From Candidatus Poribacteria bacterium WGA-3G (GTDB lineage Bacteria; Poribacteria; WGA-4E; WGA-3G), in NCBI GenBank assembly GCA_000406005.1, contig ASZN01000021.1, positions 3,309 through 67,308 on the forward strand: a stretch of DNA of 64,000 bases, in the 5' to 3' direction. Both the position numbers and the translations under genes were made by a program. Position 1 is the first letter of the stretch, and each line of letters begins with the position of its first letter. The notes below the pieces were generated by a model. That model was not told where the DNA came from. It saw nothing but the letters and a program-made list of their open reading frames with translations, and searched no databases. Positions 1 to 64,000 of the stretch are shown here, in pieces.

Positions 1-1
1 G

Positions 2-143
2 TTACACGAATACGCCAGTGGCGATGATGCGTTTATGTCTATTGAACTCTGCGGGGATTGGCTCACCTTCTACACGGGTGTACTTATTAGGCATACCGAC
101 ATAGAAATCTATCCAGCGATGGAACCCGCGTCTGAAAGTAAAT
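2..143 (+). CDS. 3' end of an unidentified upstream gene (partial; open frame ...LHEYASGDDAFMSIELCGDWLTFYTGVLIRHTDIEIYPAMEPASESK*)
   Basis: The frame is open from the window edge to a TAG at about 141-143. No recognisable domain; the call rests on coding-like composition only. Confidence 0.2.
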
Positions 144-341
144 AGGTTTTGTTTTTTCACTTGCTGTATTTACAGTTATAGGGGGCAGGGCCATTCAATT
201 GTACCTATTCACTTTATGTATGTGGATATTTTCTACCTGTAGGAGCGAGCTGTGCTCGCGATTTTCCCTAAGAATGTTCACATATATAAAGAAAAACCAA
301 GATCCAAATCGAGAATTGAATGGCCCTGTTATAGGGGGTGA

Positions 342-788
342 GTGCAAATGAACGTTCAAGATATGACAGATGCTGAAGTTTATGAATTAGCACTTGATAT
401 CCTTTTAGACAAACTGGGCCACACTGGGTTAATTCAGTTTCTGCAGCATTGTAAACCGTGCACCGGTGATTACACTGTTGAACGTCAGAAGCGGATGAAC
501 GATGGGACAACGGATGTCAAGACTATCGTCAAACGCATTCAAGAGAAACGGGAACTAATAGGGACAGAGAAAGTGAATGCAAAAAGTATGGACGACATGT
601 CGGGCATTGAGATTTATGAGTTTGGGCTCAAGGCGATTTCACTGGAACTCGGTCCTGTTGGAATAGTCCGGTTCGTTCATCTGTTTGATACTGATGAATA
701 CACTTATGCTCTTGAGAAACTCAAATTGCCTAATACCAATGACCGTGCCCTGAAGACAATAATAGAGCCAGAAACCGAGCGTACTTAG
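342..788 (+). CDS. hypothetical protein with two tandem copies of a ~50-aa domain; putative partner (antitoxin-like) of the downstream PIN protein
   Basis: GTG start. Internal duplication is visible (DMTDAEVYELALDILLDKLGHTGLIQF.. // DMSGIEIYEFGLKAISLELGPVGIVRF..). An 8-nt gap separates it from the PIN gene on the same strand. Confidence 0.5.
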   Translation: MQMNVQDMTDAEVYELALDILLDKLGHTGLIQFLQHCKPCTGDYTVERQKRMNDGTTDVKTIVKRIQEKRELIGTEKVNAKSMDDMSGIEIYEFGLKAISLELGPVGIVRFVHLFDTDEYTYALEKLKLPNTNDRALKTIIEPETERT

Positions 789-796
789 ACAGGCAA

Positions 797-1258
797 ATGC
801 GATTTCATGCCAAAAACTTGAGAGTCTATCTTGATACGTGTTGTGTAAATCGTCTCTTTGATCATCAGATGCAAGCCCGAGTCCAGCGTGAAACTCAAGC
901 GATAACCCAAATTCTTAGTTATTTTGTGACAATGAGATGGGACTGGCTTAGCAGCGTAATTTTAGAGGATGAAGTAAACGCGGACGCTGATTCAGAACGA
1001 CGCTCTCGAGTAAAATCAGTTATGGAACATGTACGCTACACGTTTTCCATAGGTGCATCTGAAGAAACAAGGGCTGAAGAACTGGAGAATTTGGGGTTTA
1101 AGCACTATGATGCTTTGCATATTGCGTGTGCCGAAAGTGGTGGTGCAGATGTTCTTTTGACAACCGATGACCGGATGTTACGACTCGCGAAACGCCACAG
1201 CGCACAACTTCAAGTCCACGTCGAAAATCCGTATACATGGCTGCAAACGATAACTTGA
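797..1258 (+). CDS. PIN-domain ribonuclease (VapC-like toxin)
   Basis: Acidic PIN residues are present: N-terminal YLDTC, LEDE, DALHIA, and TTDD near the C-terminus. Size is 153 aa. Confidence 0.75.
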   Translation: MRFHAKNLRVYLDTCCVNRLFDHQMQARVQRETQAITQILSYFVTMRWDWLSSVILEDEVNADADSERRSRVKSVMEHVRYTFSIGASEETRAEELENLGFKHYDALHIACAESGGADVLLTTDDRMLRLAKRHSAQLQVHVENPYTWLQTIT

Positions 1259-1758
1259 CATGTCAAAACAGCACGAAAACACTATCACAACGAAATTGGT
1301 AGACATCCTCAACAGGATGCGGAGCACTTGGACCCTTGAGGAGCAAACACGTCCTTTCAAAAATGAAACCTGTCTGTGTTGTCGGTGTCAGCGAATATCT
1401 CCGGGAACCGATCGACGTAGTTGTTGACATCATCGGTCGCAAACTCAATACTCCCAACGTCGGCATCAAGGATCAGCTCGAACATGTGCCTCCGCTTCAC
1501 AGAGACCGGGTTGTAATCGGCATCGTAAGCGTCGAAGACCCAACAGACCCCATTCGGGTGCATGATGCCTTGATGGAGTGTCGCGTCCGAAAGTCGTCGA
1601 ATATGGAAACAGACACTATTTTCTCTGCGTACCTCAGTCTCTTTTTTTTTAAATCAACCTTGTCATCGGAACCCTCTAACGTAATGTGTACGTCCATCTA
1701 TGTTTTCTCCTATGTCTTTCGGATTCAGTGGTTTATAATAGCAGGTGATCTAAGCACA

Positions 1759-2679
1759 TCAGTGCCGCATGTTTACCAGATAAATCCCAGCTGCGACGAG
1801 AATAGCACCACCGAGTAGGTGTAGCGTTAATTCATCTCCTAAGACTAAATAACTGAATAACACACCTGACAACGGGGTCGCGAAGAAAAGCACGACCAGT
1901 TTACTTGCACTGTATCTTTCCAGTATTGAAGTCCATGCCAAGAAACAGTAACCAGCGATAACACCACCTTGATAAAGAAGGGCAGCGGTACTTGCAAGCG
2001 TCAGCTGCATCGGCTCACCTCGTTCCAATATTAAATTCATTACGGCATAACAGGGGAGACTCAGGCTTAAATACCAGACGAGAAGTCGGTAGGGGTGTAT
2101 CGCTTGGACGAGGAGTTTTGTCACGACAACACGTAACCCCAAGAAACATCCACTGACGAGGACAAGAATATCGCCGATGATACTTGTTTCGCCTTCTCCG
2201 AGATTCGGGGCGACGGTTATAAAAACACCACTGAAGGCGACAATAATGCCCAATGTCTTTGGAACAGAGAGCCGTTCACCGGGAATCCAGAAATGTGCGA
2301 AGAGGGCAGTAAAAAACGGATAGACATTAATAAAAATTGTTGAACGTGATGCTGTCGTGTATTTCGTACCGGTGTTCAAGCAGATGATTTGGAGTATGAA
2401 AATCGCCGTGAGTAGCAGCAATCTTGGCAGTTCGCCACGTTGTAGACCGAGTGAGACACGGCGGTAAAGGGACCAACTCCCGACAACAACGAGGCCAATC
2501 ACAAATCGGAAAAACGCCAATGCCATCGGTGGGAAATCGTCTAAACCGACTTTTATTGACGGTGAATTTCCGCCCCAGAGAAAGGCAAGGAGTAGACTGA
2601 GCGCAATAATTTTCCCGTGCGGCTCCTCACTGATAACATTGGGTTTTGGTGGTGTTTCGGTACGCTCGTTTCTATGCAA
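1759..2679 (-). CDS. EamA/DMT-family (drug/metabolite) transporter
   Basis: 306 aa with about 10 hydrophobic helices arranged as two EamA-like halves. Confidence 0.85.
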   Translation of the reverse strand: MHRNERTETPPKPNVISEEPHGKIIALSLLLAFLWGGNSPSIKVGLDDFPPMALAFFRFVIGLVVVGSWSLYRRVSLGLQRGELPRLLLLTAIFILQIICLNTGTKYTTASRSTIFINVYPFFTALFAHFWIPGERLSVPKTLGIIVAFSGVFITVAPNLGEGETSIIGDILVLVSGCFLGLRVVVTKLLVQAIHPYRLLVWYLSLSLPCYAVMNLILERGEPMQLTLASTAALLYQGGVIAGYCFLAWTSILERYSASKLVVLFFATPLSGVLFSYLVLGDELTLHLLGGAILVAAGIYLVNMRH

Positions 2680-2730
2680 AGGGGATGGTTATCCTCATTG
2701 AAAATTGGCGTTCTTTCGGGGATTGCGCTA

Positions 2731-3534
2731 TCAATCGTAGGCTCCCGGGCGATGGTTCCCCATCAGGCGTTGTTGGCGTTCCGTCGCCTGCTCCAAGATC
2801 GCTGCATCGAACTGAAACCGGTTCAGGTAAGGCGGGAATTTCTGCGTTATCATACGGTTTGCATAATGCACTTGTAATAGGTAGCGCGTCTGATTGCTAC
2901 GGTTTGCGGTGCCACGGTGCCAGACCTCACTTCTGAAGAGCACGACATCACCGGCATTACAGAGGATACTCTGTTCTTTAGCGCCTTTCCATTCCGTCTC
3001 ACCATCTGGTCGCCGTCCGGACAGATGGCTGCCAGGAACGAACTTCGTCGGACCGAGGTCTTCGTAGAGGTCATCCAAGTAATAGTGTGCAGTTGTGATA
3101 AAAATCGGTACTTTAACGCGCGGGTCTTCCAAAATATCCATAGGAAGCGAGATCGGCAGCCAATCTGTGTGCAGTCCTTGGTCAGGACGCCCGGGACCTG
3201 TCACCCACGCCGTCATACCGATGACGTGGCAATCGGCACCGTGAACCGCCTCTGCCAATTCGATGACCGGAGACTTATCTAAGTATCGCAGAAAGACCGG
3301 ATCACGGTTGAAGGCGTTATTGATGTGTTTGTTGAGAAAACCGCTTCCATTTTCTGGGACGCTGTGCCGATCGAAACTCTCTGGGATCGCTGTCAGCTGA
3401 TCCATGGCTGCCCGAAGCTCGGCAAGTTCTGCGCCATCAATAACGTTCGGAAGATAGGCGTACCCATCTTCTTCCATCGCTTTCACTCGGTTTTCGAGGT
3501 CAGGATACGCAACGAGGGGTAAGGCTTGGCTCAT
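2731..3534 (-). CDS. phytanoyl-CoA dioxygenase (PhyH) family Fe(II)/2OG oxygenase
   Basis: GLHTDW ... VWHRGTAN motifs (HxD...H). Start moved to the ATG at 3534 (MSQALPL), which is preceded by GGAGG. Confidence 0.85.
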   Translation of the reverse strand: MSQALPLVAYPDLENRVKAMEEDGYAYLPNVIDGAELAELRAAMDQLTAIPESFDRHSVPENGSGFLNKHINNAFNRDPVFLRYLDKSPVIELAEAVHGADCHVIGMTAWVTGPGRPDQGLHTDWLPISLPMDILEDPRVKVPIFITTAHYYLDDLYEDLGPTKFVPGSHLSGRRPDGETEWKGAKEQSILCNAGDVVLFRSEVWHRGTANRSNQTRYLLQVHYANRMITQKFPPYLNRFQFDAAILEQATERQQRLMGNHRPGAYD

Positions 3535-3703
3535 TATCCTTTTTTCCTCCTTCTTGTGGAAAAAGCCTAAATAGATACTTCCGCAGATGTATTTTACAAC
3601 TTTCAAGGTGTCCTGTCAACTTTTTTCCGAACAAAACGTTAGTTAAGTGCATCCAAAATAGTGTAAAAGTAAAATAACATTTATAAAAAGGGAGAAAATT
3701 CAG

Positions 3704-3970
3704 ATGAAAAAAGAAAGAACATCCCCAGAAACGCATGAAACTCTTAATAAAGACACAGCTATCCGCGTCTTGGGAGTCGTCATGGAATCTTTACCGGGTA
3801 ACCTGTTTCATGTTAAATTAGAAGAGAACGACCACAAAGTCGTGGCGTACCTTGCGGGTAAACTGATGCGGCACAAAATCTGGGTGCTTCCCGGTGACCA
3901 TGTTACCGTCGAACTTTCTCCGTATGACTTAACGCGCGGACGTATTGTCTGGCGGAATCCGGGAGCGTAA
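3704..3970 (+). CDS. infA: translation initiation factor IF-1
   Basis: S1-like core [33 protein letters not shown] matches IF-1. Confidence 0.85.
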
Positions 3971-4028
3971 GCAACGGCTTAAGGATGCGCGGTTGTGTTC
4001 AACCGCGTGTCCGCAGGTGAACCTAATT

Positions 4029-5018
4029 ATGGAAGGAATTGTTATAAAATCGAGAGGCGGTGCTTACGAAGTACAGGTTGGCGACCGTTGCTATACCTGT
4101 ACCGTACGGCATCACCTGATCGAAGAAGAGAAGCGTCGTCTCGATGAAACCAAAGAGATGCCTTATGTCGATCTCATCGCAGTCGGCGACCGCGTCCGTA
4201 TTTCGACACCGACACCGGCTGCGGATAACGGCTACATTGAGGCGTGTTTCCCACGCGAAACGCAATTTGGACGTATACGCATGGACGGTTGGCGACAGGT
4301 TATCGTTGCTAACTTAGAAATGCTGCTGATCATCTTCGCTGCCCGACACCCTACACTCAAGCTGCGGATGCTCGATAGATTCCTCGTCACCGCAGAGGCT
4401 TCGGATGTAGAACCCGTCATCTGTATCAACAAAATGGATCTGGCAAAATTGGAGAATGTACAGCGTGAACTAAAATTATATGAAGAATTAGGGTATAAGG
4501 TAGTTTATACAAGTATTGTAACCGGACTCGGTGTTGATGAGTTAAGAGAAACAATGCAAGATAAGATTTCCGCAATCGTCGGTTCATCTGGAGTCGGGAA
4601 ATCCTCTCTCCTTAACGCATTACAACCCGGGCTCCAATTACGCATTGGTGAAGTCGATGAGCGTATCCACAAGGGACGGCATACAACAACAGAAGTTATG
4701 CTGCTGCCCCTTGCGTTTGGCGGATTTGTCGCAGATACGCCCGGCATCCGAACGCTCGGACTGCTTGAAGTCGATGACGAACAGGGGTTAGATATCCATT
4801 TTCCTGAGATGCGCCCATATATCCCAGAGTGTAAATTTGCAGCATGCACGCACCAACACGAACCGGCATGTGCTGTCAAAGAGGCAGTTGAAACGGGTAC
4901 AATTAATACACTCCGGTATGAGAGTTATCTCCGGATCTCTGGATTCAAGGAGGGGAGATATGAACGAAACTCAGATAAGAGAAGATCGGACCGAAACACG
5001 AGAAGACGCAAACGCTGA
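4029..5018 (+). CDS. rsgA: ribosome small-subunit-dependent GTPase A
   Basis: G4-G1 circular-permuted GTPase (NKMDL...SSGVGKSSLLNAL) with a C-terminal zinc finger CKFAACTHQHEPAC. Start at ATG 4029, preceded by AGGTGA. Confidence 0.9.
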   Translation: MEGIVIKSRGGAYEVQVGDRCYTCTVRHHLIEEEKRRLDETKEMPYVDLIAVGDRVRISTPTPAADNGYIEACFPRETQFGRIRMDGWRQVIVANLEMLLIIFAARHPTLKLRMLDRFLVTAEASDVEPVICINKMDLAKLENVQRELKLYEELGYKVVYTSIVTGLGVDELRETMQDKISAIVGSSGVGKSSLLNALQPGLQLRIGEVDERIHKGRHTTTEVMLLPLAFGGFVADTPGIRTLGLLEVDDEQGLDIHFPEMRPYIPECKFAACTHQHEPACAVKEAVETGTINTLRYESYLRISGFKEGRYERNSDKRRSDRNTRRRKR

Positions 5019-5790
5019 CCTTCAGAAGTGGGAAGATGCTATCAGCAACTTGCTACGCATTATTGAGAGGAGTGAACGGAAACTCGGATATTTTCAGAAT
5101 AGAGTAAAACAGGCGAAATTCATGGATCGTCCGAACCAACGTAAGATTCGCACGGCTGGCGCGCAAGTTGGGGCACATTCGGCACAGTTGGAAGGACTTC
5201 GCAGTGAATTGCGGCAACTCGAACGTCTCTATAGTGGTGGTATCCACCTCCGGCAGACCACAGAGAACGAACTTCGCCAAATTTGGGGATGGATCAACCG
5301 ACCCGGCATCAGGAACCTTCTTTATACCGATCGGGTATCATTTGAAACATTCCTGAACGATTGGCGCCGTTGGGCATCCGACGCGAAAACACTGCCACTC
5401 GCTATTGAAATCCGAACAACACGTTTCCTCATCGGGTTTATCCTTCTTAAGCGCGACGCGGACACTGTTAAGATCCGATTCGTTATCATTCGACCGGACT
5501 ATCGCGCTCGCGGCTACGGCACTGACGCACTCATTGAGACCGTCCGTTACGCGTTCGAGGTACTCGATGCTGAGCACGTGACCTTAGAAGTATTAGACGG
5601 CAATGGACCCGCACTCACCTGCTTCGAGAATGCAGGATTCCAATATCTCAGTTACACCGAGACTGCCGGACAGGTGTACACGATGGGAATTGGGCGCAGC
5701 GAGTGGATCGGGGATAGCGTCGTAGATGAACAGAATGTTACGCCGCAATTGAGTGCCCCGCTCAAAGTGTTCTTTGATTCCGAAGAATAA
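4960..5790 (+). CDS. GNAT family N-acetyltransferase with a ~120-aa coiled-coil N-terminal extension
   Basis: GNAT core FVIIRPDYRARGYGTDALIETV...FENAGF. The start is uncertain: ATG 4960 (GGAGGGGAG SD) overlaps the rsgA 3' end, and 5122 is an alternative. Confidence 0.65.
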   Translation: MNETQIREDRTETREDANADLQKWEDAISNLLRIIERSERKLGYFQNRVKQAKFMDRPNQRKIRTAGAQVGAHSAQLEGLRSELRQLERLYSGGIHLRQTTENELRQIWGWINRPGIRNLLYTDRVSFETFLNDWRRWASDAKTLPLAIEIRTTRFLIGFILLKRDADTVKIRFVIIRPDYRARGYGTDALIETVRYAFEVLDAEHVTLEVLDGNGPALTCFENAGFQYLSYTETAGQVYTMGIGRSEWIGDSVVDEQNVTPQLSAPLKVFFDSEE

Positions 5791-5846
5791 TTTTCTTGCA
5801 AAAACTGAATGGGTATTGGGTGTCCAGCGCATGGCTTGAATTGAAA

Positions 5847-5884
5847 GGGACAGAGATGACAATTCTCTGTCCCTGATTTTTTGC
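5847..5884 (+). terminator. rho-independent terminator downstream of the GNAT gene
   Basis: Stem GGGACAGAG(...)CTCTGTCCC followed by TGATTTTTT. Confidence 0.7.
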
Positions 5885-6066
5885 AGAATAATTATAATCT
5901 TACCAAAAGTGCATCCAAAAGTGTGTTAAAACAATCAGACTGCATACCTTACGATCCATATCAATAGTGTTTTGAAATACAGCGCAATCCTTTTTTAACA
6001 GAATTACTGTGATGTTGGTAGACTGAACATCTTGAGTTATTACAACTATAGAAAAACAAAATATTC

Positions 6067-7620
6067 ATGGCAATGGAGAAAACTGTGATAAATCTTTGTA
6101 ATGTGCTAAAGAGTTCATCGAGTGTGCGAGTGCATGCGCATTGGCAGCCGATTTCGGATGCTACATTTAATATGCACAACGATTCACCACAACTCGCTGA
6201 GATGTTTGATCTGTCACCGTGCCACCCTGTCAAGGAATACGGGGTGGAAGATTTCAAGGTATTTCTTCCGTCTTCAACTGTAGCCGTAGGTGATCTATGG
6301 ACACTGGATCCGAACAGAATTGTTCCTTTCCTTTATCAGTTTCACCCAGGGGCAAGGGCTGATTTAGGTAACGGTGAGGAAGGCGCTTATGCGTGCTTAC
6401 GGGCATGTTCATCAGATTATGCGGAGATCACTTTCCGATTACATGCCGAGTTTACATTGGGAAATGTTGCACATCAGGAGCCGCAACAAGAAAACGCTGA
6501 AGAGGTGTCGGAACCGGAGTCCGAAGCTACGTTTATCCCATCGCAATATGTCGGACAGATGTTCGTCAATTTGAAAAGAGGAACGATTCGTGCGTTTTCG
6601 TTGGTACTACCTGCACGCAATAGCAATGTTGACATCAACGCCTGTGGTGGCGCGGATATGGTCTTTGTGCCGCGCATGGAGCTCCTCGCCACGGATGAGA
6701 CCGACCAAGATGAAATTGCGTGGGAGACAGTTATCACGGCAGAAAAAGCATGCCGTTCATTAGAATTGAAGTTTTACCCATTCGCGAAGATTGACTGGCT
6801 GCCGATCGAGAGGGCAGTTGAACGTGCGAAAGCAACGCACCGCCCGATTCATGCGATCCTTGTCTGGGGCTGCTTAGACGATGAATCTTGCTGAGCGAAC
6901 GGCAAATATTTGAGGGCGGGTCCGCTCTCCGATTCAGAAGTGATAGAGACACTCAACGAGAAGTTTGTCAATACATGGGTGCTTCTCAGGGAATTGCCAG
7001 AACTGATAAGTGGCGCGAAAGGCGAGACACCGAGCCTTGTGGCTAAAAAAATGCAACAGCATTATACCGACTCTGTGGATATTCTGGCGTTGACTCCCGA
7101 TGCGGAAGTCATTATGCATCAGCCGGAGTCGGCGCTGCCTTATAGGAAGCAGTCGCAGGCATATTTAACGGTGTTAAAGCATTCTGTAGCGGCATTTGAA
7201 GGAAGACGCACACGTGTAGGGAAAAGATCAAAATTAGATGGAAATCCGATCAGCTTGGGAACGGAATTGATGGAGATTTTGCATGTTTATGGCACGTCTA
7301 GCACCAACCCTCCAGATGACACGGTTGTTAAAATTGATACGACACCGTTTGAATCTGGTGGGATACTCCACATTGAAATACAGGTAGGTGCAGGCGAGTC
7401 GGCAGGGACGTTTGAGTTGTTTCATGACGACACCGAACTTTCCTCAAAAGGGGGTGCTGATGAAGCCCTTGATGGTGCATGGAATATTTCACCCGGTAGT
7501 ATCGGACACATTTTTCACAATTTCAGACGAGGTCGGCATTTCAAATTGGTCGCTACGGGTGCCGACGCTCAAAAAGCCACTGCTTTTTTGGCACGTGTTT
7601 CTGTTGTTTCGGATTATTAG
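6067..7620 (+). CDS. unknown N-terminal domain plus thioredoxin-fold (DUF255/YyaL-like) domain; single frame with one in-frame TGA (6892-6894); candidate selenoprotein
   Basis: ORFs 6067..6894 and 6910..7620 share one frame and are separated only by TGA. The second segment has no ATG and no SD. Sequence around the TGA (RPIHAILVWGCLDDESC-U-ANGKYL...SEVIETLNEKFVNTWVLLRE...ILALTPDAEV) aligns with the thioredoxin-like module of YyaL-type proteins (DKPIFLSIGYSTCHWCHV...EEIAKLLNENFVSIKVDREE...LTVFLTPDG). A hairpin GAGGGCG-GGUC-CGCUCUC lies 17 nt downstream. Confidence 0.5.
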
Positions 7621-7712
7621 GACTTAACGTGAGTTTGATAAAAGCAGAAGGACTATGTCAGTAAAAACGTTTTGTATTTGCTGAAAAGCGAAGGACTGAT
7701 AGAAGGAAAAGT

Positions 7713-8015
7713 TTGATGCTAACAACACTCATTCATCAAGAACTACTTGACAACCTGATGACGTTCCGCTTCGCCGCAGCAGTCTTTATCACACTGTTGC
7801 TTGTGGTTACAAATACCGCTGTGCTTATTAAGGACTATGAGCGACGCTTGGCAGGCTACAACGATGCTGTTAAAATGCATCAACGCCAACTCCAAGAGAC
7901 AAAAACCTATTCGGCAGGTGAAGTGTATGTTGATCGTCCACCTAACCCGTTAAGCATTTTCAATGTCGGATTCGATGAGCAACTTGAAAACAAGATTGAG
8001 GAGTTATTGACATGA
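7713..8015 (+). CDS. small single-pass membrane protein (hypothetical)
   Basis: One TM helix (AAAVFITLLLVVTNTAVLI). Its stop overlaps the start of the next gene (ATGA), which suggests translational coupling. Confidence 0.5.
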   Translation: MMLTTLIHQELLDNLMTFRFAAAVFITLLLVVTNTAVLIKDYERRLAGYNDAVKMHQRQLQETKTYSAGEVYVDRPPNPLSIFNVGFDEQLENKIEELLT

Positions 8016-9928
8016 AAACAGGACTATTTTTTCCGGTTATGCTTATCCTCTTATTAACCGCCGCTCTCTTTCTCCCGAGCAGCCCTGCACAAGATTACAC
8101 CCGATGGCAACTGCCTGAAGGCGCGATCGCGCGTTTTGGGAAGGGTATGCTCACCGAGTTCGTCTATTTGCCGGATGGTCATCGCCTCACCGTTTTGAGT
8201 TCGATCGGCACCTGGATATACGATGTCCGCACGGGTGAAGCACTGGATCTCATCACAGAACCGTTCACTGAAGATATGCGGCTCAGCCCCGATGGAAAGA
8301 CACTTGCTGCTGCAACGGACGGCAGCGTTTATTTATGGGACCTGCAGACTAAGAAATTGAAAAATGTTCTTGTAGGGGACACACATAGGATCGGTTCATT
8401 AACATTCAGCCCTACTGGAGAAACAGTCGCAGGCGGCACTTGGAACAATGCGATTCAACTGTGGGATATGCACACCGGTAAGTTGTTAAAGACCCTTATA
8501 GGACACACAGACCTTAACACAAGGTCTATGACTATTCGCTTTATCGCGTATTCGGACGATGGAAAGAGATTGGCGAGTGTCGGTTGGGAAGACAGAACAA
8601 CGATTCGTATTTGGGATGTGGAGACTGGACAACTCCGGCAGACGATCACTGAGCTTCCGAAACATATCTATAGTGTCGCATACTCGCCTGATAGTCAGTC
8701 CCTGGTGGGTGGCGGTAGCGATTCCAATATTTATCTTTGGGATGCTGGCACTGGAGAACGCCTAAAAACACTCGTTGGACATACAGCTGGCGTTGGTTCT
8801 GTGACCTACTCGCGAGATGGCACGACACTTGTGAGCGGGAGTTGGGATAAAACAATCCGCTTTTGGAACGCTAGCACCGGTGAACTCTTGAAAACCCTTA
8901 TCGGACATACGGAGGGTGGTGTTGCTGTAATGTACGCACCAGATGAAAAAACCGTTGCCAGTATGAGTTACTATGGCGGAACGATTCGTATTTGGGATGT
9001 GGGAACAGCCAAACTCTTGAAGACGATCACCGGACATACCGGCTCTTTTGGGAGATCAGTGGCGTTTTCACCGGATGGTCAGATGCTTGCGTATAATGGG
9101 ATGCCGGATAATACTATTCCGCTGCGCGATGTACAGAGTGGACAGCTTCTGAAAATCCTCACTGGGCATACAGATACTGTTAATTCGGTGCGGTTCTCAC
9201 CAGATAGCAGCGTGCTTGCGAGTGGGGGTTGGGATGGTAGTATCCGTTTATGGGATGTGGCGACTGGGCAGCTCCAAAAAACTATCACCGGACATGAGAA
9301 GGGTGTCCCTTCTATCAACTATTCACCGGACGGTGCAACCCTTATGAGTGGAAGTTGGGATAATACAATCCGTTTCTGGGATGTTGGGACGGGTAAACAC
9401 TTAAAAACCATAGTAGGGAACATCGCACAACTGGATGCGATCCAAGGTGTTAGGGCTATTGCCTTGAGTCCGGATGGGGGAACGATTGCCAGTGCAACGG
9501 ATGAAAAAGTGATTCGGTTATGGGACGTGCACACCGGTAAACTCAAAGACTCCCTTGTTGGACACACGAACGAGGTTGCTGCTGTCGCATTTTCTCCAAG
9601 TGGAGCCGTGCTTGCAAGTGGTAGTGACGATGCCACAGTGCGTTTATCGGATGTGGAAACAGGTAAACTGCTGAATACCTTCAAAGAGCCTACAAGAAGC
9701 AGTGTTTTATCCGTTGCCTTTAGTCCAGATGGACGTATACTTGCGAGTGGATGTTCTGGCGTGATTCGGTTGCGGGACACATCCACTAAGCGAAACACAG
9801 TGACCCTCACTGGACATACGACTTGGGTCCGGGCGTTAGCGTTCAGCCCTGATGGACACATACTTGCCAGTATAGACGAAAGTGGTGTGGTTATGCTATG
9901 GGATATGAACCAGGTTCGATGGCAATAG
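8012..9928 (+). CDS. secreted WD40-repeat beta-propeller protein (~14 WD repeats)
   Basis: Signal peptide, then repeated units of the form GHT..V.SVAFSPDG..LASGS.D.TIRLWDV.TG.LLKTL. Confidence 0.9.
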   Translation: MKTGLFFPVMLILLLTAALFLPSSPAQDYTRWQLPEGAIARFGKGMLTEFVYLPDGHRLTVLSSIGTWIYDVRTGEALDLITEPFTEDMRLSPDGKTLAAATDGSVYLWDLQTKKLKNVLVGDTHRIGSLTFSPTGETVAGGTWNNAIQLWDMHTGKLLKTLIGHTDLNTRSMTIRFIAYSDDGKRLASVGWEDRTTIRIWDVETGQLRQTITELPKHIYSVAYSPDSQSLVGGGSDSNIYLWDAGTGERLKTLVGHTAGVGSVTYSRDGTTLVSGSWDKTIRFWNASTGELLKTLIGHTEGGVAVMYAPDEKTVASMSYYGGTIRIWDVGTAKLLKTITGHTGSFGRSVAFSPDGQMLAYNGMPDNTIPLRDVQSGQLLKILTGHTDTVNSVRFSPDSSVLASGGWDGSIRLWDVATGQLQKTITGHEKGVPSINYSPDGATLMSGSWDNTIRFWDVGTGKHLKTIVGNIAQLDAIQGVRAIALSPDGGTIASATDEKVIRLWDVHTGKLKDSLVGHTNEVAAVAFSPSGAVLASGSDDATVRLSDVETGKLLNTFKEPTRSSVLSVAFSPDGRILASGCSGVIRLRDTSTKRNTVTLTGHTTWVRALAFSPDGHILASIDESGVVMLWDMNQVRWQ

Positions 9929-10130
9929 CAATTTGCAAAGCGGATTCGCATCGCTTTCCACCCCAAAAAAATAATTTTTTCATTTTTTTTTCGCGAAAAC
10001 GTGCAAAAGTGCATCCGAAAATGTGTTTAAGCGAATCATTGTCATTTTTTAATGGCGATGGTATCCTAATACCGCTTTATCGCGGTAGAAAGAAAAAGGA
10101 GGAAATTGTTATGTTAGCAAACCAGAGGAG

Positions 10131-10174
10131 GTGTGACACTTAGTGTTACACCCTTGTGGTGTGACACTTAGTGT
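10131..10174. repeat. two direct 16-bp repeats GTGTGACACTTAGTGT, each containing the inverted repeat ACACT-N-AGTGT
   Basis: Exact copies at about 10131-10146 and 10159-10174, upstream of the region-4 regulator gene. Confidence 0.5.
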
Positions 10175-10524
10175 CGCACTCTTTGGAAAGGGACGGAGGG
10201 TTTATATCCCTCTGTCCCCCATTTTAGTAGTTATCTTTTGAGATCGGATGGCAATCCTGATGCCAGATTTTTATGGCATGTTTTTGTCTTTTTTGATATA
10301 ATGGAATCTGCAAGCGGTCGTCGATGTTGCTGCCCTTGCACTGTTCAAAACTACAACCACAAATAAGGAGGAGGTACCTATCATGTTAATACTCAGTTTC
10401 AGCCACGCTATATTTCATCCGAACCGATCCGGTTCGAGGCGATGGTGCCTCTGTTCATTCTCAACAGTTTGATTGAAAATGGCATAGGCGCGATCGCCCT
10501 ATATTTGAGGGAGTTGCTCTATCT

Positions 10525-10899
10525 ATGCCCAAATTTAATGCAGATTTTTGGGAGATTCCGGTACCACCAGAATTTTTTGACCAGCTCACTACCGAAGACG
10601 ACTTCTGGTATCGAGCCCCTGATGACGAATATATGGAGGCACAGCGTGCCAAGCGGCAGGCAGTCTTGGAACAGGTTCGTCAGATTATCGCGAAGGAGTT
10701 AACGGAACGTCAAACCGAGTGTATCCAACTTTACTTTTATAAAGGTAAAACGCAAGAAGAGATTGGGAATATCCTCGGGATTTCTCGACGTGTTGTGAGC
10801 CAACACCTATTTGGTGTCACCCGAAACGGGAAACAGATAGGTGGCGCGATAAACAAGATCCGAAAGGTATGTCGAAAATTAGGAATAGAATTTCCGTAG
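10525..10899 (+). CDS. sigma-70 region-4 (HTH) domain protein; sigma-like regulator lacking region 2
   Basis: ERQTECIQLYFYKGKTQEEIGNILGISRRVVSQHL matches sigma-70 region 4. No region-2 sequence is present in any upstream frame. Confidence 0.65.
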   Translation: MPKFNADFWEIPVPPEFFDQLTTEDDFWYRAPDDEYMEAQRAKRQAVLEQVRQIIAKELTERQTECIQLYFYKGKTQEEIGNILGISRRVVSQHLFGVTRNGKQIGGAINKIRKVCRKLGIEFP

Positions 10900-10944
10900 G
10901 TGTCGGAACAGAATCTATATTTAAATGCTACACGTGCAATTCAA

Positions 10945-10977
10945 AGCGAGAGGCAACCTTCAAGGCGACCTCTCGCT
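10945..10977. terminator. hairpin between convergent genes (possible terminator)
   Basis: AGCGAGAGG...CCTCTCGCT stem. No clear U-tract follows. Confidence 0.35.
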
Positions 10978-11020
10978 TGGAAGCACTCTAAACACTAAAT
11001 AATCCTGTCGGTAAGGGTGC

Positions 11021-11713
11021 TTAACCGATTTCCTTGAACCGATAGCCGACCCCGTGTACCGTCTCAATATGCTGACCGAATTCGCCGAGTTTGCGACGTA
11101 GGCGGCTGACATGCGTATCCACCGTCCGGTCAATCCCGTAATACTCCTGCCCCCAGATCACATCCATCAGAATATCACGTGTAAAGACGCGTCCGGGTGA
11201 ACGTGCGAATAGGGTGATTAATTTAAACTCGGTGGCAGTCAAATCTATTGGACCGTTCTCTGTGAGTACCTGATGTTTGTCGAGATCAATGATGAGGCCG
11301 TGTGTTTCAATCTGTTCTGTATTTTCTGTCTGATTACCGGCTTGGAGACGGCGTAGCACGGCAGCCACGCGTAACACGACTTCTCTTGGACTGAACGGTT
11401 TTGTGATATAATCGTCAGCACCGAGTTCTAATCCAGCAACTCTATCCTTTTCTGCGGTTTTCGCGGTTACCATTACGACCGGAATATTTTGGGTTCTTGG
11501 ATCGTTTTTTAGTAAGCGGCAGACGATCATACCGTCTACTTCTGGGAGCATGAGATCGAGTATAATGAGGTCCGGCGGTTTTTCAACAGCCCGGTGCAGT
11601 GCATCTGCACCGTTACGGACGTAATCCGTGTCAAAACCGGCTTCTTGTAAGTTGTATCGCAGTAAATCCACGATATCACGTTCGTCTTCAACAATTAGAA
11701 TCTTTGCATCCAT
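11021..11713 (-). CDS. OmpR/PhoB-family two-component response regulator
   Basis: REC domain (ILIVEDERDIV...DLMLP) plus winged-helix C-terminus (..VHGVGYRF). Confidence 0.9.
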   Translation of the reverse strand: MDAKILIVEDERDIVDLLRYNLQEAGFDTDYVRNGADALHRAVEKPPDLIILDLMLPEVDGMIVCRLLKNDPRTQNIPVVMVTAKTAEKDRVAGLELGADDYITKPFSPREVVLRVAAVLRRLQAGNQTENTEQIETHGLIIDLDKHQVLTENGPIDLTATEFKLITLFARSPGRVFTRDILMDVIWGQEYYGIDRTVDTHVSRLRRKLGEFGQHIETVHGVGYRFKEIG

Positions 11714-12131
11714 TTAAAACATCCTTAGGGTCAATTTTTGATACCGAGTACTATTTTAACAAATGACGCGGGTATTGTCAATTTATTGGGACAAAAATCG
11801 CAGCTTTTTCTCTGTGCTATCTGAATGTCCCAGATCGGAAAGGAAAAAACAGTGAAAATAATCTGAGGATGTGCTATCATTTATTATAGTCTTCTATGTT
11901 TGGGTTAGTTTTTTCACTGGAACCGATTGGTGCGGTTTTTGAATATACGCTACGGGACTCAAGATGTTTTTGAAGTTTTCAAGGTTTCCGCGTAAAATCC
12001 GGTTCGGTTAGAAACCGAACCTACCGGCTCTGGGCCTGAGGCGGTTTTTGAATACACCAGATCGAGAAAAAACACGAACCCCGATATTTTCTTAATTGCC
12101 GTAAAACGGAAAGAGGTGACGACCCATTAAA

Positions 12132-14252
12132 TTGCTAAAAAATATGTTTACGCGATCCAATTGGACTTGGACATTCAGTTTGCGTTTTATCTGTCTGCTT
12201 ATAGGACTTACTTGGACCCCTCACGACGTTTTCGCTATGCGTGGGTTCACAGCAGAAAATGCGATTACGCAAAAACGGTATGAGACTGAATTTAAAGAAC
12301 GTCTCTCAGTCGAAAGGAGTCGCCGTAAGTTACGTTACTTAACGGAAGAACCGCATCTCGCTGGCACCGAAAATAGCCGTAAAGTCGTGGAATACCTGCG
12401 TTCCGAATTTGAGAGCTACGGATTACAGGTTCAGGTCTATGAATACCACGTCTATCTCCCCTATCCGCTTGAGGTGCATGTAGAACTCGTCTCACCGACA
12501 CAACATCTCGCTGTTAGTAAAGAATCGGGTTGGGAATGGGACAAAGATTCTTACGAGACGGATATTGTTCCCGGATACAACGCCTACTCACCCGACGGTG
12601 ATGTGACGGCAGAGCTCGTTTATGTCAACAGAGGGTTGCCCGAAGATTACGAAATCCTCAATGCGCGTGGTGTTTCAGTGGAAGGGAAAATCTGTATTGC
12701 CCGTTATGGTGGCAGTTACCGTGGTGTGAAGGCAAAAGTTGCAGGCGATAACGGTGCCGTCGCGTTGATCCTCTACTCTGATCCGAAAGATGACGGATAT
12801 ATCCGCGGCGATGTCTATCCACGGGGGCCCTGGCGTTCAGCGGATGCGATCCAACGTGGCACGGTGAAATATATATTTCAACACGCCAGTGACCCGCTGA
12901 CCCCAGGCTGGGCGGCTACCAAAGATGCTCAGAGAATACCGATCGCTGAAGCCACCGATTTACCCGAAATTCCTGTCGTTCCGATCGCCTATCGAGATGC
13001 CGAACCCTTTCTCAAAGCACTCGCAGGTTCTAATGTGCCATCGGAGTGGCAAGGCGGTTTACCTTTCACTTATCACATCGGACCGGGACCCGCGAAAGTC
13101 CACATTAAAGTCCGTTGCGAACACAGCACCCGTCCGATTTACAACGTCATCGCAAAGTTAGTAGGGACGGAATACCCTGATGAATGGGTAATCTTAGGGA
13201 ACCATCACGATGCTTGGGTTTACGGCGCAGCGGATCCAGGAAGCGGTACAACCGCTCTCTTAGAGGTCGCCGAATCTTTAGGCGAACTCGCCGAAGAAGG
13301 TGTCCGTCCGAAGCGGACAATCGTTTTCGCGTCGTGGGACGCTGAAGAATTCGGTATCCTCGGTTCCACAGAGTGGGTCGAAGACCTAAAAACGGAACTC
13401 CAAGAGAAAACCGTCGCTTATCTTAATGTAGATATTGCTGCAACGGGTGGACGCTTCTATGTCAGCGCGACGCCGTCGCTACGAGAATTAATCCGAGATG
13501 TAACCGAGAACGTCATTGATCCGAGGACGCTAAAACCGGTTTATGAGAATTGGAAAACGAAACAAGCGCGCGAAATACCACAGATCGGGAACCTCGGAAG
13601 TGGTTCAGACCATTCCCCCTTTGTTGGGCATGCCGGGATTTCAGCTGTCAGTATGGGGTTCGGTGGCCCTTACGGTGTCTACCATGCGATGCAAGATAAC
13701 TTCTACTGGATGGAACATTTCGGTGATCCGACGTTTCAGTATCAAGTGGCGATGTCCAAAATTTGGGGAACGCTTGCTTTACAACTCGCCAATGCCGATA
13801 TTCTACCCTTTGATTATGAAACTTACGCAACAGACCTCATGGTCCCTGTGAAGTTGTTGCAGAATTCGGGTTCCGAAAGCAAGATCGCCAGAGAGGTTAA
13901 AGCGTTAGATGCGTTACTTACCGAGTGGCAGCAGGCTGCATCTCTATTGAACCGGGAACTTACGCGTTATCTTGATTCGCGTAGTTTTTCTGAAATCTCG
14001 GAGATAAACCGACGACTGTATCAATTAGAGCGGAAGTTAATCGATGAGGACGGTTTGCCGTCGCGCCCATGGTTTAAGCATCTTATCTATGCACCCGGGC
14101 TTAATACAGGCTATGCAGCGGTCGTTTTTCCCGGCGTTTTGGACGCTATTGCGCAAGACGACAGTGGACAAGTCCGGGCAGAAGTCGATAGGCTGAGTAC
14201 AGCATTCAAACGCATGATTCAAGAAATTAATGCAATCCGAGAAATGTTGTGA
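12132..14252 (+). CDS. M28-family metallopeptidase with PA and TfR-like dimerisation domains (glutamate carboxypeptidase II-like)
   Basis: Signal peptide. Zinc-ligand context: GNHHDAW, DPGSGTTALLE, SWDAEEFGILGS, HS..D. Confidence 0.9.
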   Translation: MLKNMFTRSNWTWTFSLRFICLLIGLTWTPHDVFAMRGFTAENAITQKRYETEFKERLSVERSRRKLRYLTEEPHLAGTENSRKVVEYLRSEFESYGLQVQVYEYHVYLPYPLEVHVELVSPTQHLAVSKESGWEWDKDSYETDIVPGYNAYSPDGDVTAELVYVNRGLPEDYEILNARGVSVEGKICIARYGGSYRGVKAKVAGDNGAVALILYSDPKDDGYIRGDVYPRGPWRSADAIQRGTVKYIFQHASDPLTPGWAATKDAQRIPIAEATDLPEIPVVPIAYRDAEPFLKALAGSNVPSEWQGGLPFTYHIGPGPAKVHIKVRCEHSTRPIYNVIAKLVGTEYPDEWVILGNHHDAWVYGAADPGSGTTALLEVAESLGELAEEGVRPKRTIVFASWDAEEFGILGSTEWVEDLKTELQEKTVAYLNVDIAATGGRFYVSATPSLRELIRDVTENVIDPRTLKPVYENWKTKQAREIPQIGNLGSGSDHSPFVGHAGISAVSMGFGGPYGVYHAMQDNFYWMEHFGDPTFQYQVAMSKIWGTLALQLANADILPFDYETYATDLMVPVKLLQNSGSESKIAREVKALDALLTEWQQAASLLNRELTRYLDSRSFSEISEINRRLYQLERKLIDEDGLPSRPWFKHLIYAPGLNTGYAAVVFPGVLDAIAQDDSGQVRAEVDRLSTAFKRMIQEINAIREML

Positions 14253-14478
14253 TACGACGAGACGGTGCCCATGACAAGCGGAGTTTGTTACCCGCGTTCT
14301 CCATTGCACTCCATTGCAGGCGGGGTTTGATGAAGTTTGAAAAAATATTTCGGTAATTGACGGGCAATGAATTGCCCTACTACAAACGGGCAGGTTCGTA
14401 GTAGTGCGATTCATCGCACGTTCCGATATTACCGAATTAATAAATCAATTTTCATTAACCCCGCCTGTGTTATCCAAG

Positions 14479-15528
14479 TTACTGCATCGAAAAGACAACG
14501 CCTAACGCTTCATTTGGCGTTTGAATCAATTTCTCACACGCCTCTGAGGCTTGATCAATCGGCACAACATCTGTAATCAACGGTTGCACCTGAACCTTGC
14601 CTTCCGACATCAGTCGCAGCGATAACGCTAAGTTCCGCTGTGTCGGCCACGGGACGAACACCGGCGGGTAATCCGCACCATGCTCATAAGCCTCATCGTG
14701 GTAGCCGGGTCCAGTGCGCGCCGCGCTGATAACATCCACATTACCAAGTCCGGCTGCGAAACCGTGCGTTATGCTTGCACCACCGACGATGACAATACGA
14801 CCCATCTTGTGTGTATCAGGTGCCGTTTTCAACGTCGCTCGAATCTGTTGGAACGCACTCGTCGCATCGCCACCGAAAGCGATAATCCCGCAATCCATGC
14901 CGTAACCGTCCGTGAATTCTTGTGCAATAGGAATCGGATCCGTCTCCGAAACGTTCACCGCACGATGTATGCCAGCGTTCCCTGCGATACCTATCCGCAA
15001 CGGCAACCGGTCTAACCCCATAACATAAGCACCCGCGGTTTTCGCTATCTGGCATGCAAATTGACCGACGATACCCAACCCCGCAACGACGACGTTTTCA
15101 CCGATACGGATACGTCCGCGTTGCACGGCGTGCAACGCCGTCGCCGCAAGATGAACAGATGCCGCTTCCTTGTACGCGACATCATCCGGAATCTTCGCAC
15201 ACAGGTTGTGCGGTATACACGCCGACGTAGCATGAAGCGCGTAACCACCCCCCATACCAGCCACCCGATCGCCAATCTCAAATTCATCGCAATCGCCTTC
15301 CATGCCAACGACGACACCGGCGTTCGTATACCCAAACGGACGCTGTCGCGCTTGGGAACCTGGATTCTCGCGTCGTCGCTTGACACCGCCAAGTTCCGTG
15401 CCGGGGCTTACCATCGACGCGTGAACCTCAACCAAGAGCTGTCCCGATTTCGGCGCAGGTGTCTCCTGCTCCTCCGTCGAGATACGTCCCGCTTCATTTA
15501 TCACCACAACTTTTCTCGTTTTACTCAT
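14479..15528 (-). CDS. zinc-binding alcohol dehydrogenase-like (MDR superfamily) oxidoreductase
   Basis: MDR fold with GLGIVGQ Rossmann motif. Confidence 0.75.
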   Translation of the reverse strand: MSKTRKVVVINEAGRISTEEQETPAPKSGQLLVEVHASMVSPGTELGGVKRRRENPGSQARQRPFGYTNAGVVVGMEGDCDEFEIGDRVAGMGGGYALHATSACIPHNLCAKIPDDVAYKEAASVHLAATALHAVQRGRIRIGENVVVAGLGIVGQFACQIAKTAGAYVMGLDRLPLRIGIAGNAGIHRAVNVSETDPIPIAQEFTDGYGMDCGIIAFGGDATSAFQQIRATLKTAPDTHKMGRIVIVGGASITHGFAAGLGNVDVISAARTGPGYHDEAYEHGADYPPVFVPWPTQRNLALSLRLMSEGKVQVQPLITDVVPIDQASEACEKLIQTPNEALGVVFSMQ

Positions 15529-15546
15529 AAACAGTCCTCTCTGATT

Positions 15547-16515
15547 TTAATTTCGGTATGGTTCCAGATCAATCCCAGGATATGCCTGCGCAAGACGAGC
15601 AAGGGCCTCCGATGTATAATACGCATCCCCAGGGGCAGGCCACCCTAAAACGCGGCGCACAGCAGGTGTCGTTTGCGTGACAAATTTCACGTAGTTTGGA
15701 CTACTCCACCCCGGCACTGGGCGCGTCGTTTTGCACCAATCGTCATTGTCGGCACGATGAAAGTGATACCCCATCCACCCGCGTTGTCTACGCTTGTTCT
15801 CAAACGGTTGCGCCGCGTGAACCAAGTAACTCGAACGGAATGAAACACTCCCCGCTTTCGCCGTAAGCGGAACCGGCTCCGCAAGTGCTCCTTTAAACTC
15901 ACGCAGATCAGGAATCCCCATTCCGCCTGCTCTCCCCGGATACTTTGCCCATATCTTATCCAACTGGTTCTGCGAGCCTGGACAGACGAGCATCGGTGCA
16001 CCGTCCAATTCAATGTCATGTGGGAAGATAGCGGTCAAAATATAGCCATAACGTTGCCAATCCGGGTGCGGTGGCAAGGGTGAGTTCGTCGCATTGTCGA
16101 TGTGGTAACCCTGCCACGGATGTTCACTATGACGGCTATCGGTGAGTCCCTCTCGGAAGAATATTTGTCCATAGCCGAGTCGAATTTCTTCCGTGCCTAA
16201 CAGCTGCTGTGCAATCGCCAGATATGACTCGTTCTCAATGAGTTTATCGACTGCTTCCAAGCCTGTCGGAAAATGAGTCGCCTTACCAAAGGGCCCCGCG
16301 AGTCGTTGCATATCGCTGTTCTTCTGGTACGCATTTTTTAACGCTTCCGGTTGCGACTCCCATTTCGCTCGATATTCAGCATAAGTCAATCCATCGTAGG
16401 CATTTCGTTCAATCTCTTCGAGCGCGGGTACAATTGCTTCCGGTGAAAACACGTCGGGTACCACGATGATTCCATCGCGTTTCCATGTTGTTAGTTGTTC
16501 GGTCGTCAGTTCCAT
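15547..16515 (-). CDS. phytanoyl-CoA dioxygenase (PhyH) family protein
   Basis: HIDN...H motif region. Start at MELTTEQL (16515), preceded by GGAGGT. Confidence 0.8.
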   Translation of the reverse strand: MELTTEQLTTWKRDGIIVVPDVFSPEAIVPALEEIERNAYDGLTYAEYRAKWESQPEALKNAYQKNSDMQRLAGPFGKATHFPTGLEAVDKLIENESYLAIAQQLLGTEEIRLGYGQIFFREGLTDSRHSEHPWQGYHIDNATNSPLPPHPDWQRYGYILTAIFPHDIELDGAPMLVCPGSQNQLDKIWAKYPGRAGGMGIPDLREFKGALAEPVPLTAKAGSVSFRSSYLVHAAQPFENKRRQRGWMGYHFHRADNDDWCKTTRPVPGWSSPNYVKFVTQTTPAVRRVLGWPAPGDAYYTSEALARLAQAYPGIDLEPYRN

Positions 16516-16519
16516 GAGG

Positions 16520-17554
16520 TTACCTCCGTGTGAACATTTCCCATTTATCCTCTTGAACGACTTCACTATCCGCTTTCTGTTGAATCGTCTGCCACCATTC
16601 CCGGTTCTCTACATACCACTGAATCGTCTCGCGCATGCCGTCTTCAAATGGAATCGTCGGTTCCCATCCGACATCACGGGTAATTTTCCCCGAGTCCAAT
16701 AGGTACCGACAATCGTGTCCGGGTCTATCGGGCACATACGTTTTCAGACGCTGCGGTTTGCCGAGAACCGATAAAATAAAATCGCTAATCTCCTCAATGC
16801 TCTTCTCTACGCCGCTTCCGACGTTGTAGGTTTCACCGATTTTGCCACGCTGAATTACCGCTGCGACTGCCCTACAGTGGTCCTCAACGTGTAGCCATTC
16901 GCGACGGTTATGGCTGCTCCGATAGAGTGTTAACGGCAAATCTTGGATCGCATTCGTCGTGAACAGTGGAATAAGCTTTTCTGGATGCTGGTAGGGACCG
17001 TAGTTGTTCGCACAATTAGAGATCGTTATCGGCATGTTGAAACTATGAAAATAGGCGTTCACGAGATGGTCAGCCGCCGCTTTAGAAGCGTTATACGGCG
17101 TTTGCGGACGATACGGCGAGCATTCATTAAAAGTATCCGGTGAATCCAACGGAAGCTCACCATAAACCTCACACGTAGAGATATGATGAAACCGTTGCAC
17201 ATCGAACTGTCTCGCGGCGTCCAACAACACCTGCGTCCCCATCACATTCGTCTCAACAAAACGCCGAGGATGTAGAATCGCACGACTGTTATGAGACTCC
17301 GCAGCGAAATTGACAATCACATCCGGTGCCTCTTTCTTAAAGACATCTTCTACAAACACCGAGTCCATAATATCGCCACGGACGAACTTATAACGTTCGC
17401 GGTAACGTTCCGCTATATCCGTCAGATTCGTGATATTGCCAGCGTACGTCAGTAGGTCGAGGTTAACAATGGCATCGTCTGAATAGTGCCGCAGCCAATA
17501 TCGGATAAAGTTGGTACCGATAAAGCCAGCACCACCAGTGACCAGCAACTTCAT
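16520..17554 (-). CDS. rfbB: dTDP-glucose 4,6-dehydratase
   Basis: MKLLVTGGAGFIGTNF ... YxxxK SDR-extended motifs, typical of RfbB. Confidence 0.9.
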   Translation of the reverse strand: MKLLVTGGAGFIGTNFIRYWLRHYSDDAIVNLDLLTYAGNITNLTDIAERYRERYKFVRGDIMDSVFVEDVFKKEAPDVIVNFAAESHNSRAILHPRRFVETNVMGTQVLLDAARQFDVQRFHHISTCEVYGELPLDSPDTFNECSPYRPQTPYNASKAAADHLVNAYFHSFNMPITISNCANNYGPYQHPEKLIPLFTTNAIQDLPLTLYRSSHNRREWLHVEDHCRAVAAVIQRGKIGETYNVGSGVEKSIEEISDFILSVLGKPQRLKTYVPDRPGHDCRYLLDSGKITRDVGWEPTIPFEDGMRETIQWYVENREWWQTIQQKADSEVVQEDKWEMFTRR

Positions 17555-17738
17555 TAATTAAGAATTTCCTCCTGCAAGGTCGGATGAATTTCCCGTTAGG
17601 GTAATTGACCCCGAGATGCTTCCATTTCTCTATTCGCGGTTATCCATCAAAGCAATAACCATATCTTATCAGAAATAGTCCTCGCCTGTCAATCCAAATT
17701 CGCTCTGGAATCGGAGATTGCGATAAAAGAAATAAGTG

Positions 17739-17768
17739 TTGACAAATAGTCATAAAATATTGTAAAAT
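17739..17768 (+). promoter_or_regulatory. putative sigma-70 promoter (TTGACA-N18-TGTAAAAT) for the aldo/keto reductase gene
   Basis: Consensus -35 plus an extended -10, about 70 nt upstream of the ATG at 17839. Confidence 0.35.
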
Positions 17769-17838
17769 AATAAGTAAATTCAAATCGTGCTACGCTTTGT
17801 AGGAGGGGTTGTAACCCCGATCCACCGAGAAAAAAACA

Positions 17839-18777
17839 ATGCGCCAACGCAAATTAGGAAACACAGGACTTATCGTCTCCGAAATCGGCATGGGAACATG
17901 GGAACTTGGAGGACGTGAATGGGGAGACATCGGCGAAACCGATGCCATTGATCTCCTCCGATACGCCTTTGAAAACGGTGTCACCTATTACGATACAGCA
18001 GACCAATACGGCGGTGGACGCGCAGAACAGCTGCTCGGTGAGGCTTTCTCAGCACTCGGTGACAGAGTCGTCATCGCCACGAAACTCGGCTATGAATTAG
18101 ATTCCGACGGTTGGATTTCCCACGGATGGGAACGTCCGTCTTTCAACGCTTCACCCGACTATATCCGGTCGGCAGTTGAAGGCAGCCTCACACGGTTAAA
18201 ACGAGATGTCATAGACATCTACCAATTCCATGGACCACCACCGGCATCCGAATGGGACGACGCGTTTGGAACGATGGAAACTCTCAAATCCGAAGGCAAA
18301 ATCCGATTTTACGGGATGGGGCTCGGCAGCGAGGCAGAGGCATTAAAAGCGATAACAGAAACCGGTATCTCTTCACTGATGCTCACCTATAATATCCTCA
18401 CACAAGACATGGCGACACCAGTGATGGAGACCGCCACTGAAAACGGCATCGCTGTTGCCGTCCGGCAACCGTTGTCCTCAGGTTTACTCTCCGGACACCT
18501 CCGACCCGATACTACTTTCGCAGAAAACGATTATCGGAAAACCTGGAACCGCGAGAAATACCTCGCCGATCTGGAGCGCGTCGAACAGGTGAAATCCATC
18601 GTTGGGAATACCGCGCGAAACCTGCCACAAGCCGCACTCAAATTCATCTTGGCGCACCCCGCAGTCTCTTGTGTCGTACCGGGGATGATGACACCCGCAC
18701 AAGTTGATGACGGTGTAGCAACTTCCGACGCGCCGCCCTTGCCCAACACCGTCCTAAACCAACTACGAGACACCTAA
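17839..18777 (+). CDS. aldo/keto reductase
   Basis: LGNTGLIVSEIGMGTWELGG N-terminal AKR signature. Confidence 0.9.
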   Translation: MRQRKLGNTGLIVSEIGMGTWELGGREWGDIGETDAIDLLRYAFENGVTYYDTADQYGGGRAEQLLGEAFSALGDRVVIATKLGYELDSDGWISHGWERPSFNASPDYIRSAVEGSLTRLKRDVIDIYQFHGPPPASEWDDAFGTMETLKSEGKIRFYGMGLGSEAEALKAITETGISSLMLTYNILTQDMATPVMETATENGIAVAVRQPLSSGLLSGHLRPDTTFAENDYRKTWNREKYLADLERVEQVKSIVGNTARNLPQAALKFILAHPAVSCVVPGMMTPAQVDDGVATSDAPPLPNTVLNQLRDT

Positions 18778-18787
18778 GGGAAAATCT

Positions 18788-19093
18788 ATGAAAGTGATTG
18801 CGGATCTCTGCGTCGTCCCGATGGGGGTCGGTGTGTCGGTCTCAAAATACGTCACGGCGTGCGAACAGGTGCTAAAAGCGGCAGGGTTGGAAACCAAATT
18901 GCACGCCTACGGCACTAATATCGAAGGCGATTGGGACACCGTGTTCGCAGCGATACGGCGGTGCCATGAAGTCGTCCACGAGATGGGGGCACCTCGAATC
19001 ACAACAACACTCAAATTCGGTACCCGGACAGACAGAACACAAACGATGGAAGAAAAGGTTACCAGCGTCGAAAAACAGTTAAAAAACACATAG
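18788..19093 (+). CDS. MTH1187/YkoF-family (UPF0045) small protein
   Basis: 101 aa with VIADLCVVPMGVGVSVSKYV...YGTNIEG pattern. Confidence 0.7.
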   Translation: MKVIADLCVVPMGVGVSVSKYVTACEQVLKAAGLETKLHAYGTNIEGDWDTVFAAIRRCHEVVHEMGAPRITTTLKFGTRTDRTQTMEEKVTSVEKQLKNT

Positions 19094-19231
19094 AACTTAC
19101 GCAGCCCCCTTTGCAGGGTTTTTGCTTGGGTGTTTCTTCAGGGTTTGAAACCCCGACTATGATCGAAACGTCAACCCCCTTGCAGGCGGGGTTTCAAACC
19201 CCGTTTACGATAGAAAAAATGCGTAAACCCT
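19093..19231. repeat. composite REP/MITE-like element (degenerate acttacgca TIR, 'tttgcagggtttttgcttgggtgtttcttcagggtttgaaaccccg' module, and palindrome tgcaggcggggtttcaaaccccg)
   Basis: Shares modules with elements at 45770, 62841 and 26344. Confidence 0.6.
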
Positions 19232-19269
19232 AACAAAAAGCAATTATATAAAGAGGTTACACACTTCAA

Positions 19270-20571
19270 ATGTACAAAAAACTTTTACGCATAGGATTGG
19301 CATGTCTGATAAGTTTTCTTATCGTGTCGAACACCAGCCATGCCCAAGAACGTATTACCGGTCCGTGGCTCTGGATGATCGCTCTCACCGAACTCAACGA
19401 AGGCGGACAGGCTTCTACTGACATCGATTCTCTTGATGAAGCCAGTAAAGGCAGAACCACCGAAGAACACGTCGCAGAAAACGGTGCAAACGAAGGCGAT
19501 GAAGTCAGCGGTTATAGATGGACCCCCGGTGAACTCCCAGCAGACGGCAACATCAATACCTTGCTCGTTGATATTGGAATGACAGACATTGCCGATTTTA
19601 ACGATGTCACATCTTATGCCATTATCATCATCGAATCCGACGAAGAGCAACGTAATGTTAAAATGGGTGTCAGCAGCGATGACTCTATTAAAGTCTGGCT
19701 CAACGGTGAAGTCGTCCATAAAAACGCGGTCAATCGCGGACGCGGCGGTGCCAATGAATTTCAAGATGAATTCCAAGTTAACCTCAAAGAAGGTGCGAAC
19801 CTTTTAATGGTCAAAGTCAGTGAGCGCGGCGGCGGATGGGGAATGAACGTCGGCATCGATGCCGATTTCGACCACAGTCTGAACTTCGATGATTACGAAC
19901 ACGGCGAAGTAGACGCTAAGGGTGATCCGATTCCCGTACAAGAAACGGCATGGGGTGCAAACAGACGCATTACCGGTCCCTGGCTCTGGATGATCGCACC
20001 CACCAAAGCCAATCAAGGCGGACAGGCTTCCACCGAGGTCGATTCGCTCGACGAAGCCAGTAATGGTAAAGTCACCGAAGAGGAAGTCGCAAAAAATGGC
20101 GCGAACGAAGGTGATGAAGTCGGCGATTATGAATGGACAATCGGCGAACTCCCAGCAGACGGCAACATCAACACAACAGTTGTATCGATAGGTATGACAA
20201 ACGTCGCCGATTTTAACGATGTTACGTCCTACGCGCTGATTACGCTTAAAACCACCAAAGCACAGCGCGATGTTATCATGGGCGTTAACAGTGATGACTC
20301 TATCAAAGTCTGGCTCAACGGTGAAGTCGTCCATACAAACGCCGTAAATCGCGGACGCGGCAACGCAAACGCTTTCCAAGATACCTTCGAGGTTGACCTC
20401 GAACGCGGTAATAACATCTTAATGGTTAAAGTCAGTGAACGTGGCGGCGGATGGGGCATGTACGTCGGCATTGATGCAGATTTCGCACTCAGTAGTACGC
20501 CAGGACGCTTGTCCGTTGAACCTACAGGGAAATTTATAACGAAGTGGGGTGAACTAAAACGCACCCGCTAA
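19270..20571 (+). CDS. secreted protein, paralog 1 of a tandem family (two ~200-aa repeat units; possible lectin/PA14-like beta-sandwich)
   Basis: Signal peptide. Unit motif GPWLWMIAPT..NQGGQASTDIDSLDEAS...DDSIKVWLNGEVVH.NAVNRGRG...VKVSERGGGWGMYVGIDAD occurs twice. Confidence 0.8.
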   Translation: MYKKLLRIGLACLISFLIVSNTSHAQERITGPWLWMIALTELNEGGQASTDIDSLDEASKGRTTEEHVAENGANEGDEVSGYRWTPGELPADGNINTLLVDIGMTDIADFNDVTSYAIIIIESDEEQRNVKMGVSSDDSIKVWLNGEVVHKNAVNRGRGGANEFQDEFQVNLKEGANLLMVKVSERGGGWGMNVGIDADFDHSLNFDDYEHGEVDAKGDPIPVQETAWGANRRITGPWLWMIAPTKANQGGQASTEVDSLDEASNGKVTEEEVAKNGANEGDEVGDYEWTIGELPADGNINTTVVSIGMTNVADFNDVTSYALITLKTTKAQRDVIMGVNSDDSIKVWLNGEVVHTNAVNRGRGNANAFQDTFEVDLERGNNILMVKVSERGGGWGMYVGIDADFALSSTPGRLSVEPTGKFITKWGELKRTR

Positions 20572-20749
20572 GGTAGGCACTTTCAACCAAACAATTCAAA
20601 AATTCAATTTAATCGAAAAATATATTTGACTTTTTTGGTAACCTGTGCTAACCTATTACGTTGGTTGAATAGAAGGGACATAATGGCATAATCATTTTGT
20701 CCTGCTCTCTCCAAAACGATAGTAAACAGAGACTATTTCTAAATTTCTC

Positions 20750-20901
20750 AGGACTTACGCATGCTGCTCTTTTGTAGCACGATGCACTTCGCATCTGGGC
20801 GAGTACGCCGCAAAACTTCATAGTTTGTGTCACCAGAACGCTGTGTTTTCCGAAAATTCTCATCTAACAGAACGGACTGCAGTCAAAATTGCGTAAGTCC
20901 T
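20750..20901. mobile_element. MITE-like element copy A (TIR AGGACTTACGCA / TGCGTAAGTCCT) with a ~40-bp internal insertion; flanked by a duplicated AAATTTCT
   Basis: Terminal inverted repeats are perfect over 12 bp. Flanks read ..ctAAATTTCTc[element]AAATTTCTaac. Confidence 0.7.
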
Positions 20902-20942
20902 AAATTTCTAACAAGCAACAAGAGGAGATTTCACGTAAATAA

Positions 20943-21644
20943 ATGTACAAAAAATTATGGCTCATAGGATTGACATGTCTAATCGGTCTTTCGTTTATAA
21001 CGCATATCGCTGATGCCGAAACGCCCATCGCAGGACCGTGGCTCTGGATGATCGCACCCACTGAAGCCAACCAAGGTGGACAAGCCTCGACCGATATTGA
21101 TTCGCTTGACGAGGAAAGTAAAGGCAAAGTCACAGAAGAAGATGTCGCAAAAAACGGTGCCAGAGAAGGCGATGAAGTCGGCGACTATGAATGGACACCC
21201 GGCGAACTGCCAGCAGACGGCAACATTAACACCATGCTCGTCTCAATCAAGATGACAAAAGTCGCCGATTTTAACGATGTTACCTCTTACGCCCTTCTGA
21301 TACTCGAATCCAGCAAAACACAGTCCAAGGTGACAATGGGTACCAGCAGCGATGACTCTATCAAAGTCTGGCTTAATGGTGAAGAGGTTCATAAGAAGGC
21401 TGTGAACCGTGGTCGCGGCGGCACACCCGCAAATATCAATGGCTACCAAGATAGGTTCGAGGTGGACATCAAAAAAGGTGCCAACCTGTTGTTGGTCAAA
21501 GTCAGTGAGCGCGGCGGCGGATGGGGACAGTACGTCGGTATCGATGCCGATGTCGAACCCCACATAGATTTTGACGGGTTTCAACCCGTTGAACCCGCTG
21601 GAAAATTAGCGACACAATGGGCAGAAATTAAGAACGCGCATTAG
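20943..21644 (+). CDS. secreted protein, paralog 2 (single repeat unit)
   Basis: Same unit motif as paralog 1. A 40-mer at 21041 is identical to 40-mers at 22001 and 22561. Confidence 0.8.
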   Translation: MYKKLWLIGLTCLIGLSFITHIADAETPIAGPWLWMIAPTEANQGGQASTDIDSLDEESKGKVTEEDVAKNGAREGDEVGDYEWTPGELPADGNINTMLVSIKMTKVADFNDVTSYALLILESSKTQSKVTMGTSSDDSIKVWLNGEEVHKKAVNRGRGGTPANINGYQDRFEVDIKKGANLLLVKVSERGGGWGQYVGIDADVEPHIDFDGFQPVEPAGKLATQWAEIKNAH

Positions 21645-21905
21645 TGCTGTCGTTTTCAATCCGAACATTTTCGTTACCTGTTTTCGGTGCTATTCGATAG
21701 AGATATTTCACGTTGACTGGGCAACGAAAATTAAATTGTTCCAACCACCACTTTTTAATCTTGATTTAAATTGTGGTTATTTGTTAAACTAATATCGAAT
21801 AGTTGTTCATCCTTAATTTAAAAAGGCGTCAGAAACCATAACGCAATAGATGAGCACTGTTAAAGTTAAATGTTATTTTCTCAAAAAAATTAAACGGAGG
21901 ATTTT

Positions 21906-23153
21906 ATGAACAGGAAACTATTTGTAGGGTTAACGTGCCTTATGGCGATCTTCTTCATGACGCACATCGCTGATGCACAAGAACCAATTGCAGGCCCCTG
22001 GCTCTGGATGATCGCACCCACTGAAGCCAACCAAGGTGGAGAGGCTTCTACCGATATCGATTCTCTCTCAGTCGCCAGTGGTGGTGATGTCACTGAAGAT
22101 ATGGTCGCAGCAAACGGCGCAACCGAAGGCGACGAAGTCGGCGATTACGCTTGGACAATCGGCACGCTCCCAGCAGACGGAAACACCAATACCATGCTCG
22201 TCGAACTCGGTGTCACAGAAAATGCCGATTTCAACGACGTGAGTTCTTATGGACTTATCTACCTTGTATCCGCGACTGCTCAGTCCGGCGTAACGCTCGG
22301 CGCCAGCAGTGATGACTCTGTCAAAATCTGGCTCAACGGCGAAGTCGTTCACACAAACGCTGTCAACCGTGGACGCGGCGGCGCACCCGCTGATATAGAT
22401 GGCTACCAAGATAAAATTGAAGTAAACCTCGTAGAAGGGGCTAATCTGTTGCTCGTGAAGGTGAGCGAACGCGGTGGTGGATGGGGACAATACGTCGGTA
22501 TCGATGCCGATGTCACGACCTCACCTACGCCACCTATCTTTCACATTACAGGCGAATATGTCTGGATGATCGCACCCACTGAAGCCAACCAAGGTGGACA
22601 GGCTTCTACCGATATCGATTCCCTCGCAGTCGCCAGTAACGACGATGTCACCGAAGAAGACATCGCAATGAACGGCGCAACCGAAGGCGACGAAGTCGGC
22701 GATTACGCTTGGACGGTCAGTACCCTCCCAGCAGACGGAAACATCAACACCATGCTCGTCGAACTCGGCGTCACAGAAAACGCTGACTTCAACGACGTTA
22801 CCTCTTACGCCGTCATCACACTCGTAGCCGATGAAGATATGGAAGGCGTGATGTTCGGGGTCAGCAGTGACGATTCCGTCAAAGTCTGGCTCAACGGTGA
22901 AGTCGTTCACACAAACGCTGTAAACCGCGGACGCGGCAACGCCCAATCCTTCCAAGATACGTTCGCAGCTAACCTTGTCCAAGGCGACAACATCCTGATG
23001 ATAAAAGTCAGTGAACGTGGCGGCGGGTGGGGAATGTATGCCGGTACCAGTGCTGATGTCGAGGCTGTCTATAAGCCAGCTGTCGAATTAGGCACATCCG
23101 TTGAAGCCGCTGGCAAACTCCCAACAACATGGGGAAGCTTGAAAATTAAGTAA
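21906..23153 (+). CDS. secreted protein, paralog 3 (two repeat units)
   Basis: Signal peptide plus two units with the conserved motifs. Confidence 0.8.
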   Translation: MNRKLFVGLTCLMAIFFMTHIADAQEPIAGPWLWMIAPTEANQGGEASTDIDSLSVASGGDVTEDMVAANGATEGDEVGDYAWTIGTLPADGNTNTMLVELGVTENADFNDVSSYGLIYLVSATAQSGVTLGASSDDSVKIWLNGEVVHTNAVNRGRGGAPADIDGYQDKIEVNLVEGANLLLVKVSERGGGWGQYVGIDADVTTSPTPPIFHITGEYVWMIAPTEANQGGQASTDIDSLAVASNDDVTEEDIAMNGATEGDEVGDYAWTVSTLPADGNINTMLVELGVTENADFNDVTSYAVITLVADEDMEGVMFGVSSDDSVKVWLNGEVVHTNAVNRGRGNAQSFQDTFAANLVQGDNILMIKVSERGGGWGMYAGTSADVEAVYKPAVELGTSVEAAGKLPTTWGSLKIK

Positions 23154-23190
23154 TTCCTAATGTTAACGCGAGGATTTTGCTTCGCAACTT

Positions 23191-23240
23191 AAAATGAGAG
23201 GACGCAGCTGATACACTTCAACTGCGTCCTCTCATTTTAC
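23191..23240. terminator. bidirectional rho-independent terminator between convergent genes
   Basis: AAAATGAGAGGACGCAG...CTGCGTCCTCTCATTTT, a 15-bp stem flanked by A and T tracts. Confidence 0.75.
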
Positions 23241-23247
23241 CGCTCAT

Positions 23248-24099
23248 CTATCGTCCCATAAGTTCCATGAAAACCGGCAACGATTCCCTGAACCCGTCCT
23301 CGCGTGTCCCACCTACTGGTGTATAGACACTCTCTAAAGAGATTGTACCTTCGTAACCATCCCGTTTCAAAGCACTCACAATGTCGTTGTAATACGGATC
23401 CATCTGCCCTTGGCGCATCGCACAGAAATCAAACGTTGCTGCCGGTAGGTTCACAACGCCATCTTTGAGATGAACATGCGCAATATGTTCACGAATCACC
23501 TCATAGCCGTCTGGATACGGAACCTCCGTACAATAAAGTGAACTACACGGATCCCACAACACTTTCAGATGCGGTACATCTAATTCGTCTATTAGCTTCC
23601 TCGCGAGCAACGCCGAGGTCACGTTCCCAGAGATCGCAGTCTCAATCACGAGTGTGATATCTGCATCGTCCGCGATACGCAACGGTTCTTCCAAGCGATC
23701 CAGAAGCGTTGACCATGTACCTTCGGAAACAATCGGTTCCGCACCGAAAAGCACCATCTCTTTCCGAAAACTGAAAATCCGGACAAGGTTCGTCCCGAGT
23801 GCTTTCGCAACATCAATACACCGTTGTAACGTCGTAATATGCTCACGATAGGCAGGCGCGACCACTGCCGTATCAACGGGGAGCGCCGACAAATTATGGT
23901 GCGAGATACACGATACCTTTAAATTTCGAGCATCGATTAAACCCTTAACGCGCGCAACATCGGCATCCGTCAAATCGCCTACCTGTTTCTCCCAAAGGTA
24001 CTGCAATTCGACATATTCCAAGCCGGTCTCAACCATAACGTCCAGCGCATATTCAAAATCCCGACTGATGCCGTCTGTGATGACCCCCAATTTGAACAT
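23248..24099 (-). CDS. sugar phosphate isomerase/epimerase (xylose isomerase-like TIM barrel)
   Basis: 283 aa with a TIM-barrel pattern that includes conserved E and H residues. Confidence 0.8.
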   Translation of the reverse strand: MFKLGVITDGISRDFEYALDVMVETGLEYVELQYLWEKQVGDLTDADVARVKGLIDARNLKVSCISHHNLSALPVDTAVVAPAYREHITTLQRCIDVAKALGTNLVRIFSFRKEMVLFGAEPIVSEGTWSTLLDRLEEPLRIADDADITLVIETAISGNVTSALLARKLIDELDVPHLKVLWDPCSSLYCTEVPYPDGYEVIREHIAHVHLKDGVVNLPAATFDFCAMRQGQMDPYYNDIVSALKRDGYEGTISLESVYTPVGGTREDGFRESLPVFMELMGR

Positions 24100-24127
24100 T
24101 CAACACCCTCTCATTTTTTCAAGCCTA

Positions 24128-24192
24128 CGCCTAACGCGACTATTAAACAGAAAGAACGAACCTTCCAACCTTCCAACCTTCCAGTCTTCCAG
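24128..24192. repeat. short tandem repeat (CCTTCCAA/GTCTTCCA units, ~5 copies)
   Basis: Sequence aaccttccaaccttccaaccttccagtcttccagtcttccaatcc. Confidence 0.6.
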
Positions 24193-24216
24193 TCTTCCAA
24201 TCCGACCCGATAATAT

Positions 24217-25110
24217 TTATTCCGTTCTTTTAACTTCGACACCAGCAATATTTTCCAAAATTTTGATAATCGTCCAGTTATCCTCATCTGGGTTCACCGC
24301 CTTCCCCGCTTGAAACAGTTCAAAAGCGGCACTCGCTGCAAAAAGCGGTACACCACAATCGCTTGCCATATTTTTCGCCAGACTCAGGTCTTTATACATC
24401 GTACCGATATTGCTCTGCCCCTTGAAGTTGCGGGATAAAATGTTTTCCGTCGTATCTCTGAAAAGGAAATTTCCGACGACACTTGTGCCGACAACATCAC
24501 GAAGCGTCTCCGGTGCCACCCCCGCCTTCACCGCCAGTGTCAACGCCTCAAAAATACCGGCATACGTCGTACCGATCAGCACCGCGAGTGCAGACTTGAC
24601 CGTCTGACCCATACCGATCTCCTCACCGACGTGATAGATGTCTTTACCAACGGCTTCAAGCACCGGCTTCGATGCCGCAAATGTCTCGTTCTCTGCTGCC
24701 ACCATCATCGTGAGTGTCCCAGCAGCCGCTCCCGGCGCACCGCCACTCACAGGCGCGTCAACGATGTTAACACCTTTTGCGGTCACGAGTCCGGCGACTT
24801 CCATCACCTGCGTACGTCCGATCGTCGCCGTACAGATTACCGTAGAACCCGGTTTCAGACCCGCCAATAATCCGTCTTCACCCAAAAGAGCCGCCTTGAC
24901 CTGTTCAACATTCAGCACCATAATAAAAACGGTATCCGCGGCGGCACCGACATCCTGCGGCGATGCAGCAGCGTGTGCACCCGCTCGCACCAACGGCTCC
25001 ATCGCTTCAGGACGGACATCATACACCGCCAGTTCGTGTCCGGCTTTCAAGATGTTCCTTGACATCGCCGCCCCCATATTCCCAACGCCAATAAGTCCAA
25101 CTCTCGCCAT
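24217..25110 (-). CDS. NAD-binding 3-hydroxyisobutyrate dehydrogenase family oxidoreductase
   Basis: MARVGLIGVGNMGAAM... Rossmann motif plus a 6PGD-like C-terminal domain. Confidence 0.9.
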   Translation of the reverse strand: MARVGLIGVGNMGAAMSRNILKAGHELAVYDVRPEAMEPLVRAGAHAAASPQDVGAAADTVFIMVLNVEQVKAALLGEDGLLAGLKPGSTVICTATIGRTQVMEVAGLVTAKGVNIVDAPVSGGAPGAAAGTLTMMVAAENETFAASKPVLEAVGKDIYHVGEEIGMGQTVKSALAVLIGTTYAGIFEALTLAVKAGVAPETLRDVVGTSVVGNFLFRDTTENILSRNFKGQSNIGTMYKDLSLAKNMASDCGVPLFAASAAFELFQAGKAVNPDEDNWTIIKILENIAGVEVKRTE

Positions 25111-25303
25111 ATATTACCTCAAAAATATTCCTGAAAATTGATATACGCAGAAACAAACCGCCCTACAAAAACCAATAGAGTCTACCACACATCCTAAGAA
25201 ACGTCAATCTATTTTTCGTACACCCATCAACAGAATTTTTACACAATTTTTTCTCCACTGTGCTATAATAACACATTCATATACGAAAAAGGAGCCAAAA
25301 TAA

Positions 25304-26335
25304 ATGGCAGATACTATTAAAGGTGCCGTTCTCGGATATGGTGCCGCATTTAACATGGGCAGAGCCCACGCAAATATGATGCAGAACACCGACGGCATAG
25401 AATGCGTCGCTATTTGCGACATAGACCCTGAACGAACCGATGCCGCAAAAAAAGATTTCCCCGGCATCAGCACCTATAATTCAGTTGAAGAGCTCAACGC
25501 CGACGACGGTGTCGATCTCGTCGCAAATGTTCTACCGCATAGTTTGCACTGTGGACCCTCAGTGGCAAGCCTCAAGGCCGGCAAGCACGTCGTCGTTGAA
25601 AAACCGATGTGCGTCACGATCGCCGAAGCCACAGAAATGATTACAACCGCTAAAGAAAACGACGTTATGTTGTCCGTTCATCACAACCGACGCTGGGATG
25701 CGGATTTCTGGACGCTCCGAGAACTCGTCCAATCCGGCATCATCGGTAAAGTCTTTAGCGTTGAAATGTGGGGCGGCGGCTACGGAAGACCCAACCCCGA
25801 CTGGTGGCGAAGCGTCAAAGCCATCTCCGGGGGCCAATTCTACGACTGGGGCGCACACTACCTCGATTGGCTACTCAATGTTCTCGAAGCACCAATGATT
25901 AACGTCACCGGCTTCTATCAGCCGAATCTCGTTTGGGACGATATTACCAACGAAGATCACGTCCAAGCGATTATCCGATTTGCAGGTGGCGAAGTCGTCG
26001 CAGACGGCGCAGCCGCAAACATCCAGATGTCTAACATCGCCAAAATCGGTGGAGAGCGATGGAAACTGCTCGGATCACACGGCGCGATTACCTCCGAAGG
26101 CGGCGGGTTCAAAGTACTCTCCGAAGTCGAAGGACAACCAAAAGAGCAGACGGTCGGCCATCACGGCAGACCCGGACCGAGTTATTATCAGAATATCGTC
26201 GCCCATTTAAACGACGGCACGCCACTACTCGTAACACCGGAATCCGCTCGCCGGGTCATTGCCATCATGGATTTAGCAGAAAAATCCGCTAAAACACATC
26301 AGGCTGAAACGGTACCTTACGAGTTTGAAGCATAA
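25304..26335 (+). CDS. Gfo/Idh/MocA-family oxidoreductase
   Basis: N-terminal Rossmann region plus EKP catalytic motif (VVVEKPM). Confidence 0.85.
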   Translation: MADTIKGAVLGYGAAFNMGRAHANMMQNTDGIECVAICDIDPERTDAAKKDFPGISTYNSVEELNADDGVDLVANVLPHSLHCGPSVASLKAGKHVVVEKPMCVTIAEATEMITTAKENDVMLSVHHNRRWDADFWTLRELVQSGIIGKVFSVEMWGGGYGRPNPDWWRSVKAISGGQFYDWGAHYLDWLLNVLEAPMINVTGFYQPNLVWDDITNEDHVQAIIRFAGGEVVADGAAANIQMSNIAKIGGERWKLLGSHGAITSEGGGFKVLSEVEGQPKEQTVGHHGRPGPSYYQNIVAHLNDGTPLLVTPESARRVIAIMDLAEKSAKTHQAETVPYEFEA

Positions 26336-26343
26336 CAAAACTT

Positions 26344-26392
26344 ACACAAATCCCACTGCAGGACGGGGTTTCAAACCCCGCCTGCAATATCA
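26344..26392. repeat. REP-like palindrome TGCAGGaCGGGGTTTCAAACCCCGCCTGCA
   Basis: Near-perfect palindrome, found again at 14310 and 19190. Confidence 0.6.
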
Positions 26393-26496
26393 ACCAAGCT
26401 CTTGTAGCTCTTGTAGGTTGGGTTGAACGTAGTGAAACCCAACGATTTGCTAACGGGTACGGTTAGAAAACCGCACCATCTATCCTCCGTAATAAT

Positions 26497-27513
26497 ATGA
26501 AAGCTATCGTCTTCGAGAAAATTCAGCAACTACGCATCCAAGATAAACCTATCCCCGAACTCGTCAATGGCGACGTACGCATCGAAATAGAACTCTGCGG
26601 TATCTGTGCCTCTGACCTCGCAGCACTTCGCGGAGATGTATCAGATTACGCACCACCTGTCGTCATGGGACACGAACTCGCAGGCATCATCGTAGACAGC
26701 CGACACCCTGATGTTAAAGTCGGCGAACGCGTGACCGTCAACCCTATGCTCTCCTGCGGTGTATGCACCGAATGCCAGAACGACCTGGACAAATACTGCA
26801 AAAACATTGAAGGCATCGGACACGATATCGATGGCGGATACGCCGAATACATGCGGATGCCAAAGCACGGCGTGGATACCGGTAAACTTATCCGGGTCCC
26901 AGATAGCGTACCGCCCGAAGAATTGCTGTTTCTCGAACCGTTGGGCTGCTGCCTAAACGCCATGCGGGAAACGCCCTTCAAGGATTCCGTCGCAATCCTC
27001 GGTGCCGGCCCCATCGGTCTAATGCTCACCCAATTAGCGAAACGCGCAGGTTTAGCCACCTACGTAGTGGAACCCCACGCATACCGTAGAGGGGTCGCAG
27101 AAACACTCGGTGCCGATCACACCTTTGATACATCCGCTGAGTCAGTAGCACACCTTCAAGAACTCACCAATGGCGGCGTTGATACCGTCATCTCCGCGAC
27201 AACAAATAACGCCTCGGCAATCGCACTCGCTTTCGAGATCGTCCGTAGAGGCGGATGCCTCAACTTCTTTGGACTTGCACCAGAAGGCGAAGAACTCCGC
27301 ATCAACCTCGAGGAATTCCACTACGCCGGACACAAACTGATGGCTTCATGGGCATTCTCACGCGCCAGCCTTGAAGAATCCAAGCAACTCCTAATCGAGA
27401 AAGCACTCAACTTTGAACCCTTACTGACGGATCGGTTCCCGATTACACAAGGCTTAGCAGCGTTCGATAACGCCGCTGCCCACCGCGGTATCAAAACAGC
27501 TGTCCACCCATAA
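26497..27513 (+). CDS. zinc-dependent alcohol dehydrogenase (sorbitol/threonine dehydrogenase-like)
   Basis: CGICASDL...GHELAG catalytic zinc motif, the structural zinc cysteines CGVCTECQ, and a GAGPIG Rossmann motif. Confidence 0.9.
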   Translation: MKAIVFEKIQQLRIQDKPIPELVNGDVRIEIELCGICASDLAALRGDVSDYAPPVVMGHELAGIIVDSRHPDVKVGERVTVNPMLSCGVCTECQNDLDKYCKNIEGIGHDIDGGYAEYMRMPKHGVDTGKLIRVPDSVPPEELLFLEPLGCCLNAMRETPFKDSVAILGAGPIGLMLTQLAKRAGLATYVVEPHAYRRGVAETLGADHTFDTSAESVAHLQELTNGGVDTVISATTNNASAIALAFEIVRRGGCLNFFGLAPEGEELRINLEEFHYAGHKLMASWAFSRASLEESKQLLIEKALNFEPLLTDRFPITQGLAAFDNAAAHRGIKTAVHP

Positions 27514-27687
27514 CTATCACTTGATTTTCGGCACAGTTTTGTGGTATTTTTAATTGCAACGAACTTTGAAAATATTTTTTTTATTATCCCTGCATAAGGA
27601 GATGTCAATTTCGGTGCAATTCGCAGGTTCCGAAAACTCACCACACAAAATCGGTGAACTCGCAATCCGAAATTCATTACAAAAAAT

Positions 27688-28527
27688 ATGGTTCTTGGTG
27701 CACACGTATCCACTTCAGGCGGACTACACAACGCCATCAAAAATGGTACCGACCTCGAGTGCGACACGATACAAATTTTCTTGCGAAATCCAAACCAATG
27801 GCAAGGAAAATCTCTCACCGCAGAGATCACCGAAAAATTTACCACGGCATGGTCAGCAGCCGCGCTCGGCGAGATCATTGTCCACGATATTCACTTAAGT
27901 AATCTCGCTTCCCCGAAATTAGATGTGTTGAAAAAATCACGACAAGCGTTTCGTGAACAGATGGAACTCGCGCAGCAGCTCGGACTCCGCTACATCGTAA
28001 CACATCTCGGATCGCACCTCGGTGAAGGTGAAACATTCGGTTTAAAGCAGCTAACCGATAGTTTCGATTTCCTGTTTGAAAATACTGAGGCACCAGATGT
28101 CATACCGCTCCTCGAAACGACTGCCGGACAAGGCACAAACCTCGGCTACCGTTTTGAACACCTGCGCGATGTGATCGGCATGTCAAAATACTCAGATCGG
28201 TTCGGGGTCTGCTTGGATACCTGCCACGTCTTTGCCGCTGGCTACGATATGCGAACCGCAACAGATTGTGAAGCGACTTTCAAGCAGTTTGATGACATCA
28301 TCGGACTTAACCGCTTAAAAGCCTTCCATCTCAACGACGCAAAATCGGAATACCAAAGCCGTGTGGACCGACACCAACACATCGGGGAGGGCAATATCGG
28401 CACAACCGCATTTACATATATCCTTAACGATGCACGATTTGCTGAAACCCCACTCATCATTGAAACGCCAGAAATGAAGACAATGCACGAGGTAAACCTC
28501 TCTACACTACGCGGATTGAAAACGTAG
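27688..28527 (+). CDS. nfo: endonuclease IV (AP endonuclease)
   Basis: MVLGAHVSTSGGL... with H/D/E zinc ligands that match Nfo. Confidence 0.9.
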   Translation: MVLGAHVSTSGGLHNAIKNGTDLECDTIQIFLRNPNQWQGKSLTAEITEKFTTAWSAAALGEIIVHDIHLSNLASPKLDVLKKSRQAFREQMELAQQLGLRYIVTHLGSHLGEGETFGLKQLTDSFDFLFENTEAPDVIPLLETTAGQGTNLGYRFEHLRDVIGMSKYSDRFGVCLDTCHVFAAGYDMRTATDCEATFKQFDDIIGLNRLKAFHLNDAKSEYQSRVDRHQHIGEGNIGTTAFTYILNDARFAETPLIIETPEMKTMHEVNLSTLRGLKT

Positions 28528-28557
28528 TTTGCCGAATTTTCGTATTGAAACTTGGAT

Positions 28558-28752
28558 AGGACTTACGCATGCTGCTCTTTTGTAGCACAAACTTCTTAGT
28601 TTGTGTCACCAGAACCCTGTGTTTTCTTGGATAGGACTTACGCATGCTGCTCTTTTGTAGCACAAACTTCTTAGTTTGTGTCACCAGAACCCTGTGTTTT
28701 CCGAAAATTCTCATCTAACAAAACGGGCTGCAGTCAAAATTGCGTAAGTCCT
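28558..28752. mobile_element. MITE-like element: a 5' partial copy (~71 bp plus a duplicated TTGGAT flank) in tandem with a full copy (28633-28752)
   Basis: The string 'ttggataggacttacgcatgctgctcttttgtagcacaaacttcttagtttgtgtcaccagaaccctgtgttttc' occurs twice in tandem. The full copy ends in TGCGTAAGTCCT. Confidence 0.7.
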
Positions 28753-28967
28753 ATTGGAAAAGGGTGGAAATTAAAAAGGTGTCTATCGGTTTTTGGGAAG
28801 TCGCATTCCTCATCATAATCCTTTTGGGAATCGTCATTGCGTCGCGTCTCGTCGAAAGACTTCGGACGAAACGCATTTGTCCAGAGTGTGGCTTAGCAAT
28901 TCATACGCACACATCAACTTGTCCGTCATGCAAGCACACTTTCCAAAGAAAAAATAAAGGAGGCTAA
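28740..28967 (+). CDS. small membrane protein with a C-terminal zinc ribbon (CPECG...CPSC); hypothetical
   Basis: The ATG lies inside the MITE terminus, with an alternative GTG at about 28773. The stop region supplies the copZ SD, so the two may be translationally coupled. Confidence 0.35.
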   Translation: MRKSYWKRVEIKKVSIGFWEVAFLIIILLGIVIASRLVERLRTKRICPECGLAIHTHTSTCPSCKHTFQRKNKGG

Positions 28968-28978
28968 GGAATAACACC

Positions 28979-29185
28979 ATGCAAAAAACGAAACTAAAAA
29001 TCAGCGGTATGTCCTGTCAACATTGCGTCAAAACAGTGAAAGATGCGTTGACAGCACTTGAGGGCGTTCAGCGCGCGAAAGTCAACCTGCGCAAAGGCGA
29101 GGCAGTTGTCCGTTTCGATGAACTGCACGTCAGCCCTGCCAATCTCAGGGAGGCAATAACGCAAGCCGGATTTGAAGCGTCGTAA
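28979..29185 (+). CDS. copZ: heavy-metal-associated (HMA) copper chaperone
   Basis: GMSCQHCV metal-binding motif in a 68-aa ferredoxin-like fold. Confidence 0.85.
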   Translation: MQKTKLKISGMSCQHCVKTVKDALTALEGVQRAKVNLRKGEAVVRFDELHVSPANLREAITQAGFEAS

Positions 29186-29221
29186 CCCTCTACACACACA
29201 ATTCGGACAAAGTGGAAAAAG

Positions 29222-30511
29222 ATGGATACAGCAAGAATCCAAATCAAAGCAGGCAACGGTGGGAACGGATGCATCAGTTTCCGTCGCGAGAAATTCGTCC
29301 CTCGCGGCGGTCCTGACGGTGGCGATGGCGGCAACGGCGGCAACGTCGTCCTTATCGCTACCCTTGGAATGAGTACACTGATCGACCTGCATCATAACCC
29401 GCGCCAAGTCGCCGAAAATGGTGGACACGGCTCCGGCAAAAAACGAGACGGTGCTGATGGCGTAGATCGTGTCGTTAAAGTCCCTACCGGCACCATCGTT
29501 AGAGACTATGATACCACCGAGGTGCTTGCGGACCTAACGGAACCTGATGAAAGCGTTGTCGTCGCACGCGGCGGTATCGGCGGTAAGGGGAACGCACGCT
29601 TTAAAAGTAGCACCTTCCAAGCACCACGCGTCGCAGAGAAAGGCGAACCCGGCGAAGAACGTCAGATTAGCCTCGAAGTTAAACTCATCGCCGATGTCGG
29701 ACTCGTCGGCTATCCGAACGCCGGTAAATCGACACTCTTATCACGTACATCTGCCGCAACACCAAAAATCGCCGCCTACCCGTTCACGACGCTCCGTCCG
29801 AACCTCGGTGTCGTCCGCATCAACCGAGAACAGAACTTTATCCTCGCCGACATCCCCGGACTCATAGAAGGCGCGCATCAAGGTGCTGGCTTAGGACACC
29901 AATTCTTGCGGCACATCGAACGCACCAAGATGCTCATCCACGTCATCGACCTTAGTGCCACGGATGGACGAGACCCGATTAAAGATTACGAACAATTGAA
30001 CCGCGAATTGGGTCATTATAACGAATTGCTAACGAAACTGCCACAAATCATCGCACTCAATAAAACAGATATGCCCGAAGCGAAGGCGAACCTACAGCGC
30101 GTACAGGAATACTTCGGCAACCGGAAAACTTTTCCGATCTCTGCAATTACCGGTGACGGTGTGAACCCACTCATGCAGCAAGCCTATCGCTCCTTGCAAT
30201 ACTTGGAAGCACGTGCCCGAAAGGAAGCAGAGACAGCGATCATCTTGGAACATGAACTCCCACCGGAACCATCAGCACGGTTTGAACTCACTGAAACTGA
30301 AGATGGGTTCATTATCACCGGTGCAGAACCGCGCCGCGCCGTCCTCATGACCGACATGGAAAACGAACAAGCACTGGTCCTGTTATATCGGAAACTAAAA
30401 AATATGGGAGTTATAAACGCGCTTGCACGCGCAGGCGCGGAAGAAGGAGATACAGTCCAGATTGATGAATTCGAGTTCACCTATAGTCCAAAATCGATGC
30501 AATCCAGTTGA
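29222..30511 (+). CDS. obg: GTPase Obg/CgtA
   Basis: Glycine-rich Obg fold (GGNGG.G..SFRREK..P.GGPDGGDGGNGG) plus GTPase motifs GYPNAGKST and NKTD. Confidence 0.95.
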   Translation: MDTARIQIKAGNGGNGCISFRREKFVPRGGPDGGDGGNGGNVVLIATLGMSTLIDLHHNPRQVAENGGHGSGKKRDGADGVDRVVKVPTGTIVRDYDTTEVLADLTEPDESVVVARGGIGGKGNARFKSSTFQAPRVAEKGEPGEERQISLEVKLIADVGLVGYPNAGKSTLLSRTSAATPKIAAYPFTTLRPNLGVVRINREQNFILADIPGLIEGAHQGAGLGHQFLRHIERTKMLIHVIDLSATDGRDPIKDYEQLNRELGHYNELLTKLPQIIALNKTDMPEAKANLQRVQEYFGNRKTFPISAITGDGVNPLMQQAYRSLQYLEARARKEAETAIILEHELPPEPSARFELTETEDGFIITGAEPRRAVLMTDMENEQALVLLYRKLKNMGVINALARAGAEEGDTVQIDEFEFTYSPKSMQSS

Positions 30512-31628
30512 ACAGCGCGCCCGTTTAGGGGACGTACGGCGCATCGTCGTAAAGGTCGGCAGCAGCACCATCACAACGGACGGCGTGCTCAACGAAGCCG
30601 CTCTGGATGGACTTGTCCACGATTTAGCACTCGTCAAACAGGACGGTGTCGAGGTCATCCTTGTCACGTCAGGCGCCATCGCCGCCGGGTGGCCACAACT
30701 CGGTCTCAGGCAGCGTCCAAATACGCTACCACGCCTACAAGCCGCCGCCGCCACTGGGCAAATTCTATTAATGACAGCCTATCGAGAACGGTTCTCAAAT
30801 TATGGACAAAACGTCGCACTCATGCTCCTCACACGCGACGATTTCTCGAACCGCAAACGTTATACCCGTATGAACGACACCCTCCGAGCACTCCTGAATC
30901 TCGGCGTGATACCGATTATCAATGAAAACGACACCGTCGCCATTGAGGAAATCAAGGTCGGCGATAACGATACCCTCTCCGCTTACGTAACGAATCTCGC
31001 ACAAGCAGAACTCCTCGTTATCCTCTCCGATCAACCAGGTTTCTTCACCGCCGACCCAAGGTACACCCCGAATTCAGAACTCATCCACACCGTGAACACC
31101 ATCTCAGAGGAAATCTGGCAAGCCGCTGGTGAAGCAGGTACAACCAGTGGCACCGGCGGAATGGTGACCAAACTCAAAGCCGCTGACATCGTCACCGGAT
31201 CCGGAGAAATGATGGTCTTAGCAGACGGACAGGAACCGCTCGTCGTCACAAGACTCCTCAAGGGTGAGTTACTCGGAACCCTCTTCCTACCACATGAACG
31301 GATCTCCGGACGAAAACGCTGGATCGCCTATTCACGTCCACCGAAAGGCAGACTCATCTTAGACGACGGCGCACGCAATGCACTCATACAAGGCGGTAAA
31401 AGCCTACTGCCCGCCGGCATCCGACGCGTTGAAGGCAATTTCGACTACAGCGATACCGTCTCGTGTCTTACAGAAAACGGTGTGGAGTTTGCACGCGGCT
31501 TGGCAAACTATAATGCCGTAGAAACCGCCAAGCTCGCCGGGAAACAGACGACAGACATCGAAAAAATCCTCGGCTACCGCGACTACGACGAAATCATACA
31601 TCGCGATAATCTCGTCCTACTCGACTAA
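30465..31628 (+). CDS. proB: glutamate 5-kinase with C-terminal PUA domain
   Basis: RIVVKVGSS...VTSGAIAAG amino-acid-kinase motifs. Start uncertain: ATG 30465, or TTG 30423 overlapping obg. Confidence 0.85.
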   Translation: MNSSSPIVQNRCNPVEQRARLGDVRRIVVKVGSSTITTDGVLNEAALDGLVHDLALVKQDGVEVILVTSGAIAAGWPQLGLRQRPNTLPRLQAAAATGQILLMTAYRERFSNYGQNVALMLLTRDDFSNRKRYTRMNDTLRALLNLGVIPIINENDTVAIEEIKVGDNDTLSAYVTNLAQAELLVILSDQPGFFTADPRYTPNSELIHTVNTISEEIWQAAGEAGTTSGTGGMVTKLKAADIVTGSGEMMVLADGQEPLVVTRLLKGELLGTLFLPHERISGRKRWIAYSRPPKGRLILDDGARNALIQGGKSLLPAGIRRVEGNFDYSDTVSCLTENGVEFARGLANYNAVETAKLAGKQTTDIEKILGYRDYDEIIHRDNLVLLD

Positions 31629-31642
31629 TCTGTTGCCACGAC

Positions 31643-31828
31643 TCATTTGGAATCAGTGGTTTGTTGAGCTTTATCAACGAGAAGCGATTCTATCTTAGCA
31701 AGCCTCGCGTTTATTTCTTCAAGCGTTGGGTTCGAATCTTTTACTTTTTCTTCCAAAGTTTTTCTAATATCTCTCAGTTCATCAAGAATTATCTGTTCTA
31801 TGCTCGTTAGTGTTTTGATGTCTACCAT
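31643..31828 (-). CDS. small coiled-coil hypothetical protein
   Basis: 61-aa ORF convergent with proB. No recognisable domain. Confidence 0.3.
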   Translation of the reverse strand: MVDIKTLTSIEQIILDELRDIRKTLEEKVKDSNPTLEEINARLAKIESLLVDKAQQTTDSK

Positions 31829-32020
31829 CCGTACCTCCGTGGTGTTGACCAGCGGCGAATTGATAAATTCCGCTTAAATATTTATCTTGCATTCTATCAT
31901 ACTTGACCTAAAAATGTCAAAATATTCGCTCTTGAAATTTTCCAAACGACACGTTATAATACTCTTGCTATTCTTATACTTCAATTTTTGAGGAAAGGTG
32001 GAAAACAGGAAGGGAAACGC

Positions 32021-32785
32021 ATGGTTAGCCGAGAAACTATTCAAGCCGTTGTTGACGATATCGTGCGCGAGTTCACACCGCTACAAGTGATTCTCTTCGG
32101 CTCCTATGCCTACGGCACACCGACAGAGGACTCGGATGTGGACCTGCTCGTCGTCATGGATATTCCGAAATCAGAGTTTCGCAATAAAGCTATAGAGATC
32201 CGGCAACGTATCCCGTACCCGTTCGGCATGGATCTCTTAGTCCGCTCTCCGGAAGAGATCGCGTATCGTGTCGCCTACAACGATTGGTTTCTCCGCGAGA
32301 TTACTGAAAAAGGAGAACTCCTTCACGGATATGACACACATTGCAAAATAGAAAATACACAAAACACACCCAACATCTTCAAAAAGGAGAAGGTCCTGAT
32401 GAACCCGCTAACACTGGAGTGGGTGGAAAAGGCTGAAGAAGATTATAATTTAGCACAGTTGGCGCAGCAATCGTCCCGTCCATTTCACAATTCTATCTGT
32501 TTCCATGCGCAACAGTGCATCGAAAAATATCTAAAAGCGTGGCTTCAAGAGGCGAGCATTCCGGTACCAAGAACACACAATCTTGAGGAATTACTGATGT
32601 TGATTGTGCCGAGGCTGCCTGATTGGAATCAGTGGTATCCTGATTTTAAGACAATCACTATGTATGCAGTGGATTCTCGCTACCCAGGCGATCCAGCGAC
32701 TGCTGAGAATACAGAACATGCTATGCGTGTATGCGACGCGGTGCGTCAAGCCATCCGTTCCTCATTAAAACTTCCAATTATCTGA
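32021..32785 (+). CDS. nucleotidyltransferase (MNT/Pol-beta-like) fused to a HEPN domain in one polypeptide
   Basis: N-terminal GSYAYGTPTEDSDVDLLVV (GS...D.D nucleotidyltransferase motif). C-terminal HEPN with the RTHNLEEL R-x4-H motif. Confidence 0.75.
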   Translation: MVSRETIQAVVDDIVREFTPLQVILFGSYAYGTPTEDSDVDLLVVMDIPKSEFRNKAIEIRQRIPYPFGMDLLVRSPEEIAYRVAYNDWFLREITEKGELLHGYDTHCKIENTQNTPNIFKKEKVLMNPLTLEWVEKAEEDYNLAQLAQQSSRPFHNSICFHAQQCIEKYLKAWLQEASIPVPRTHNLEELLMLIVPRLPDWNQWYPDFKTITMYAVDSRYPGDPATAENTEHAMRVCDAVRQAIRSSLKLPII

Positions 32786-32847
32786 GTCGGTTATGTCAAA
32801 CTTGACAATTTCTATGAACCATTGATCACGTTCACCAAAGGAACACT

Positions 32848-34110
32848 ATGAACCAAAACATCCAAGAAATGATCCAATCACAAGCGAAAAAAGCAAAATC
32901 GGCGATGCGCGTTTTATCGCGGAGCTCCGCAGATGTCCGAAATAATGCGCTCTTAGCGATGGCTGAAAGCCTGCAGGACTCCAAAGATAAAATCCAAGCC
33001 GCCAATCGTATTGACCTCGATAACGGCGAAAAAACCGGACTCGCTGCACCCCTCATGCAACGTCTCCTCTTAGACAATAAAAAGATTGAACGTATGGTCG
33101 ACAACCTCCGACAAGTCGCCGCCCTCCCAGACCCCATCGGTGCCGTCATCAGTATGGGAGAACGTCCGAACGGACTCAAAATCGGCACTGTCCGTGTACC
33201 TATCGGTGTCGTCGCCGTGGTATACGAGTCACGTCCAGATGTGACCGTCGAAGTCTCGGCACTCTGCATCAAATCCGGGAACGGCGTTATCCTGCGTGGC
33301 GGTTCCGAGGCAATACACTCCAACGCAACACTCGCTCGGATACTCAGCGATACCGCCGCCGCAGAAGGTGTCCCAAACGCAATCCAATTCGTTGACACCA
33401 CCGACCGCCAAGCAGTCTACGAACTCATCCGTCTGCCAGACTATGTTGACCTCGTGATCCCTCGCGGTAGCAACGAATTCGTACAATTCCTGATGAAGGA
33501 ATCCGATGTTCCCGTACTCGGACACGCCGACGGTATCTGCCACATCTACGTCGATAAAGCCGCCGACCTCGAAATGGCAAACAATATCTGCATCAACGCG
33601 AAGATCGGATACAAAGTCGCCGTCTGCAACGCATTGGAAACACTTCTTGTCCACGCCGATACTGCCGAAAAATTCCTCCCCGCTTTTTGTGAGACGCTAC
33701 AAGATGCCGAGGTTGAAATCCGTGGATGCGAACAGACACAGCAACTCTATCCAGCTGCCAAACCCGCAACCGAAGAAGATTGGCGCACAGAATACCTCGA
33801 CTATATTCTCTCTATCCGCATAGTGGACGACATCGAAACAGCGATTGATCACATAGAAACTTACGGCTCACACCATTCCGACGCGATTATCACCGAGAGC
33901 TACAGCACAGCGCAACGCTTCCTCAAAGAGGTCGATTCCGCTGCAGTCTACGTCAACGCCAGCACCGTCTTCACCGACGGCTATGAATTCGGTCTCGGTG
34001 CCGAAGTCGGTATCAGCACACAGAAACTCCACTCCCGCGGTCCGATGGGACTCGAAGGTTTGACAACCTACAAATACATCGTCTACGGAAACGGTCAAGT
34101 CCGCGAATAG
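32848..34110 (+). CDS. proA: gamma-glutamyl phosphate reductase
   Basis: Aldehyde dehydrogenase fold with a GSEA-type glutamate-cysteine region. 420 aa, typical of ProA. Confidence 0.95.
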   Translation: MNQNIQEMIQSQAKKAKSAMRVLSRSSADVRNNALLAMAESLQDSKDKIQAANRIDLDNGEKTGLAAPLMQRLLLDNKKIERMVDNLRQVAALPDPIGAVISMGERPNGLKIGTVRVPIGVVAVVYESRPDVTVEVSALCIKSGNGVILRGGSEAIHSNATLARILSDTAAAEGVPNAIQFVDTTDRQAVYELIRLPDYVDLVIPRGSNEFVQFLMKESDVPVLGHADGICHIYVDKAADLEMANNICINAKIGYKVAVCNALETLLVHADTAEKFLPAFCETLQDAEVEIRGCEQTQQLYPAAKPATEEDWRTEYLDYILSIRIVDDIETAIDHIETYGSHHSDAIITESYSTAQRFLKEVDSAAVYVNASTVFTDGYEFGLGAEVGISTQKLHSRGPMGLEGLTTYKYIVYGNGQVRE

Positions 34111-34155
34111 GGCACACCACGCGCTCCTAACGCAGTCCATTACCGGAGGAAAATC

Positions 34156-34773
34156 ATGGCAGCCCGTGCAGCACAAACCCATCTCACACCTGAAGAATAT
34201 ATTGCTTTAGAACGCAAAGCAATACCTGATGCCGACACTGCCAGAAATGAATACGTCAAAGGGAAAATAATCGCAATGTCTGGAGCGAGTCGAGAGCATA
34301 ATCTCATCACTAATAACATATCTGGCGAGCTCCGCAATCTATTAAAAAGCAGCGGCTGTGAAACCTACGCGAGCGATATGCGGGTGAGTTCTCCTCTCAC
34401 TTCCTCCTACTTCTACCCTGATGTCGTTGTCGTTTGTGAAGAACCTCGTTTTGAAGACGATGTTTTTGATATACTCCTTAACCCCACTATCCTTGTAGAA
34501 GTCCTCTCTGCTTCAACCGAGGCTTATGATCGCGGCGAAAAATTCGGACACTACCGACACCTCGCGTCCTTGCAGGAATACATCCTCATTTCCCAAGACA
34601 AGGTACTCGTTGAACGCTACCGCCGCCAAAAAAAACAGGATACCGCACCCGTTCCTGCAAAAGACTGGATTTTCACCGCTTTCCAAGCACTTGAGGACAT
34701 TTTGCCACTCACCGCCATCCAATGCGAACTCCCCTTGCAAGAAATCTACGAACGCGTCACATTTCCTGATTAG
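34156..34773 (+). CDS. Uma2-family (DUF820) PD-(D/E)xK endonuclease-like protein
   Basis: EYIALER...G.II.MSGASREH... pattern, about 200 aa. Confidence 0.75.
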   Translation: MAARAAQTHLTPEEYIALERKAIPDADTARNEYVKGKIIAMSGASREHNLITNNISGELRNLLKSSGCETYASDMRVSSPLTSSYFYPDVVVVCEEPRFEDDVFDILLNPTILVEVLSASTEAYDRGEKFGHYRHLASLQEYILISQDKVLVERYRRQKKQDTAPVPAKDWIFTAFQALEDILPLTAIQCELPLQEIYERVTFPD

Positions 34774-34796
34774 AGTTTTGGAGAACCATAAGGCTG

Positions 34797-36149
34797 ATTA
34801 CGATAAAAGAACCCTCTATCCTAAAAAATATCCTCGTTGTCACGCCGCTGAGTCTGATCGGACGTGCCGGCACATTTTTTATCTATATCGCACTCGCCAA
34901 CTGGTTCGGCGACCCAGTAGAAATGGATTTCATCTACTACTATTGGGGGATCGCCGTATTCTTGATTGATCTACTTAGTGCCGCATCGGCTTATTCCGTC
35001 CTCGTTCCGCTATTAGCCGAAGCCCGAATGAAAAGTGAAACCGAAGCACAACGCTGCGTCCAATCCATCTTTTCCCGTTATATAACGATAATGCCGTGGC
35101 TCTGCTGCCTCCTCGTTGCCATCTCTTATGTAATCTCTCAACGCTTCTTACCAAACACCGGACTCACACCGACCACCACTTTCGGCATCGTTTGTGGATT
35201 TCTCTGCCTCGCAATCATCACATCCATCCGTTGGATGCTCAAGGCAGTATTGGACACTTATCAAGCGTTTCGACTCCCCGTTATTTTACAAGGGCTCCGT
35301 GCTGCCGTCGTCATCGGAACAATCTACTTATGCAAACCTTCGCTAACATGGCTCAGTATACCGCTCGCACTGATCCTCGGCGAACTTTTTCAAGTAGTTG
35401 TCCTATTCCCACGATGCTGCACCATCCTAAATCTACGGGTGCAGCACCTGAAACTCAATTTACAGGAGACACCCTATACCAAACAGTTCTTCCCTCAATG
35501 TCTACTCATGATCGGTGCGGCGATTTCCGATGGGCTGAACCCCGTCGTCGATAGAGGGATGGCAAGCACATTAGGCGCGAGTTCCGTCTCAAAACTGGAT
35601 TACGCACTCCGCTTGTGCGCAATCCCCGAAACGCTCACAGGTGTAACACTTCCTGTTCTACTTTCGCATTGGGCAAAGATATCATCATCTGAGCAGCAAC
35701 CTGAAAACAACCGAACAACTCACGGAACACAATTCCAACGAAGCGTCTGGCAAGGGGCAGTTATACTGTTGGTGTTGATGACACCGTTCCTGACAGGTTT
35801 CTATCTTTTCCGGGAAAACATCGTCTCAATTTTGTATGGACACGGTGAATTGTCCGAGGTAGGTCAGTTGCACATCGCTTCATTGCTGGGGATCTATCTG
35901 CTTGGAATGCTGCCACGTCTTATGAGCAGGTTGCTCATCCGCGCGCATCTCGCACGTCAGGCACACGGCACCATCGTAACCGCAACCCTCATCAGACTCG
36001 TCCTAAATCCGTTTCTCAATTGGGTGTTCATGTGGTATTGGGGATTAGAAGGGATCGCTTGGTCAACAGCGTTGCTGTCCTATCCAATTTTCGCGTACAT
36101 CGCGATCGCGTTCTGGCGCGCGGAACAGATGGACAAAACTAAACCATAG
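34797..36149 (+). CDS. murJ: lipid II flippase MurJ (MviN) with no canonical start codon; the N-terminus is encoded upstream of the listed ATG 34923
   Basis: The frame is open from 34770. Upstream translation ILKNILVVTPLSLIGRAGTFFIYIALANWFGDPVEMDF... matches the MurJ N-terminus (..ARYFGAG.ATDAFFVAFKIPN...FVPVLAEY). The only candidate initiators are ATT/ATA/CTG. Confidence 0.6.
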   Translation: MTIKEPSILKNILVVTPLSLIGRAGTFFIYIALANWFGDPVEMDFIYYYWGIAVFLIDLLSAASAYSVLVPLLAEARMKSETEAQRCVQSIFSRYITIMPWLCCLLVAISYVISQRFLPNTGLTPTTTFGIVCGFLCLAIITSIRWMLKAVLDTYQAFRLPVILQGLRAAVVIGTIYLCKPSLTWLSIPLALILGELFQVVVLFPRCCTILNLRVQHLKLNLQETPYTKQFFPQCLLMIGAAISDGLNPVVDRGMASTLGASSVSKLDYALRLCAIPETLTGVTLPVLLSHWAKISSSEQQPENNRTTHGTQFQRSVWQGAVILLVLMTPFLTGFYLFRENIVSILYGHGELSEVGQLHIASLLGIYLLGMLPRLMSRLLIRAHLARQAHGTIVTATLIRLVLNPFLNWVFMWYWGLEGIAWSTALLSYPIFAYIAIAFWRAEQMDKTKP

Positions 36150-36900
36150 CGAAACGTTCAGGGTAATTAGAGGTAATACCTTGCACACCGAAGGTCACCA
36201 TTTCGCGCATCCGATCCAGGTCATCTACCGTCCAACACCACAACGCAATACCGCGCCGTCGGATCTGATACGCAAATTCGGCTGTGATTAACTCGTGATT
36301 GACATTCAGCAGATTGCCCCCCAATTCTCCCAATCGCTGACAGAGGTCGGCGGGTGAAGCACCGTTGTTATGACTTCCAATGAGCCATCCCGTCGGGATA
36401 CGCGGTTCCAAACCGCGAACATCTTGTAGAACAGAGGTATGGAAGGAGATAATAACCACCTGTTCAAGCGCGTTCATTTCTCGAACTTTTCTGACAACCG
36501 CTTCACCGATAGTGGGATCCTTAATTTCGAGCAGAGCAATCGCGTCGCCAGAGATGCATTCTAACGCCTCCGCAAGCGTCGGCACCAACTCACGAGCGAC
36601 TGTTTTAACCGTAGTAGCATCCACCTGAACCTGTTCGCCGCCAAAGTCAGGATGAAACCAACCACCAGCATCCGCCATCTTGACTGTTGCAAGCGTCTTT
36701 CCCCGAACAAGTCCACTGAGGTTTGTCGTTCTGTCCAACGTGGCATCGTGTATCGCAACGATTTCGCCATCCTTCGTCCCGTGCAGATCAAGTTCAATAG
36801 CATCCACACCGATTGCGAGTGCTTCCCTGAACGCCGAAAGCGTATTTTCTGGCGCACTCGCAGATGCGCCACGGTGCGCAATCCGAATCCACGAACCCAT
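36139..36900 (-). CDS. ugpQ: glycerophosphodiester phosphodiesterase
   Basis: IAHRGASASAPENTLSAF...ELDLHGTKDGEIVAIHD GDPD motifs. Start at MGSWIR, preceded by AGGAG. Confidence 0.85.
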   Translation of the reverse strand: MGSWIRIAHRGASASAPENTLSAFREALAIGVDAIELDLHGTKDGEIVAIHDATLDRTTNLSGLVRGKTLATVKMADAGGWFHPDFGGEQVQVDATTVKTVARELVPTLAEALECISGDAIALLEIKDPTIGEAVVRKVREMNALEQVVIISFHTSVLQDVRGLEPRIPTGWLIGSHNNGASPADLCQRLGELGGNLLNVNHELITAEFAYQIRRRGIALWCWTVDDLDRMREMVTFGVQGITSNYPERFAMV

Positions 36901-36922
36901 AATGTTTCGTCTCCTATCGTGC

Positions 36923-38356
36923 TTACGCCATTTCATCAACACCGCTGCTCTGTTTAATCTTCTTTAACAGTGTGGTCCGACTCATACCCAGCAACTCGGC
37001 AGTCTTACTGTGATTGCCCGAAAACGCATTTAAAACCAGTTCAATCAACACCTTATCCAACTGATTAACAACATCTTCGTAAAGTCCCTGTTTCCCTTCG
37101 GAGACAGCCTCCTGAATCGTGTCCCGTAAAATGGACTTAAGGGTCGCCTCAAGTTGTGAACCATCGGTAGCACTTACTGCGTGTCCACTCCTGATTTCTG
37201 GTGGTAGATCGTCTGGCAGAACCACATCCGATCGAGACAACGCCGCTGCGCTACGGACACAATTTTCCAACTCCCGAACATTCCCAGGCCACGGATAGTC
37301 TCGCAGCAGCTGCATCGCTTCCTCGGAAATACCGCGAATCGGCTTGCCGAGTTCCTCCTGAATCAGTTGCAAGAAATGCGTAACAAGTAGTGGAATATCT
37401 TCTTGACGCTCCCGTAACGGCGGTAGATGGATCGCAATACGCTTGAAACGGTAATAGAGATCCTCACGGAACTGGCCACGTCTCACCATTTCGCCAAGTT
37501 CCTGATTCGTAGCAGCGATCAAGCGAACATCCACTTTAAGTCTACGAGTTCCGCCTAATCGTTCAATCTCTTGCGTCTGCAAAGCACGGAGCAGTTTCAC
37601 TTGTAATGCCGGGGTCATGTTACTGACTTCATCAAGAAAAAGTGTGCCGCCGTTCGCCAACTCAAATCGTCCCGGTTTCCCCTCCGTTTTTGCGCCTGTG
37701 AACGCTCCCGCTTCATAGCCGAAAAGTTCACTCTCCAAAAGCTCATCAGGGAGCGCGCCACAATCAACCGGAATAAACGGTTTCTCCTTGCGTTCACTCC
37801 CGACGTGAATAGCACGCGCAACGAGATCCTTGCCGCTCCCCGTCTCACCCTCAATCAACACAGTCATCGCATTGCTCGCCATAATCCCGATGAGCTTGTA
37901 GATTTCACGCATCTGGCTGCTTTTACCGACCAACCGGTGCCCGCTCTGCACCGCCGATTCGTCCGCCGCTTCTACAGTCAAGGCGCTGCGAACAGATTGT
38001 GTTCGGAACGCACGCTCCAACACACCCTTGACGACATCGAGATCAATCGGTTTCGGCACAAAATCAAACGCTTGCAAACGCATCGCCTCTATTGTCGTTT
38101 CTACATCATCATAAGCCGTGATGATAACCACAATCACCCACGGATGACGCGCTTTAATCTCTTCTAACGCCTCTAAGCCACTCATCCCCGGCAAGTTCAC
38201 ATCAAGCAAAACGACGTCCGGCTTGTCAGCAGCGATACGGCGTAAACCTTCCTCGGCACTGTTCGCGACATCCGGCGCATACCCTTCACTTTCAAGGAAT
38301 TGCTCGAAAGCCCAACAAATCTTCTCATCGTCGTCAATGACCAACACGTGTTTCAT
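36923..38356 (-). CDS. sigma-54-dependent response regulator (NtrC family: REC-AAA+-Fis HTH)
   Basis: REC domain, GETGSGKDLVARAIH Walker A, GAFTGA sigma-54 contact motif and a C-terminal Fis-type HTH. Start at MKHVLVIDDD, preceded by AGGTGG. Confidence 0.9.
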   Translation of the reverse strand: MKHVLVIDDDEKICWAFEQFLESEGYAPDVANSAEEGLRRIAADKPDVVLLDVNLPGMSGLEALEEIKARHPWVIVVIITAYDDVETTIEAMRLQAFDFVPKPIDLDVVKGVLERAFRTQSVRSALTVEAADESAVQSGHRLVGKSSQMREIYKLIGIMASNAMTVLIEGETGSGKDLVARAIHVGSERKEKPFIPVDCGALPDELLESELFGYEAGAFTGAKTEGKPGRFELANGGTLFLDEVSNMTPALQVKLLRALQTQEIERLGGTRRLKVDVRLIAATNQELGEMVRRGQFREDLYYRFKRIAIHLPPLRERQEDIPLLVTHFLQLIQEELGKPIRGISEEAMQLLRDYPWPGNVRELENCVRSAAALSRSDVVLPDDLPPEIRSGHAVSATDGSQLEATLKSILRDTIQEAVSEGKQGLYEDVVNQLDKVLIELVLNAFSGNHSKTAELLGMSRTTLLKKIKQSSGVDEMA

Positions 38357-38393
38357 AGATCCACCTAAGCACCCTTGACAAACTCGACAGCGT

Positions 38394-39683
38394 CTACGCA
38401 TCCTTCTCAGTGCGTTTCCCGCCCTCTATTGACAACAGAAATTTCTCGCCATCATCACTTATTTCAGGGGAACTGCTCTCTTCTGATTTCTCTTCTAACT
38501 TCCGCTTGAGAACCGGATAGGCATCCACGACCGGTATCTCTTCAAGATCTGTCAAGGTCGGTCTGCGTTCCTCTGCTCTCGCAATCGCTTCAGCGAGCCG
38601 TTCTTTTTTTCTTTTAACTCGTGCAACATCCCGCGCCTTGAAGTCCGGTAACACCTTTTCCGCAAACAGTTCTAACGATTCGATTATATCTTCATGGCGG
38701 TTCGCACCAGCCTGTTGAATGAAAACGACCTGATCCACGCCAGCCTCTTCCATCACCTCCAAGTGCTCACGCACCTGATCCGGCGTTCCGATACCCGCTC
38801 TACCTTCAGTCGGCTCCTGTGTCGTCTCTCTATACAGCTGCCAAATATCCGTCTGTCCGGGTATCTGTGAACCGCCGTGATAGTAATGTGCCAACGCAAA
38901 CCGGAAGAAACGGAATCCGTCTAATCCACGCGCGACAGCAGTCGCCTCATCGTTGTGGCAGGAGAACCCAGATACCATAGCGATGTTAGGGTTAACTCGC
39001 TGCGTCAGCGGTTCGCATTCCCTCTCAAAAATCTCGTAATACTCTTCCACCCAAAATTTGGCTTCATTGGCATCAATAAAAGCAAAAGTTAGCGCACCGA
39101 GTCCATATCTCGCCGCAAAACGAAGGCTATCACGACTCGAACAAGCCACCCACGGCGGCGGATGCGGTGTCTGCAACGGTTTCGGTACAACATTACGCGG
39201 TGGCATCGAAAAGTACTGACCATCGTACCCAGTATACGGCGACTGCGTCATCATTTTTGCCGTTTCACGCGTACATTCCGCCCACATCTCGCGTTTATGC
39301 TTCGGATCAACGTTGAATCCACCGAGTTCTATATGCGAAGCAGACTCTCCCGTCCCCCACTCTACGCGCCCGTTCGATACGAGGTCAAGCGTCGCGATCC
39401 GCTCAGCAACACGTGCAGGATGGTTGTACGCTGGCGGCATCAATACGATCCCGTGTCCGAGCCGAATCTGCGTCGTCCGCTGACTACACGCCGCAAGAAA
39501 TACCTCCGGCGCAGAAGAGTGCGAATACTCTTCAAGGAAATGGTGCTCAACCTCCCAAATATAATCGAAACCAAGTTTATCAGCGAGTTCTACCTGCGCC
39601 AACGCATCTTGGAATAACTTATGCTCCTCACCCTCAGCCCACGGACGTGGAATCTGATGCTCATAAAATAGTCCAAATTTCAT
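38394..39683 (-). CDS. LLM-class (luciferase-like) flavin-dependent oxidoreductase with an acidic C-terminal tail
   Basis: TIM-barrel luciferase-like pattern (MKFGLFYEHQIPRPW...). Confidence 0.8.
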   Translation of the reverse strand: MKFGLFYEHQIPRPWAEGEEHKLFQDALAQVELADKLGFDYIWEVEHHFLEEYSHSSAPEVFLAACSQRTTQIRLGHGIVLMPPAYNHPARVAERIATLDLVSNGRVEWGTGESASHIELGGFNVDPKHKREMWAECTRETAKMMTQSPYTGYDGQYFSMPPRNVVPKPLQTPHPPPWVACSSRDSLRFAARYGLGALTFAFIDANEAKFWVEEYYEIFERECEPLTQRVNPNIAMVSGFSCHNDEATAVARGLDGFRFFRFALAHYYHGGSQIPGQTDIWQLYRETTQEPTEGRAGIGTPDQVREHLEVMEEAGVDQVVFIQQAGANRHEDIIESLELFAEKVLPDFKARDVARVKRKKERLAEAIARAEERRPTLTDLEEIPVVDAYPVLKRKLEEKSEESSSPEISDDGEKFLLSIEGGKRTEKDA

Positions 39684-39750
39684 TTTTTAATGATACCTTG
39701 CGGTTAAATAACGCGGATTTGAAATCTAACGTCCGTTTCTCGAATCCGCT

Positions 39751-40524
39751 CTACATTTCGGTATTAAGCGTTTGCATCTCTGCGTCGGTCAACTCCCACT
39801 CAAAGACATCCAAATTCTCCCGTAAATGCGGCACTGAACCCGATTTCGGTATTGTGATAATGCCTTGCTGTATAAGCCAACGGAGAGCGACCTGCGCTGC
39901 GGTCTTCCCGTGATTCTCACCGATCTTGCCCAACATAGCGTCCCCGGCAAGGTTGCCAACAGCGAGCGGACGATGCGCTGTCATTACAATGTCACGTGCA
40001 TGGCAATAGTCTCGCAATTCTGCACGGTTTCTCCGAACATGATACTCCACCTGATTTGTGCAAATCGGAAGTTCTGAGACCTCATACGCCTCTTCAACTT
40101 GAGCGATGCTAAAGTTACTGATACCGATGCTTTTCACCTGACCCGCGTCGTAGAGTTTTTGGAATGCATCAAAAGTCTCAGTAACCGGAACAGAGCCGCT
40201 CGGATGGTGAATCAATAACAGATCAACGTAATCCATTTGCAAATCGCTGAGGCACGCCTCAAATTGAGCGAGGACCTCGTCATGCTTGAGATGGGTGTGC
40301 CAAATTTTAGTGGTAAGAAAAATATTTTCGCGGTCGATATGAACGTCGCGAAGTGCGTTCCCGATTTCGCGTTGGTTCTGGTACATCCACGCTGTGTCGA
40401 TATGGGTATACCCGAAGTCAACGGCTTCTTTGACAATGCGTTCGCACTGCCTGCCTTTGAGCTGCCAGGTTCCTAAACCCAGTATTGGTATTTCGTGTCC
40501 TGATGCAAGTTTGATATTTTTCAT
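39751..40524 (-). CDS. aldo/keto reductase (2,5-diketo-D-gluconate reductase-like)
   Basis: GLGTWQLKG and DTAWMYQNQ AKR signatures. Confidence 0.9.
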   Translation of the reverse strand: MKNIKLASGHEIPILGLGTWQLKGRQCERIVKEAVDFGYTHIDTAWMYQNQREIGNALRDVHIDRENIFLTTKIWHTHLKHDEVLAQFEACLSDLQMDYVDLLLIHHPSGSVPVTETFDAFQKLYDAGQVKSIGISNFSIAQVEEAYEVSELPICTNQVEYHVRRNRAELRDYCHARDIVMTAHRPLAVGNLAGDAMLGKIGENHGKTAAQVALRWLIQQGIITIPKSGSVPHLRENLDVFEWELTDAEMQTLNTEM

Positions 40525-40688
40525 AATATCAACATCTTACGTGATTCCGAAAAAAAAGTCAAGTGCGAAGAAAAATCAATCAGGAACTAAATCGTCCTGA
40601 AATGCCAATTTATTTTTCAGATTTGGTATAAAATTTCACATAAACACAGCGAGATAGACTTTTTTTTCAAAATAACGCCAAAAAAAAG

Positions 40689-40719
40689 TTGACAAACACT
40701 AAAGAAATAGAGTATACTA
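40689..40719 (+). promoter_or_regulatory. putative sigma-70 promoter of the tRNA-Leu gene (TTGACA ... TATACT, 19-nt spacer)
   Basis: The -35 is consensus. The -10 ends about 13 nt before the tRNA 5' end. Spacing is suboptimal. Confidence 0.3.
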
Positions 40720-40767
40720 TTAATATTATTGTGGTCGAGTGGTGGAATCGGTAGACACAACGGACTT

Positions 40768-43185
40768 GTGCGCCATTGTGCTAATGTGCCCAATTGAGAT
40801 ATAAATCTCTATACTAATTAGGAAATGGTATAAAGCCAACTGCTTTAGGGTAAAGAGAAATCTAAACCTGAACATAGCATAGCAGTAAAGGATAGAATGG
40901 ATGAACTAACCTAATCCAAAGCTATTCAAGGCTTGAGAGATATGGTAAGAGTTATACTACCCGAAATCCAATACGCAGGAGTAAGTGTGGCTAAAAGGGC
41001 AAGGTTAGTGATGCCCCCACTAAGAGATGACATTAGATTTTAAGTCTGTCTAATGCCTTCCTAAATCTCTTAGACACTGTGAAATATACACAGGCAAGCG
41101 TATGAGTGGATTACCTAAGTCTCTCTATCGTTGACACATTGGAACTATGGGATAGTCTAAAGGGTGAGAACCCCATGGCTACGGAGTTTCCATAGTAGTC
41201 GCTCTCAACTGAGAATAAGACTATGCGAAGGTATAGTGAAGATGAAGGGAAACAGGTAAGTTAATCCAAGTAGATATAAGAGTAATGCGAAATGCATATT
41301 ATCTCGAATAAATACCTTGGAATAGTGAGTGATAGAGGAAAAAGAAATCTTCCGCTAAAGCGCGTATACTCTAATATGTGCGATAGAGAATTATTTCTAA
41401 TTGCCTATCATCAAATGGCGAAAAAGAAAGGTGCCATGACAAAGGGGTCTAACTCCGAAAACATTGATGAAATGTCGATTACAAAAATAGATAAAATCAT
41501 CAATGAACTTAAAACCGGAAAATATAGACCCAAACCCAGTCGTAGGGTCTATGTATCTAAACCAGACGGAAAACAAAGATGTTTAGGAATACCATGCTGG
41601 ACAGACAAACTCGTCCAACGTGTAGTAACGATGATACTGGGAGAATACTATGAACCCCAGTTCTCAGATCACTCGCATGGATTTAGACCCAATAGAGGTT
41701 GTCATACTGCTTTGGAAGAAATAGCCATAGCGTGGAAAGGGACAAAGTGGTTTATAGAAGGAGACATAAAGGGCTGCTTCGACAACATAAACCATGAATA
41801 CCTACTGAAGATCCTAAGAAAAAGGATTTTAGATGAAAGACTCATTAAACTCATTCGTATATGGCTAAAAGCCGGGTATATCGAGAATTGGACATACCAC
41901 AACACATACTCAGGCACGCCACAAGGCGGCGTTATGAGTCCTCTACTGGCTAACATATACCTCTCTGAATTAGATGAAAAATTAGAAGAATTATCTGAAA
42001 TCTGGAAAGTAGGAAAATCAAGAGGAACAAACCCCGAATACGCTAAACTATCGCGAAAAATCAACAAAGCAAAGAAGGAAAATAACGCCCAAGAAGCAAA
42101 AGAAGCACGGAAAGAACTTAACATCGCTAAAAGCAAAGGGCTTACTTGGTCGAATCCGCAAGATGACAATTTCCGCAGACTAAAATTTGTCAGATACGCA
42201 GACGATTTTATTATCGGATTTATCGGTAGCAAAGCAGAAGCCAAAGACATCAAAAAGGAAGTCAAAACTTTCCTCAAAGATGAAATTGGACTCACGCTAT
42301 CGGACGATAAAACGAAAATAACGAACGCGACACACGAAAAAGCACGCTTTCTTAACTACGAAATCTTTACCGAGAAATCAACAACAAGACCAAGAATAAA
42401 TGGAACAATCCGCTTGGACTTGCCTCACGACGTGTTCATAAAATGGAAAAGGAAGTATACTAAGAAAGGGAAAGCCTATCACAGCCCCTACTACATGGAA
42501 CTATCCGATTATATGATAATCAGGGCATATAATGCAGAGTTTCAAGGTCTCTATCAGTATTACATAATGGCTCAAAACGTATCGAGCAAATTATATCAAT
42601 TGAAGAGCTATGTGATGACATCAGCAGCTAAAACCTTGGCATCCAAACACAAACTCTCTGTAAACAAAATATGCGAAAAATATAAGAGGACCGGCAGCAA
42701 CGGCGTAAAAGCACTCATAGTAGAGGTCAATAGAAAGGATAAACCGCCCTTAGTCGCCACATTAGGGGACTTCCAAATAAAATGGGTAAAGTTTCCGAGT
42801 AAGAAAGATAAGCCATACAACGATGAAATTAGAGGTATAAAAGTTCTTGATGATAAAAAAAGTGTCCGGTCTGACCTCCTAACAAGGCTTATGAATAACA
42901 CTTGTGAAATATGTGGAAATACGGATGAAATAGAAGTACACCACATCAGAAAAATGAGTGATATTGATAAGAACAAAGAAGGATGGCAAAAACTCATGAG
43001 TAGCATGAGACGAAAGACACTCATCGTCTGCAAGGACTGTCATCATAAAATCCATATAGGAAAATATGATGGAAAATCACTATAAAAACTTACTGGAGAG
43101 CTACGTGCATTGAAAAGTGCAAGCGTGGTTCGGAGGGGGACTATTGAAAACACAGATGATGCTGTGCGTTGGTAGTCTACCCTAC
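40768..43185 (+). mobile_element. group II intron (~2.4 kb) with an intron-encoded protein in domain IV
   Basis: 5' GTGCG. Domain V is GAGAGCTACGTGCATT-GAAA-AGTGCAAGCGTGGTTC (AGC triad, GAAA loop) at about 43098-43131. Domain VI follows and the 3' end is ...CCTAC. The ORF at 41292-43085 encodes RT, maturase (X) and HNH domains. Confidence 0.85.
41292..43085 (+). CDS. group II intron reverse transcriptase/maturase with C-terminal HNH endonuclease domain
   Basis: RT motifs include FVRYADDFIIGF (YADD). An X/maturase region is present. HNH/zinc-finger-like sequence: CEICGNTDEIEVHHI...CKDCHHKIH. Confidence 0.9.
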   Translation: MHIISNKYLGIVSDRGKRNLPLKRVYSNMCDRELFLIAYHQMAKKKGAMTKGSNSENIDEMSITKIDKIINELKTGKYRPKPSRRVYVSKPDGKQRCLGIPCWTDKLVQRVVTMILGEYYEPQFSDHSHGFRPNRGCHTALEEIAIAWKGTKWFIEGDIKGCFDNINHEYLLKILRKRILDERLIKLIRIWLKAGYIENWTYHNTYSGTPQGGVMSPLLANIYLSELDEKLEELSEIWKVGKSRGTNPEYAKLSRKINKAKKENNAQEAKEARKELNIAKSKGLTWSNPQDDNFRRLKFVRYADDFIIGFIGSKAEAKDIKKEVKTFLKDEIGLTLSDDKTKITNATHEKARFLNYEIFTEKSTTRPRINGTIRLDLPHDVFIKWKRKYTKKGKAYHSPYYMELSDYMIIRAYNAEFQGLYQYYIMAQNVSSKLYQLKSYVMTSAAKTLASKHKLSVNKICEKYKRTGSNGVKALIVEVNRKDKPPLVATLGDFQIKWVKFPSKKDKPYNDEIRGIKVLDDKKSVRSDLLTRLMNNTCEICGNTDEIEVHHIRKMSDIDKNKEGWQKLMSSMRRKTLIVCKDCHHKIHIGKYDGKSL

Positions 43186-43250
43186 AAAATCCGTCGCCCT
43201 AAACAGGTGTGAGGGTTCAAGTCCCTCCTCGACCATAATTCAATACAAGT

Positions 43251-43340
43251 AGAACTTACGCGCTTCCACGGTAGGTGCGGTTTCATAACCGCACCCGATT
43301 ACGTCATCATAGACCTAATTCTCTGATTTCGCGTAAGTCT
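43251..43340. repeat. short MITE/REP-like element (TIR AGAACTTACGCG...CGCGTAAGTCT) enclosing the palindrome GGTGCGGTTTCATAACCGCACC
   Basis: Shares the ACTTACGC terminal motif with the main MITE family. Confidence 0.55.
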
Positions 43341-43356
43341 TGACAATAATTCTTGA

Positions 43357-43430
43357 CGCAGGGTAGAGCAGCCAGGTAGCTCGTCGGGCTCATAACCCGG
43401 AGGACGGGGGTTCAAATCCCCCCCCCTGCA
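43357..43430 (+). tRNA. initiator tRNA-fMet (CAU)
   Basis: CGCAGGGTAGAGCAGCCAGGTAGCTCGTCGGGCTCATAACCCGGAGG...: C1:A72 mismatch, three G:C pairs in the anticodon stem, anticodon CAT. Closely matches E. coli tRNA-fMet as recalled. Confidence 0.85.
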
Positions 43431-43525
43431 ATCTTCTCAACCCCTAAATGTTCTTTGATACATCAACGATAACATACAAAAAACACACTTAACCTCATCG
43501 TTTCCGATAATCCATCTCAACCTAT

Positions 43526-43599
43526 GCCGGTGTAGCTCAGTGGTTTAGAGCACACGACTCATAATCGTGCTGTCCGGAGTTCGACTCTCCGCACCGGCA
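43526..43599 (+). tRNA. tRNA with CAU anticodon (elongator Met or tRNA-Ile2, the lysidine substrate)
   Basis: GCCGGTG-TA-GCTC-AGTGGTTTA-GAGC-A-CACGA-CTCATAA-TCGTG-CTGTC-CGGAG-TTCGACT-CTCCG-CACCGGC-A. Confidence 0.85.
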
Positions 43600-43653
43600 T
43601 CGTTCTACCGTTTAAGCGGTGGGATACAATTTGCCGTTAAAATTGGCGACCTC

Positions 43654-45099
43654 ATGACAGCCGACTTCGTTCAACAGATGCACCGCTCCATAGCAGAGCA
43701 TAAAATGATTGAGGACGCTGAAACTGTGCTCGTCGCAGTCTCAGGCGGCGCAGATTCGCTTGCACTCCTATACGCACTGCACGCTTTACGCCAACAACTC
43801 AGATGTCATCTGCACGTTGTACATCTAAACCACTGCCTCCGACCAGACGCTGACACAGACGCTGACTTCGTCCGACAACACGCAGAACACCTAAATCTGC
43901 CTTGCACCCTCCAACAGGTAGATGTGTTCCGTTTAGCAAAACAGTGGAAACTCTCTGTAGAAACCGCCGGACGCAGAGCACGCTATCAATTCTATGATTC
44001 CGTCTGTTCGGAAACCGACGCGACGAAAGTCGCCTTAGGACACCACCAAGACGACATCGCCGAAACGGTTCTGATGAACCTCATACGCGGGAGCGGAACC
44101 GACGGATTGAAAGGCATCGTTCCCGTCAGGGATATGAAATTTATTAGACCTCTGATAGAATTTACACGTCAACAGATTGAGGCGTTCCTAACGTCCATAG
44201 GTATTGTCCCGCGACACGATTCAACCAACACCGATACACGCTATCTTCGCAATCGTATCCGCCACGAGTTGATACCAAGGCTTGAGAACAATTATAATCC
44301 AAATATCAAAGCCGCATTAAGCCGGACTGCTGATGTATTAGGTACTGAATCGGAATACCTTGATACAATCGCTTGCACAGCGTTTGAGGCGTGCCAAATA
44401 CAAGTCTCGCAAGAGACTATTATCCTTGATAGGGAAAAATTTCGACAGCACCACATCGCACTGCAGAGACGGATCCTCCGGAAAAGCGTATCCGAGATGT
44501 TAGGCGATTCGAGCGATCTCTATTTCAAACACTGCATCGCGATGCAAAATCTCATTGAAGGCGACGCACCTAATGCTGTCCTGCCACTTCCGAACGGTTT
44601 ACAATTTCGGCGTGCATATCAACGGATCGCCTTTGAAAGAAAAACAACTGAAATAGGAAACTTCTCCTATCCGATCGCCACTGTTGGAAAAACACTTATA
44701 GCGGCTTTAAATGCCGAAATTATTGCAGAATTGGGGGATGGAACATCTCGTAGAACACCCACACCACCCAATGGCAAATTTGAAGCGATATTTGATTATC
44801 AAAAGTTAAGAAAGGTATTTGCAGAACCGTTTTCAGAAGCAATCCCGCTCACATTGCGTAATCGGCGACAAGGCGACCGGTTTCAGCCGTACGGTATGCA
44901 AGGGACGAAAAAAATTAAGGATTTTTTGATAGATGCCAAGGTGCCTCGCCACGAACGCGACAACATTCCGCTCCTTGTTTGCGGCGATGTGATCTTGTGG
45001 GTCATCGGTTATACAACCAGCGATCTTTTCAAGGTCCAACCGCACACACAACACTATCTCTACCTAAGTTATGCCAGCAGCGACGAAACCGCTCCCTGA
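43654..45099 (+). CDS. tilS: tRNA(Ile)-lysidine synthetase
   Basis: PP-loop VAVSGGADSLALLY plus a TilS C-terminal domain. The listed ORF begins inside the tRNA; ATG 43654 is preferred. Confidence 0.85.
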   Translation: MTADFVQQMHRSIAEHKMIEDAETVLVAVSGGADSLALLYALHALRQQLRCHLHVVHLNHCLRPDADTDADFVRQHAEHLNLPCTLQQVDVFRLAKQWKLSVETAGRRARYQFYDSVCSETDATKVALGHHQDDIAETVLMNLIRGSGTDGLKGIVPVRDMKFIRPLIEFTRQQIEAFLTSIGIVPRHDSTNTDTRYLRNRIRHELIPRLENNYNPNIKAALSRTADVLGTESEYLDTIACTAFEACQIQVSQETIILDREKFRQHHIALQRRILRKSVSEMLGDSSDLYFKHCIAMQNLIEGDAPNAVLPLPNGLQFRRAYQRIAFERKTTEIGNFSYPIATVGKTLIAALNAEIIAELGDGTSRRTPTPPNGKFEAIFDYQKLRKVFAEPFSEAIPLTLRNRRQGDRFQPYGMQGTKKIKDFLIDAKVPRHERDNIPLLVCGDVILWVIGYTTSDLFKVQPHTQHYLYLSYASSDETAP

Positions 45100-45637
45100 A
45101 TCTGTTCTCATTTCTGAACCGTGCCTCCAAAAACGTATTCGCGAACTCGGCACACAAATTCTTGCCGATTATGAAAACCAAGAGTTAATACTCCTCGGTG
45201 TCCTGAGGGGAAGTGTGTTATTTTTCGCTGATCTCTCTCGTGCTATCTTCGGTGCACAACTTGAAAAACCCAGCAGAGAAGTACAGGTCCGTTTTGAATT
45301 CGTACAACTCACGAGTTATAATAATAACACACAACCATCGGCAGTCGAACTTATTCACGGCGGCAGCGACTATCTCGAACATCAGAATATCCTCATCGTC
45401 GAGGATATTATCGATACTGGACAAACTTTGAAACTTCTATACGAACATCTACGGACACTGAACCCGAAAACCGTTAAGGTGTGCACACTCCTCGACAAAC
45501 CGTCTAAACGTCGAGTACCTGTCACTATTGACTATATCGGTTTTGAGGTGCCGGATGCTTTCGTCGTAGGCTACGGACTTGACTACGCACAACAATATCG
45601 GAATTTACCGTATATCGCCTTGTTGGAATCAACCTAA
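45071..45637 (+). CDS. hpt: hypoxanthine phosphoribosyltransferase
   Basis: PRTase motif NILIVEDIIDTGQTL. Conserved tilS-hpt gene order. Confidence 0.85.
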   Translation: MPAATKPLPESVLISEPCLQKRIRELGTQILADYENQELILLGVLRGSVLFFADLSRAIFGAQLEKPSREVQVRFEFVQLTSYNNNTQPSAVELIHGGSDYLEHQNILIVEDIIDTGQTLKLLYEHLRTLNPKTVKVCTLLDKPSKRRVPVTIDYIGFEVPDAFVVGYGLDYAQQYRNLPYIALLEST

Positions 45638-45769
45638 GCAATTTCAATGGACGATAAAGACTATCCAGCACCACAATATTTGGTGCAAAGCACTTTTTAT
45701 ATTTTTTTCTTGACAATAATTTGAATTATTTGATATAATATATTAATCCTTTAATACATAATTATTAAT

Positions 45770-45922
45770 AGGACCTACGCACACCCCATGCAGGGTTTTT
45801 GCAATGTAATACAAGGAATGGATTTCGTCTATTCCCAGACTAAATCCGGTGTTTCTTCAGGGTTTGTAACCCCGCCTGATGCCCGTATTATGTAGAATCT
45901 CATGAAAAAATGCGTAAGTCCT
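45770..45922. mobile_element. diverged MITE-like element (AGGACCTACGCAC...TGCGTAAGTCCT) carrying the gggtttgtaaccccgcctg palindrome module
   Basis: The terminal inverted repeats differ from the main family at 2 positions. The interior is shared with 19093 and 62841. Confidence 0.6.
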
Positions 45923-45998
45923 AATTAAGTTGAATTGACACGCCTTTGCTAAGACAGCAATTTAAGTTACAATAAACATCACCAAGAGGGGGTTTATA

Positions 45999-46781
45999 AT
46001 GCGTAAACTCGTTTCGTTTGCCCTATGTGGTGTTTTGATCACGGCATTCATCTTTTTCACACAAGCACAAATGTCAGACAAAGCACAACTGGGGCGCGAA
46101 CTTTTTCACGATCCAACTTTCAAAGGAACAATCAAACCCGGTAAAGTAAAAGGATTCGCTACTGGGCTTACCTGCGCAAACTGCCACGCAGATTTTGACG
46201 AGACAACACATCCGGATGGAGTCATTCGTGCCGGACACAGTATGGTTGGTGTCCCACACCGCGGACAGGCGAAAGGCGGAATGATCTCAGCCGACATCTT
46301 TGAACGCGCAGCAGGCGGCGGCGGTTTCTGCTACCAGCACTTCCTACAGCGAATACCAGGTCCCGAAGTCGATCCAACCGCAATCCCTGAAGAACACGCT
46401 GAAGCACTTATGGCGTATTTCAAAGCGATCTCCGGTGATAACAAGGGTCCCCAATTTGAAATAGCAATGTTAGATGACAATGCCAAAAAGGCAGCCGGTG
46501 AGAAACTCGCTGCTATGAGCGGCGAGGCAGAAAACGGATGGCAACTCTTCGGGCGCGCATGCGTCGTCTGCCACCCGTCACCCTATAAAGCCGGAATCGG
46601 ACCCCAACTCATCCGATCAAGACCACCTCGGAATATCGACGCAACACTGGAACGTTGGGCAACGAAAATTCGAGGCGGCGGTACGCTCATGCCTTTCTAT
46701 GCACCTGATATCCTCAGCGACCAACAAGTCGCAGATATTATCGCATTCCTGCGCCAAGAATTAGAAAACGCCGGAAATTAA
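45999..46781 (+). CDS. secreted diheme c-type cytochrome
   Basis: Signal peptide. Two CxxCH motifs: CANCH and CVVCH. Confidence 0.8.
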   Translation: MRKLVSFALCGVLITAFIFFTQAQMSDKAQLGRELFHDPTFKGTIKPGKVKGFATGLTCANCHADFDETTHPDGVIRAGHSMVGVPHRGQAKGGMISADIFERAAGGGGFCYQHFLQRIPGPEVDPTAIPEEHAEALMAYFKAISGDNKGPQFEIAMLDDNAKKAAGEKLAAMSGEAENGWQLFGRACVVCHPSPYKAGIGPQLIRSRPPRNIDATLERWATKIRGGGTLMPFYAPDILSDQQVADIIAFLRQELENAGN

Positions 46782-46790
46782 TCGAAATTT

Positions 46791-46813
46791 AGGCTGGGTC
46801 GAACACCCAGCCT
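46791..46813 (+). terminator. hairpin terminator after the cytochrome c gene
   Basis: AGGCTGGGT-cgaac-ACCCAGCCT. The following T-tract is weak. Confidence 0.4.
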
Positions 46814-47066
46814 AATACTTTCGTGTTGAACCATCTATTTTTGTAACCTACTCTCTTCACTATTCGTTATTTGCCTATAAGCCAACATACGCCTTGACTT
46901 GAACGATTAAGGTATAATTCGAGAGTTTCGCTCGGTTTTTCTTTCTCTAATACCGAATATTTAATCGTTTCAGCTCAAAAGTCTATCGGTTGGTTCAAAC
47001 AGCAATACACGCAGTTGAAACACATTAATGTTTTACACGACCCGAATATGAAGAGAGGACAGTGGC

Positions 47067-47618
47067 ATGAGAATATCTCGAATCGACTTGCTTTTCTACA
47101 CATCGCTAATAGGTATTTACATTCTCCTAATAGGCATTGCGTTGAGTTTAACGAGTTGCGGTGGTAGTAACCTAAAAAATCCTGTATCGGAATCGGAAAC
47201 AGCTACAACAGGAGAAGAAAGCGGAACTACAAACGACATCGTTGAACTGGCACAAACCGCAGACGTGGCAGAACCAGGGCAGGTAGCCGATCTTGACGTA
47301 AGAGTTACTGTTACGAAGAAAACGGTACAACCCGGTGAGGCGGTAGAACTGACTGCTTCAGTCAAAGAAGTTAGAGGCACCAGTGTCACGCTTAACTGGC
47401 TGAACATTACGCAATTTGGCGAACTTTCCGCCGCCAGTGAAAATCCTGTTACTTGGACGGCTCCGCAAACATTAAATGGAGACAACGTCCAAGTCGAAGT
47501 TATTCAACTCATTGTGACTGTAATTAGCGAGATCGTCTCAGTCGGTTCATCTGGAATTGAGACCGATACGCAAATTTTTACAAAGACCAAAAACGTCTTG
47601 CTAACCGTCAGAAATTAG
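47067..47618 (+). CDS. lipoprotein, Thr/Val-rich (hypothetical)
   Basis: Lipobox L-T-S-C after a hydrophobic signal sequence. Confidence 0.5.
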   Translation: MRISRIDLLFYTSLIGIYILLIGIALSLTSCGGSNLKNPVSESETATTGEESGTTNDIVELAQTADVAEPGQVADLDVRVTVTKKTVQPGEAVELTASVKEVRGTSVTLNWLNITQFGELSAASENPVTWTAPQTLNGDNVQVEVIQLIVTVISEIVSVGSSGIETDTQIFTKTKNVLLTVRN

Positions 47619-47921
47619 TTAGCATCAGTCAATTCTGTTAGCACGAACAACATCCGATCCGCTTAAACAGACACAGAATTTGACGCTGTTGTATTATTGT
47701 CAGGGTAACAAATCAGTACGCCGCTAAAACAGGGGCTTGTGCGAAGCGTCGGCTAAACGTCCACGCCACAAGTTAAACCTCTGACTACAGGTCGCTTCTG
47801 TGCAGCGATATGAGCAGCACAGCGATGTTTGACAGGGACATCGGTAGTCAAAACCTGTCACTAACTTAAAAGGAACGGGCTTTCCTCCGCTGCTTAAAGA
47901 CACAGGGATCCAGCCCGAAGA

Positions 47922-48722
47922 TTGTTGATGAAGAAAAGGTCTATTCATACTTTTACGTTTATAACTGTTCTGCTTATAGAGGCACTCTCTGGAATAGTAT
48001 TTGCCGCTGGTTTCCAGCAACACATGATTCAGAAAGGTGAAACGCTGTCCGAAATCGCACAGAAGTACAAAGTACCCGTCAAATCAATTATCCAAGCAAA
48101 CAGTATTAAGTCAGCACACCGTATACAGACTGGGAAAATGCTACGCATACCGAGCGAAACCTTCGCCCTAAAAGAAATCATGTATCAGGTCAAACCCGGC
48201 GATACTTTGATCGGTATAGCGAACCACCATAACGTCGACTGGAGAGTCCTACAAAGACTCAACAGAATTTCTTCGCCTCGCAGTCTACAGATCGGCACAG
48301 AAATTCGGATTCCGTACGACGTTGTCTCCGGGTTCAGTGATCCGCTCCGAATTCCGTTAGTCCTTACTTCAAAATACGGCTATCGCCCCCATCCTGTTAC
48401 GGGGCGTTGGCGGATGCATGATGGGATAGACTTACGTGCCGCTGTCGGTACACGCGTCTACGCTTCCAAAGGTGGTAGAATTATCTTCGCAGGACGCAAA
48501 GGCGGCTACGGGAAACTCGTCGGAATAGAACACGAAGACAACTTTACCACATGGTATGGGCATTTGTCGCGCATCAGGGTAAAAGTCGGGCAAATTGTAA
48601 ACCAAGGAAAAGTCATCGGCTTGTCGGGCAACACCGGAATATCGACCGGGCCCCACTTACACTTTGAAATTAGGTATAAAGGCAGAAGTGAAAAACCAAC
48701 TCAGTACATTACCATACCGTAA
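47922..48722 (+). CDS. LysM-domain M23-family peptidoglycan endopeptidase
   Basis: Signal peptide, two LysM repeats, and an M23 domain with HDGIDL...HLHFEI. Confidence 0.9.
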   Translation: MLMKKRSIHTFTFITVLLIEALSGIVFAAGFQQHMIQKGETLSEIAQKYKVPVKSIIQANSIKSAHRIQTGKMLRIPSETFALKEIMYQVKPGDTLIGIANHHNVDWRVLQRLNRISSPRSLQIGTEIRIPYDVVSGFSDPLRIPLVLTSKYGYRPHPVTGRWRMHDGIDLRAAVGTRVYASKGGRIIFAGRKGGYGKLVGIEHEDNFTTWYGHLSRIRVKVGQIVNQGKVIGLSGNTGISTGPHLHFEIRYKGRSEKPTQYITIP

Positions 48723-50334
48723 ATGGTGTCTGCTACTCATAGCGACTGGCTTTCTTGTATTCACGTATTTTCTCGGTCAAAAAAACACATTATCAGATCC
48801 GATTGACCTGAGACCAGAAATCGGTACACGCGGAATCGGGTTAAGTGGGGCATTTATAGGCAGTGCAGACGACGCAACAAGCCCGCTCTGGAACCCAGCG
48901 GGGCTTGCTGCACTGCAACACGGGAACCTCATATACGATCTATCTCAAGGTGCTGTCTCCGTCGCTTATCCCATCCGACCTATCGGCACATTCGGTGTCA
49001 ATTTCCTTGACCTAAACGCCAATGATCGCTTCCTACTCAATCACGCCGCAAACCCGATCGGCAGCTTTGAACTCGGAAATAATCAGGTGCTCTTCTCCTG
49101 TGCCAGAAAATTCGGACCCCTGCAAATCGGTGCCAGCACAGGATTTAGTCGCGCGCCTTACCAGGGAAGCCTCTGGGCACCAAACTATGATGTCGGACTA
49201 CTCGCAGAAATTAACGCTCACCTCACCCTCGGGATGAGACTCCGAGATATCGCTGGCGTAACCATCCGACACACCGATGGACACGTTTTACAAACCTTCA
49301 ACCAGCAGGTCGCTATCGGGGCAGTCGTTACACCGCATCCAATCATCCGATGGCACAACCGATTCGACATCTCACCCGCCTACTTCGGCACAAGTATAGA
49401 AATCGGAAACAGAGCAATCGCCGCACACGTCGGGTCGACATTTACCCTTGACGATGAACTCCCATTCCAATCATGGCGTGTAGGATTCTCACTCAACCAA
49501 TTAGGAAAAGAACTCCATTACACCTACCTCAATCAGGAAAATCTCGAATATAGACACCTCATGTCAATAGGGATGTCTTTTGGAGAAACACAATCTATTT
49601 CACAAGACACTCAGATCAACAGACAAGAACAGAAAGACAAGACAATAACCCCAAACACACCAACATCAATACCGATGCCAGCGATTGTGACACAAAAACC
49701 GGCGCTGAAAGATCAGCCGAGTACACCAACAACTGATACCTCGCGAAAACCGACACCCAAAACAGAGCCCAAAACAGAGCCCAAAACAGAGCCCAAAACA
49801 GAGCCCAAAACAGAGATTAAAACACAGCCACCGGAACAGACAGAGGTAGCGTATCTGAGTATCCAAATCGCCACAGAATACGATATTGACTTACCACTTA
49901 TGCTCGCCATCATTCATGCTGAATCCAACTTTAATCCAGTCGCCGTATCTGAGAACGGAGCCGCCGGATTGATGCAGGTAATGCCCGCTACCGCACGCTA
50001 TCTCGGACTCAAGGTACCACAATACAAAGATAAACGGAAGCCGAAACTTGATGCCAACATAGACGAACGATTTGACCCACATAAAAACTTGCACACCGGC
50101 CTCACTTATTTCAAGATGCTTTCAGAGAGATATAAAGGCAATCTGACCTTGGCACTCGGTGCTTATAACGTTGGACCGGGCAGAGTGGCGGTGAACGGAC
50201 CTCTAATCAGTAGGGGTAAACAGTATGCAAATAAAGTTCTCAGTCGTTCCCGATACTACCGTGAAAATAAAGCACAGATGGAAGAGGATCTTAAGCAGTT
50301 AGAAGCAGCCCTGAAATCAAGAGACGGAACATAG
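48664..50334 (+). CDS. membrane-anchored lytic transglycosylase (C-terminal SLT domain) with a Pro/Thr-rich linker carrying the KTEP tandem repeat
   Basis: SLT motifs: ES.FNP.A.S..GA.GLMQ...GAYN.G. N-terminal TM helix. Overlaps the M23 gene by about 59 nt. Confidence 0.75.
   Translation: MKLGIKAEVKNQLSTLPYRKWCLLLIATGFLVFTYFLGQKNTLSDPIDLRPEIGTRGIGLSGAFIGSADDATSPLWNPAGLAALQHGNLIYDLSQGAVSVAYPIRPIGTFGVNFLDLNANDRFLLNHAANPIGSFELGNNQVLFSCARKFGPLQIGASTGFSRAPYQGSLWAPNYDVGLLAEINAHLTLGMRLRDIAGVTIRHTDGHVLQTFNQQVAIGAVVTPHPIIRWHNRFDISPAYFGTSIEIGNRAIAAHVGSTFTLDDELPFQSWRVGFSLNQLGKELHYTYLNQENLEYRHLMSIGMSFGETQSISQDTQINRQEQKDKTITPNTPTSIPMPAIVTQKPALKDQPSTPTTDTSRKPTPKTEPKTEPKTEPKTEPKTEIKTQPPEQTEVAYLSIQIATEYDIDLPLMLAIIHAESNFNPVAVSENGAAGLMQVMPATARYLGLKVPQYKDKRKPKLDANIDERFDPHKNLHTGLTYFKMLSERYKGNLTLALGAYNVGPGRVAVNGPLISRGKQYANKVLSRSRYYRENKAQMEEDLKQLEAALKSRDGT
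49754..49815 (+). repeat. 12-nt tandem repeat (AAAACAGAGCCC, ~4.5 copies) encoding (KTEP)n
   Basis: Perfect nucleotide repeats inside the SLT gene. Confidence 0.8.
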
Positions 50335-50364
50335 AAAAGCAACGCCACAAACAAGAGGAATAAT

Positions 50365-51621
50365 ATGGACAAAATTAGACTGGCAATCGTCGGATGCGGC
50401 GGGATGGGACATCGCCACATGTATGGATTAGCTGAACTCCATCAAGCAGGCTGGCAACGGTTTCAACTCGTCGGAGCATGCGATCCGGTTCAGGCAAATG
50501 CTGAATCACTTGCCACACAAGCGGAAGAACGTTTCGGTGAAAAGCCTGCCGTTGTCGGAAGCCTCGAAGAGCTTGCTGAAGTCGGGGTAGATGCCGTCGA
50601 TGTAACAACTACGCCACCATACCATCACACCGTCGCTATTGAAACGCTTGAACGCGGCTGGCATACTATGGTGGAAAAACCGATGGGACTAACTGTTCGG
50701 GCTTGCAACCATATCCGTCGTGCCGCTGACGCATCCGATGCTATCCTCAGCGTCGCAGAGAACTACCGACGCGACCCTATCAACAGACTTGCCAAAGCAC
50801 TCCTTAACGCTGAAGTTATCGGCACACCACGCTTCCTCATGCATCACGCCATCGGTGGCGCAAACCGGATGCTTATCTCCGTCTGGCGACACCAGAAAGA
50901 CCAGAGCGGTGTGCTACTCGATGTCGGCGTTCACTATGCTGATATGATGGAGTATCTACTCGGTGAAATCGATACCGTCTACGCCCAAACACGACTCCAT
51001 GAACCCATCCGACATAATTCTGCCGCAGTGACCGGTGAATCTGGATCCAACCCTGCTGGTGTTTACACGAAATGGCAGCGTGAGATGCCTGCTGAATTTG
51101 AGGCAACCGCTGAGGATGCCGCTTATGCAACACTCACCTTCAAAAACGGTGCCGTCGCGCAATACATCGAGGATCACGGCGCGTGGGGACAAGGCAACTG
51201 GCTCCGTAAAATTCACGGCTCCCAAGGTTCTATGACGCTCCCGGGGGACCGAAGCGGTGGAACTATCACCCTGAATATTGACGGACAGGAAACGATTAAC
51301 GACCAACGAGTTTTGGACCTCGTCCCAGACTTTCGATTAGACACCGTCACAGCAGACCTCTTCGGCGGCGACCGACTCTGGAACTACCAGTTTACACAAG
51401 GCGACGCGAAGAATATCGCTATTGAATATGGTGAATTTGCTGAAGTGATTGATGGAAACAGAGAAGTTGAAGTTGATGCCTACCAAGGCACACGCTCCGT
51501 CGCTGTCTCTTACGCCATACTTGAGTCCGGTGCTACAGGACAAATCGTCCAGATGGATCAAATGCTTGATGAATCCATTAACACTTACCAACGCGAGATT
51601 GACGAAGGATTGGGCATCTGA
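50365..51621 (+). CDS. Gfo/Idh/MocA-family oxidoreductase
   Basis: IVGCGGMG Rossmann motif and EKP motif. Confidence 0.85.
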   Translation: MDKIRLAIVGCGGMGHRHMYGLAELHQAGWQRFQLVGACDPVQANAESLATQAEERFGEKPAVVGSLEELAEVGVDAVDVTTTPPYHHTVAIETLERGWHTMVEKPMGLTVRACNHIRRAADASDAILSVAENYRRDPINRLAKALLNAEVIGTPRFLMHHAIGGANRMLISVWRHQKDQSGVLLDVGVHYADMMEYLLGEIDTVYAQTRLHEPIRHNSAAVTGESGSNPAGVYTKWQREMPAEFEATAEDAAYATLTFKNGAVAQYIEDHGAWGQGNWLRKIHGSQGSMTLPGDRSGGTITLNIDGQETINDQRVLDLVPDFRLDTVTADLFGGDRLWNYQFTQGDAKNIAIEYGEFAEVIDGNREVEVDAYQGTRSVAVSYAILESGATGQIVQMDQMLDESINTYQREIDEGLGI

Positions 51622-51638
51622 TCTCAAAGGGACAAGCC

Positions 51639-52703
51639 ATGGCAGGCACACAAGAATTCGGTATCGGTCTCATCGGATTGGGCATCGGGCATCAGCATCT
51701 ACTCGGCTATCAAAGCCGAGATCTACATGTCGCCGCGGTCTGCGACAAAGACCCTATGCGCCTTAACGAAGTTGGGGAACAATTCGGAATTGAGAAAAGA
51801 TATACCCGTATTATAGACCTCATCGCCGATACCGATGTCCGTATAGTCGATATAGCCGTGCAACCCTGGATCCGTTCTCCGATTGTCAAAGCTGCCGCTG
51901 AAGCCGGCAAGCATATCCTCTGTCAAAAACCGTTCTCAATGTCAATGCAACAGGCAGTTGAAATGGTCAATATTTGCGAGCAACACACCGTACAACTCGC
52001 CGTAAATCAAAACTCCTGCTTTGTTCCCGGTTTCCTCGCCATCGAACCTTATATCAACGCTGAACACCTCGGCGAAATCTATCACGTCTCCATAACCTGC
52101 AACGGCTTCTACACCGAGTTCCCCGAACGCCATCTCATCCCAGCAATGCAGGTACATCACATCGGACTTGTCCACAAATGGTTCGGTGAATACGAGAGCG
52201 TCTACTGTCAAGCACACGGACACAACAGACCCATAGAAGAAGGAGAGACTATTTCCGTCGCACTCTTCAAAAGTCGGAGCGGTGTACAAGGTCTGCTTTC
52301 GTGCAATTGGGCATTCCTTGCCAACCCCGGACGCAACTTACAGCACCCGCACGAGGAAATCCGCATCCAAGGCACCAAAGGTGCTATCTACGGAAACAGT
52401 GCCGACATGACGGTTCACCTCACGGAACCCGAAACCCAAGAGATTAAACCATCAATAGAAGGCGCATGGTTCCCGGATGCATTCGGTAACGTGATGGCAC
52501 ACTTTTTGGAGTGCTTACGGACCAGGGAGAAACCCATCACCGACGGACGCAGCAACTTGCACATCCTCCAGACCATTTTCGCCATGCACCAATCAGCGAT
52601 CTCAGGAAAGGTCGTTCCAATCAACGACATCCCATTAGACAGCAACTACAACCTGAGTCCACATCCTATCCATAGCGCGGATGATACAAGCATTTTGCAG
52701 TGA
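51639..52703 (+). CDS. Gfo/Idh/MocA-family oxidoreductase
   Basis: GLIGLGIG Rossmann motif and a CQKP motif. Confidence 0.85.
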   Translation: MAGTQEFGIGLIGLGIGHQHLLGYQSRDLHVAAVCDKDPMRLNEVGEQFGIEKRYTRIIDLIADTDVRIVDIAVQPWIRSPIVKAAAEAGKHILCQKPFSMSMQQAVEMVNICEQHTVQLAVNQNSCFVPGFLAIEPYINAEHLGEIYHVSITCNGFYTEFPERHLIPAMQVHHIGLVHKWFGEYESVYCQAHGHNRPIEEGETISVALFKSRSGVQGLLSCNWAFLANPGRNLQHPHEEIRIQGTKGAIYGNSADMTVHLTEPETQEIKPSIEGAWFPDAFGNVMAHFLECLRTREKPITDGRSNLHILQTIFAMHQSAISGKVVPINDIPLDSNYNLSPHPIHSADDTSILQ

Positions 52704-52721
52704 TTTTCCCTTACTACGTCC

Positions 52722-53909
52722 CTACCAATCGCCTCTCCGGTTATCCCAGAGATGTGCTTTGACAACCTCCTCGTTGAGTTCCATTCCCCATCCAGGGCGC
52801 GTCGGAATCTTCATATTGCCGTCCACAATCTCTGGAACGTGCGTCGTCAAGTCGTCCTTCCACGGGACATCATCAATATCAATCTCCATAATACGTACGT
52901 TCGGTAACACGGCACAAAGACTTGCACTGATATAGGTAGCAAGATGGCTATAGTAGTTATGTGGCGCAACATTGAGTTGGAACACATCCGCCAAGTCGCC
53001 AATCTTCTTTGACGGTGCGAACCCGTTCCAAGGTACATCTATCATGAACACATCCGCAGCACGACACGCAAAATAGGGTAGATATTCGCGCATATAATAG
53101 AGATTCTCGCCGGTACATATCTTCGTCGTCGTGGAATCCTTGATTTGACGGAGTGCCTCATGGTCATACATATCAATCTCCAACCATAGCATATCGAACG
53201 GCTCCAGCACTTTAGCAATACGCATACACGCCTCCGGCTTGAAGTTGAAGTTCAGGTCAAGGTTGATACCAATATCCGGTCCGACTGCCTCTCTGAAAGT
53301 ACCGATTAAGGTTTCAATATGTCGGAGAAGCTGAGGCGTTACGTTTCCGTCGGTGGTACCGGGTCCATTGCTGAAACCGGGAAAATAGACGGAAGCAGGA
53401 TCACCCGGAATAACAATGTTCGTTTTGAGAGCAGTGTACCCCTTTTCAACGACCTCGCGCCCCAATGCGGCAATGTCATCCATCGTCCTTAATGGCGGCA
53501 CCCCGATGAGTTCATAGTTGCGGACACGTGAAGTACCGCAGTGGGACCAATAGACGCGCACATCGTCGCGCGTCGGTCCACCAAACAACTCCACAACAGA
53601 GATGTCCAACGCTTTCGCTTTTATATCCACCAATGCACACTCAATACCCGCAATCGCCTTCGCAGCGATCCCGCCAGGGCTTTGGCGAGAACCGCGAATC
53701 ATGTCCGAAAACCGCATCTCATACGCACGCGGATCCCGTCCGATAAGCAACGGTGTCAGGTCCTTGATAGTCCCGACCACGCCGTTAGGATTCCTGCCAT
53801 CGCTACATTCACCGTAACCCGTAACACCTGCATCGGTCTCCACCTTCACGAAAGTCCAAGGTCGCCACCCTGCATCCACAACAAACGTCTCAATATTGGT
53901 AATTTTCAT
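52722..53909 (-). CDS. enolase-superfamily dehydratase (mandelate racemase/muconate lactonizing enzyme family; galactonate dehydratase-like)
   Basis: MKITNIETFVV...GYGE N-terminal capping domain plus metal-binding D/E/D in the barrel. Start at 53909, preceded by AGGAG. Confidence 0.85.
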   Translation of the reverse strand: MKITNIETFVVDAGWRPWTFVKVETDAGVTGYGECSDGRNPNGVVGTIKDLTPLLIGRDPRAYEMRFSDMIRGSRQSPGGIAAKAIAGIECALVDIKAKALDISVVELFGGPTRDDVRVYWSHCGTSRVRNYELIGVPPLRTMDDIAALGREVVEKGYTALKTNIVIPGDPASVYFPGFSNGPGTTDGNVTPQLLRHIETLIGTFREAVGPDIGINLDLNFNFKPEACMRIAKVLEPFDMLWLEIDMYDHEALRQIKDSTTTKICTGENLYYMREYLPYFACRAADVFMIDVPWNGFAPSKKIGDLADVFQLNVAPHNYYSHLATYISASLCAVLPNVRIMEIDIDDVPWKDDLTTHVPEIVDGNMKIPTRPGWGMELNEEVVKAHLWDNRRGDW

Positions 53910-53919
53910 GCAATTCTCC

Positions 53920-54921
53920 TTACAACTGAACAACTTCTTTTCGCCGATCTGATTCAAGGAGCGCATCACAGACGCGCATCGTGTTAACCGCAGCATCAGA
54001 CCATTCCGCTTCAAGGTTTCCAGATTGCACAATCTGAGAGAACCGCTCAATCATCTTAACCTCTTGGATGCACCCTTCAACCGTATTTCGCTCGTTCCCA
54101 TCGGAACCGTGAATCCAAAACCGGGCAGTATCTTCGGTGGTCGGGACAGTGAAATCATCGCAGACAATCGAGGCACGCGTGCCTGCCACCTCAAACCACT
54201 TCCGGAGTCCCGTGTCGAACCCACAATCCAAAGTAGCGATACGTTCATCGTCGAACCAGAGGATGCCAGCAAGATTGAAATCGACACCCATCTTGTAGCG
54301 TGCCGTCGCGAAAACCTGTGTCGGCATCTGCTCAAACGCCCAGAGAATCGCGCGGACACAGTAATAGCCTAAATCGCCGAGACTCCCGCCTGCGAATTCC
54401 TTCATCGTACGGATATTTCCAACTGGAATTGTATCCCAATTGAAAGTGAACGCCGCCGTCACTCGGCGAAGTTTACCGAGTGTGCTATCCATCAATTTCT
54501 GCTTCATCGCCGTCGTACGATCGTGATGCACCCACATGACACCATCCATGAGTTGTACGCCGTTCTGACGACACGCATCTGCCATCGCGGCAGCTTCGGT
54601 CGCATTCGCAGCAAGCGGTTTTTCACAAAGGAGGTGTTTACCGTGTTCCGCTGCCTTGATCGTCCATTCAGCGTGAAGTGATGGCGGTAAGGGGATGTAA
54701 AGGGCATCAAGTGAATCGTCGGCAAGGAGTGCATGGTATGTGCCGTAAGTGGTGGGGACATTGTGTTTCTCTGCCCATGCTGCAGCGCGTTCCTCTGTCC
54801 GACTCGCAACCGCAATCAAATCGGCGTTCTCGGCAAGATGGATCGCCCGGGCAACCTTCGTGGCGATATTCGCCGTGCTGAGAATCCCCCAACGGACACG
54901 TGGTTTTACTTCTGTTGTCAT
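53920..54921 (-). CDS. Gfo/Idh/MocA-family oxidoreductase
   Basis: N-terminal Rossmann region and EKP motif. Confidence 0.85.
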   Translation of the reverse strand: MTTEVKPRVRWGILSTANIATKVARAIHLAENADLIAVASRTEERAAAWAEKHNVPTTYGTYHALLADDSLDALYIPLPPSLHAEWTIKAAEHGKHLLCEKPLAANATEAAAMADACRQNGVQLMDGVMWVHHDRTTAMKQKLMDSTLGKLRRVTAAFTFNWDTIPVGNIRTMKEFAGGSLGDLGYYCVRAILWAFEQMPTQVFATARYKMGVDFNLAGILWFDDERIATLDCGFDTGLRKWFEVAGTRASIVCDDFTVPTTEDTARFWIHGSDGNERNTVEGCIQEVKMIERFSQIVQSGNLEAEWSDAAVNTMRVCDALLESDRRKEVVQL

Positions 54922-55034
54922 ATCGCTCCGTCAAATGTCCTAAGTCTTAACTTTACCATAATATAACCGACAACAGGAAATAGGTCAAGTACATAGGCAG
55001 GACTATTTAGTTCTCGGTTTTTCCATCCAATTTT

Positions 55035-55080
55035 GGATACCCAGGCCCGGTAGGTGCGGTTTGGAACCGCACCGGATTTG
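55035..55080. repeat. REP-like palindrome GGTGCGGTTTGGAACCGCACC
   Basis: Same family as 43270, 11997 and 56512. Confidence 0.55.
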
Positions 55081-55278
55081 AAAAAGAAAAATCAAAAATT
55101 TAGAAAATCCAATAATTTGCCTAAAACTAAATCACCCTGAGTACATAGGAACCAAGGACTAACGGAAAAAAACCGTTTTAATTTGATTTTCACAGGGAAA
55201 ATGGTATAATAGAAACAGAAAAATAGGTAGCACACACTATGTGCTACCCATTCGATAACAGAACTATCGGCACACATT

Positions 55279-56466
55279 GTGTGTCATGAAAGGAACTTTA
55301 TGAACATTAGAAAAATCATAACATTCACATTTCTATCCGTGATTATCGCATTAATTGCAAGACTTTCTGCCTGCGAACGCGTCTCACAAATTGCCCAACC
55401 CACTACACCTCAAACACCAGAACCGAGTGAAGAATTCTCGATCGGGGTTGTCTTACCTTTAACAGGACGACTCACCGATTCATTTAATAAGCCGATACAG
55501 CAAGGCTTTGAATTGGCACTCAACGAAATTAACAACGCACAATCTAACGGAACAAAGTTGAAGCTTACCGTTAGGGACGATCAGAGTACCGTAGAAGGGG
55601 CAGTTGAAGCCTTCAATAAACTGATTCACCAAGACGGGGTGTCTGTTATCCTTGGACCTGCTACTTCAAGTCAAACTAAGGAAGCTTTTCCGAGAGCGCA
55701 AGAAAATCAGGTTGTCGCGATGAGTCCGACATCCGCTGCCCGTGGTCTCAGTGCGATCGGAGATTATGTTTTTCGCGTCTCGCTGACGACAGATATACTT
55801 ATCCCGAAGGGTATTGAAGCCACACAGACAAAACTCGGTTATCAACGCGCCGCGACAATGTATGATGAAACCGATCTTTTCTCGACCGATGGAGACGCGT
55901 CCGTGCAGGAAGTCCTTGCTGCAAAAGGCGTTGAGGTGGTAGCCACCGAAACTTTCCAAGGTGGAGATACCGACTTTTCTGAACAATTAACCCGAATCCA
56001 GACCCTGAATCCCGACATCATTTTTGTTTCATGTTTATCGCCGGAAAAGCCTGGGATCCTTATGCAAGGGCATCAACTCGGTATAACTGCTCCGTTTATC
56101 GTGCGAACATTGACTGCAGCAGATGTACAAGCCGCAGGTGCAGCCGCTGAGGGCGCGATAACTTTTGTAGGGTGGGGGACTGCTGTGGATACGCCCGGAA
56201 ATAAAGCTTTTGTGGAAAATTATAGTGCCAAATTCGAGACAGAACCAACCAACTACGCCGCGCGTTCGTATGCGACACTTCATATTTTGGCGGAGGCGAT
56301 CGCGAATGCACAGTCAACCGATGCTGCAGCGATTCGAGACGCACTCGCAAGTATCACAGATTTTGACACAATTTTCGGCAAATTCTCTTTTGACGCTAAC
56401 GGGGACGCAGTTTACGACGAGAAGGTTCTAATCGTCAAAGATGGTGAATTGGTGATCTTTGAGTAG
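55279..56466 (+). CDS. ABC transporter substrate-binding lipoprotein (branched-chain amino acid/LivK-like type I PBP)
   Basis: Lipobox LSAC plus a Peripla_BP_6-like pattern. Confidence 0.8.
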   Translation: MCHERNFMNIRKIITFTFLSVIIALIARLSACERVSQIAQPTTPQTPEPSEEFSIGVVLPLTGRLTDSFNKPIQQGFELALNEINNAQSNGTKLKLTVRDDQSTVEGAVEAFNKLIHQDGVSVILGPATSSQTKEAFPRAQENQVVAMSPTSAARGLSAIGDYVFRVSLTTDILIPKGIEATQTKLGYQRAATMYDETDLFSTDGDASVQEVLAAKGVEVVATETFQGGDTDFSEQLTRIQTLNPDIIFVSCLSPEKPGILMQGHQLGITAPFIVRTLTAADVQAAGAAAEGAITFVGWGTAVDTPGNKAFVENYSAKFETEPTNYAARSYATLHILAEAIANAQSTDAAAIRDALASITDFDTIFGKFSFDANGDAVYDEKVLIVKDGELVIFE

Positions 56467-56499
56467 TTTACCATAACTGTCAATTTAAAAAAAATAACC

Positions 56500-56560
56500 G
56501 TCGCAGGCCCCAGGGCCGGTAGGTTCGGTTTACTAACCGAACCTACCTGGGGATGAAAGT
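56500..56560. repeat. REP-like palindrome CCGGTAGGTTCGGTTtactAACCGAACCTACCTGG
   Basis: Long inverted repeat of the same family. Confidence 0.55.
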
Positions 56561-56601
56561 GTCGCTTTATTTTTTCGATTCACTATAAAAGGTAAAAGGC
56601 T

Positions 56602-57465
56602 GTGGAGAATTCACTTGATCAGTTTTATACGAAACCAGAGATCGCCACGACGTGCTGGAAACACTTCATCGATACACTCGTGAGGCTAAACCGAAACCCG
56701 AATGATATGTTCTTTATTGAACCCGCTGCCGGTAGTGGCGTGTTTTACAAACTCCTACCACAGCAGAGACGACTCGGTATCGACCTCGTACCGAAATGTG
56801 ATGACGTGAAACCGCAAGACTTTTTTGAACTTACCGATCTCCAATACACATCCAGAGAGACCGCAGTCATCGGAAACCCACCTTTCGGCAAACGTGGGAA
56901 ATTAGCAATCGCCTTCTTTAATCATGCAGCCCATTTAGCAGACACTGTCGCCTTTATCGTCCCAGTCAATTTCCGCAAATTTAACACCCACAAGTGGCTT
57001 GACTCTGATATGCGCTTCATCAGCAAATTGCCGCTACCGAGAGATGCCTTCCACCTCAGTACAGGCAAATCTTACGCAGTAAACACAGAATTTCAGATAT
57101 GGACACGTCTGTCAACCGCACATCACGACATGCGCCAATATAAACCGCTCCCCATTCGACACAAAGATTTTCAGATGTGGCAGTACAACAACACACCTGA
57201 TGCCTTAAAAGTTTTTCAGAACCGCTTTGATTTCGCCGTGCCATGCCAAGGCTGGCAAGATTACTCCCGTAGAGAAACGGACGAAAAACAGTGTGAAAAG
57301 AGTAAACAATGGATACTGCTGAAAACCGAAAGCCCCATTGTCTTAACACGTCTGATGGAGATTGATTATGAGCGTCTGGCACTGGAGTGCGCCACGGCTG
57401 TTCCCGGTTTTCGGAAAGGAGATTTGGTAAAAGAATATGCAGAAAAATATGAACGCAATAAGTAG
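56602..57465 (+). CDS. putative orphan SAM-dependent N6-adenine methyltransferase (gamma-class motif order)
   Basis: Motif X-like QFYTKPE, motif I EPAAGSGVF and motif IV NPPF, in the X-I-IV order seen in TaqI-like MTases. No adjacent restriction gene, and the C-terminal region is short. Confidence 0.55.
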   Translation: MENSLDQFYTKPEIATTCWKHFIDTLVRLNRNPNDMFFIEPAAGSGVFYKLLPQQRRLGIDLVPKCDDVKPQDFFELTDLQYTSRETAVIGNPPFGKRGKLAIAFFNHAAHLADTVAFIVPVNFRKFNTHKWLDSDMRFISKLPLPRDAFHLSTGKSYAVNTEFQIWTRLSTAHHDMRQYKPLPIRHKDFQMWQYNNTPDALKVFQNRFDFAVPCQGWQDYSRRETDEKQCEKSKQWILLKTESPIVLTRLMEIDYERLALECATAVPGFRKGDLVKEYAEKYERNK

Positions 57466-57567
57466 TTTTGGGTTTGAAGAATTTTTAAAACTTAATGCCT
57501 TGGTTAGGAAGAATACTGACAGTCTATATTTTCAAGTTTTAGTAGTAAATATTCTGTTTTGACAATT

Positions 57568-58728
57568 TCATCTGTTGCTTCGCTTGGGACGCATATTAAA
57601 CCGCTCTGGACGATAAGATGCAAACCAATCCACTCGAACACCGTCCAAGATTTCTAACGTCGCCATTTCACCGACCAAAGGTGCCAGCGTCACACCGCTG
57701 TGCATGAGCGCAACATACAAGTTCCGCACCGCTTCAGTAAATCCGAGAACAGGAAACCCATCAAGCGGCATCGGACGATAACCGACGGGTGTCGGAATCG
57801 CCTGCGCGTCCGCTATCGTCGGCAGATAGGCTCTGGCACGGTCAAGGAGCGCATCCGCATGCTGTTGCGAGTCGTCACGATTCATCCCTTCTTGTGTTCC
57901 CTGTCCGATTCTGAGACTCCCATCAGAAAGCTGCCGGAGATGGAGATGTTGATGATTCTCATCTGTAGCCGGGGCATGGATAACCGCTACGTTGTGTAAG
58001 ACCTCAACGCAGGGGGTCGTCTTAATAACAATACCGGGACTCTGTTGTTGTGGAATCTGCACTTGGGCAAAGGAGGCCAGTTCGGTCGTCTGAACGCCGC
58101 TCGCCAAAACGACAACATCGCAAGGAAACTCGGTGTCGGCGGTTTTGACTGCGACGACGCTGTCGTCGCGAACGACAAATCCGGTAACGGCTGTCTGCGA
58201 ATGCACAACCGCACCCGCTTCACACGCACGCTGGAGACAGACATCAATAAAAGTATCGGTCTCTATATGGATATCCGCCTCGGAGAGAGACGCTGCAAGG
58301 ACATCACCGGGATCGAGATGCGGCTCAAGTGCCAACATCTCCGCACACCTGATCAAACGGCACGGATACCCCCATGTCTGGATCTGTCGGACCCGTTGAC
58401 GCAGCTGCGTTGCGCGACGCGGATGATTTTCCCACCGCATTTCGCCGCCGTAACGGATACCAATATCCGCATCAAGTTGATACGCCAACCGGTACCACAT
58501 ATCCAACGAACGGCGATTGAGTGTATGGTACTCACGCGGATCTTTGCCAAACCCGTTCACCCACGCAAAAGAGTGACCGGACGCACCCGCCCCGGGCATG
58601 TCGCGTTCCAGAAGCGTTACAGTAATACCGTCACGCCGCGATAAATGATAACCGAGCGTGGCACCTATAATACCCGCACCTACTATGACTACACTTTTCG
58701 TCTGGGAACTGTAACTTCTGTTTGACAA
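57568..58728 (-). CDS. FAD-dependent oxidoreductase (DAO family; glycine/D-amino-acid oxidase-like)
   Basis: VVIVGAGIIGATLGYHL dinucleotide-binding motif. Confidence 0.85.
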   Translation of the reverse strand: MSNRSYSSQTKSVVIVGAGIIGATLGYHLSRRDGITVTLLERDMPGAGASGHSFAWVNGFGKDPREYHTLNRRSLDMWYRLAYQLDADIGIRYGGEMRWENHPRRATQLRQRVRQIQTWGYPCRLIRCAEMLALEPHLDPGDVLAASLSEADIHIETDTFIDVCLQRACEAGAVVHSQTAVTGFVVRDDSVVAVKTADTEFPCDVVVLASGVQTTELASFAQVQIPQQQSPGIVIKTTPCVEVLHNVAVIHAPATDENHQHLHLRQLSDGSLRIGQGTQEGMNRDDSQQHADALLDRARAYLPTIADAQAIPTPVGYRPMPLDGFPVLGFTEAVRNLYVALMHSGVTLAPLVGEMATLEILDGVRVDWFASYRPERFNMRPKRSNR

Positions 58729-58766
58729 GGAACCCCTCTGCGAAACCGATTGGAAACTCCGATCAT

Positions 58767-59387
58767 CTAACGATGCACCGCGACAATAAAACCTGTTAAG
58801 CCAACAAGCAACAACTGAAAGCCGGTTTCATAAAACAGAATAAAAAATGGTTGGCAGAGCGCAATCAAACTCAATGCGATTAAGCCGACAGAAAGGCGTT
58901 CACACACGGTTTTTTCTGAAAAGACAATCGAAAAAACAATTATACCAGGAAGGAGTAGGTGTAGAGCCGTACCGCCAAGCGACGGAAAAAAAGGTTGGTA
59001 GAGGAAGATAATGCCGAGACACGCTAAGAGTGCCGAACCAATCGTCGCAACCTGCTTCGCTGCTGTCGTCATACCAAATGCAATCGCACCGGCAAACAGG
59101 AGATGAAACGCTGAACCACGCAGAATCGCGGGAATAGGGAGATAGAGAAATCCGAGTCCAATAATTAGACCAACACCAGATATAACAGCGATCCGCTGTC
59201 TGTTTTCAAAAGCAGTCCCACCGAGAATCGCAGCAATACTCAGCAGCACGAATGCGATACCTTTCAGTAGAACAGCATTCTGCGTAACAACCGGAGGCAA
59301 CAACGGAATACCATCTATATAGAGAAAAACAATACCAATAACAAAGAAGCCGATTGCAAGCAGTTGATTCCGTTTTCTTTTCGTCAT
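58767..59387 (-). CDS. polytopic membrane protein with ~5 internal repeats of a Gly-rich TM unit (hypothetical)
   Basis: Repeated units such as GGTALHLLLPGIIVFS, RGSAFHLLFAGAIAFG and TGFQLLLVGLTGFIVAV. Confidence 0.5.
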   Translation of the reverse strand: MTKRKRNQLLAIGFFVIGIVFLYIDGIPLLPPVVTQNAVLLKGIAFVLLSIAAILGGTAFENRQRIAVISGVGLIIGLGFLYLPIPAILRGSAFHLLFAGAIAFGMTTAAKQVATIGSALLACLGIIFLYQPFFPSLGGTALHLLLPGIIVFSIVFSEKTVCERLSVGLIALSLIALCQPFFILFYETGFQLLLVGLTGFIVAVHR

Positions 59388-59430
59388 AGCGATTTCTTAG
59401 TGACCTGTAGCCGTTCCCGACTAAACTTCC

Positions 59431-59895
59431 TTAATCTTTTCGTTTCAACAGACGGTCCATCCAACCCTTAGACTGTTCTTTTACTAACTGACTCCTTAAA
59501 TCCGCAATTTGTGAAGACCACTTCGCTCTCTCAACATCGAAAGATTCAATCATCTCTCGAAGCTCAGCATTTTCGGCAGCAAGTTTTTGTTTATCCGCCT
59601 CCAATTTGGCACAAGTTTCCCGGAGATACGTAATATCAATAACTTGACAACTGAGATTCTCAATAATATCATCCGTTGGCATATTATAAGAGAGTCTTTT
59701 TATCAGCGGCGCGAGTCCGTCAATCCGCAGTTGAATCTGTGGTGCTGTGGTGCCTCCAGGTTCCTCAGATGGCGCAGAGACAACCCGTAAAAACGGTTCG
59801 ATATCTGTATCTCGCCGTTCCAATGTTCGACTGATGATCCCTTCTTCCACACCTATAATTTCTGAAATCTCGGAAGGGTTCATATAGAGATCCAT
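59431..59895 (-). CDS. hypothetical protein with possible N-terminal HTH and C-terminal coiled coil
   Basis: Start trimmed to MDLYMNPSEISEIIGVEEGIISRT to avoid overlap with the upstream gene. The coiled-coil reads LEADKQKLAAENAELREMIE. Confidence 0.45.
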   Translation of the reverse strand: MDLYMNPSEISEIIGVEEGIISRTLERRDTDIEPFLRVVSAPSEEPGGTTAPQIQLRIDGLAPLIKRLSYNMPTDDIIENLSCQVIDITYLRETCAKLEADKQKLAAENAELREMIESFDVERAKWSSQIADLRSQLVKEQSKGWMDRLLKRKD

Positions 59896-59917
59896 GCTAA
59901 ATTTTCCTATAGCCACT

Positions 59918-60655
59918 TCACGAAATCCCGTCCCAATATTTCCACATATCGTCAGGGGTTTCAAACTTAATCTCGTCGAGATCTTTCCGTCGGTACCTAC
60001 TGATGAGTGCAATTCTGACGTTGCGACCGCAGTTCGGGCCCGCAGTATGACTCATCTGATGATGCCAGAAACAGACATCGCCAGCACCACCTGTGAATTC
60101 ATAACTCGGTCCTAAATCAAACGGGGCACCACCGCCGGGGAGGCTATCCAAATCGTGGTGTCTGAAATATTCCGCCCAAATTAAATGGCTCCCGGGCCAG
60201 ACGGTAAACCCACCACCTTGTTTTTCAACCGTGTCGAGATAAACGGTCGCGCCGAGTGTGAACGAACCGACGACACCTTTCGGCACACCGTTCGTAGGCG
60301 TGTGATAACCGTCAAGATGTCCCCCAGGTTCGCGCCATTCTCTGTCTGGATCCGGAAAATTGATATGCGGACCGGCACCGCCACTCGGATGTAATTTATC
60401 TTTCCCGACGAGTTCTTCCGCCATAGCGAAAACTCGGTTATTGTATGTTGTGCCCTTGATAACGTCTTCACCACCGACAGGTACCGTACGATAACCTTTA
60501 CGAATCCAAGACTCCGGGTCGTTCCTATCTTCGTCAAGTGCTTCCCAAAGCCTGTCAAGTGCAGCATCGATCGTTTCTTGTGCCAGCGCGCCGCGCACAA
60601 CCAGATAGCCGTTTTCTTTAAAGAATGTTTTGTCTGCTTCTGTTAAATACGCCAT
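59918..60655 (-). CDS. phytanoyl-CoA dioxygenase (PhyH) family protein
   Basis: F..NGYLVV N-terminus. H.D...H pattern: HLDGYH ... HTAGPN. Confidence 0.8.
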   Translation of the reverse strand: MAYLTEADKTFFKENGYLVVRGALAQETIDAALDRLWEALDEDRNDPESWIRKGYRTVPVGGEDVIKGTTYNNRVFAMAEELVGKDKLHPSGGAGPHINFPDPDREWREPGGHLDGYHTPTNGVPKGVVGSFTLGATVYLDTVEKQGGGFTVWPGSHLIWAEYFRHHDLDSLPGGGAPFDLGPSYEFTGGAGDVCFWHHQMSHTAGPNCGRNVRIALISRYRRKDLDEIKFETPDDMWKYWDGIS

Positions 60656-60930
60656 AATTTTGTTTCCCTTGCAATCTACCACGTTTAGAGAAAATTTATC
60701 CAATCAGGACTAACACTGCTTAATCAGAATCACCACTGCTGTCGCACCAATAAAAAATATAAGGGTTTCCACCGGGAACTCCGAAAAAATCTCGAACTTG
60801 CGCCAACTAAACATCGTTTTAAAAAATGCCTTCCAGCGCATCAGTCTTACCTCTAACTGCCGAAATCCACTCCGACCTGGCATTGTGAAAAGCGAGATGC
60901 TCGGACGACGCGGCGGTATCAATTATCACA

Positions 60931-62058
60931 CTATGCACGAACATCAAATCCGTTCTCTTCACGCGCTTTTTGGTAGGGTGCCTCTTCTATATTCAACCCG
61001 AAACCAGGACTTTGCGGCACATTCACATAACCGTTGGAGATGGTGTAACCAGAATCATCTATACCCGGAGTCGTCGCATGATCCCACTCAGTGAACTCAA
61101 ACCGCTCCACCTTCGCCGCAAGATGACAGGTGACAAAATTGCCGTAGTAACCACCATAGTGATGCGGTGCTGTACCGACATCAAAGGTATCCAACTCAGG
61201 TCCTAACTCAAGCCAACGCGAAAATCCCGGATGGAAAATATCGTATTGAACGATGTCAATGAGTCCATCTTTTGCCCAATTCACAAGGTGCGGTGATGCG
61301 CCACCCTCGCCATCGGCGATACGGGTTTCCAACCCTTCAGCATCTAACCACTCTTTCAACAGGCTATAGACGCGTGCATCCTCGTGGAACGCCTCTTCCA
61401 TCCAATAGACTTTTGCATCCGCAGCCCCACCCAATACCTGCTTCGTAAGATTGAGATTATAACCGTTGTTCGCATCTATCAATATCGTAGCATCGGCACC
61501 AACTGCCTCGCGGACGGCGCGGATGACATCGATGTCGCGGTGGGTGCCTTTGTCAAGTGGCATGTGCATAGCACCACGTCCGACTTTGATTTTGTAAGCG
61601 TTATGACCGCGTGCCTTTCCTTCTAATGCCTCGGAAGCGATAAGTGCCGCCGCTTCAGCATTGTCGTCAAGGTGCAAGTCATCAATGTAGAGCGAGGTGT
61701 CGTAACACGGTGCCTGAAACGCACCATCTTCGCCAGAAAGCATCGCATAGACCGGTTTTTGTGCTAACTGACCCACCAAATCCCAGAGCGGATACTCCAG
61801 CATCCTGAATCCTTCGGCGACACCACTTTCCGGATCAAACGCCTCGCTGAGCTGAAACCCGACGATAGCCGCCGCTTGATCACGCGAAATCGATGAAAAA
61901 CCGAAACCGCTCACACCATCCGTTGTCGTTAGACGAGCAATCGGCGGACGGACATGAAGCCCATGCTCACCAAGCCGAGAATTGCAACCCGCTTTGCGCG
62001 GACGCTCACCTGTTAAACGTGCCCATTCAATACGTTCAATTCTTACATTTTCTACCAT
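60931..62058 (-). CDS. enolase-superfamily (mandelate racemase/muconate lactonizing enzyme family) sugar-acid dehydratase
   Basis: Capping domain plus TIM barrel with KxK...D..E..D pattern. Confidence 0.85.
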   Translation of the reverse strand: MVENVRIERIEWARLTGERPRKAGCNSRLGEHGLHVRPPIARLTTTDGVSGFGFSSISRDQAAAIVGFQLSEAFDPESGVAEGFRMLEYPLWDLVGQLAQKPVYAMLSGEDGAFQAPCYDTSLYIDDLHLDDNAEAAALIASEALEGKARGHNAYKIKVGRGAMHMPLDKGTHRDIDVIRAVREAVGADATILIDANNGYNLNLTKQVLGGAADAKVYWMEEAFHEDARVYSLLKEWLDAEGLETRIADGEGGASPHLVNWAKDGLIDIVQYDIFHPGFSRWLELGPELDTFDVGTAPHHYGGYYGNFVTCHLAAKVERFEFTEWDHATTPGIDDSGYTISNGYVNVPQSPGFGLNIEEAPYQKAREENGFDVRA

Positions 62059-62157
62059 GTTTTAAATTTTCCTTGCGGTTAAATCAAACGGGTTTGTATT
62101 TTAGAGTCCTTTTCTGTGTATCCGCCTTCCACTTCGTTTCAGGCGACGGTTTTGATT

Positions 62158-62277
62158 AGGACTTACGCATGCTGCTCTTTTGTAGCACAAACTTCTTAGT
62201 TTGTGTCACCAGAACGCTGTGTTTTCCGAAAATTCTCATCTAACAGAACGGGCTGCAGTCAAAATTGCGTAAGTCCT
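62158..62277. mobile_element. MITE-like element copy C (full length, 120 bp)
   Basis: Differs by 1-3 nt from copy B2 and has perfect 12-bp terminal inverted repeats. Confidence 0.75.
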
Positions 62278-62323
62278 ATTGATGTTATACCATTTCTGAA
62301 AAGATGAATGTCGTACCGTACAC

Positions 62324-62833
62324 CTATAATTGGGTCTCAAGTAGCGCGAGGCTTTTCGGATCCAACTTATTATAATTCTCAATTTCATAACGGTTACCAT
62401 CTGCATCTTTAATCAGGACGCGTCCATTCTCAAGCGAATCAATATCATACCGAGTACGTAAACCGAACTGCACATCTCCTTGTGAGGTTTCAACCACCCA
62501 CTGCGTAACGCCGAACTGCCCGTCAATTGCATTGATTTTGGTAATCTTCGGCATAAAATAGCGTTTCTCTAACTCCTCAACGAGTACCTTGCGGGACTCG
62601 TGTGGCAGATGCTTTATATCCTCAATAATGCCAATCTCATTAGATTCTTCATCCATTAGAGAAACATATCGACTGGCTTCGCTTACTGGAAACGCGTAGA
62701 CCGGCTGAACTCTGGTCTGAGTCGTCCCATCTGGAAGTTGGACAACCAACTCTTCAAATGCGTTTCGCTCAATCCTAATACGGCTCGCATCAAGAAACTC
62801 TAATTCATCTGTAACCTTAATCGCTTCCTTCAT
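62324..62833 (-). CDS. hypothetical 169-aa protein encoded directly downstream of an ABC exporter (possibly DUF1854-like)
   Basis: Same strand as the ABC gene and about 95 nt from it. No motif recognised with confidence. Confidence 0.45.
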   Translation of the reverse strand: MKEAIKVTDELEFLDASRIRIERNAFEELVVQLPDGTTQTRVQPVYAFPVSEASRYVSLMDEESNEIGIIEDIKHLPHESRKVLVEELEKRYFMPKITKINAIDGQFGVTQWVVETSQGDVQFGLRTRYDIDSLENGRVLIKDADGNRYEIENYNKLDPKSLALLETQL

Positions 62834-62840
62834 GAATATG

Positions 62841-62930
62841 CCCTTCCTTCATACCACCCTTTGCAGGGTTTTTGCTTGGGTGTTTCTTCAAGGGTTTGTA
62901 ACCCCGCCATCCTACTTCAGACTGAGATTA
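62841..62930. repeat. REP-like module 'ctttgcagggtttttgcttgggtgtttcttcaagggtttgtaaccccgcc'
   Basis: Near-identical to 19107-19160. Confidence 0.55.
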
Positions 62931-64000
62931 CCATGCACGAATCTTGGACAACTCAGTCTGCTTCTCACACAAATTCGCGTAGGTGCCATCTTCGGCAATA
63001 AGCTCCTCATGCGTCCCAATTTCGTCAACCTCACCCTCTTTCAACACCACAAGCCGATCGGCATATTTAAGGGTCGATAATCTGTGTGCGATAGCAAACA
63101 CGGTCCTACCTTGAACGAGTCGCTCCAATGCCTCCTGAATCTTCGACTCCGTTTCAGTATCAACAGAAGAGGTCGCCTCATCTAAAATAAGGATGCGTGG
63201 ATTTTTTAAGATTGCGCGTGCAATAGAGATGCGTTGCCGTTCGCCACCAGAAACCCGTGCACCTCTTTCACCGACCATCGTGTCGTAACCGTCGGGGAAC
63301 TTGACAATAAAATCATGGGCATTCGCCGCTCTCGCAGCAGCAATGATCTCCCGCCGAGATGCGCCCGGTTTCGAGTACCCAATATTCTCCGCTATTGTAC
63401 CTTGGAATAGGAACGGATCCTGCAAGACCACACCGATCTGCTGACGCAGCGCCTTAACCTGGATGTCGCGACTGTCGTGACCATCAACCATGATTGTCCC
63501 ATCATTCGGGTCATAGAAACGGGTAATCAGATTGATGAGCGTGCTTTTGCCAGCACCACTATGTCCGACCAATCCTATCATTTCACCCGGTTCCACTTCA
63601 AAACTGACACCGTTGAGCGCATTCTTCTCGTTATCGTAAGAGAAATGGACATCTCTAAATTCGACAGCACCACGAATATCTCTCAGTGCCACTGCATCGT
63701 CCTTATCAGCAACGCTTGGAGGTGTATCCATAATTTCAAATACACGCTCGGCGGAAGTCCCCGCTCGGATAAACCGCTCGTTCATCTGACAGAGCGTACG
63801 CACCGGACCAAAGAATTGCATCATGTAGCCTTGGAACATAAACAGGGTACCAATGCTTAAATCGCCTTGAAAAATTTGCCAGCCGCCGACAAGCCAGATT
63901 AGGATAGAACCCGAATAGGTGATGAATTCCATAATCGGACGGTAAAGGCTCCCAAGCCTCGCAGCGTTCATCTCGCCCGTAAACACCTGATAGGTCGACT
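62928..64000 (-). CDS. ABC transporter ATP-binding/permease protein (MsbA-like exporter), 3' part; gene continues beyond the window end
   Basis: Walker A GHSGAGKST, signature LSGGERQRISIAR, Walker B ILILDEATS. The TMD continues upstream. Confidence 0.9.
   Translation of the reverse strand, partial: STYQVFTGEMNAARLGSLYRPIMEFITYSGSILIWLVGGWQIFQGDLSIGTLFMFQGYMMQFFGPVRTLCQMNERFIRAGTSAERVFEIMDTPPSVADKDDAVALRDIRGAVEFRDVHFSYDNEKNALNGVSFEVEPGEMIGLVGHSGAGKSTLINLITRFYDPNDGTIMVDGHDSRDIQVKALRQQIGVVLQDPFLFQGTIAENIGYSKPGASRREIIAAARAANAHDFIVKFPDGYDTMVGERGARVSGGERQRISIARAILKNPRILILDEATSSVDTETESKIQEALERLVQGRTVFAIAHRLSTLKYADRLVVLKEGEVDEIGTHEELIAEDGTYANLCEKQTELSKIRAW

Follow-up and report, generated by a model that had tools for sequence, protein, structure and literature searches.

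We show here, by domain and motif comparison together with AlphaFold modelling, that positions 32,021–32,785 (plus strand) of the window, a 64,000-nt stretch of the genome of Candidatus Poribacteria bacterium WGA-3G, encode a single-chain Class II MNT/HEPN module, a protein of 254 aa that combines PF01909 with PF05168. The best explanation of the locus as a whole, to which we give a probability of roughly 50%, is that such a module was inserted as a cassette at proBA and would act, by homology, as a switch operated by tyrosine nucleotidylylation. Along the window, the upstream flank is proB (glutamate 5-kinase; 30,465–31,628, plus strand; Pfam AA_kinase, 5.8e-39; PUA, 1.4e-19), which is followed by a convergent 61-aa antisense gene (31,643–31,828, minus strand), the NTP_transf_2 + HEPN fusion, the downstream flank proA (glutamate-5-semialdehyde dehydrogenase, under the same name in the source databases; 32,848–34,110, plus strand; Pfam Aldedh) and a Uma2/DUF820 gene (34,156–34,773, plus strand). 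The open reading frames of proB and of the fusion extend over 30,423–31,628 and 31,988–32,785, with their ATG codons at 30,465 and 32,021, and the ProB of the window is 85–96% identical to those of the 10 related loci that include proB. The coordinates and gene content of the initial annotation agree with the list of open reading frames and with Pfam, whose match scores at the locus are far beyond chance; the gene after proA is indeed Uma2 (PF05685, E 4.4e-32, 111.4 bits against a cut-off of 27), with a predicted nuclease role. Our analysis nevertheless corrects an over-reading of this locus, which is ordinary to mildly interesting: the locus is neither a defence island nor rare in its architecture, and it lacks the RNase motif that it was supposed to have.

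The in-frame join of an MNT-type nucleotidyltransferase and a HEPN domain between proB and proA proved real in the Pfam search. NTP_transf_2 covers residues 13–79 (E 8e-12, above the curated cut-off), and PF05168 covers residues 133–246 (E 2e-20, 73.4 bits against a cut-off of 22) of a HEPN domain that we place, from this match and the domain model, at residues 127–254 (32,399–32,782, plus strand). The catalytic nucleotidyltransferase motif that had been proposed as GS..D.D holds as GSx10DxD (G27-S28-x10-D39-V-D41; 32,099–32,143, plus strand) in 82 of 82 family members examined and is invariant in alignment A1. The HEPN motif, on the other hand, had been misread: the RTHNLEEL segment (residues 184–191) that was given as R-x4-H is R-x-H, and across the 82 members the C-terminal half has no position at which an R-x(4-6)-H is conserved, so that RNase activity of the HEPN domain should not be assumed. 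The canonical position of Rx4-6H, in the loop that joins helices 3 and 4, is occupied by R220-Y221-P222-G223 (32,678–32,689, plus strand), which is invariant in alignment A1 and in which Y221 is a candidate nucleotidylylation site; RYPG is found in 75 of the 82 members, in 67 of these with D next. The invariant residues of the family are those of GSx10DxD, E168/K172, H186, R220-Y221 and H233, and variability in alignment A1 is concentrated in the linker and in residues 143–156 and 196–207.

The initial annotation had allowed that the C-terminal half might lack the HEPN fold. The models instead support a predicted HEPN fold: with a pLDDT of 81.7 for the full-length protein and 92.9 for the HEPN domain alone, and low confidence of the RYPG loop in both, the best Foldseek matches of the C-terminal domain are ST0689 (1wol), TT1696 (1ufb), TM0613 (1o3u) and the HEPN domain of sacsin (3o10), at TM 0.72–0.77, while HepT structures match the domain model less well (TM about 0.6). 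The only significant PDB match by sequence is again 1wol (E 8.6e-6). ST0689, TT1696 and TM0613 are single-domain proteins and 3o10 is a part of sacsin, whereas the HEPN domain of the window is fused to MNT; to our knowledge, the biochemical function of these four is unsettled.

Class II HEPN/MNT pairs have been defined by PF05168 and PF01909, with GSX10DXD kept, RX4H absent and a conserved tyrosine open to adenylylation (PMC7641770). The window protein has PF01909 with GSX10DXD, PF05168 with a HEPN fold, and a conserved tyrosine in place of RX4HXY; only the two-gene arrangement of MNT upstream of HEPN is replaced, by a single open reading frame in the same domain order. Because there is one reading frame, with the domain order kept and a start codon and Shine-Dalgarno-like motif at the old boundary, we regard the protein as a fused form of the Class II module. 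It shares its domains and the order of MNT 5' and HEPN 3' with the two-gene modules described previously (Makarova 2009; Anantharaman 2013, as 'HEPN-T'; Yao 2020), and differs from them in its single frame with a linker of about 25 residues and in being chromosomal, multi-copy and almost confined to Poribacteria. Class II modules are very common both in archaea and in some bacteria but are biochemically uncharacterised, and PMC7641770 contains no toxicity assays of Class II pairs. HEPN domains fused to MNT typically have no RNase residues, are probably inactive and have been argued to be exapted for substrate binding (Anantharaman et al., PMC3710099).

As a precedent for such a fusion, Shewanella oneidensis has FhepTA (SO_1440), in which MntA and HepT of Class I are joined. 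This protein, characterised in 2026, auto-oligoAMPylates a tyrosine beside the HEPN active site, and highly similar split and fused forms of it coexist (NAR 2026, PMC13000451). Both proteins carry MNT and HEPN in a single chain, and the mechanism of FhepTA is the model that we adopt. However, FhepTA has a DUF86/HepT domain with R-phi-xxxH and Tyr, a linker of 3–5 hydrophobic residues, a location on prophages and mobile islands, and no internal ribosome-binding site and ATG for HEPN (PMC13000451), whereas the HEPN domain of the window protein is of the PF05168 type, with RYPG and without Rx4-6H, its linker has about 25 variable residues, most of its family keep both internal signals, and the family members occupy fixed chromosomal sites and none of the viral contigs searched. 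Membership in Class I HepT/MntA or FhepTA was rejected, given that PF01934 and PF08780 have no match in the protein at E <= 0.01, RX4HXY is missing, NCBIfam MntA (NF047752) scores 29.7 bits, below its cut-off of 60, and the location is not that of a mobile element.

The initial annotation's reading of a self-regulating toxin-antitoxin unit is reasonable by homology to HepT/MntA and FhepTA, from which the mechanism proposed here is inferred. In this scheme, ATP would be the donor with which the MNT domain nucleotidylylates Tyr221, the invariant tyrosine of RYPG, either in cis or inside a dimer. Depending on the supply of ATP or on protein turnover, the modification would switch what the HEPN domain does, be it binding of RNA or nucleotides or cleavage. 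As the domain has no canonical Rx4-6H site, its effector chemistry is uncertain. The retained catalytic residues, the split relatives, purifying selection and the FhepTA precedent speak for this explanation as a whole; the missing Rx4-6H, the probable inactivity of MNT-fused HEPNs (PMC3710099), the MntA score below its cut-off and the stable chromosomal residence speak against it.

A further element may lie at the boundary between the two domains. The linker (residues 103–126; 32,327–32,398, plus strand) is mostly predicted to be disordered, with pLDDT below 50 over residues 106–125 of the full-length model, and is the sole poorly conserved stretch of alignment A1, with 3-aa indels. At its end, a Shine-Dalgarno-like AAGGAG (32,384–32,389) and a 9-nt spacer precede the ATG of M127 (32,399–32,401), and together they form a candidate internal start (32,384–32,401, plus strand). 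This putative start is a new detail of the family, and its ATG is nearly invariant: among 74 members scored by script the codon is ATG in 72 and GTG in 2, and 8 members beyond the script's scoring, inspected by eye, have Met (7) or Thr (1). A Shine-Dalgarno-like motif lies at -17 to -5 in 59 of the 74 against a background of 8.5%, and AAGGAG itself in 29 of the 74 against 0.7%. The motif could be a by-product of a linker rich in Lys and Glu, and it is missing from about 20% of members, whole paralogue groups included. Codon bias sets the site apart, K-E dipeptides being coded AAG GAG in 30 of 59 cases there versus 0 of 20 elsewhere. In stand-alone HEPN relatives, which have about 128 aa, the first residue falls on profile position 127 and aligns to M127, and these proteins have the FHxQQxxEKYLKA, [RK]THDL and RYPG motifs in common with the window protein. 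The internal Shine-Dalgarno-like motif and ATG are a candidate remnant of the start of a hepn cistron that was once separate, and they suggest that a free 128-aa HEPN product may be made and held in check by the full-length protein. In a speculative extension, which we hold with little confidence, full-length MNT-HEPN and free HEPN would be nested products of one frame, the short one being modified or sequestered by the long one, and the vertically inherited, multi-copy family would serve Poribacteria as a resident regulatory switch directed at RNA or nucleotides, not as a selfish toxin-antitoxin. If this were true, it would give the first functional handle on Class II (PF05168) HEPN/MNT modules without the canonical RNase motif; the conserved internal start in any case suggests a testable way for a toxin-antitoxin fusion still to release a free effector.

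The claim that a fusion of MNT and HEPN is unusual was too strong. The family gave 1765 matches at E <= 1e-5, PF05168 HEPN-MNT fusions were catalogued in 2013 (Anantharaman et al., Table 1, PMC3710099), FhepTA provides a precedent, and relatives are already entered in the source databases as 'HEPN domain-containing protein/predicted nucleotidyltransferase'. The gene is thus a member of an already described kind of module, present in many copies across Poribacteria genomes. A scan of species-representative genomes yielded 317 encoding stretches, from which 80 loci were kept; 78 of these come from records titled Poribacteria and the other 2 from records titled 'uncultured bacterium', and among the loci fetched a genome has at most three copies. 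The window and every fetched locus have the fusion as one uninterrupted open reading frame, and 70 paralogous loci adjoin unrelated genes, such as a YidD/TPR operon, an ABC ATPase, a DUF6785 protein and others. The family is multi-copy, sits at fixed chromosomal sites and is so far almost confined to Poribacteria. The fusion has pN and pS near the values of the adjoining genes in four other orthologous groups, and the inheritance of the family is stable and vertical under housekeeping-like constraint. The gene behaves as a stable resident of the chromosome, with neither phage or viral copies nor defence genes beside it, which is atypical for an addiction module. Split nucleotidyltransferase and HEPN gene pairs, at 33–37% identity, occur on Bacillus plasmids, and fused and split forms fall together in one 90%-identity cluster. 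The family is highly conserved, many of its members are sequenced and its invariant residues are clear, which makes it a good test object.

How the fusion came to proBA can be traced in related genomes, where the copy forms a derived branch of the family tree. Besides the window, 11 related genomes carry it at this site, with orthologues 92–96% identical and a dN/dS of 0.12 that indicates purifying selection; its synonymous divergence is about one third of what proA and proB show there. Near relatives without the fusion have either the order proB, small gene, proA, Uma2 or contiguous proB and proA, and closely related genomes with 91–92% identical ProA do not have it at proBA. The premise that proB and proA are normally contiguous holds in the lineage, for they lie 15 nt apart in a Poribacteria genome with 86% identical ProA, and the concern that the fusion might be a conserved housekeeping component is answered by the sister genomes that lack it at proBA and by the paralogues at unrelated loci. 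In a blastn comparison with L082, a locus without the fusion, homology runs up to 31,961 and resumes from 32,836, with 68 nt between in L082. The intervening cassette of about 874 nt (31,962–32,835, plus strand) consists of a 59-nt leader, the fusion reading frame and a 50-nt tail; similarity of DNA to the 70 paralogous loci is limited to the reading frame.

A sigma-70-like promoter, TTGAAA-17-TATAAT (31,932–31,960, plus strand; 11 of 12 consensus matches), faces the fusion gene and proA, and the cassette starts right behind its -10 box. Another such promoter, TTGACA-18-TAGAAT (31,891–31,920, minus strand; 11 of 12 matches plus a TG extension), faces the small gene, both being predicted from consensus matches only. 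The former element also precedes proA in the fusion-less L082 (alignment A2), and the predicted promoter is older than the fusion insertion. The comparison shows that an ORF-sized cassette entered the proA leader directly behind a putative sigma-70-like -10 box, in a sub-lineage that already had the 61-aa antisense gene and the predicted divergent promoters in the proB-proA gap, as well as a Uma2 gene behind proA. At present, a fusion-proA(-Uma2) transcript probably opens with the fusion gene. The junction was filled stepwise, from contiguous genes to a small gene with promoters and then to the fusion cassette, and downstream a Uma2 gene was acquired that is decaying; this is a tidy case of operon splitting via small insertions in uncultivated bacteria. 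As near relatives carry the small gene and Uma2 without the fusion, these three genes are separate insertions into a housekeeping neighbourhood.

That distribution bears directly on the other origin to be considered, in which fusion, small gene and Uma2 arrived together and recently as a mobile toxin-antitoxin or a defence-island remnant. The interposed segment does have a lower G+C content (0.37–0.47) than the flanks (0.52–0.56), the nucleotidyltransferase half and Uma2 match the PADLOC candidate families PDC-S09 and PDC-S03, about 10 paralogous loci adjoin a Type ISP-like restriction-modification gene, and the reduced synonymous divergence of the fusion suggests later arrival or exchange. 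A joint arrival is refuted, however, by the independent distributions of the three genes, and we consider this account improbable: the cassette borders show no transposase, integrase, flanking repeats or target-site duplication, no relatives of the fusion were found on viral contigs or phages in IMG/VR or INPHARED, and the insertion is fixed under purifying selection in the 11 related genomes. The suggestion of a defence-island remnant likewise fails on the neighbours, which are obg, proB, proA, MurJ, GDPD and a sigma-54 regulator. Another reading makes the protein an accessory of proline biosynthesis, recruited into the operon to regulate ProB or ProA, for example by adenylylation. The gene has the orientation of proB and proA and a promoter in common with proA, no terminator-like site lies on the plus strand between its stop codon and proA, and in L001 and L006 the stop abuts or overlaps the proA start. 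Since the fusion is absent from sister genomes, an essential role in proline synthesis is untenable, and with the 70 paralogous loci beside unrelated genes and the proBA clade a derived one, we think any such function very improbable.

A more serious contender is a domesticated nucleotidyltransferase, similar to KNTase/ANT or GlnE, in which HEPN would be the substrate-binding half, a small molecule (e.g. a compound of the host environment) or another protein would be adenylylated, no toxin activity would exist and paralogues would differ in substrate. The two-domain fold is common to ANT(4')/KNTase, AadA, ANT(9), LinB, GlnE, DrrA and HalB. The top Foldseek matches of the full-length model are HalB, AadA, ANT(9), GlnE, DrrA and LinB, those to HalB having the best E-values, and its best superposition is on ANT(4')/KNTase, at TM 0.50–0.52. 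The lack of Rx4-6H, the argued exaptation of MNT-fused HEPNs, the stable vertical inheritance of many fixed paralogues and the variability centred on the linker and residues 143–156 and 196–207 would all suit such an enzyme. Against this, the enzymes are only 10–18% identical to the window protein, whose HEPN half is far nearer to stand-alone, MNT-associated HEPNs (TM 0.74–0.77, besides the 1wol sequence match) than to the C-terminal domains of aminoglycoside nucleotidyltransferases. Pfam KNTase_C and ANT have no match in the protein, NCBIfam ANT(9) reaches 16.4 bits where its cut-off is 340, there are close relatives split into two genes, and the invariant RYPG tyrosine in a surface loop and the internal start better fit a scheme of protein modification with two products. 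We therefore regard a domesticated enzyme as a possibility of lesser weight and retain the Class II module as our preferred reading. Membership among the KNTase-like aminoglycoside or lincosamide nucleotidyltransferases was rejected, with family models below cut-off and similarity at the level of fold only (TM about 0.5), as was membership in Hailong HalB (NF051895, 21.6 bits against a cut-off of 190), the neighbours being proB and proA with no HalA-like partner gene.

The small gene and Uma2 were also considered as partners of the fusion and rejected, since both stand in the same places in fusion-less genomes and neither accompanies any of the 70 paralogous copies. Conversely, the fusion occurs without the small gene in L001 and L002 and without Uma2 in L001 and L026. 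Uma2, which follows proA also in genomes without the fusion, has a dN/dS of 0.19 and is full-length in 5 of the 11 related loci, reduced to remnants of 21–38 aa in 4 and absent from 2; it is an independent, variably retained insertion behind proA. The small gene, which lies outside the fusion cassette, is a predicted Poribacteria-specific protein with no match in Pfam, NCBIfam or PADLOC. Its 81 homologous protein clusters are nearly all of 61 aa, and all named sources are Poribacteria. In every well-flanked context looked up (L082, L086–L089) it lies between proB and proA with no fusion gene; its dN/dS is 0.35, and GGAGG stands 4 nt upstream of its ATG.

The gene order that the initial annotation described at proB and proA is borne out by the ORF list and a Pfam scan. 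Following obg (29222-30511) are proB (30465-31628; AA_kinase and PUA), a 61-aa minus-strand ORF from the ORF list (31643-31828; hereafter the small gene), the 254-aa ORF of the MNT-HEPN fusion (32021-32785), proA (32848-34110) and a Uma2/DUF820 gene (34156-34773), after which comes MurJ. G+C is 0.37-0.47 across the interposed segment vs 0.52-0.56 in proB and proA. In the fusion, Pfam places NTP_transf_2 at residues 13-79 (E 8e-12) and HEPN PF05168 at residues 133-246 (E 2e-20), and the nucleotidyltransferase motif reads G27-S28-x10-D39-x-D41. An exact look-up of the fusion protein returned no record, an Rfam scan of the whole window gave zero matches within 31.6-34.8 kb, and a literature search on Poribacteria plus HEPN yielded nothing relevant.

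The HEPN half had been credited with an R-x4-H motif in the string RTHNLEEL. This was a misreading, as the string supplies R184-T-H186, i.e. R-x-H, and no conserved R-x(4-6)-H exists anywhere in the C-terminal half among the 82 family members checked. Where the canonical motif would sit, between helices 3 and 4, the loop carries an invariant R220-Y221-P222-G223, usually with Asp next; H186 and H233, likewise invariant, lie outside it. Such an arrangement fits the PF05168 'HEPN-T' group of Anantharaman et al. 2013 (PMC3710099), in which D stands for the conserved H in several cases and a conserved H is found elsewhere. The HEPN fold itself is predicted to be present, since a model of the HEPN half alone (pLDDT 92.9) best matches classical stand-alone HEPN structures at TM 0.71-0.77, namely ST0689 (1wol), TT1696 (1ufb), TM0613 (1o3u), sacsin (3o10) and AF_0298 (2hsb), whereas HepT toxins rank behind these at TM about 0.6.

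HEPN/MNT pairs have been divided into two classes (Yao et al. 2020, PMC7641770). Class I combines DUF86 or PF08780 with RX4HXY and has been shown to be toxic and to be neutralised by polyadenylylation; Class II has PF05168 and a conserved Tyr, lacks RX4H, and was not included in the toxicity tests (PMC7641770). Given these definitions, and given that MNT fusions are listed for PF05168 (PMC3710099), the window protein is, judged by its sequence, a Class II module in fused form. We found no biochemistry of Class II modules in the literature. A fused Class I protein, FhepTA, auto-oligoAMPylates (Yao et al. 2026, PMC13000451). The architecture is already known; what is new is a large lineage-specific family. 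Both the identity of the fusion and its evolutionary history are well supported.

The reading we prefer, at a probability of about 0.5, couples this identity with a mechanism that we infer: the MNT domain would nucleotidylylate the candidate residue Tyr221, and the HEPN domain would be controlled in this way. Alternatively, the fusion could be a domesticated KNTase-like transferase. The full-length AlphaFold model (pLDDT 81.7, with linker residues 106-125 disordered) resembles enzymes that join a nucleotidyltransferase to a helical domain (HalB, ANT(4')/KNTase, AadA, GlnE, DrrA, LinB); E-values are best for HalB, and global TM is highest for ANT(4')/KNTase (0.50-0.52). It has also been argued that HEPN domains fused to MNT mostly have no RNase residues and act as substrate-binding domains (PMC3710099). 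The two halves of the model, taken separately, match MntA antitoxins and HEPN proteins. We regard a domesticated transferase as the less likely of the two options.

A further feature concerns M127, an internal Met at the boundary of linker and HEPN domain. Stand-alone HEPN relatives start exactly at profile position 127, where the Poribacteria family has a nearly invariant Met that closes the variable linker; the codon is ATG in 72 and GTG in 2 of the 74 members scored, and the 8 that our script left unscored have, by eye, Met in 7 and Thr in 1. A Shine-Dalgarno-like motif lies at -17 to -5 of M127 in 59/74 (background in these genes 8.5%) and AAGGAG itself in 29/74 (background 0.7%), counts that are not independent since the sequences are related. 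K-E dipeptides are coded AAG GAG in 30/59 cases at this site vs 0/20 elsewhere, overall usage being 37% for AAG and 42% for GAG. The window has AAGGAG at 32384-32389, followed by the ATG at 32399-32401. The Shine-Dalgarno-like motif is missing in about one fifth of members, including whole paralogue groups. Internal initiation at M127 is a hypothesis to which these patterns point, and we consider it doubtful. FhepTA, unlike most members of this family, has no internal RBS and ATG.

Homologues of the fusion come from Candidatus Poribacteria. The search gave 1765 hits at E <= 1e-5; the best 120 range from 247 to 263 aa in length, with 72-92% identity. Among GTDB species-representative genomes, a scan located 317 encoding stretches; 78 of the 80 loci kept from it belong to records titled Poribacteria, and a single chromosome yields up to three of them (e.g. 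OX639973, OZ253447). No relatives were found among IMG/VR viral contigs and GenBank phages, and plasmid relatives have the split two-gene form only (Bacillus cereus group, 33-37% identity). A library-wide profile search at E <= 1e-3 collected 15592 representatives, among them numerous HEPN proteins that stand alone, about 128 aa in length, and more distant fusions of 250-290 aa; some of these fusions are from Anaerolineae and carry the existing name 'HEPN domain-containing protein/predicted nucleotidyltransferase'. The 90%-identity cluster of P0332 holds fused proteins of 252-254 aa together with a split pair (102-aa NT and 131-aa HEPN) on one 4572-nt contig. As both forms occur within this one cluster, Class II modules appear to switch between fused and split states, as Class I modules of Shewanella are reported to do.

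The order proB-fusion-proA recurs in 11 fetched loci (L001-L010 and L026), with 92-96% identity to the window for the fusion and 93-95% for ProA. ProA homologues from other Poribacteria revealed further arrangements. The proB to proA gap is 15 nt in L084 (ProA 86% identical); it is 482 nt in L085 (82%) and 238 nt in L083 (91%, MurJ following), with no gene called in either. In L082 (92%) and likewise in L086-L089, the order is proB-small gene-proA-Uma2, without the fusion. The small gene is missing from L001 and L002, which have the fusion, and among the 11 fusion loci Uma2 is intact in 5, reduced to remnants of 21-38 aa in 4 and absent in 2. These differing arrangements show that fusion, small gene and Uma2 are three independent insertions. 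The suggestion of a defence-island remnant is accordingly not supported. PADLOC places the NT half in PDC-S09 and Uma2 in PDC-S03, both candidate families, and reports no named system at the locus. Nor is a role as an accessory of the proline pathway supported; the other 70 loci, 67-79% identical to the window fusion, lie elsewhere in the genome in recurrent contexts.

Homologues of the small gene fall into 81 clusters, whose named sources are without exception Poribacteria, and the gene sits between proB and proA wherever flanking sequence suffices. Its protein has no domain matches, is Lys/Glu-rich and by eye has a coiled-coil look. On one ENA contig (ctg717589l, 4.82 Mb; L082 and L086), there are two oppositely oriented copies of obg-proB-small gene-proA-Uma2, separated by about 690 kb; they reflect either a true segmental duplication or chimerism in the metagenome assembly. 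By identity to the window, ProB forms two allele classes, one of 85-86% (L002, L005, L008 and L009) and one of 93-96% (the other fusion loci), while ProA is at 93-95% throughout. This pattern suggests that recombination broke at or close to the junction of proB and proA.

Homology between L082 and the window stops at 31961 and restarts at 32836, L082 holding 68 nt between these points. The inserted cassette begins one base past the -10 hexamer of a putative promoter, TTGAAA-17-TATAAT (31932-31960, 11/12 matches), which is also found before proA in L082. A putative divergent promoter, TTGACA-18-TAGAAT (31920-31891), faces the small gene and would be that gene's own; the small gene also has a Shine-Dalgarno sequence, GGAGG. 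Between fusion and proA there is no terminator-like site on the plus strand, and in L001 and L006 the stop codon of the fusion touches or overlaps the start of proA. Two palindromes built on TTGAC/GTCAA half-sites may be operator sites: TTGAC-N8-GTCAA (31903-31920) overlaps the -35 box of the putative promoter on the minus strand, and GTCAA-AC-TTGAC (32795-32806), which precedes proA within the cassette's 3' tail, is kept in L002 and L004 and deleted in L001, L006 and L007.

The cassette borders have neither repeats nor recombinase genes. A search for flanking repeats or a target-site duplication gave short two-copy matches only; the best, TTGGAATCAGTGG at 31647 and 32623, lies in the small-gene region and the HEPN coding region, away from the L082-defined borders (31962 and 32835), and was treated as chance. 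Mobile flanks common to the paralogues were also rejected, blastn similarity ending at the ORF ends. What looked like a degenerate second fusion copy upstream in L005-L010 is the small gene read in antisense, a clustering artefact introduced by one artificially long L006 ORF.

Paralogues most often lie directly upstream of four genes, which encode a small membrane protein, a 240-aa protein of unknown kind, YidD and a TPR protein. Genes found before the paralogues include an ABC ATPase with a B12-radical-SAM gene, one for a secreted protein (about 335 aa) and a methylase/restriction gene of Type ISP-like character; other paralogues adjoin a DUF6785 protein or oxidoreductases. In L020, L032, L033, L050, L055, L077, L078 and L081 the direct neighbour of a paralogue is a gene encoding about 1030 aa with Type_ISP_C, N6_Mtase and Eco57I domains, which echoes the reported tendency of PF05168 HEPN genes to cluster with restriction-modification operons (PMC3710099). 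In a neighbour-joining tree the copies cluster by locus type, not by genome, and those at proBA make up a single derived clade. This grouping implies old duplications and vertical inheritance, and on its strength we rejected concerted evolution between paralogues within a genome. L011 carries tandem fusion genes (5177-6771; 257 and 261 aa) with near-identical MNT halves and diverged HEPN halves.

The fusion is clearly under purifying selection, with dN/dS 0.12 and dS 0.23 by our own Nei-Gojobori script; the corresponding values are 0.08 and 0.81 for proB, 0.05 and 0.64 for proA, 0.35 and 0.26 for the small gene, and 0.19 and 0.41 for Uma2. A fusion dS about one third that of proA and proB in the same genomes suggests that the fusion arrived later at proBA or was exchanged by recombination within the clade; the low value may reflect either later spread by recombination or nucleotide-level constraint. 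In four other orthologous groups, pN and pS of the fusion are near those of adjacent genes.

Elsewhere in the window is a group II intron, with an RT/maturase/HNH ORF (41292-43085) and an Rfam Intron_gpII match (43096-43185). Directly after it come two tRNA genes with anticodon CAT (43358-43430 and 43525-43601) and then tilS (43567-45099), whose listed GTG start overlaps the second tRNA; one of the two may be tRNA-Ile2, the TilS substrate.

Follow-up and report, generated by a model that had tools for sequence, protein, structure and literature searches.

Results

A tRNA-Leu(UAA) gene is split between U34 and A35

The window, by which we mean the whole 64-kb stretch of DNA that was analysed, contains a tRNA-Leu(UAA) gene in two pieces, both on the forward (+) strand, as are all other features described here. 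The 5′ exon (positions 40733–40767, 35 nt) ends in ACGGA-CTT and comprises the 5′ strand of the acceptor stem, the D arm, the 5′ strand of the anticodon stem and the nucleotides C32, U33 and U34. The 3′ exon (43186–43235, 50 nt, AAAATCCGT...CTCGACC-A) supplies A35, A36, the remainder of the anticodon arm, a long variable arm, the T arm, the 3′ strand of the acceptor stem and the discriminator A73 at 43235; CCA is absent from the gene sequence. A preliminary description of this DNA had placed GTGCG directly behind a 35-nt 5′ half ending in ACGGA-CTT, and had proposed that the joined exons give an 85-nt tRNA-Leu with the anticodon UAA. Both statements were borne out. The motif follows the 5′ exon immediately, and the joined exons form an 85-nt class-II tRNA-Leu that ARAGORN calls as tRNA-Leu(taa), with a cloverleaf that has the long variable arm, the UAA anticodon and the A73 of this tRNA. 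The gene was also found in situ by ARAGORN when introns were allowed, with an intron of 2418 nt between U34 and A35. The predicted ligated exon junction is ...ACGGACUU/AAAAUCCGU... (GGACUU/AAAAUCC in RNA). Among 49 junction offsets (−3 to +3), the proposed boundaries alone kept full exons together with a standard 7-nt UAA loop; the shortened junction −1/+1 was also scored as taa, and several in-phase shifts gave Leu(caa). A tRNA scan of the 64-kb window detected no further tRNA-Leu.

Fourteen nucleotides upstream of the tRNA 5′ end lies a sigma-70-like promoter sequence, TTGACA-18-TATACT (40689–40718), which matches at 11 of 12 positions and is more promoter-like than any other site in the region. 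The same TTGACA...TATACT arrangement occurs upstream of the homologous gene in two related loci (L001 and L003), and the site at 40689–40718 would be expected to function as a promoter.

The intervening sequence is a group II intron

The intron (40768–43185, GTGCG...CCCTAC in DNA) has a G+C content of 39%, compared with 48% for the window. Its ends, GUGCG (40768–40772) and CUAC (43182–43185), correspond to the GUGYG/AY consensus and are the same in 11 relatives. The Rfam model for group II domains V and VI (RF00029) matched positions 43096–43185 with 56.4 bits (gathering score 40), and this match terminated exactly at the proposed 3′ splice site. Domain V is a 34-nt hairpin (43098–43131) with the AGC triad at 43099–43101 and a GAAA loop. 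In domain VI (43134–43183) the branch-point A bulges out at 43179, at a distance of 7 nt from the 3′ splice site. The domain V with AGC and GAAA and the domain VI ending in CTAC that had been read from the letters were both recovered. The two domains fold with a z-score of −4.9, with A43179 bulged. A comparison of 10 introns revealed compensatory changes in 18 of the 31 pairs of domains V and VI, and an invariant bulged A. Domains I–III align well with those of 11 related introns, and the conserved blocks are present. The RF00029 search returned no second copy of the intron elsewhere in the window, and there is one copy per locus. No group I match (RF00028 or related models) was obtained in 40600–43700 even at E ≤ 1, and the readings of the region as a group I intron or as a different RNA family were rejected.

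The intron encodes an LtrA-like protein

Domain IV carries an ORF of 597 codons (41292–43085) whose product has reverse transcriptase (RT), maturase (X), DNA-binding (D) and HNH endonuclease (En) domains, with the YADD motif of the RT at 42195–42206. Pfam matches were obtained for RVT_1 (2.6e-35), Intron_maturas2 (1e-8) and AI2M-like_HNH (1e-14), in agreement with the RT motifs, maturase region and HNH domain noted earlier for a 597-aa ORF; the TIGR04416 match reached 295 bits, under the cut-off of 300. The best PDB match was LtrA (5g2x_C, E = 1.4e-110), which aligned end-to-end over residues 22–588 and ranked far above the RTs of IIB and IIC introns. The domain order RT, X, D and En (HNH) is that of LtrA/aI2-type proteins, found with IIA/mitochondrial-like (ML) introns. 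The protein has about 8,000 close homologues. With the PDB ranking and a rough neighbour-joining tree of the 120 nearest protein homologues as proxies for class, the intron is assigned to the LtrA-like, mitochondrial-like IIA type. The ARAGORN, Rfam, Pfam and PDB (LtrA) results thus agree with the original reading of the locus as a tRNA-Leu(UAA) gene split at U34/A35 by an ORF-containing group II intron.

Nine of 10 relatives have kept the ORF intact. In L003 the protein is cut to 510 aa and the HNH part is out of frame, which is either real decay or an error of a low-coverage long-read contig.

Exon recognition elements pair with the anticodon region

The preliminary description had called for a pairing of EBS1 with the exon sequence GGACTT. 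Such a pairing was located between the final seven nucleotides of the 5′ exon (IBS1, CGGACUU, 40761–40767) and EBS1 (AAGUCUG, 41042–41048), which forms part of a terminal hairpin loop in domain I. The adjoining nucleotide, delta (U41041; delta and EBS1 together occupy 41041–41048), pairs with A+1, which is A35 of the 3′ exon and doubles as delta′. This pairing of a nucleotide next to EBS1 with the first nucleotide of the 3′ exon takes the place of a coordination-loop EBS3, as is characteristic of IIA/ML introns. Both elements covary with five different exon contexts among related introns, the relatives inserted elsewhere having tRNA-Leu(UAG), tRNA-Asn and radC as targets. The EBS1 sequences and 5′ exon ends of the relatives are ACAGCC/GGCUGU, AAGGCA/UGCCUU, UUUCCC/GGGAAA and UCCUU/AGGGA, and delta:delta′ is U:A in our intron, A:U in L018, G:C in L101 and U:A in L103 and L102.

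The loop AAGUGUGG (40983–40990) can form at most 4 bp, with the exon sequence ACAC, and for this reason stays a candidate EBS2. The hairpin loop at the EBS2 position forms 5–6 bp with the exons in L101 (GGUAC:GUACC) and L018 (AAGUGU:GCGCUU); among the Poribacteria-type introns the EBS2:IBS2 pairing is weak (3–4 bp) and inconsistent. Several EBS2 registers were judged by eye on a 12-intron alignment, and none was consistent for the Poribacteria-type introns.

The split gene is conserved and its exons are under purifying selection

Four other lineages, including at least two Candidatus Poribacteria, have the same intron at the same site. The loci concerned are L001/L006 and L008, which carry the title Candidatus Poribacteria, together with L003, L015 and L012. 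At least six assemblies of independent origin (NCBI, ENA, JGI and TARA) share an identical architecture and differ in sequence. This observation leaves almost no room for an assembly chimera or an annotation artefact, in favour of which we can name nothing further than the general risk attached to metagenome-assembled genomes. A junction-pattern scan of the GTDB species representatives gave six matches, two real (both Poribacteria) and four due to chance, and we claim no universality across the phylum. The host type, Poribacteria, is a sponge-symbiont-type bacterium. The corresponding scan of JGI metagenomes gave five matches, of which the single real one, MKWU01040978.1, shares 99.96% identity with the window across 2,502 bp. 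A looser junction pattern produced three chance matches in viral contigs, with no tRNA, and none of 80 viral-contig relatives of the intron protein (37–48% identity), which served as a negative control, lay in a tRNA gene.

Sequence identity between the lineages is 92–95% for the exons, compared with 72–81% for the intron, whose DNA has diverged by 20–28%. Set against the flanking genes, which have 65–80% identity, the intron has 73–78%. The 5′ exon differs among five Poribacteria-type lineages by a single compensated change. Comparison of seven spliced and two intronic tRNA-Leu sequences showed that each of the 24 cloverleaf pairs is formed in every sequence (100% of 216 cells), with compensatory changes in 15 of the 24, including pairs of the anticodon stem, the variable arm and the T stem. 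All five anticodon-stem pairs covary even though their two strands flank the intron on opposite sides. The pairing and covariation values of the tRNA were reached by none of 500 shuffles. These data bear on the explanation that a mobile intron disabled one tRNA-Leu(UAA) gene, that an intact copy elsewhere decodes and that splicing is irrelevant to the host. Such a dead copy would accord with the rule, put forward in the preliminary description and repeated in the accessible text of a recent survey, that bacterial group II introns are seldom found in essential genes (Dai and Zimmerly 2002, cited in PMC13011429), and the absence of another tRNA-Leu covers the 64-kb window only. It is nevertheless quite unlikely, since its exons would not be expected to keep their identity while the intron and the neighbouring genes diverge by 20–35%, nor would compensatory substitutions be expected in three of its helices; the promoter, moreover, is retained.

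The intron-encoded protein is likewise under purifying selection, with dN/dS values of 0.03–0.10 relative to its orthologues and synonymous sites near saturation. Within the Poribacteria-type group the divergence of the intron parallels that of the host genes, and the local gene order is preserved, with tRNA-CAU behind tRNA-Leu. We weighed against these observations the view that the intron is a recent and still-spreading invader that entered each genome by independent retrohoming and was not inherited. The intact RT and HNH domains, a target sequence that is near-universal among bacteria and the occurrence of related introns in tRNA-Leu(UAA) of distant taxa (L099, an Anaerolineae MAG, and L002, a MAG) are points in its favour. 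The S1 protein of L002 is nearest to a Ca. Kapaibacterium protein at 57% identity, a weak hint as to taxon. The parallel divergence, the saturated synonymous sites, the conserved synteny and the single copy per locus, with none elsewhere in the window, all argue against independent arrivals and make a recent invasion very unlikely. Because the intron diverges while the exons stay constant, the stems are compensated and dN/dS of the protein is low, the gene is almost certainly old, inherited and spliced, and not wrecked, to judge from comparative evidence.

UUA codons and spare tRNA genes in sister introns

UUA accounts for 123 of the 917 leucine codons (13%) and is present in all host ORFs examined, which speaks for a need for this tRNA. 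The ORF of the intron protein itself carries nine UUA codons, so that any dependence of UUA reading on the maturase would be self-referential, because the maturase mRNA needs these nine codons decoded. Such a loop could suggest that the intron is a regulatory gate and not a tolerated parasite, maturase-dependent splicing tuning the supply of tRNA-Leu(UAA) and hence the decoding of UUA. Its long retention under purifying selection, and its fixation at one site in several lineages, would fit this idea. The frequency of UUA in all ORFs differs, however, from systems that regulate via a rare UUA, and the difficulty of precise intron loss explains the retention equally well. We therefore regard a gate as unlikely.

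In two sister lineages (L002 and L016/L017) a complete tRNA-Leu(UAA) gene lies inside domain IV of the intron. The anticodon stem of this intronic tRNA mismatches the intron's own EBS1, and the spare tRNA sequences of L002 and L016 are predicted to be resistant to retrohoming. Literature searches, made mostly without subscription journals, returned no earlier example of a group II intron that holds a tRNA gene. A wider reading of all these loci, which we offer tentatively and at somewhat less than even odds, would be that an LtrA-like intron lineage has specialised for tRNA anticodon loops, above all for U34/A35 of tRNA-Leu, across several bacterial phyla. In Poribacteria the intron would be fixed, vertically transmitted and obligatory for the only UUA-reading tRNA. 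In L002 and L016/L017 the spare tRNA would be a homing-immune copy that allowed the invasion of an essential single-copy gene without death of the host.

Discussion

The reading that we prefer, with a probability of about 0.85, is that a Poribacteria-type bacterium has here a functional tRNA-Leu(UAA) gene, at a single locus, whose anticodon loop is interrupted by a resident LtrA-like (mitochondrial-like, IIA) intron. On this sequence-based model, the gene would be transcribed from its own sigma-70-type promoter into a precursor of about 2.5 kb, and the intron protein would be made from domain IV and bind the intron as its maturase. Domain I would grip the 5′ exon via EBS1:IBS1 (AAGUCUG:CGGACUU) and the 3′ exon via delta:delta′ (U:A). 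The bulged A43179 would then attack G40768, the exons would be ligated and the intron released as a lariat. After ligation the anticodon stem could form, and the tRNA would be completed by RNase P, trimming at the 3′ end and addition of CCA. The probable origin of the intron is a retrohoming event in the anticodon region, which is highly conserved; the intron would since have been passed on vertically in the clade.

The closest comparison is with Ll.LtrB and its protein LtrA from Lactococcus lactis (group IIA, mitochondrial-like). That protein likewise has RT, X, D and HNH domains, YADD and CxxC...HH, and the RNA likewise starts with GUGCGCC and has a domain V of 34 nt that includes AGC and GAAA, a domain VI from which an A bulges, and EBS1 in a terminal loop of domain I next to a delta that pairs with position +1 of the 3′ exon. 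Ll.LtrB is located in the relaxase gene of a conjugative element, whereas the host here is the anticodon loop of a chromosomal tRNA, and the EBS2 pairing is weak here. The intron resembles the group II introns of organellar tRNA genes (trnK/matK type) in that these also lie in the anticodon loop and must be spliced for an essential tRNA to be made; the trnK intron also encodes a maturase. The organellar introns differ in having degenerate proteins or none, and no HNH domain. To our knowledge, no organellar group II intron has been reported in trnL(UAA), which holds a group I intron instead. When compared with the organellar tRNA insertion sites (PMC1894977), the position 34/35 and the complete RT/HNH protein do not fit the trnK/matK type.

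The arrangement is almost unknown in bacteria. A 2026 survey in mSystems (PMC13011429), which from its accessible text is the first and only one to report such introns, describes group II introns in bacterial tRNA genes as extremely rare: 4,934 complete genomes yielded six loci, of which one interrupts a cyanobacterial tRNA-Ile2 at 35/36 and the other five belong to a single Phytoplasma genome, and an RT is encoded at one of the six. Its authors state that group II introns in bacterial tRNA genes had not been reported earlier. Those loci resemble ours in lying mostly in the anticodon loop and in having been found with ARAGORN and RF00029; ours differs in its tRNA-Leu(UAA) 34/35 position, its complete protein and its conservation over several lineages. 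In the accessible text, with the tRNA identity given for the cyanobacterial locus, no locus is stated as Poribacteria or as tRNA-Leu 34/35, and the accessible supplementary text makes no mention of Poribacteria. Our own searches, again mostly without subscription journals, returned no precedent for a Poribacteria group II intron or for a group II intron in trnL(UAA).

The survey text also gives 34/35 as the position of the group I intron of cyanobacterial and plastid tRNA-Leu(UAA) (PMC13011429), and the proposal that our insertion point equals that ancient site is thereby confirmed. Host gene and insertion point are the same; ribozyme class, chemistry, size and coding content are not, and the shared site is a case of convergence, not homology. 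A second, unrelated ribozyme class at the exact group I position offers a natural comparison for asking what makes introns settle and persist at this site. Likewise, the retargeting series of EBS1 and delta over tRNA-Leu(UAA), tRNA-Leu(UAG), tRNA-Asn and radC is a natural data set for targeting rules, and the relatives with a built-in spare tRNA suggest an unreported way for a mobile intron to cancel its own cost.

A long-conserved intron in the anticodon of a housekeeping tRNA counters the expectation that bacterial group II introns avoid essential genes. It also has a consequence for annotation. The split gene is missed by default tRNA finders, and genomes that carry it would therefore be scored as lacking tRNA-Leu(UAA). 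Since the intron is conserved at this position, the reading of UUA, a common codon in these bacteria, probably depends on ribozyme splicing, as in organelles, if this locus is the only tRNA-Leu(UAA) gene of the cell.

The intron and its insertion site

At this locus, the anticodon of a bacterial tRNA-Leu(UAA) is interrupted by a group IIA intron that is real, well supported and conserved. Direct reading of 40600-43400 gave a 35-nt tRNA 5' half at 40733-40767 (GGTCGAGTGGTGGAATCGGTAGACACAACGGACTT), an intron at 40768-43185 that ends in CCCTAC at 43185, and, directly after the intron, a 3' half (AAAATCCGTCGCCCTAAACAGGTGTGAGGGTTCAAGTCCCTCCTCGACCA) that ends at 43235. As the preliminary description had stated, the intron directly follows the 5' half and starts with GTGCG at 40768. 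Its proposal that the two exons form a tRNA-Leu with anticodon UAA was borne out by ARAGORN, which called the joined exons tRNA-Leu(taa) and, when introns were allowed, recovered the gene in situ with an intron of 2418 nt; with default settings two tRNA-CAU genes were the sole tRNA calls across the window. When 49 junction offsets (-3 to +3) were compared, full exons and a standard 7-nt UAA loop were obtained together at the proposed boundaries alone, with the insertion between U34 and A35, where it had been placed; the shortened junction -1/+1 was likewise scored as taa, and several in-phase shifts gave Leu(caa). CCA is not encoded, because TAATT comes after A73.

The Rfam group II model RF00029 matched 43096-43185 with 56.4 bits (gathering score 40), its end coinciding with the predicted 3' splice site. 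This stretch folds with z = -4.9 into a 34-nt domain V (43098-43131; AGC triad at 43099-43101, GAAA loop) and a domain VI whose bulged A, A43179, lies 7 nt from the intron end, so that model match and fold agree on the two domains described earlier. In domain I, the EBS1 hairpin loop UUUU-AAGUCUG (41038-41048) holds AAGUCUG, complementary to CGGACUU, the final seven nucleotides of the 5' exon, which supplies the EBS1:IBS1 pairing that had been anticipated. Delta is U41041, just before EBS1, and its partner in the 3' exon is A+1; since it adjoins EBS1, the arrangement is that of IIA introns. The intron ORF (41292-43085) encodes 597 aa, in which RVT_1, Intron_maturas2 and AI2M-like HNH domains were all matched, in line with the RT, maturase and HNH parts first recognized. 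All observed features of the preliminary description held. The alignment of the protein with LtrA from the Lactococcus Ll.LtrB intron (5g2x_C, E = 1.4e-110) was full-length and included the YADD and zinc-finger/HNH motifs; matches to IIB and IIC intron RTs were restricted to the RT core, and the NCBIfam group II RT/maturase model gave 295 bits (cut-off 300).

Conservation of the split gene

Contigs were identified for the nearest homologues of the intron protein. The arrangement of the window, with this intron at U34|A35 of tRNA-Leu(UAA), recurred in Candidatus Poribacteria bacterium PCPOR2a (L001/L006; protein 78% identical to that of the window), a 5.9-Mb Candidatus Poribacteria contig (L008), a 1.6-Mb ENA contig that shares synteny with the window (L003), L015 (TARA) and MKWU01040978.1 (L012), the last with 99.96% identity to the window across 2,502 bp. 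The flanking genes of the window showed 65-80% DNA identity to L001, L003 and L008, and the window therefore comes from a Poribacteria-type genome. The intron was 73-78% identical, a divergence about equal to that of the neighbouring genes. In PCPOR2a, an IS605 OrfB/TnpB-like gene (L001:918-1997) precedes the split tRNA-Leu by ~1.4 kb, in a region where synteny with the window is lost. At L003:4001-5760 the intron protein is cut short at 510 aa and its HNH part resumes in a different frame; either the endonuclease domain has truly decayed or the long-read contig, of low coverage ('6x' in its name), contains an error.

Among the same-site lineages the exons were 92-95% identical, whereas the intron RNA and ORF were 72-81% identical. 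The exon differences were compensatory: anticodon-stem pair 28:42, formed across the intron by halves 2.4 kb apart, is C-G in three lineages and U-A in two. When seven spliced and two intron-borne tRNA-Leu sequences were compared, all 24 helix pairs were standard in all 216 cells, 15 showed changes on both sides and 5/5 anticodon-stem pairs covaried; these values were not approached in any of 500 shuffles or by sliding the register. The best promoter-like site of the region (TTGACA-18-TATACT, 11/12) lies at 40689-40718, and sites of this type also precede the split gene in L001 and L003. The intron protein was intact in nine of ten relatives, with dN/dS of 0.03-0.10 and synonymous sites near saturation, and 18 of the 31 pairs of domains V and VI were compensatory around an invariant bulged A. 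A gene destroyed by an insertion would not be expected to show such exon conservation, compensatory pairs, a kept promoter, an intact protein and domain V/VI covariation; judged by these sequence comparisons, the split tRNA-Leu(UAA) is very probably alive.

UUA accounts for 123 of the 917 leucine codons in 24 host ORFs of the window, with at least two per ORF, and for nine codons of the intron protein. As every host ORF checked uses UUA, a tRNA with anticodon UAA is needed; no further tRNA-Leu was found within the 64-kb window. The split gene would be transcribed from its own promoter, and the maturase, translated from domain IV, would help the intron to fold. EBS1:IBS1 and delta:delta' would then align the exons for branching at A43179 and ligation, after which the anticodon stem would form, followed by maturation of the ends and addition of CCA. 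All RNA and protein components that these presumed steps call for are present and under selection.

Downstream tRNA genes

The spacer between the tRNA-Leu and the next tRNA (43236-43357) is ~120 nt long, compared with 13-22 nt in L001, L003 and L015. Within the spacer of the window, an inverted repeat, ACTTACGCG...CGCGTAAGT (43257-43338), surrounds a hairpin, GGTGCGGTTTCATAACCGCACC (43274-43295), that resembles a CAU anticodon arm. The spacer element had no Rfam match at E <= 1 and may be a small insertion or a tRNA remnant. The first tRNA-CAU (43358-43430) is initiator-like, with three G-C pairs in its anticodon stem. The second (43525-43601) immediately precedes a tilS-like gene (tRNA-Ile lysidine synthase) and overlaps its longest-ORF call (43567-45099); the true start of tilS must be downstream of 43601. 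Because of this adjacency it may be tRNA-Ile2(CAU), the substrate of the tilS enzyme.

Related introns and target recognition

Distant relatives of the intron protein (47-54% identical) occurred in other contexts. Insertions again at 34/35 were found in divergent tRNA-Leu(UAA) genes (L002; L016/L017; L099) and in a tRNA-Leu(UAG) (L103); a tRNA-Asn(GUU)-like gene is split at 35/36 (L018), and in L101 and L102 the target is the radC coding sequence, whose reading frame is restored on joining the exons. Across the aligned EBS1 loops, EBS1 covaried with the 5' exon: exon ends GACUU, GGCUGU, UGCCUU, GGGAAA and AGGGA face AAGUC, ACAGCC, AAGGCA, UUUCCC and UCCUU, with delta:+1 pairs U:A, A:U, U:A, G:C and U:A, respectively. 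The splice sites are thereby fixed by evidence separate from the tRNA argument. No EBS2 assignment was convincing for the Poribacteria-type introns, whose candidates form 3-4 bp at best; in L101 and L018 the homologous loop reaches 5-6 bp. No split tRNA was found in 80 viral-contig relatives of the intron protein (37-48% identity), which served as a control.

The intron at L018:2440-4960 (Logan DRR685001) lies inside a dense array of 17 tRNA genes, and its host has an unusually long variable region of 16 nt. That at L099:1940-4440 (Anaerolineae MAG GCA_023382535.1) lies within an array of at least 15 tRNA genes otherwise without Leu(UAA), a member that the split gene provides. L101:1980-4415 and L102:1988-4386 cut radC at the identical codon position (...Y-Q/K-G | N/T-V-N...).

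In two sister lineages, the intron within tRNA-Leu(UAA) harbours in its domain IV another tRNA-Leu(UAA) gene, which is complete (L002:3873-3959; L016:1048-1133; L017:996-1081), ~40 nt upstream of the maturase start. These tRNAs had Rfam tRNA scores of 52.4 and 56.6 bits and were 66-77% identical to the split host tRNAs; their flanks are mutually complementary and place the tRNA at the tip of a stem. Their anticodon-stem 5' strands, GGTCTT and GCACTT, mismatch the EBS1 of their own intron, and the copies are therefore predicted non-targets that the intron should spare. A literature search found no precedent for a tRNA gene inside a group II intron.

Comparison with known systems

According to a survey published in 2026, group II introns had not been reported in bacterial tRNA genes before; its 4,934 complete genomes yielded six, five of them in a single Phytoplasma genome and the other in a cyanobacterial tRNA-Ile2 at 35/36, and only one of the six encodes an RT (PMC13011429). 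The same paper gives tRNA-Leu 34/35 as the classic group I intron site, in agreement with the preliminary description (PMC13011429). The intron described here shares that site but not the group I fold: no group I model matched at the split tRNA-Leu locus, and the shared position is therefore convergence. No report of a group II intron in Poribacteria or in trnL(UAA) emerged from our literature search. The family of ribozymes and retroelements to which the intron belongs is known, and the intron is one of a wider related set that has repeatedly occupied tRNA anticodon loops. Such a host gene, such a site and such long-term vertical retention are barely known among bacteria.
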